Shown here piece by piece: positions 1 through 10,676 of a DNA stretch of 10,676 nt. Both the position numbers and the translations under genes were made by a program. Within the stretch, counting starts at the first letter, position 1. The number at the start of each line of letters is the position of its first letter. Source of the stretch: Candidatus Thorarchaeota archaeon (lineage in GTDB: Archaea > Asgardarchaeota > Thorarchaeia > Thorarchaeales > Thorarchaeaceae). The stretch spans positions 1 to 10,676 of the forward strand of contig JAWOEX010000015.1 in the NCBI GenBank assembly GCA_046482545.1. The letters are read 5' to 3'. The notes under the pieces were generated by a model. That model was given only the letters and a program-made list of their open reading frames with translations, searched no databases and had not been told where the DNA came from.

Positions 1-18
1 CATCCATAAAGGCTTCAT
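1..18 (-). CDS. Possible 5' start of a gene running off the left edge (MKPLWM...)
   Basis: Minus-strand ATG at 18-16 preceded by RBS-like GGTGGAG. Only 6 codons are visible. Confidence 0.3.
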
Positions 19-170
19 AACCGCTCCACCATATTCATTTCTGCTATTTTTCTCCTATTTCTCCAAAGAGAGGCTATAATTGCTTAACTCAGAGTGCCTT
101 TGCCGATTTTTCCCGGTTTTTGGTTAATTTTGTACTATTTCGGTATATGAAATGCGCATTCACATCTCTT

Positions 171-294
171 TCCGAAGTGAGCAGACCGAAAGTATGACTC
201 GTGCTGCACCTAGAGTTGTCAAGATTTGAGCAGAACCTCAAGAAACTGTACCTCCATCCTCAGCATTTCTTAGTTAGTTTTGGTTTTGCAGTGT
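171..294 (+). repeat. Repeat copy 1: last few nt of 23S rRNA plus 3' trailer and T-rich tail
   Basis: 171-266 aligns with 10279-10375 with few differences. Invariant core GTACCTCCATCCTCAGCAT at 248-266. The tail TTAGTTAGTTTTG is shared with copy 2 and TTTTGCAGTGT with copy 3. Confidence 0.93.
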
Positions 295-403
295 AATTTT
301 GTGAACAGAAGAGATGATTCTCCATCTGAAGAAACCTTGAGCATGAACAGGCAGTAGAGATATCAGATGCCAAGTAGGTACAGTCCTAGATTGGATCCCA
401 TTC

Positions 404-1300
404 ATGAAGGTGGTAAGACTGAATTTGGATTTTCAGGACTGCTTCGTTACGCCTGCAAGTCACAAAGAGCTCGCATTCGAGGGCACAGCAGGTAAGAAAG
501 AGGCATGGCAGAATGGATTTCTCCGTGCAGTTGATGATGACATAGAATATCCAGTAGCAGATGGAATTCCTGACTTCACAGAGATGTCAAAAAGAACTTG
601 GAGTGGTGGGGATGCAGATCGTACACCTCGCATGGATTGGATTCAGAGTAGCTGGAAAGACCACCTCCAAACTCTCCGGGAACACCATGATCACGCCTAC
701 TACTCCTTTGCCCGTCACATAGCAGAGAACCCCGGACTGGTGCTTGATATCGCAAGTGGCCCCGGTGGTGGGGCAATGCCAGCCTTGCTTTTCTTCGATT
801 CCAAAGCCAATATACTCATGACCGATCTGGGTGTCTCGGTGCTTTCATTGTGGCAGAAGCACTTGGACAGCATGGACGTTGGGGAGAACGTATCGTTTGC
901 AGGAATGGACGTTACGGTGTTACCCATTCGGAGCAAGAGCATGGATTATGTTACTGATAGCGGGGGCTTTGGGAATGTTGACAATAACAATGTCGCGCTG
1001 GCAGAAGCTTATCGAGTATTGAAGTCCGGTGGATATCTCTTCCTGAACGATGCCATTACAGAAGGACTCGACCAGTTTCCTGATGAAATCTACAAGGACT
1101 TAGTTTCGAAACAGCCTCACCACGAAGCGGGCTGGGAGGAACTCGTGAGATCATGTGGATTTGAGGTTCTGGAGACGAATATTTGGTCACAGTCACGACG
1201 TCGAATGAAGCATGATGAGAGTGATCTTGGCCCCTTGGCGAGAAAGCAAGACGTTGAAATATACTTCACTGGCTTCTCCCTTGCCGCTAAGAAACCATGA
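404..1300 (+). CDS. Class I SAM-dependent methyltransferase with N-terminal Trm112-like domain
   Basis: 298 aa. Motif I VLDIASGPGG, acidic residue after strand 2 (MTDLG), DVTVLP, MDYV, and ALAEAYRVLKSGGYL. The N-terminus ...GFL...EYPVADGIPDF resembles the Trm112 YPIxDGIP signature. Confidence 0.9.
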   Translation: MKVVRLNLDFQDCFVTPASHKELAFEGTAGKKEAWQNGFLRAVDDDIEYPVADGIPDFTEMSKRTWSGGDADRTPRMDWIQSSWKDHLQTLREHHDHAYYSFARHIAENPGLVLDIASGPGGGAMPALLFFDSKANILMTDLGVSVLSLWQKHLDSMDVGENVSFAGMDVTVLPIRSKSMDYVTDSGGFGNVDNNNVALAEAYRVLKSGGYLFLNDAITEGLDQFPDEIYKDLVSKQPHHEAGWEELVRSCGFEVLETNIWSQSRRRMKHDESDLGPLARKQDVEIYFTGFSLAAKKP

Positions 1301-1307
1301 AGGCTCC

Positions 1308-1370
1308 CAAGATTTGACAGAACCTCACAGAAGCAGTACCTCCATCCTCAGCATCTGTTAGTTAGTTTTG
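1308..1370 (+). repeat. Repeat copy 2 (most 5'-truncated copy of the rRNA 3' trailer)
   Basis: CAAGATTTGA at 1308-1317, GAACCTCA, core at 1336-1354 and tail TTAGTTAGTTTTG. Begins 7 nt after the methyltransferase stop codon. Confidence 0.92.
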
Positions 1371-1451
1371 ATTGCATTGCCTTTGAAGAATACAAGATAG
1401 GTGGATTTTTCCTGCGCTGCAATCTGATTATTGATATGATAGAAATGACGG

Positions 1452-1487
1452 AAAAAAAGAGGTAGAGGAACACTTTTCGTGCTCCTC
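1452..1487 (-). terminator. Hairpin plus oligo-T terminator of the 1512-2675 gene
   Basis: The minus strand reads GAGGAGCAC-GAAAA-GTGTTCCTC (9 bp with one G-U), then TACCTC and T7, starting about 25 nt after the stop. Confidence 0.7.
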
Positions 1488-1511
1488 ACTTAGAAATTCA
1501 TACTTGGACTA

Positions 1512-2675
1512 TCAGAATTTACTTTCAGCATTATAGCCTTCAATCATAAAGACGTATTCAACAACTTGCGTATGTTGACCTGCCATAAATTGGAGATCAA
1601 TATATTCACTAATTCCGTCATTATGGTTCGCTCCCAATGTGCCTATTCGACGATCATCACTGTTTTTAAGCAGATTAATCACATTTCCCTCTCTTGAATG
1701 CCCTGCATATACAAGAGGTAGTTCGATAACTGAGCCATCTGCAAGCCTAGCAAATAACTGGACCGAGTCAATGTGGGAGATTGTTTGAGGATGTTCAGTT
1801 AGTCTCAAGTAGTGCTTGTTACGCACTGTAGCTGGGGTTGTAACCAGTCTAGATCCAAAAGTAACATCATCTTCAGCATGGATACTGAGAAGCTCTTCGG
1901 TGACGTACTGTGTCCCATCATATACAGACAAGTACGGACAACCACCACCTTCGCTTTCACCGTCATCATATCTATAAACCAGAGATTCAGTGGTTGTCAC
2001 TTCTGTATATACTTGACTCTGCTGGAAGCGAGTCTTAAACTCGAAGTAAATCTCATAGGTTCCTTCGAGTGTAGGATCAACTTCGAGGTTGAATCCAAAA
2101 CGCATTCCTCGTTGGCTATCAGATTTATAGATAATATCATTGAAGTATCGCGCGTATGCCGTGTATGTTGTACGTCCTGTTGCAGATCCAGTTTCTCCTT
2201 GTGCTGCTTTTGTGATGTAACTGATTGGCAGTAGCCCCTCCGGTGAAATATCTCCCAAGAACGTCCACAAATTTTCAAGTACTTGTTGCTCTGCTCCGGA
2301 TTCTTCTGGACTTACCATAACGCTTAACGAACTAAACTCGTCGCCCAGCAAAGGTTGATCATTTGGTTTATATCCCCAGACCTTGATCCACATTTTGCTG
2401 GGTCCGAAATAATAGGGCGTGTTATCTCCCCAATCTCCAATGCTCATAAGAGATGCATAGAAACGTGGATGCGTATCTGAATGATATTCGCCTTGTGAGT
2501 AACCATATTCCACATTGCTTCCGTGTTTGCCTATTGGGTAAGAATTAACCTCGGCTGTTACTCCTTTTTCCCCTGTTTCATACCATGCAGCCACTGGTAT
2601 GGTTCCATATGCTAACATCAAAATCATCATCAGTGATAAAATGGCAGCTATTTTAGTATTTAGTTTTCTATTCAA
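1512..2675 (-). CDS. Secreted/cell-surface hypothetical protein
   Basis: 387 aa, TTG start. Signal peptide (MNRKLNTKIAAILSLMMILMLAYGTIPVAA) and a Tyr/Gly/Ser/Thr-rich beta-type body. C-terminal module GGGCPYLSVYDG...LRLTEHPQTISHIDSVQL is a 'CPxLxxxDG' pattern I recall from other extracellular proteins. Confidence 0.85.
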   Translation of the reverse strand: MNRKLNTKIAAILSLMMILMLAYGTIPVAAWYETGEKGVTAEVNSYPIGKHGSNVEYGYSQGEYHSDTHPRFYASLMSIGDWGDNTPYYFGPSKMWIKVWGYKPNDQPLLGDEFSSLSVMVSPEESGAEQQVLENLWTFLGDISPEGLLPISYITKAAQGETGSATGRTTYTAYARYFNDIIYKSDSQRGMRFGFNLEVDPTLEGTYEIYFEFKTRFQQSQVYTEVTTTESLVYRYDDGESEGGGCPYLSVYDGTQYVTEELLSIHAEDDVTFGSRLVTTPATVRNKHYLRLTEHPQTISHIDSVQLFARLADGSVIELPLVYAGHSREGNVINLLKNSDDRRIGTLGANHNDGISEYIDLQFMAGQHTQVVEYVFMIEGYNAESKF

Positions 2676-3030
2676 TTAAATTCCCGATGAACTCCGTTCA
2701 CCAACCATTAAATCTCAAAATACTATTTAAGGACTATACTTTTCAAGTAATCTTGCCACACTATGACTATATAGATAGAAGGCTAGTAAACATAACTCAT
2801 CTACCAGTCTATATTCATTACAAAACTACCACAGGTCCAAATGACTAAATGAAGTAGATGACAACTCGCTTTGGTTTCCGTAACATAACTTCATCTCCGT
2901 ATCCTCTTCCAATTAGAATCAGAGCTATCAAGATGTACTTTGTCTGAAATTCTTGAAGGCCAATGTTATCCGCGTTTTTCTCCGATAATTTTAAATGAGA
3001 CTCAGATGTATCTCAAAATGTGGAAGGGTT

Positions 3031-3615
3031 ATGAAAATAGGGGGGTTAATACGCAGGTTAGAGTTACTCTTACTAGCTATCCTGAATCTGGTTATTCCTT
3101 TTGTTCCCTGGTTTGGATTTTCAGGAGACATTGTTCATGTAGCTGTAGAAGAGCCGTATCCCGTAACAGGGGAGATTTATGGTTTTGGAGTAGGTCAACT
3201 GGACAGATGGAGTGGCCAAGTAACGATGTGGTCCAATGACACGCAGTTCAACTCAACATACAGCGATTTCTGGTTCGGTATATTACCCATCGTGAGCGGT
3301 TTGCTGCTCGTAATACTTGGAGTGGGGTACCACAGAATTCGTACGAGGCGAATCCGACAGGCTATGATTATCCTAGCGATTGTCTTCTCTGTGTCTGCTT
3401 TCGTCGTTGCCATGCTCTATGTTCCCCGGGTATTGATAATACAAGCTCAGATTCCAGACCTAGCTATCGATGCTGACTTCATGTTCAGAAACGAATTCAC
3501 AATCGGGCTGGGTCTGGGGCCTTTCATGAGTCTGTTTTCGGCCATCTTCTGCATCTTGTTTCTTGGAACGCTGGCACAAGAGGATGACAAATCTGAATCA
3601 GCGGAATCTCACTAA
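3031..3615 (+). CDS. Four-TM integral membrane hypothetical protein
   Basis: ORF 2995-3615. ATG 3031 (MKIGG) is preferred because purine-rich GGAAGGG lies just upstream. Four hydrophobic segments, with a basic cytoplasmic loop HRIRTRRIR. Confidence 0.8.
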   Translation: MKIGGLIRRLELLLLAILNLVIPFVPWFGFSGDIVHVAVEEPYPVTGEIYGFGVGQLDRWSGQVTMWSNDTQFNSTYSDFWFGILPIVSGLLLVILGVGYHRIRTRRIRQAMIILAIVFSVSAFVVAMLYVPRVLIIQAQIPDLAIDADFMFRNEFTIGLGLGPFMSLFSAIFCILFLGTLAQEDDKSESAESH

Positions 3616-3648
3616 AGCACAATGATTGAGGTTGGATATGATAACCGT

Positions 3649-3734
3649 ACCTAGAGTTGCCAAGATTTGAGCGGAACCTCAGAAAAGCAGTACCTCCATC
3701 CTCAGCATTTCAGTTTGTTTTGTTTTTGCAGTGT
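3649..3734 (+). repeat. Repeat copy 3 (5'-truncated rRNA 3' trailer)
   Basis: ACCTAGAGTTGCCAAGATTTGAGCGGAACCTCA, core at 3690-3708, T-rich tail ending TTTTGCAGTGT. Begins 33 nt after the stop at 3615. Confidence 0.93.
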
Positions 3735-3828
3735 GATTGATAGAAATGATGAGATAATATTTTATTCAAGGATAAGGCCGAAAATACTATCAGGGAAACA
3801 TCTAATCGCATATACAGGAGATGGTATT

Positions 3829-4377
3829 TTGAAGGGGCATACCACCAGAGAAGGACGGAGCATTTCGATATCTGGATACAAAGCTTTGGGGTTGCTCATA
3901 CTGGTAGCCATAGTAACCGCGAGCATAGTCGTGGTTGGTCTAACGCCTGTTCATAGAACGGATATCCAGCATTCAGACCCCGAAGGTGATGTATCAGATC
4001 CGAATTGCGATATAGTACAGATTACCTCGTATCGGGATGGAATCTACGTTGCCGTTGAAATGCAGGTGGCTGGGAGTGTACAAGAAAACAATGATTCCTT
4101 ACCCTATGGTTATTGGCTGATAGTCGTCTTGAGAGGCATTGAAGAGGGCCATACCGATTCTCATATCCTTAGTCTCTACTATGAGGACGGAACCACCTCA
4201 GAACCCAATCTTCCCGTTTCTGTCGAAAATGATTCGCTGAGACTATTGGTTCCTTTCAGCTGCTTCAATCCCGATTCGTACATGATTGGGCTTGAAGGGG
4301 CAGCCTCGAACGGACTTGAAGAGGATCTAACCCCAGTTGATAGGAATGGGACCGTGGCCAGAATGTTACTCCCCTAA
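3829..4377 (+). CDS. Membrane-anchored/secreted hypothetical protein with acidic beta-rich domain
   Basis: In frame with ORF 3667-4377, whose listed start lies inside the repeat. TTG 3829 follows AGGAG (3816-3820). One N-terminal TM helix (ALGLLILVAIVTASIVVVGL), then SDPEGDVSDPNCDI and alternating beta-strand patterns. Start codon uncertain. Confidence 0.75.
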   Translation: MKGHTTREGRSISISGYKALGLLILVAIVTASIVVVGLTPVHRTDIQHSDPEGDVSDPNCDIVQITSYRDGIYVAVEMQVAGSVQENNDSLPYGYWLIVVLRGIEEGHTDSHILSLYYEDGTTSEPNLPVSVENDSLRLLVPFSCFNPDSYMIGLEGAASNGLEEDLTPVDRNGTVARMLLP

Positions 4378-4416
4378 CCTGTTCTTTTCTGGCTGTTATG
4401 CTCAGACTGCAGGAAG

Positions 4417-4517
4417 AGACCGAAGGTATAACTCGTGCTGCACCTAGAGTTGCCAAGATTTGAGCAGAACCTCATGAAACATGTACCTCCATCCTCAGCA
4501 TTTCTCATTCAGTTTTG
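4417..4517 (+). repeat. Repeat copy 4 (5'-truncated rRNA 3' trailer)
   Basis: AGACCGAAGGTATAACTCGTGCTGCACCTAGAGTTGCCAAGATTTGAGCAGAACCTCA, core at 4483-4501. Begins 39 nt after the stop at 4377. Confidence 0.93.
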
Positions 4518-4623
4518 ATGTCTTACAGTGTTGTTTTTGCAGAAAGAGTTGGTATTCCGATTCTCAGTTGTCCCACACAAAACAGATGATACCTTATTGC
4601 GAGCAATATCTAAACGCGAACAA

Positions 4624-4651
4624 ATCAAGAATAGGCAAATTTTACAAAAAT
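4624..4651 (+). repeat. 28-bp imperfect direct repeat, left copy (flanks the structured RNA)
   Basis: ATCAAGAATAGGCAAATTTTACAAAAAT versus ATCAAGAATAGACAAGTTCTACGAGAAT at 5190-5217. 23/28 identical, and all differences are transitions. Confidence 0.65.
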
Positions 4652-4731
4652 CCTAAAAAATCCGAGTGGAAGAGTGTAAAAGATCTGTAAGATTTCCTGT
4701 AAGTGCTACTCTAGACCCAGGGCGGTATGAC

Positions 4732-4738
4732 TTTATTA
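4732..4738 (+). promoter_or_regulatory. Putative TATA box for the structured RNA
   Basis: TTTATTA about 25-30 nt upstream of the start of the GC-rich structured segment. Confidence 0.45.
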
Positions 4739-4763
4739 GGTCCAGTACGAAATTTCGTTTCAG

Positions 4764-5171
4764 TAGGACTAGGCAAGTGGGCTAGTGCTCTGACACGACG
4801 CGCGCGGCTGAAAGCTGTGAGGTGGACTCGTTCCCCTAAGCAGAAGTCCCCACTCTCCCCCAACGGTTCTCCATCAGACCGGGGAGAGTCCGCGGCTGTT
4901 CACCTCGTCTGTAATGGGCCATCTCTGCGGCGGTGACAATGTTGAGGTGGGTGATCATGACCACGCCGTGGCAAGAACTGTGGAAGACCTCGCTGTCGCC
5001 GGGAGTGATGACCCAGGATGACAACAGGAGAAAGAAGCCAGGACCGCGGGAGGAATCCCATTCCTGTGAACGTGGACAAAGCCCCTGCTGACTCACGGGC
5101 CTACGGGTACCGTGGGGGCGGCGACGCTGGCAGGGGAAGGGTGGAACACAGAAGTTTCATGCAGTTCCTAG
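4764..5171 (+). ncRNA. Unidentified large structured ncRNA candidate (~410 nt)
   Basis: GC-rich with no credible ORF. Nested helices: 4819-4827/4898-4906, 4852-4860/4881-4889, 4931-4938/4994-5001, 4944-4948/4987-4991, 5024-5029/5062-5067, 5082-5089/5129-5136 and 5092-5098/5110-5116. Tetraloops c(UACG)g 5102-5105, GCGA 5121-5124 and GGAA 5052-5055. The G-U pairs and tetraloops work on the + strand. Boundaries approximate. Confidence 0.7.
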
Positions 5172-5189
5172 AACTGTAAGAAATGGGTT

Positions 5190-5217
5190 ATCAAGAATAG
5201 ACAAGTTCTACGAGAAT
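5190..5217 (+). repeat. 28-bp imperfect direct repeat, right copy
   Basis: 23/28 identity with 4624-4651. Confidence 0.65.
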
Positions 5218-5288
5218 GAATAACTACTAGAGAACCGTTAATTTCTCATAATCATCAATATATATCCAAGCTGATACATGGAACGATT

Positions 5289-5777
5289 TTATTTCGGAGT
5301 TTGTCTTCTCCTAACAATAACGTCAACCGCCGCTATGCCGAACATAACTGCGGCTACAACAAACACCCGTGGATGCGGAGTTGTCCTAAAAACATGCAAA
5401 TCAAAATAGGCGCCCTCGGCGCTGCTGTTGGATGGCGTGACGAAGGCCACATATGTCCCGGACGAAAGCGGGAGTACTTCGGTGTGTTGTTCTACCTCTT
5501 CGATTTCATATAGGATAGTGCAGTTCTCAAGAGACTCCTCCTCAAAAGCGGTTAACGCCTCGTCATATGTCATTACCAGGATATCGAAGCTCTCATTTCC
5601 CAGTGGATAGATATCCAAATCAACGGTAATGCTTCCAGTTGTTTGGACCACATGCCCATAGTATGTTCCACCGTCCATGAAGTCGCCATTTTCCACAATC
5701 ACGTCGGGAATGAATGCGACAATACACAGCACGACCCCAACGATGACGAATGCCTTAGCTCTGTTGGTATTGGTCAT
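5289..5777 (-). CDS. Two-TM membrane protein with acidic extracytoplasmic domain (ABC operon accessory subunit)
   Basis: ORF 5289-5804. ATG 5777 (MTNTNRAK) is preferred: it follows the permease stop (TGA-A-ATG) and a GGAGG RBS. TM helices at both termini. Confidence 0.8.
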   Translation of the reverse strand: MTNTNRAKAFVIVGVVLCIVAFIPDVIVENGDFMDGGTYYGHVVQTTGSITVDLDIYPLGNESFDILVMTYDEALTAFEEESLENCTILYEIEEVEQHTEVLPLSSGTYVAFVTPSNSSAEGAYFDLHVFRTTPHPRVFVVAAVMFGIAAVDVIVRRRQTPK

Positions 5778-5778
5778 T

Positions 5779-6606
5779 TCATATCTCCCTCCACATGAAT
5801 GCAATGAGTCCGATTACAAGCAACACGATTCCAAGGATGAACGATGCTGTCATAGGTACGAAGACATCAAGAAAGGACACCTCTAGCCCCCTGAATACTG
5901 CAATATCTCCGAGCATATAGACAATAATGGATTGAACCGGGTAGAATATCCCTTGGATCAACTGGCTACTTGCAGGGTTCGTGGCAAGGGTCAGGCCCGC
6001 CATCCAGCCACCTATCCCCGTAACGAGCGTAGCAGGCGCGCTCTTCGAGACAACCGCAACGAGTGTGCATGCGGATCCAAGGAGAAATGCGAATGACCAC
6101 TGGGTTAGCATCAAGAGGAGAATCAATGGGATATGGGGGAGAACTGGAAAGAAAAAGAACAATGCAAGTATCGAGCTTACATTGGCGGTAATGGCTGTTA
6201 CAAGAATCGCCGTTCCGGTTTTTGTTAGAAGCACTCTTGGTCTAGTTGTAGGATACGACAACAGCGTCCGCAGTTCACCGTTCGAGAACCCCTGTGCAAG
6301 AGTGAACGCAATCAGAAGCGGGACAAGGAGTATGAGGACGAACAGAGAGCTCTGAAACGTATGAAAGTATGCCATGGCAATGCGTTCCCGCGCGATTTGC
6401 TCTGCGCGCTCGATTGCTCCTGTACTGCTCCACCATTCAGCGCCTGGTGCCAAGTATACGCCTACGTTCCACATATACTGCGATAGCACGGTGTATGACA
6501 GCACAAAGAGCATGATGGATACGATGCTAGCAAGTGACGGAAATCTGTATGACCCTTCAAAATTGAGGCGGAACAACCGCCAGAGCCTGTTCCTACGCTT
6601 TGCCAC
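5779..6606 (-). CDS. ABC-2 type transporter permease
   Basis: 275 aa, about 6 TM helices. Motif GELRTLLSYPTTRPRVLLTK is typical of ABC-2 permeases. GTG start with AGGTGA RBS, overlapping the ATPase stop. Confidence 0.9.
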   Translation of the reverse strand: MAKRRNRLWRLFRLNFEGSYRFPSLASIVSIMLFVLSYTVLSQYMWNVGVYLAPGAEWWSSTGAIERAEQIARERIAMAYFHTFQSSLFVLILLVPLLIAFTLAQGFSNGELRTLLSYPTTRPRVLLTKTGTAILVTAITANVSSILALFFFFPVLPHIPLILLLMLTQWSFAFLLGSACTLVAVVSKSAPATLVTGIGGWMAGLTLATNPASSQLIQGIFYPVQSIIVYMLGDIAVFRGLEVSFLDVFVPMTASFILGIVLLVIGLIAFMWREI

Positions 6607-7519
6607 TCTTGGTCACCTTCCTATAGACGTCCTCAAGGTTTCCCGTCCCTTCTATCTCAAACACATCCGTATTCGCGTCTTTAGCGATTCGTTCCACTTT
6701 CGATTCTATTTGTTCAGCGACATTCGGGGTTACCTCGATTATCACCGTCGAGGAACCGGTGACAAGTACATCTATCACACCATCTTCATGTTCTAGAGCT
6801 TGAGACAAGCGCTTGGCGTCCGGTGTCAATACCTTGAACCTGTTCTCAGTATGTTTCCTGATAAGCTCAGAAACGAGCCCGGAATCTATTACCTTCCCGG
6901 ATTGGATAAATGCTACATTGTGACAAGCTCGCTCAACCTCTGATAGAATATGTGAAGATAGGAAAAACGAGACCCCCTCCTCCTCGTACAGATCAACCAA
7001 GAGACGAATCACTATGTCCCGCCCGTCAACATCCAAGTTCGATGTGGGCTCATCTAGAAACACGAGTTCCGGGTTTCCGATAATCGCCTGTGCAATACCG
7101 AGCCTTCGCTTCATCCCTGCAGAGAATTCCCCTATCTTCCGATCTGCTGCATCGCTCAGGTTGACAAGTGACAAGACTTCAGTCGACTCCTTGCAAGTTG
7201 GATACATTGACCCAACAAGATCCAGATATCGCTTCGCAGCCATCGAGGGATAGTAATAGGGGTGTTCATGGAGAACTCCAATTCTTTCTCTTATTCCCCC
7301 GTCTTCGTTGATGGATTGCCCAAAGATGGATGCATGACCACCATCGGGCTTCGCTAGTCCTAGGAGTATTCTCAGAAGAGTGGTTTTCCCTGCTCCATTG
7401 GGCCCGATGAGTCCAAATATGCCGGCGCTAATGTTGAGCGTTAATCCATCAAGCGCTTTCACATTTCCGAAGCTTTTGTGTAGGCTGTCAACAAATATGA
7501 TGTTACCTCGGCCGGTCAT
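6593..7519 (-). CDS. ABC-2 type transporter ATP-binding protein
   Basis: 308 aa. Walker A GPNGAGKT, signature FSAGMKRR, Walker B/D-loop VFLDEPTSNLD and H-loop SSH. Confidence 0.96.
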   Translation of the reverse strand: MTGRGNIIFVDSLHKSFGNVKALDGLTLNISAGIFGLIGPNGAGKTTLLRILLGLAKPDGGHASIFGQSINEDGGIRERIGVLHEHPYYYPSMAAKRYLDLVGSMYPTCKESTEVLSLVNLSDAADRKIGEFSAGMKRRLGIAQAIIGNPELVFLDEPTSNLDVDGRDIVIRLLVDLYEEEGVSFFLSSHILSEVERACHNVAFIQSGKVIDSGLVSELIRKHTENRFKVLTPDAKRLSQALEHEDGVIDVLVTGSSTVIIEVTPNVAEQIESKVERIAKDANTDVFEIEGTGNLEDVYRKVTKSGKA

Positions 7520-7558
7520 ATTCCCACCTTAACCAACAATCAAGTTCAAAATTTCTGG

Positions 7559-7573
7559 GCATATATTTGTTTT
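7559..7573 (-). promoter_or_regulatory. Putative BRE/TATA promoter of the ABC operon
   Basis: The minus strand reads AAAACAAATATATG about 40-55 nt upstream of ATG 7519. Confidence 0.45.
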
Positions 7574-7582
7574 GGCAAAAAT

Positions 7583-8568
7583 GGTTCTGTAGAATAATAC
7601 ACGAATTAAGAGGCGAACCGGTCGTGTCACATGATTCATGCACTACGATGTCTCATACAACGCGGCCAAAGCTCGCCGCTATCACTTTCTCCTTTATGAG
7701 CTTATGAGCCTTTGCAATACCATTCCCGATACGAGATCCCAGCATGGACGTCCTGTTGAGTTTCCCCTTCCCACACTCTTTGTCCTCCTCGGGCTCAAGT
7801 TTGACACTGGTCTTGGATATCGTGACTTCATTGCCACCCTCACCTTCAACACTGTCCTGCTCCAGCGACTTGGACTTGAGCGAGCCCCTCACTTCTCCCT
7901 CCTCCAGAAGGCAGTGAGGCGGTTGGACACCCAGCTTCTCCATCAGATGTACCAGCTCCTTGCCAACAAGCGTTCTCCTCCAAAGACGATTGCTGTGGAT
8001 TCTTCTGGGTTCTCTCACTCGTCCGGTGGCGAGTGGATGACCTTCCGGTTCAAGAGAACACGGAAACGCCGTTTCCATGCCCTTCACAACGCCGTTGACA
8101 CCGACACCCTGATGATCACCGCAGCTAGAGTGAGTGCACGACCAGGTGGTGATGCCAAACACCTGGCCTCTCTTGTGAGGAGGGGGGATTGCAGGAGACT
8201 TGAGACTGTCTACGGGGACAAGGCCTACATCTCACGACAGAACGTCCAGTTCATCCATGACCTTGGTGCATACCCAGCTATTGAACCAAAGAAGAGGTTG
8301 CGAGCTCGATCTCGAGGACATCGAGGATACAAGGAGTTGATCAGTGAATATCGCTCTGACCCCGATGAGTGGAAGCGGGTTCATGAGTATGGAATGAGGA
8401 GCCTAGCGGAGACTGTGTTCGGGATGATGAAGGTGAGGTTCACGGAGCGTCTGGGGTCACGAGGATTCAGAGAACAACGTCGCGAGTTGTTGATCAAGGT
8501 GGTCCTTCACAATATCGAGCGACTCAACTTCTTGGAGTGTGCCGGGAGGTGACTTTTTCTACAGAGCC
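7583..8568 (+). mobile_element. Complete IS5-family insertion sequence (IS903-like ends), 986 bp
   Basis: TIRs GGTTCTGTAGAATAA (7583-7597) and TTTTTCTACAGAGCC (8554-8568), 13/15 match. 9-bp target duplication GGCAAAAAT at 7574-7582 and 8569-8577. One transposase ORF fills the element. Confidence 0.93.
7638..8552 (+). CDS. IS5-family DDE transposase
   Basis: 304 aa. IAVDSSG (D1), YGDKAY (D2), and YGMRSLAETVFGMMK, which fits the Y-2-R-3-E-6-K motif. Confidence 0.95.
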   Translation: MHYDVSYNAAKARRYHFLLYELMSLCNTIPDTRSQHGRPVEFPLPTLFVLLGLKFDTGLGYRDFIATLTFNTVLLQRLGLERAPHFSLLQKAVRRLDTQLLHQMYQLLANKRSPPKTIAVDSSGFSHSSGGEWMTFRFKRTRKRRFHALHNAVDTDTLMITAARVSARPGGDAKHLASLVRRGDCRRLETVYGDKAYISRQNVQFIHDLGAYPAIEPKKRLRARSRGHRGYKELISEYRSDPDEWKRVHEYGMRSLAETVFGMMKVRFTERLGSRGFREQRRELLIKVVLHNIERLNFLECAGR

Positions 8569-8577
8569 GGCAAAAAT

Positions 8578-8708
8578 GGCGTTGTGTGAAAAGTCCTTGG
8601 CGATGAATGTGTGTGACCGGAAAAAAGGGAAATGATTTCAGAAACCAGGCATTTTGGAATTTGATTACTCCATTTCCTTACTTCTTCGTTGACTTTTCAC
8701 ACAGGGCC
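8578..8708. mobile_element. 131-bp MITE (non-autonomous IS5-type element)
   Basis: TIRs GGCGTTGTGTGAAAAGTC (8578-8595) and GACTTTTCACACAGGGCC (8691-8708), 16/18 match. Flanked by GGCAAAAAT at 8569-8577 and 8709-8717. Its right TIR matches the IS right end at 14/18. Confidence 0.88.
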
Positions 8709-8717
8709 GGCAAAAAT

Positions 8718-8916
8718 GGCTCTGTGGAAACCACAACGATATAATGCAAGCAAACAAGGTCGCGTACGTGTGCTGTTCGATTTATGTCATACTATCAATC
8801 ACTTGAAACAGGCAAATCTCGCCATTCTGGCTCCTTGCTTTCTTAATTTACTCGGCTTAACAAAGGGATATCTCCGACTGCGGTCGATTTTTGAAAGACC
8901 AGTTGACCTTTCGTAA
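8718..8916 (+). pseudogene. Third IS-like end with possible degenerate transposase N-terminus
   Basis: GGCTCTGTGGAAA (8718-8730) resembles the IS TIR GGCTCTGTAGAAA. The following frame has YNASK...LCHTI...LLGL..GY, in the same order as YNAAK...LCNTI...LLGL...GY of the intact transposase. No matching right end or fourth TSD was found. Confidence 0.4.
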
Positions 8917-9429
8917 GTACCTTGTCCCCCTCATAGGACTTGTTTTTCTTTTTTGACTATGACTTGAGCAACGAACCCCCATCTATCTTCTCCAGAAGTA
9001 ATTTAAGTGAATCGACAGCAACCTGTTACATCCGGTGGACGAGCTTTTGGACACCAAATGTTCATCCCTATGTGATCGTAGCTAGCGCTTGTGGAATCGC
9101 CTTATTCGACCGGTGACCGATTAAGGATTTATGCAGTTCAGAAAGACATAGAGACGACAGCTCCACATAATTGTAATACTGAGTATACGGATATGTAGTT
9201 CATGCATATCAGAAGGGAGCTGAGGTGTGGAAGGAACGATGTCAGCACAACAGGTGGCATCTCTCAGAACTATGTTTATTATAATGAAACTGTTACTCGA
9301 AAAAACTTGATTCAACAGTTTCACAGGGAACAGGACCTCGCTATCGTCAATTAAATGCCTGTTACATTACATCGAGTGACTCAATTATTTAAGCGGAAGG
9401 AGAAATAGTTTCCCCTTCATTAAATTTCA

Positions 9430-9445
9430 GAAAACTATTTATATA
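9430..9445 (+). promoter_or_regulatory. BRE/TATA promoter of the 9480 gene
   Basis: GAAAACTA-TTTATATA, with the TATA box at 9438-9445, about 35 nt upstream of the GTG start. Confidence 0.6.
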
Positions 9446-9479
9446 ATAATTCATATCAATTCCATGAGGCTTGTAACAC

Positions 9480-9971
9480 GTGAAAAGCAAAAGTAATGCG
9501 ATTATTCTATGTTTAGCTATATTGATAATAGCTGGATTTGTTGCTCCTGCCTTGGCAGGACGAATCACATACAATGATGATGAACCTACAGTTTATTATG
9601 GAAGCTGGGAAAGCGACGACGATGCCACTGAAGAAGATATTAATGGTATTTATCGCTGCGAATTTCAGTTCGTATTCACCGGAATTAAAACTGATGGTGA
9701 TAATGAATACTATGTCAATATTGATTATGACGGCGAAGAACCTGGATGGCTGTGGGACGCTGAAAGTCTTTATGTTCACTATAAGTGGGGTTCTGGCAGC
9801 TGGGTATATCTTTGCAGGTTAGACATTGCAACTTCAGACAAGGATTGGGAAATTAATGATGCAACCAGTTCAACCCTCTACCTCCGTTTCACGGATGCTA
9901 ATGATTATAGTGATGACACCCTCCATACATGGAAATTTAGCGATACACCGTACGCTATCTGTGACTACTAG
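9480..9971 (+). CDS. Small secreted acidic hypothetical protein
   Basis: 163 aa, GTG start. Signal peptide MKSKSNAIILCLAILIIAGFVAPALA. Mature domain rich in Asp/Glu/Trp/Tyr with beta-type patterning. Has its own promoter and terminator. Confidence 0.85.
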   Translation: MKSKSNAIILCLAILIIAGFVAPALAGRITYNDDEPTVYYGSWESDDDATEEDINGIYRCEFQFVFTGIKTDGDNEYYVNIDYDGEEPGWLWDAESLYVHYKWGSGSWVYLCRLDIATSDKDWEINDATSSTLYLRFTDANDYSDDTLHTWKFSDTPYAICDY

Positions 9972-10019
9972 TATTCGACAATTAAATGAATTAGAGATTT
10001 AATAATACAAATAAAGATT

Positions 10020-10062
10020 GGGTTGCTGCTCAAGCAACCCTTTCTTCCTCTTTTCCTATTTT
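10020..10062 (+). terminator. Hairpin plus T-rich terminator
   Basis: GGGTTGCT-GCTCA-AGCAACCC is a perfect 8-bp stem, followed by TTTCTTCCTCTTTTCCTATTTT. Confidence 0.75.
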
Positions 10063-10235
10063 CGACTACACAAAGGAGTTGTCACTTCGTAGGATAATTC
10101 TGTATCGGATTCACATCAATTTTGTTCATAATAAATGACGGTCATGATCCTGCAAACTAATTCATTTTGGTCACAACAAACCCTTATTCAACTAAACGAG
10201 GGACACCAGCAATTTCGCTATTTCAAGGGAATCGG

Positions 10236-10290
10236 AGCACCGAGCTCCGGCGAGGTGTTCAGCTCACCGCTACTAATGTCCGAGGCGAGC
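10236..10290 (+). rRNA. 23S rRNA 3'-terminal fragment (helix 101 to 3' end; not a full gene)
   Basis: AGCACC-GA-GC-TCCG-GC-GA-GGTGTT forms the archaeal-type helix 101 with tandem GA pairs and a UNCG loop. It is followed by CAGCTCACCGCTACTAATGTCCGAGGC, which matches the conserved LSU 3' end as I recall it (E. coli GUUGAGCUAACCGGUACUAAUGAACCGUGAGGC). Upstream 23S sequence is absent. Mature 3' end approximate. Confidence 0.8.
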
Positions 10291-10375
10291 AGACCGAAAG
10301 TATGACTCGTGCTGCACCTAGAGTTGTCAAGATTTGAGACGGAACCTCAAGAAACAGTACCTCCATCCTCAGCAT
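10236..10375 (+). repeat. Repeat copy 5 (longest): 23S 3' end plus 3' trailer
   Basis: 10279-10375 aligns with 171-266. Core at 10357-10375, followed by a T-rich tract. Confidence 0.93.
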
Positions 10376-10676
10376 CTATTTTATTTTAGTAATGCGGTTT
10401 CAAAACAAGAAGAAATGATGGTCCGTTTTGTTGTTTTTCGCAGACGGCTTCATTTCACTTCCCTGGTTATGCCTGTTCATGAGTCGATTCTGAGAGCAAG
10501 TCTCAAATAGTGCCGCTCTTTCTCATGTCAGGATAGTAGGAACGGGAGTCAAATGTCAGGTTTCTTCCACTACAATAGGAAGATGCGGTTAGAGCGAGTG
10601 CTTTCGCTGGGTTGTGTTCTCCAGTTGTATTCATCTGAGTGGAGACTGACATCTGATGCCAATCACACAGAGGGCA

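Follow-up and report, generated by a model that had tools for sequence, protein, structure and literature searches.

Co-oriented copies of the 23S rRNA 3' end punctuate a gene-cassette array in a Thorarchaeota genome and may be turned over without an integrase

How does a row of unrelated accessory genes come to be separated by copies of the end of a ribosomal RNA gene? The question is raised by the window analyzed here, the whole 10,676-nt stretch of contig JAWOEX010000015.1 (assembly GCA_046482545.1) from Candidatus Thorarchaeota archaeon. A first-pass annotation had recognized five same-strand repeat copies that split the window into blocks, and our analysis agrees, with start-to-start spacings of 1087, 2354, 793 and 5874 bp. 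Repeat coordinates are given relative to position 0, the Rfam end of the only 23S gene in the source genome (C2:80561-83864). In the repeat, 0-60 nt of mature 23S sequence are followed by the stem strand that lies 3' in the BHB processing stem and then by a T-rich, terminator-like run. It had been described as the 23S 3' end and trailer; both are indeed present, but the conserved part is mostly the stem strand (+5..+79) rather than mature 23S, and the core stops at +80. All five copies are on the + strand and carry T-rich tails. Copy 1 (171..323) covers -16..+80 (171-266), including 23S tail and BHB stem strand; copy 2 (1308..1387) covers +33..+80 (to 1354) and is without the BHB; copy 3 (3649..3720) covers +21..+80 (to 3708), starting exactly where the 4-bp helix of the BHB begins; and copy 4 (4417..4559) covers -4..+80 (to 4501). 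Copy 5, the longest (10236..10426), contains 23S positions -59..0 (10236-10295), the BHB helix and bulge (10316-10322) and the stem strand to +80 (10375). An Rfam scan of the window returned nothing relevant, the 23S fragment being too short for the LSU model.

The source genome contains 33 co-oriented 23S-tail copies spanning ~76 kb, the five in the window among them. Comparison with the 23S gene on C2 bore out the prediction of an intact gene followed by the same trailer, and the further clustered copies that had been anticipated were found on adjoining contigs; C2 itself ends 204 nt past the 23S gene, so that gene and window are not joined on one contig. There are exactly 23 genome-wide occurrences of the 13-mer CCATCCTCAGCAT, compared to ~0.08 expected, and they are confined to the 23S contig and seven array contigs, on a single strand in each. 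Pairwise divergence among copies is 5-25%. The 5' starts of 69 copies range from -61 to +67, with one at -193 and a median of -18, and show no fixed base; the 5' start belonging to a given cassette is constant within a few nucleotides across three species. Distal copies are more decayed than the rest of the array, with 3'-side truncation in 4 of 8 distal versus 1 of 25 other copies (Fisher p=0.008; copies not independent). A universal att arm upstream of the longest copies was considered and rejected, because a single recurrent cassette family ends in that motif.

The blocks between copies hold 1-6 genes in both orientations. Block 1 encodes a 298-aa class I SAM methyltransferase (404..1300, + strand) for which no relatives were found in a genome-contig search; an identical protein has other cassettes behind it in run SRR31818007. 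Block 2 encodes a 387-aa, probably secreted protein with an N-terminal hydrophobic stretch and no Pfam or NCBIfam match (1512..2675, - strand), and a 206-aa probable membrane protein with no Pfam match (2995..3615, + strand). In block 3 is a gene for an N-anchored protein of ~180 aa (3829..4377, + strand), its start taken from a conspecific 182-aa gene call, which is the first gene behind 23S in the conspecific assembly GCA_051748335.1. The ABC operon and secreted protein previously noted in block 4 were confirmed as genes for an ABC ATPase (6593-7519), a permease-like membrane protein (5779-6606) and a small membrane protein (5289-5804), all on the - strand, and a 163-aa probable secreted protein without a family match (9480..9971, + strand). 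The earlier reading had missed a passenger in this block, an IS5-family element with terminal inverted repeats (7574..8568, + strand; transposase 7638-8552), and its putative ncRNA at 4620..5200 (no strand assigned) is a second passenger that is not part of the array site, namely a dispersed, non-autonomous element with ~50 copies genome-wide that shows a relationship to TnpB genes at their 3' end. For two of the window's proteins, no exact database record was found. Three + strand genes were confirmed to end just before the next copy, the reading frames ending at 1300, 3615 and 4377 stopping 7, 33 and 39 nt short of it. Cargo of the ~76-kb array includes toxin-antitoxin, candidate defence and transport genes and many orphan secreted and membrane proteins, and array GC is 44.3%, compared to 45.4% for the genome.

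In archaeal pre-rRNA processing, leader and trailer form a stem with a BHB that is cleaved and ligated to give a circular pre-rRNA (PMC7038931). The native 23S locus resembles this system: trailer positions +5..+79 are predicted to form a duplex with the 23S leader that contains a canonical BHB, and two studies provide RNA contigs in which +26 is followed directly by leader position -25, precisely the junction expected of circular pre-23S. Among the repeat copies, 90 substitutions at paired sites keep and 48 break pairing with the leader (21-42% expected; copies not independent), as would suit copies that were once working trailers. The block at +62..+80 is almost invariant, as pairing with the leader explains.

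The data, for the source genome as for its relatives, are short-read MAGs, in which rRNA genes may be chimeric. In GCA_051748335.1, the 23S gene is followed by copy 3 and then by blocks 3-4 at 99.95% identity to the window, and copy 3 from +21 on matches that strain's native 23S trailer without a difference, so that the truncated copy inside our window is the native trailer there. The 23S genes of the two assemblies are identical from -3205 to -158, show 10 differences at -157..-109, and are followed by different trailers. The difference tract would be consistent with a swap from inside the 23S gene; however, these assemblies also differ at 41 clustered sites in mid-16S, a possible sign of chimerism, and the tract could therefore be an assembly join. 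Cassette content and order vary among relatives, as had been predicted, and also within the species. Cassettes recur in three species with different neighbors, and one downstream cassette is found behind three different upstream cassettes and trailer haplotypes. At this cassette all four gametes are present at all 10 site pairs, a pattern that supports the exchange by recombination favored below, although recurrent change at wobble sites could be part of its cause. The crossover points fall ahead of +5, within +19..+32, beyond +48 and beyond +62, and crossovers probably occurred inside 23S itself as well.

A second array, with a trailer sequence unrelated to that of 23S, lies behind the 16S gene, and in the congener G077 there are satellite clusters away from 23S. 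The first-pass annotation had envisaged new DNA being added just behind a 23S gene in a possibly chronological series. Addition at this position is supported by the displaced copy that equals the native trailer of a conspecific and by the decay of distal copies, but the array type is not 23S-specific, given the parallel 16S array, nor is it strictly chronological, given crossovers at internal repeats and the satellite clusters of the congener. Copies of the 23S tail were found in 18 of 28 scorable family genomes and in none of 20 other Asgard genomes; the ten family genomes with no copies within 9-20 kb are an observation that sits uneasily with our preferred explanation. Clustered tail arrays were absent behind 21 called tRNAs and 5S, and upstream leader copies were absent at both the 16S and the 23S gene.

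The absence of an integrase and a reverse transcriptase (RT) from the window, already reported, holds and extends to the source genome (98.9% complete), where searches detected no tyrosine recombinase (PF00589, also absent from congeners G077 and G078), serine resolvase, RT, IS110 or Cas1, and where a profile of the family's own nine integrases had no match. LAGLIDADG_1 was not found, and the single LAGLIDADG_3 match, a 1221-aa frame on C28, is probably an intein located away from the rRNA genes. TnpB genes are present in the source genome, and the element in the window gave no sign of a TnpB guide aimed at the rRNA tail. The proposal of an array without attC sites likewise stands: the box pairs RYYYAAC/GTTRRRY occur on neither strand of the five copies, and the repeats fold no better than shuffles (z -0.17 to +1.1). 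Bases 5' of the junctions matched 23S at 3.1 of 12 positions versus 2.9 expected by chance, a comparison biased by local alignment.

The layout invites comparison with tandem tRNA/tmRNA islands, an analogy drawn in the first-pass annotation, and it matches displaced-fragment arrays (PMC4383910). An integrase supplied in trans by a virus, a plasmid or an unrecognized host enzyme could insert circles that each bring a new 3' end, with 5' variety arising from different integrases or from erosion; the polarized, 3'-only growth, the near-invariance of +62..+80 and the presence of some tyrosine recombinase in 29 of 86 family genomes would suit such a process. The analogy nevertheless fails on both enzyme and site. 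Integrases occur in none of the cassettes and in none of three genus genomes, and the crossover point is not fixed, so that the findings accord better with homologous recombination than with integration at a specific site. Erosion does not account for the spread of 5' starts, because junctions keep their position from species to species; the invariant block is accounted for by leader pairing; and since the trailer of the 16S array is unrelated, one site-specific enzyme would not easily serve both targets. We consider integration in trans unlikely, and it is improbable that an unknown enzyme or RNA-guided process recognizes the stem. Turnover could also be purely intragenomic, with unequal recombination between chromosome copies duplicating the rRNA tail and its neighbor, deletions trimming the product, and cargo entering this tolerant region separately by IS elements or non-homologous insertion. 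The IS5 and TnpB-derived elements inside cassettes, the paralogous copies of some cassette families within one array, the ABC and secreted-protein modules also present outside it, and the block relocation seen in the G077 satellite clusters are compatible with this. It accounts poorly for cassettes that are 92-95% identical between species whose neighboring core genes are only 73-77% identical, and for a diversity of trailer haplotypes that nonetheless remain compatible with pairing, which different donors would be expected to supply; moreover, the native trailer of the conspecific differs from that of the source genome at +1..+20, so its locus is not a simple deletion product of the latter. 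We rate this explanation as rather improbable.

Variable 5' and common 3' ends resemble those of retrocopies, and pre-rRNA, abundant and BHB-processed, could have been reverse-transcribed at its 3' flank and inserted as 5'-truncated copies. Most copies, however, extend across the +26/+27 cleavage site, starts do not peak at +27, the genome yielded no RT, consistent target-site duplications (TSDs) were not found, and the copies are clustered behind the rRNA gene in one orientation rather than dispersed, making an RNA-templated origin very improbable. Scarcely credible is an assembly artefact or a MITE-like dispersed repeat. Contigs do break at repeats, the assembly graph offers alternative entries (C18 or C19 into C13; C17 or C45 into C32), and rRNA chimerism is plausible; yet the divergent copies also lie within contigs that were assembled independently, the complete chromosome CP070658 among them, and Logan contigs reproduce the window blocks without differences. 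The repeats have neither terminal inverted repeats nor TSDs and lack the genome-wide dispersal of a MITE or non-autonomous transposon.

The explanation we favor, and hold to be probable, is an additive, integrase-free cassette island at rRNA 3' ends, in which homologous recombination by the host (RadA-type) drives the turnover and a rare illegitimate join creates a new cassette end. The left-hand crossover of DNA from a related cell would lie within the rRNA gene, which is highly conserved, or at any repeat, and the right-hand one at any downstream repeat or shared cassette. Cassettes would thus be added, deleted or replaced, while a trailer that pairs with the resident 5' leader would always be restored, because rRNA maturation needs it; a cassette added at the front would shift older trailers downstream. 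RadA is present in the source genome. Two observations weigh on the other side: identity between repeats is short for RadA (19-140 bp), and ComEC, relevant to the route of DNA entry, was not found in the genus. Homology-facilitated illegitimate recombination is a process of bacterial transformation in the laboratory, where it generally causes loss of recipient DNA without leaving repeats in series. As reportedly described by de Vries and Wackernagel in 2002, it combines a homologous anchor on one side with an illegitimate join on the other, and a similar one-sided anchor could create a new cargo-tail junction. Such rare events would be homologous on the rRNA side, with the illegitimate join on the opposite side close to the rRNA end, and the junctions would then be inherited together with the cassette; long duplications were probably purged by recombination, leaving tails of 50-190 bp. 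Both the 3'-only polarity and this origin of new junctions are what we infer. There is, in our judgment, an even chance that the array amounts to an integron-like capture platform without a dedicated recombinase, in which leader pairing keeps the stem trailer recombinogenic across species as a shared exchange site at both Thorarchaeia rRNA genes; such a platform would be self-sustaining, built from ribosome-biogenesis signals and host recombination.

Several known systems share parts of this design. In tandem tRNA/tmRNA islands (PMC4383910) and in the additive flexible islands of Alteromonas (PMC4898812) and Ca. Actinomarinales (PMC7771536), incoming DNA also restores the 3' end of a stable-RNA gene that is essential and leaves a co-oriented displaced fragment, cassette number and order vary among strains, and cassettes are common to several species. 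The targets here are instead 23S and 16S rRNA, and the repeated part is mainly a processing-stem strand. Each tRNA/tmRNA island has its own tyrosine integrase and a fixed crossover site, whereas no integrase was found here and junctions vary over ~130 nt; tandems of at least three number only 4 in Islander (PMC4383910), compared to up to 33 copies per assembly here. Additive flexible islands are driven by integrases or transposases; in the present array no integrase was found, and the IS5 and TnpB-derived passengers lie inside cassettes and not at their borders. Chromosomal integrons and CALINs, including archaeal ones (PMC9668308), resemble it as long accessory cassette arrays with co-oriented sites, variability at one end, and toxin-antitoxin, defence and orphan membrane or secreted cargo. 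However, integron cassettes mostly carry a single co-oriented ORF, in contrast to the multigene, bidirectional blocks found here, and IntI, attC boxes and hairpin are all missing from our array, where the site is an rRNA tail; CALINs lack IntI, so its absence alone does not exclude a CALIN. For Ca. Pelagibacter, it has been proposed that homologous recombination anchored in rRNA genes swaps the variable DNA next to them (PMC4033161, citing Wilhelm 2007); that island is exchanged in its entirety between its two flanks and has no repeated rRNA tails, while the many internal tails of our array would allow exchange of single cassettes. HeimM2 of Ca. Heimdallarchaeum is likewise mobile DNA directly behind a single Asgard rRNA gene, but it is one element with a homing-endonuclease-like gene, and no trailer-copy array is reported there (PMC8813620). 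R2-like and group II rRNA retroelements differ in their encoded RT and fixed insertion site.

We found no description of rRNA-tail cassette arrays in the searchable literature, which leaves subscription journals outside its coverage. Integron and island finders search for attC, tRNA fragments or integrases, and are therefore blind to such arrays; tail sites are easily detected by self-matches of the rRNA tail, so a survey across archaea is possible. An rRNA reporter already available for Haloferax (PMC7038931) would allow tests of RadA dependence and of trailer function. The locus also carries two warnings: exchange between lineages may affect rRNA 3' ends, and contigs of MAGs are systematically interrupted at rRNA-tail arrays. 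Cassettes seem to be exchanged between strains by ordinary DNA-repair recombination and not by an integrase, and the array shows where, and probably how, these Asgard archaea acquire and shuffle accessory genes in a genome without a detected site-specific recombinase.

The rRNA-tail array is a real feature of the source genome (3.05 Mb, 98.9% complete, 45 contigs), which has a single 23S gene (C2:80561-83864) on a contig that ends 204 nt past it. Counting from the Rfam 23S end as position 0, copies 1 to 5 of the window span -16..+80, +33..+80, +21..+80, -4..+80 and -59..+80, with a T-rich tail behind each; these five repeats, their spacing and three short gaps between a stop codon and the next repeat are all as the first-pass annotation described. 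Genome-wide we found 33 copies of the 23S tail, on one strand only on any given contig (five on C13, four on C17, five on C18, which is the window, six on C19, one on C31, eight on C32 and four on C45), and the 13-mer repeat core occurs 23 times versus 0.08 expected. Exact contig-end overlaps lead from C18 or C19 to C13, from C13 to C17, and from C17 or C45 to C32, where the array passes into housekeeping genes. Array DNA amounts to ~76 kb, with 44.3% GC versus 45.4% for the genome. The assembly seems to mix strains that vary in the proximal part of the array, since alternative contigs come together toward its distal end. Decay is commoner among distal copies (4/8 versus 1/25, p=0.008, for copies that are not independent). 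The C31 copy is a lone orphan tail on a separate graph path (C27-C3-C31-C7), with genes for a RadA paralogue, a TBP-like protein and a GH3-family protein nearby. Another dispersed repeat of ~135 bp lies at C2:4839-4973 and ~15 other sites, with one copy upstream of the 16S leader.

The repeat corresponds to one strand of the rRNA processing stem. Trailer positions +5..+79 pair with leader positions -78..-9 in a predicted duplex containing a canonical bulge-helix-bulge (BHB; trailer helix +21..+24, bulge +25..+27), and the repeat core stops at +80, where the stem stops. RNA contigs from two salt-lake studies depart from the window after 10321 (+26) and resume at leader position -25, exactly where circular pre-23S should have its junction. 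In Haloferax, both circular pre-rRNA and mature rRNA need the BHB (PMC7038931); DNA inserted at the 23S end must therefore carry a compatible stem strand. Among paired-site substitutions in the copies, 90 keep leader pairing and 48 break it, where 21-42% keeping would be expected; variants are common to several copies, so these counts are indicative only. The copies may thus have diverged while acting as working trailers. The 23S sequence is conserved family-wide as far as +36. In Thermococcus the helix 98 region is cut out to give a permuted 23S (bioRxiv 10.64898/2026.03.23.713588), and judging from this conservation the Thorarchaeia 23S could be permuted as well. Conspecific strains differ in a hairpin at -157..-138, which is situated in that helix 98 region.

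Comparison among relatives, proposed in the first-pass annotation, revealed that both cassette content and order vary. A conspecific assembly, GCA_051748335.1, matches C2 at 99.7% identity across 10.9 kb and window 3649-9510 at 99.95%, and its intact 23S is followed directly by window copy 3, then blocks 3 and 4. The trailer native there is internal in the source genome, cut at +21; its positions +1..+20 are unlike the native trailer of the source genome, and that trailer is therefore no simple deletion derivative of the source genome. In run SRR31818007 the window methyltransferase and copy 2 precede genes matching two cassettes on C17. Both congeners, G077 and G078, again contain cassettes, at 79-95% identity, beside other neighbours, whereas the core genes on either side of the G077 clusters mostly show 73-77% identity to the source genome. 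Accessory genes make up the cargo: PIN toxins, TPR proteins, ABC modules, DUF4268, DprA with PRTase, orphan proteins of the membrane or secreted kind, and several candidate-defence matches in PADLOC. The DprA and PRTase pair on C13 (L099:4920-6624) matches the PADLOC models ShosA/ShosT, making it a candidate anti-phage system.

A second array lies behind the 16S gene (C2:1487-33000), with five co-oriented trailer copies, several of them fused to tails of a 365-aa gene in convergent orientation; its cassettes also occur in G077 in a different order. Such 16S-trailer arrays, with 4-10 copies, were present in 5/6 other family genomes with enough downstream sequence. Copies of the 23S tail matching the genome's own trailer were found in 18 family genomes, while 10 had none within 9-20 kb; none occurred in 20 Asgard genomes of other families, searched up to 20 kb, indicating a low false-positive rate. 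No clustered tail arrays were found at called tRNAs or 5S, and no upstream leader copies were found. Blocks can be relocated, since some G077 clusters lie away from 23S (one is entered by way of an IS5) and a co-oriented copy is found 240 kb downstream in G006. One G077 cluster sits between orthologues of C9:57021 and 55889. In four genomes of one genus (G063, G064, G056, G067) the first copy lies 1.0-1.4 kb behind 23S with its junction at -2 to -7, which points to an ancestral cassette that has become fixed.

Across three species, 69 copies have 5' starts ranging from -61 to +67, with one at -193 (median -18), yet the junction of a single cassette is constant to a few nt across species (-7, -15, -17 and -24 families), indicating that junctions are rarely made and then inherited. 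The upstream cassettes and trailer haplotypes that precede one downstream cassette come in three different versions. Four gametes occur for each of the ten pairs that the common variable sites form, and crossovers map to positions before +5, at +19..+32, after +48 and after +62. Between the 23S genes of the source genome and GCA_051748335.1 there is no difference over -3205 to -158, but there are 10 in -157..-109, where the source genome differs more from its conspecific than from other species. This is the pattern that homologous recombination would leave on exchanging a 3' tract from within the 23S gene. An assembly chimera of this tract is possible because the same assemblies, otherwise identical, differ at 41 clustered mid-16S sites (C33:33275-33751), themselves a chimera or a recombined tract. 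Even with a 23S chimera, identical cassettes would directly adjoin another lineage's 23S end, and that the array as a whole is an artefact is scarcely credible.

No tyrosine or serine recombinase, RT, IS110 or Cas1 was found in the 98.9% complete source genome, nor did a profile built from the family's own integrases match it, and PF00589 is absent from both congeners; we regard an integrase acting in trans as unlikely, and retro-copying as very improbable. A tyrosine recombinase, including a XerA-like gene, was not detected in the source genome, G077, G078 or 57/86 family genomes. RadA is encoded, and ComEC was not found. The repeat lacks attC boxes and an attC fold, as the first-pass annotation had held, and the TIRs and TSDs that would have marked a MITE are likewise absent. 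Block 4 does hold passengers. Its supposed ncRNA (4620-5200) proved to be a non-autonomous dispersed element (~570 bp, ~50 copies on 26 contigs, bounded by the short direct core TCAAGA) matching 3' ends of TnpB genes, its distal part matching those of 545-560 aa TnpB-like ORFs (C28, C34, C20, C23). It has heavy coverage in RNA contigs and may be an orphan omegaRNA-type locus. To the cargo originally listed for this block must be added an IS5-family element with TIRs (7574-8568), then, within 8550-8726, a 140-bp remnant that shares its end motif; in G077:C64 a 98% identical IS5 copy marks where a satellite cassette cluster is entered. Intragenomic duplication with cargo brought by IS nevertheless seems quite improbable to us.

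We consider it probable that cassettes are added, deleted or replaced when DNA donated by relatives recombines with the rRNA gene or its repeats. The left crossover would lie within the rRNA gene or within a repeat, the right one in any later repeat or shared cassette, and each exchange would restore a leader-compatible trailer. New cassette ends would come from infrequent one-sided events in which an illegitimate join forms close to the rRNA end. The 3'-only polarity may arise because orphan terminators do no harm or are of use, unlike orphan rRNA promoters; three window genes stop just short of a tail. The first-pass label of integron-like holds for appearance, which recalls integrons and CALINs (PMC9668308), but neither attC nor IntI is present. 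In its working the array resembles tandem tRNA/tmRNA islands and additive flexible islands, whose telltale trace is a repeat from the gene they target (PMC4383910, PMC4898812, PMC7771536), but it departs from them in target, integrase and fixed site. For a Pelagibacter replacement island, rRNA genes were proposed as recombination anchors (PMC4033161); that island is without the internal rRNA tails seen here. The first-pass annotation knew of no description for archaeal 23S trailers, and we found none of rRNA-tail cassette arrays in the openly accessible literature. We class the array with additive stable-RNA-anchored islands, its novelty being that no dedicated enzyme was found and that the site is an rRNA processing stem.

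Follow-up and report, generated by a model that had tools for sequence, protein, structure and literature searches.

A MITE-like mini-element of a Thorarchaeota aCas1–TnpB transposon carries a large structured RNA, probably a guide scaffold of the omegaRNA type

Introduction

The stretch of DNA analysed here, 10,676 nt of a contig of a Candidatus Thorarchaeota archaeon (the window), contains between the repeats of an array a GC-rich island (56–61% GC over 4700–5200 versus 35–43% in the flanks). A preliminary description had read this island as an unrecognised structured RNA carried inside the array and had offered four identities for it: a novel ncRNA class, a highly diverged RNase P- or SRP-like RNA, a mobile-element RNA, or a piece of a pre-rRNA leader or spacer. 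What is this RNA, what carries it, and what has it to do with the array? The feature is, with near certainty, a MITE-like non-autonomous derivative, formed by internal deletion, of a Thorarchaeota aCas1–TnpB transposon.

Results

The RNA belongs to a dispersed mini-element

Searching the organism's own genome with the feature returned 88 matches on both strands and many contigs, 35 of them near full length (each ~560 bp), so that the mini-element family alone amounts to a genome-shaping repeat. Within the family (Thorarchaeota), 25 of the 36 genomes searched contain matches, whereas 24 more distant ones gave none. The copies start ~100 nt upstream of the start first proposed, and in 35 of them homology drops abruptly after RGGTTA. 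The original extent of 4732–5176 was too small: the window copy is a 566-bp non-autonomous mobile element spanning 4625–5196, with TCAAGA duplicated on both sides, and its RNA covers about 4764–5191 (~430 nt) plus flank (Table 1). Mobile-element RNA was the right choice among the four identities offered. A pre-rRNA origin was rejected on the 88 dispersed matches, as against 16S rRNA matches on contigs C2 and C33 only. The 16S rRNA gene apparently contains two ~30-nt inserts in conserved regions (L049:800–830 and 1419–1447), possibly short archaeal introns.

Table 1. Features of the window copy of the mini-element and its RNA (window coordinates)
Feature	Position	Strand	Basis
Left hexamer TCAAGA (family consensus TCNNGA)	4625–4630	+	Hexamer comparison between copies; empty site
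Left end of element, TGTAA(G/A)A motifs repeated in both orientations	4631–4730	+	Similar left end on full elements
Archaeal TATA-like box, about 25 nt before RNA start	4732–4739	+	Recurs in copies
RNA domain 1, closed by 4766–4770/4845–4849	4766–4849	+	Alignment fold
Frameshifted tnpB 3′-end remnant (codons 468 onward), overprinted by RNA structure	4766–5068	+	81% identity to C28 tnpB tail and right end
Hairpin 4852–4889 and multi-helix domain 4890–4971	4852–4971	+	Covariation
Predicted kissing-loop pseudoknot, 4872–4876 with 5006–5010	4872–5010	+	Pair conservation
RNA domain 3, closed by 4978–4982/5147–5151, containing the three-way junction	4978–5151	+	
Bulged hairpin at the 3′ end, interpreted as a repeat fused to its anti-repeat	5154–5184	+	Hairpin in 29/29 mini copies
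Conserved end of scaffold and element, RGGTTA(T)	5185–5191	+	Homology loss after it
Right hexamer TCAAGA	5191–5196	+	Copy ends; hexamer comparison
Predicted guide, read from flank	5192–5211	+	TnpB precedent (PMC10097598); register of upstream unit

The left hexamer equals the right one in 19 of 24 copies; for the central NN of TCNNGA the two ends agree in 20 of 24, versus 5.2 by permutation. Duplication length has its mode at 6 bp among the copies; a longer target duplication (8–11 bp) fits single copies only. The central bases track element lineages, with TCAAGA at the left end in 6/6 copies of one clade, and target choice therefore seems to be matched to the element. For the C24 copy, two congeneric genomes hold the orthologous empty site with a single hexamer position, and two other sites lack about 560–580 bp; a search of 86 genomes gave no empty site for the copy in the window itself. 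The repeated motifs of the left end are likely transposase-binding sites, and in another genus the motif is TGTCAGA, changed at both ends together. Multiple copies, the lack of an intact ORF, ends common to a larger element and empty sites are all features of MITE- and PATE-like elements.

The window copy is an insertion between two array repeats. Contigs with array repeats hold this full copy and, on contig C32 only, small fragments; the link to the array is incidental and the mini-element is a passenger. The first view of a structured RNA inside the array holds for the GC-rich island and for most of its helices, not for membership in the array. The window contains a ~130-nt repeat at 180–300, 1302–1388, 3645–3733, 4411–4544 and 10288–10393 that separates unrelated genes like integron cassettes; it has 29 matches, clustered on contigs C13, C17, C18, C19, C32 and C45, and no tyrosine integrase to go with it was found in the genome. 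Further along (7574–8577) lies an IS5-family element (NF033579 above cut-off) with terminal inverted repeats and an apparent 9-bp target duplication, GGCAAAAAT. It stands in tandem with a ~130-bp element (8578–8717) that has related inverted repeats, is followed by the same 9-mer and is probably an IS5-type MITE.

Comparison of 25 copies with long ORFs showed that 21 interrupt none, two lie in sense and two in antisense, and a sense bias of insertion is unsupported in this set. These counts bear on a self-splicing intron-like RNA which, as in IStrons, would remove the element from host mRNA. The presence of a large, multi-domain, pseudoknotted RNA within a TnpB element would suit such a function, but the insertion counts speak against it and no group I or II Rfam model matches, making it very improbable. 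Assignment to the IStrons themselves was rejected, as no group I core was found and only two of the 25 copies lie in sense.

The parent element encodes a predicted Cas1-fold protein and TnpB

Four copies of the feature lie directly behind a TnpB zinc finger. Tracing from a left end closely similar to that of the mini-element gave two complete parent elements of ~8.3 kb (contigs C28 and C20), each with its own duplicated hexamer and each consisting of the left end, an ORF of 1400–1700 aa on the opposite strand, tnpB, and a right end as in the mini-element. The aCas1 gene and tnpB are arranged divergently in most loci of sufficient length, and Thorarchaeota predominate among the named relatives of the proteins of the element.

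Sequence searches of Pfam, NCBIfam and the PDB named no family for the giant protein, and Foldseek returned weak Cas1 rows only. The first 330 residues nevertheless gave a confident model (pLDDT 88.7), for which the top 12 matches in an exhaustive structural search were all Cas1 or casposase (Z 9.1–12.4, rmsd 3.5–4.3 Å over 150–192 residues; best match Z 12.4, rmsd 4.0, 180 aligned), with the next match at Z 6.8. According to the model, the partner protein of the parent element has a Cas1 fold. Past the Cas1 domain, the giant protein (L059:3647–8674) contains a conserved motif resembling PD-(D/E)xK nucleases, with D438 and K462 invariant, and >1000 residues without a family match.

The parent TnpB, encoded intact on C28 (542 aa), scores above the PF07282 cut-off and its fold search returned Cas12f and TnpB structures (E 1e-14 to 1e-10). 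It has a glycine in place of the usual RuvC-II glutamate; D241, E402 and D436 are invariant, with E402 as the alternative, a rearrangement predicted to be active in the main text of PMC10691335. At one locus (L054, C28:236400–237300) an Lrp-like helix-turn-helix start is fused in frame to the C-terminal half of TnpB.

Neither a Y1 nor a serine TnpA is present in the full elements. No tyrosine or serine recombinase and no resolvase was found in the 99% complete genome, and its one Y1 TnpA gene is broken and unlinked to the elements. As no Y1, serine or tyrosine enzyme is linked to the elements, and from the linkage of aCas1, its fold and the ends that mini-element and parent have in common, we infer that the aCas1 of full elements would move the mini-element in trans into TCNNGA sites.

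The RNA has a large, covarying fold

The + strand folds better than its shuffles (z −2.0), versus z −0.7 for the − strand. From 36 homologues (69% mean identity), RNAalifold gave 98 pairs, 62 of them with two-sided change, in 17 helical segments, in keeping with the at least seven nested helices seen at first. Taking the 99.9th percentile of all other column pairs as background, 24 of the 98 pairs covary above it where 0.1 would be expected; the related loci are not independent, and p-values overstate. The RNA is a real, large folded structure.

The closing helix of domain 1 is kept in 99% of cells and shows little covariation because it is nearly invariant; inside the domain, covariation is seen at 4781/4801 and 4786/4795. 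The multi-helix domain contains nine pairs that exceed the 99.9th percentile, and in it 4897/4964 shows a non-canonical U-C/C-U covariation. The predicted kissing loop is supported by five consecutive pairs kept in 89–100% of the 36 sequences, as compared with 11–47% at neighbouring positions, and by a C-G to U-A change in six sequences. Domain 3 has 15 strongly covarying pairs over eight helices. Its three-way junction (5082–5136), recognised in the preliminary description, is confirmed (z −3.6; three helices with 4, 4 and 1 strongly covarying pairs); the GCGA tetraloop reported on it recurs as a conserved GYGA at 5121–5124, and the UACG loop is not conserved. Two further elements needed redrawing. 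The suggested end-to-end pairing of 4764–4775 with 5160–5170 is peculiar to this copy (−8.0 kcal/mol, against a mean of −3.8 for the homologues), 4766–4770 pairing instead with 4845–4849 and 5154–5184 forming its own hairpin, and the GGAA-capped stem at 5048–5059 is replaced by a covarying helix, 5052–5056/5060–5064.

No relevant Rfam match was found in the window or in seven homologous loci, and the family is uncatalogued in Rfam; no tRNA was found in the window. Short motif echoes are all that speak for a diverged RNase P, SRP or pre-rRNA RNA. RF00373 (archaeal RNase P RNA, with its P4 pseudoknot) and RF01857 match neither the window nor any copy, whereas genuine RNase P and SRP RNAs are present on C34 (156.5 bits) and C28 (103.5 bits), respectively, and the echoed motifs pair with other partners in this RNA; such an origin was rejected.

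A predicted promoter precedes the RNA

The TATA-like box noticed earlier, TTTATTAG at 4732–4739, is the predicted promoter of the mini-element RNA. Most of the 29 aligned copies have a similar box about as far ahead of the RNA, and mini-elements of other genera also have TATA-like boxes there. Sigma-70 promoter scans are inapplicable to archaea. The RNA family is represented in 12 metatranscriptomes from three studies, the contigs establishing presence only, with DNA carry-over possible. In two runs, contig depth was 200–1500 over most of 4890–5170 and 0–17 over the left end, a contrast that hints weakly at a transcript, contigs giving no strand, level or ends.

The fold overprints the 3′ end of tnpB

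Sequence comparison identifies the GC island as a frameshifted tnpB tail plus right end, that is, the position of an omegaRNA. In the parent TnpB, the protein tail (471–542) is predicted to be disordered (pLDDT below 50). Among 35 intact homologues, fourfold-site identity rises from 0.34–0.39 before the RuvC-III motif to 0.64–0.77 after it and codon periodicity fades after the same motif; synonymous sites in the tail are over-conserved. Codon-type conservation without covariation had been named at the outset as a result that would speak against an RNA. The homologues are indeed coding, yet codon periodicity is lost and pairs covary exactly there, and the region is therefore dual-coding. Overlap with the tnpB 3′ end and right end and a conserved, covarying structure are both characteristic of TnpB omegaRNAs, and we consider it probable that the RNA is an omegaRNA-type guide scaffold used by the TnpB of the parent transposon. 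Against this reading, the RNA far exceeds the ISDra2 omegaRNA (247 nt; PMC10097598) in length, so that parts of it may do something else.

Of the pair changes seen in the mini copies, 301 preserve pairing and 146 disrupt it, and variation at paired sites is half that at unpaired sites (0.11 versus 0.20), while the frame of the tnpB tail is kept in only 7 of 29. Structure kept with the frame lost argues against the mini-element being a mere DNA parasite, its fold baggage from the parent right end that TnpB does not use at mini copies. So does the observation that mini-elements of several genera have different left ends and yet break at the same RNA start, with a TATA-like box ~25 nt before it, and shorter internal deletions exist but are few. 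MITEs, on the other hand, need only their ends, the donor sites are without TTAAT (see below), and the mini copies look mosaic for two tnpB tail types, so that conservation could stem from recombination with parents. On balance we regard the parasite explanation as unlikely.

A further alternative is that the RNA serves the aCas1 transposase instead of TnpB, as a cofactor or target-specifying RNA. This would account for an RNA in every mobile copy, for its unusual size and for the inherited hexamer core, whose lineage-following centre is unlike a random target duplication. The position of the RNA, its overlap with the disordered tnpB tail and its crRNA-like end nevertheless fit TnpB omegaRNAs, and identity of the left end to the right flank or target beyond the hexamer, as a circle-junction guide would produce, is not in excess (p 0.07–0.44). 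The aCas1 alternative is accordingly quite improbable, and RNA-guided target choice through a circle-junction guide found no support, the window's 17-of-20 match being an outlier. In the window, the right flank (5191–5217) resembles the element's own left end (23/28), and the predicted guide approximately matches left ends of its clade (14–15 of 16), which is not a family trait.

A putative crRNA-like unit lies upstream of tnpB in parent elements

Upstream of nearly every tnpB examined is a short conserved unit complementary to the RNA segment from 5154 onward plus GTTCACTC. Its duplex with the large RNA has a predicted energy of −21.4 kcal/mol for cognate, −19.7 for non-cognate and −8.6 for shuffled partners; the greater stability of cognate duplexes has a centred p of 7e-4 across 25 loci, among which kin are not independent, and two-sided changes are clear in L109, L076, L095 and L078. 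The unit ends GAAAC-AGGTCAG, with AGGTCAG in the same 7-nt position as RGGTTA(T) in the large RNA. In most loci the next 12–17 nt copy a site 64–65 nt upstream, which covers the TATA box and sits behind TTAAT (each letter in 25–28 of 31 loci). Spacer–promoter identity is 13.4 of 16 for cognate versus 9.8 for non-cognate pairs, the permutation maximum being 11.1.

We read the upstream unit as a crRNA-like RNA with its spacer aimed at its own promoter, like CreR, an autoregulatory crRNA-like RNA (10.1101/2024.10.29.618823). With short guides, TnpB binds without cutting (PMC13507860). The conserved TTAAT is a predicted TAM, and the short spacer would send TnpB to the copy behind TTAAT in the unit's own promoter, where the protein would repress by binding, without cleavage. 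As a prediction, such self-repression is well supported for the parent; it does not concern the window copy. The second TATA copy may act as a tnpB promoter too, but two independent promoters need not stay identical.

The right end of the element repeats the ending of the upstream unit in cis, so that the large RNA would form its last hairpin by itself and continue into a flank guide predicted to begin at 5192. The GTTCACTCA motif downstream of tnpB is present in parent loci, deleted in the window copy, and its segment is kept in only 5 of 29 mini copies; on this reading, the variable region before it is an anti-repeat, not a guide as proposed in PMC10691335. TTAAT is absent from the left (donor) flanks of insertion sites. 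This comparison, which takes both TAM and guide start as predicted here, gives no support to the role that TnpB usually has, cleavage of the empty donor site.

In several loci (L108, L107, L112, L149, L093, L082 and L084) the sequence at the guide position after the right-end repeat resembles pieces of tRNA. With three self-matches removed, 10 of 32 reach at least 14 of 17, versus 1/105 shuffles; some loci have two tRNA-like units in tandem, and a predicted tRNA lies within 600 nt in 10 of 40 loci.

Discussion

We propose that the mini-element keeps only the cis-acting parts of its parent, namely the left end, promoter, omegaRNA and right end. The TATA box would drive a ~430-nt scaffold that ends in a hairpin of anti-repeat and repeat joined together, with a guide from the flank behind it, and TnpB from full elements would load this RNA. 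In full elements, the same 3′ segment would also pair in trans with the small crRNA-like RNA encoded upstream of tnpB; most mini-elements, the window copy included, have lost the segment that trans pairing would need and kept the hairpin. Less probably, the aCas1–TnpB elements could be regarded as a CRISPR-like system within a transposon, combining a Cas1-fold integrase with a Cas12f-like nuclease, in which one large tracr-like RNA works with the repeat and guide fused to it or with crRNA-like units supplied separately. The mini-elements might then form a dispersed guide library laid down by Cas1-type insertion, and the tRNA-like sequences of other genera could act in homing, as guides of an RNA-directed transposition. 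That Cas1 occurs naturally together with a Cas12f-like nuclease, whose RNA is part-fused and part-split, bears on the origins of type V CRISPR.

The parent family is published: the main text of PMC10691335, citing Makarova et al. 2020, describes aCas1-associated TnpB elements of Asgard archaea (Cas1H-Asgard-1/-2) together with the GTTCACTCA motif. Gene context was the basis on which these transposons were proposed, and the proposal did not settle where the guide lies. The present elements share with them the Cas1-fold gene beside tnpB, the Asgard host, the flanking repeats and GTTCACTCA downstream of tnpB; the variable region that the published account treats as a possible guide behaves here as an anti-repeat. 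That main text is silent on an RNA structure, on mini-elements, on a TCNNGA target and on a small RNA upstream, and in the literature consulted we found no description of the ~430-nt RNA, the mini-elements or the dual-RNA circuit. Our analysis supplies the exact ends, the TCNNGA target, the covariation-supported scaffold, the guide register and the predicted TTAAT TAM.

Like the omegaRNA (reRNA) of ISDra2 TnpB from IS200/IS605 (PMC10097598), the RNA is pseudoknotted, overlaps a disordered tnpB tail and the right end, and is predicted to take its guide from the flank. It differs in length (~430 versus 247 nt), and its element has no Y1 transposase, a duplicated hexamer and, at donor sites, none of the predicted TAM. 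Membership in IS200/IS605 or IS607 was rejected, the parent having no Y1 or serine TnpA; insertion in IS200/IS605 is without target duplication, and here the hexamer is present twice. PATE-like omegaRNA elements (10.1101/2023.03.14.532601) are likewise protein-free, with both ends and an omegaRNA that needs proteins in trans, but here the parent is a transposon with a predicted Cas1 fold, not IS605, and the target is duplicated. Casposons resemble the parent in their Cas1-fold protein as likely transposase and in target duplication. The two complete 8.3-kb elements have no ORF or Pfam match for the family B DNA polymerase that casposons carry, and were not assigned to them; their Cas1 is part of a 1400–1900 aa fusion, their ends are only degenerate inverted repeats and their duplication is about 6 bp. 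The closest parallels to the circuit are CreR/tracr-L (10.1101/2024.10.29.618823), with its short crRNA-like unit upstream of the effector gene and partial promoter match, and the TranC split-RNA TnpBs (PMC13565253), with scaffold and repeat on separate RNAs. Unlike either, the system described here belongs to a transposon without a CRISPR array, and its predicted scaffold also ends in its own fused repeat.

Follow-up and report, generated by a model that had tools for sequence, protein, structure and literature searches.

We found that positions 10236 to 10391 of the stretch of DNA analysed here (10,676 nucleotides; the window) are a 5′-truncated copy of the tail of this archaeon's single 23S rRNA gene, a piece that cannot belong to a ribosome. 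The window is contig C18 of G000, a metagenome-assembled Thorarchaeota genome that is 98.9% complete. It is one of about 33 co-oriented fossil tails that mark cassette boundaries in a large array of accessory genes behind the 23S gene, and we consider it probable that these tails reflect homology-dependent recombination.

The identity of the fragment was established by comparison with the genome's own rRNA. The sole LSU gene of the G000 assembly lies at C2:80561–83864 and scored 2416 bits with the archaeal and 1686 bits with the bacterial Rfam model. BLAST aligned window 10236–10391 with C2:83805–83960 at 91% identity over 157 nt (E 4.9e-56), and in a pairwise alignment with the tail of the gene on C2 the first 64 nt were without difference; in the mature 23S part we counted 0 differences in 57 positions. 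This part of the copy comprises the following features.

10236..10295, + strand: orphan copy of the last 60 nt of mature 23S rRNA, corresponding to C2:83805–83864
10235–10260, + strand: distal hairpin of helix-101 type (H101), from folding
within 10236..10295, + strand: 3′ terminus CAGCTCACCGCTACTAAT...CAGACC, from alignment to the only LSU gene of G000

The original prediction, made from the letters of the sequence, had described a hairpin of the helix-101 type, and it folds as described. It had also called the piece a fragment: homology to the 23S gene ends sharply to the left of 10236, and the piece is therefore a fragment, with the remainder of the gene absent upstream and no other LSU sequence found in the window by Rfam scan or BLAST. 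Alignment further places it at the 3′ end of the real 23S rRNA of G000, in agreement with the proposal of a displaced end of an rRNA gene; its displaced status is supported by the substitution pattern of the orphan copies described below. Two checks had been suggested, of which comparison with the archaeal LSU covariance model failed to recover the fragment. Rfam cmscan gave no LSU match for the whole window at the gathering score, nor for 9950–10676 at E ≤ 10, and returned only chance matches at the level of snoRNAs and miRNAs. Because a 60-nt piece is too short for a model of 2987 positions, we take this miss to reflect a limit of sensitivity and not to count against 23S homology, for which we regard the alignment to the organism's own gene as decisive.

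To the right, as had been claimed, the rRNA end runs on into a repeat with four other copies in the window. About 80 nt match the trailer of the real 23S gene, which bears out the reading of the downstream ~85 nt as 3′ external spacer. Co-folding of the native leader and trailer gave a stem of about 60 bp, in which leader C2:80483–80552 pairs with trailer C2:83869–83943. It contains a bulge-helix-bulge (BHB) motif of 3-4-3 form, made up of trailer bulge AGA (83889–83891), a 4-bp helix AGGT/ACCT and leader bulge AAT (80534–80536), in the order outer helix, AGA bulge, 4-bp helix, AAT bulge and inner helix. MFE co-folds gave a strict 3-4-3 BHB in 7 of 11 genomes of the family, and the same half, ACCT[AGA]G..., stands opposite leader AGGT[AAT] in 7 of the 11. 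Both flanking helices show compensatory changes among relatives, with gctgcac/gtgcaac versus actgtgc/gcacagt in the inner helix and ggcagc/gttgtc versus cacgac/gtcgtc in the outer helix. As modelled, the native stem of G000 is an ordinary, canonical archaeal BHB processing stem, and the window carries a copy of its 3′ side.

10296..10375, + strand: orphan 23S 3′ trailer, the 3′ strand of the pre-23S processing stem, corresponding to C2:83865–83944
10316..10332, + strand: 3′ half of the BHB, with ACCT at 10316–10319, the AGA bulge at 10320–10322 and GTTGTCAAGA at 10323–10332 (outer helix)
10357..10375, + strand: 19-mer GTACCTCCATCCTCAGCAT, the 3′ strand of the stem base, which pairs with leader TGCAGAGGATGGAGGTAC at C2:80483–80500
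10376..10391, + strand: oligo-T tract CTATTTTATTTTAGTA, directly after the stem base, aligned with C2:83945–83960

Folding the orphan trailer against the real 23S leader, the other suggested check, yielded a BHB stem. The duplex of the window trailer (10296–10376) with the leader had an energy of −76.4 kcal/mol, compared with −75.7 kcal/mol for the native trailer and −30.7 ± 5.0 kcal/mol for shuffled sequences, and its BHB geometry was intact, with AGGT[AAT] opposite ACCT[AGA]. The expectation that the spacer would hold the 3′ strand of a BHB processing stem thus proved correct. Folded alone, the orphan trailer RNA showed no self-structure (−15.6 kcal/mol, z = 0.06). The 19-mer is the best-conserved block of the repeat, and the leader block with which it pairs is conserved across the family. 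The oligo-T tract, retained in most tail copies, is likely to be the archaeal-type transcription stop of the rRNA unit. No further copy of the 23S leader was found in G000, so that the leader is single-copy; matches that resembled it were rejected as leader copies, being reverse complements of trailer copies. It follows that the cassettes do not have complete BHB stems at their ends.

BLAST with the native tail detected 33 further tail copies in G000, on seven contigs and all on one strand within each contig.

C13: 5 tail copies
C17: 4 tail copies
C18 (the window): 5 tail copies
C19: 6 tail copies
C31: 1 tail copy
C32 (its last 23 kb): 8 tail copies
C45: 4 tail copies

The four that accompany the 10236–10391 copy in the window are listed with the span of C2 to which they correspond and the energy of their duplex with the leader.

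171..266, + strand: orphan tail copy (C2:83848–83944; −75.7 kcal/mol)
1308..1354, + strand: short orphan tail copy, without the BHB half (C2:83897–83944; −46.9 kcal/mol)
3649..3708, + strand: orphan tail copy beginning exactly at the BHB half (C2:83885–83944; −64.4 kcal/mol)
4417..4501, + strand: orphan tail copy (C2:83860–83944; −79.3 kcal/mol)

The 5′ ends of the orphans are sharp but ragged, falling at almost every few bases between reference positions 83805 and 83931. About half of the 3′ ends lie at 83944, the base of the stem, and the remainder at 83947–83991; beyond the 19-mer, similarity among copies fades gradually with no abrupt stop. Identity to the native tail ranges from 75 to 98%; it is lowest (74.7%) in the outermost copy of C32, which speaks for an age gradient. 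The cassettes between tails measure 0.8–6 kb, have genes on either strand and carry unrelated, ordinary cargo, including a methyltransferase, ABC transporters, peptidases, an Arf-like GTPase and a PIN protein. At its distal end the C32 array adjoins core genes for a DEAD-box helicase and the termination factor FttA, and the 23S gene has a gene for RNase PH upstream. Contig C2 continues for 204 nt past the 23S gene and has no physical link to the array contigs of G000. Several of the small array contigs have identical or nearly identical ends; judging from these, the fragmentation is probably in part strain variation at the array locus. The 33 copies may not all stand in one serial array, some small contigs possibly being strain variants.

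The window also shares sequence with other contigs beyond its last tail copy.

10392..10676, + strand: right flank common to the downstream flank of the native 23S gene and to other orphans (C19:250–1, C13:3706–3909, C31:16689–16858)

Its last ~150 nt are identical to those of reverse-complemented C19, and these ends of C18 and C19 look like an assembly bubble. Paralogous multi-pass membrane proteins of ~236 aa (C13:2913–3623 and C31:15899–16606) follow orphan tails and the shared flank of ~290 nt; flank and protein region may represent an ancestral neighbour of the 23S gene that was duplicated along with the tail. We considered these recurrent ~236-aa proteins as recombinase candidates and rejected them, as they are multi-pass membrane proteins. 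A separate set of paralogous cargo genes ends in a hydrophobic anchor followed by KKR and a stop codon, the stops lying 0–15 nt from orphan tails.

C17:11184–12149: KKR-stop cargo gene
C45:~380–1016: KKR-stop cargo gene
C19:>12939: KKR-stop cargo gene
C32:51633–52481: KKR-stop cargo gene
C32:>36762: KKR-stop cargo gene

Each of these genes meets its orphan at a different tail position. The motif ATCAAGAAGCGATGA, found to the left of several junctions, was considered as the end of an element and rejected, since it is the 3′ end of these membrane-anchor genes. Elsewhere in the window, 7583–8569 is an element with a DDE transposase of the IS5/IS4 type that is 98% identical to a copy on G001:C64; compared with the 79–94% identity of surrounding cassettes, this suggests recent transfer or activity. 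A protein-free repeat of ~0.5 kb occupies 4622–5196, with copies at C2:33139–33447, 65728–66191 and 78842–79301 and in G001. The 23S gene of G000 itself contains an insertion of ~228 nt (C2:83137–83364) in place of a short hairpin loop of G001 and G005. Long helices form when this insertion is folded, and candidates for its nature are an expansion segment, a mini-intron and an inserted element.

Related genomes carry arrays of the same kind. At least 20 and 14 tail copies were found in G001 and G002, sister species in the genus of G000, and 2–5 per genome in five other genera of the family, with more when each genome's own tail served as query. On long contigs the copies lie directly downstream of, and co-oriented with, the 23S gene or the most complete copy.

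G001:C120: copies downstream of the 23S gene or most complete copy
G005:C46: copies downstream of the 23S gene or most complete copy
G016:C1: copies downstream of the 23S gene or most complete copy
G021:C3: copies downstream of the 23S gene or most complete copy

The copies of G016, G021 and G004 likewise stop, on their 3′ side, at the stem base or the T tract and have variable 5′ ends; G005 is an exception, its orphans stopping just after the outer helix of the BHB, without the stem base. One orphan of G001 (C64:104824–105098; reference 83671–83948) retains 194 nt of mature 23S rRNA, far more than any copy in G000. Orphans are closest to the native tail of their own lineage (96% in G005) and so do not represent the ends of a single travelling element. 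Cassettes common to the three species of the genus are 79–94% identical and have different neighbours, and each of the three has its own first cassette behind the native tail. The ragged 5′ junction moves with the cassette to its left, as seen at p = 83840 in both G000:C17 and G001:C84.

We examined how the orphans differ from the native tail. Twenty-three of them span the stem strand, with 3–33 of 79 aligned positions different from native, and most of these form duplexes with the leader of −67 to −79 kcal/mol, compared with −37 to −70 kcal/mol in simulations with equal numbers of random substitutions. When the informative variable sites were compared with the pairing of the native stem, most proved to be A/G or C/T changes that face a U or G of the leader, or to fall within a bulge or internal loop. 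Divergence from native was 5.3% in the mature 23S part and 13.5% in the spacer part (Fisher p = 5e-6, a value overstated as the copies are related). Conservation at paired and unpaired trailer positions among orphans was 0.89 and 0.79, a difference that is suggestive only (p = 0.06) and much less clear than the outcome of the energy simulation. In a four-gamete test, 119 of 190 site pairs were incompatible, a result that gene conversion and recurrent wobble-neutral change fit equally well and that we therefore leave out of the argument. Uniform decay of dead duplicates would be expected to give neither the preservation of pairs nor the difference between mature and spacer parts, and working tails would give both; these two patterns therefore suggest that most of the divergence arose during service as a working tail. 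We conclude that it arose while the orphan, or the copy with which it last recombined, was the working tail paired to the leader. Judged by their substitutions, the orphans appear to be tails that once worked and not duplicates in decay.

A second array is anchored on the 16S gene. The 16S trailer (C2:1495–1777) has six diverged, co-oriented copies at C2:13666–32912, 12–31 kb downstream of the 16S gene. As at the 23S gene, blocks of foreign genes lie directly behind a single-copy rRNA gene; the 16S copies, however, begin after the mature 16S end and consist of trailer only, whereas the 23S copies hold up to 60 nt of mature rRNA in G000 and more in relatives. The presence of two unrelated anchors, the 16S and 23S tails, argues against a sequence-specific enzyme. 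The 16S locus on C2 is itself unusual: the whole model is matched in only 1230 nt, preceded by atypical high-GC sequence (region C2:1–260), and a second, partial 16S lies at the end of C33 (C33:32736–33767). The 16S locus of C2 and C33 is probably an assembly chimera or collapse.

Searches for enzymes that might build such arrays were negative near the tails. Pfam profiles for tyrosine recombinases (PF00589, PF16795), serine recombinases (PF00239) and Cas1 (PF01867) had no match in G000, a result that leaves room for a novel enzyme, and PF00589 had none in G000, G001 or G002, the genus with the largest arrays. Integrases exist in three other genera (G004, G005 and G016), none of them on array contigs, and no recombinase lies at either border of the array, where RNase PH stands upstream and the DEAD-box helicase and FttA at the distal end. 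In G000, G001 and G002 (96–99% complete) not even a dimer resolvase of the XerA type was detectable; other genera of the family have PF00589 matches. G000 encodes six full-length TnpB-like genes, some at contig ends, none of which is on an array contig, and among the array contigs of five relatives the closest approach of a TnpB gene to the array is ~43 kb (G001:C64). Tail 13-mers occur outside the arrays at about the number expected by chance, with none adjoining the 3′ end of a TnpB gene. The exact 19-mer gave only chance matches in collections of genome and metagenome contigs that do not include G000 and genomes near to it.

These observations can be accommodated by a model in which homology-dependent recombination brings new DNA in at the rRNA tail. 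Entry could occur through a Campbell-type single crossover of a circle bearing a tail copy, or through a homologous crossover within the 23S gene or its tail, the far side being closed by an illegitimate join. By either route the working gene would keep or receive a complete tail, and the earlier one, shortened from its 5′ side to a variable extent, would be stranded behind the insert. Later recombination between tail copies could shuffle and excise cassettes or exchange them among related strains, and might sometimes turn an orphan back into the working tail; such recycling is our proposed reason why orphans can still pair with the one leader. We infer both the direction in which the array grows and the cycling between orphan and working states. 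The ragged 5′ joins, the 3′ boundary at a functional end, the gradual fading beyond it, the lack of an enzyme, the two anchors and the signs of past service in the orphans together favour homology-driven recombination, to which, taken on its own as the mechanism, we give roughly even chances. No pair of empty and filled sites for one insertion event was caught in the genomes compared. A broader proposal, which we advance tentatively and hold to be possible, is that the family captures genes without a dedicated recombinase by swapping the tails of single-copy rRNA genes, that the array is an ordered fossil record of these swaps and that excision keeps the repeats BHB-competent. In a more daring form, transcribed orphans may form real BHB sites in trans with the pre-23S leader, coupling cassette RNAs to rRNA processing.

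The main rival to tail swapping is an unrecognised site-specific enzyme acting at the 19-mer, which, being invariant at the right edge of most copies, could be its core site. In such an integron-like scheme, circles would be inserted at a core site in the 23S tail, for instance where the 19-mer ends, and the orphans would be the counterparts of attC. The near-invariance of the 19-mer at the common right boundary is what this would predict, as is the way co-oriented copies mark off modular cassettes whose neighbours differ from species to species. Pairing with a leader block conserved throughout the family explains, however, why the 19-mer is conserved, and the stem base is wholly absent from G005 orphans. 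Ragged 5′ ends, similarity that fades past the 19-mer, an orphan with no hairpin of its own (z = 0.06) and a 16S array anchored on a different sequence also speak against it, as does the lack of tyrosine and serine recombinases and Cas1 in G000, of tyrosine recombinases in G001 and G002 and on the array contigs of G004, G005 and G016, and of any recombinase at the array borders; we regard it as unlikely. We rate slightly lower the idea that the orphans are working RNA elements, which once transcribed would pair in trans with the pre-23S leader or process or terminate cassette transcripts, with a BHB formed by leader and orphan serving the splicing endonuclease to regulate 23S maturation or to process cassette RNAs. 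Most orphans do keep near-native energy and an intact 3-4-3 BHB despite many substitutions, the single-copy leader means that pairing would have to be with the rRNA precursor, and Asgard archaea have been reported to contain 16S and 23S transcripts in circular form (PMC12918454). Nevertheless, copies without the BHB half or the inner helix persist (window 1308–1354, C31:16954 and C19:1733), cassette genes occur in both orientations with respect to the repeat, and 33 decoys of an essential processing step would be costly; the conservation of the mature 23S part, useless to such an element, is better explained by a past as working tail.

The remaining explanations are weaker. Asgard transposons that combine aCas1 with TnpB have been described (PMC10691335), and with this precedent and the six TnpB-like genes of G000 one might suppose that guides matching the rRNA tail direct breaks or insertion there. 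This is improbable given that TnpB is missing from the array contigs of G000 and at least ~43 kb away in the five relatives, that G000 has no match to Cas1 and that tail 13-mers outside the arrays show neither excess over chance nor association with TnpB 3′ ends. Moreover, insertion of the IS605 type does not duplicate its target, and the 5′ junctions are too dense for one adjacent motif. Ragged 5′ ends and a common 3′ end at the likely end of the transcript would also suit 5′-truncated cDNA copies of the rRNA precursor, comparable to SINE or R2-type events, but the copies are not dispersed: they form one co-oriented array beside the gene and are separated by multi-gene blocks with genes on both strands and an IS inside, which makes retro-copying very improbable. 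Chimeric joining of rRNA reads to other contigs of the bin has in its favour that the bin is fragmented at exactly these loci and that C2 looks chimeric at its 16S end. Such an artefact would not, however, produce copies as diverged as these (75–98%), their recurrence in six or more other genomes on long contigs that also include the 23S gene, or orthologous cassettes with the same junction in two species, and we consider its probability negligible.

Homology-dependent recombination at the tail therefore remains the reading that we prefer, and several consequences follow from naming the repeat. What was anonymous becomes a readable record, in which each boundary is a former 23S end together with its processing signal. 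The arrays amount to an accessory-gene region of ~75 kb, summed over contigs, in an Asgard archaeon, and they point to the tails of rRNA genes, 23S and in parallel 16S, as sites of gene capture where no known integrase is detectable. Repeats derived from rRNA tails also explain why such loci break metagenome assemblies. In addition, with more than 20 natural stem alleles tested against one leader, the orphans map the positions that the BHB stem tolerates. In our literature search, arrays delimited by rRNA-tail copies appeared in no paper, and multiple spare BHB halves were, as far as it reached, likewise undescribed.

The arrays resemble several known systems in part. In archaeal pre-rRNA, the BHB stem is cleaved by EndA and the ends are ligated by RtcB to give a circular pre-23S; the window element faithfully copies the 3′ strand of this stem and differs in lacking a 5′ partner of its own, so that there are ~33 spare 3′ strands for one leader. 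Beside the only 16S gene of Heimdallarchaeum, the insertions HeimM2 and HeimV2 have been ascribed to a homing-endonuclease-like gene (PMC8813620), which was not seen here. In tRNA and tmRNA islands with their attL and attR ends, co-oriented partial copies of a gene's 3′ end likewise bound foreign blocks and the working gene stays complete. Here, by contrast, the site targeted is the tail of 23S rRNA together with the external spacer, our searches detected no integrase, the ragged 5′ boundaries (83805–83931) leave no fixed crossover, and the cassettes are small and without mobility genes of their own.

Homology-facilitated illegitimate recombination, in which a homologous anchor is combined with a join at microhomology, is known from naturally transformable bacteria. 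It would yield a conserved anchor with a sharp, variable join on one side and an intact other side, and would need no dedicated enzyme; as far as our literature search reached, it turned up no case in archaea or at rRNA genes. With integrons the arrays share one-sidedness, small, unrelated and modular cassettes, a recurring site, a fixed anchor and an order that differs among relatives. They differ from the system of IntI, attI and attC in having no IntI-type recombinase, no self-folding repeat and cassette genes on either strand, and in that the repeat copies a cellular RNA-processing signal. The array thus shows none of the features that define integrons and stable-RNA islands, namely an integrase, a fixed crossover and a self-folding site. 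If tail swapping is true, it would be a recombinase-independent analogue of the integron in the closest prokaryotic relatives of eukaryotes.
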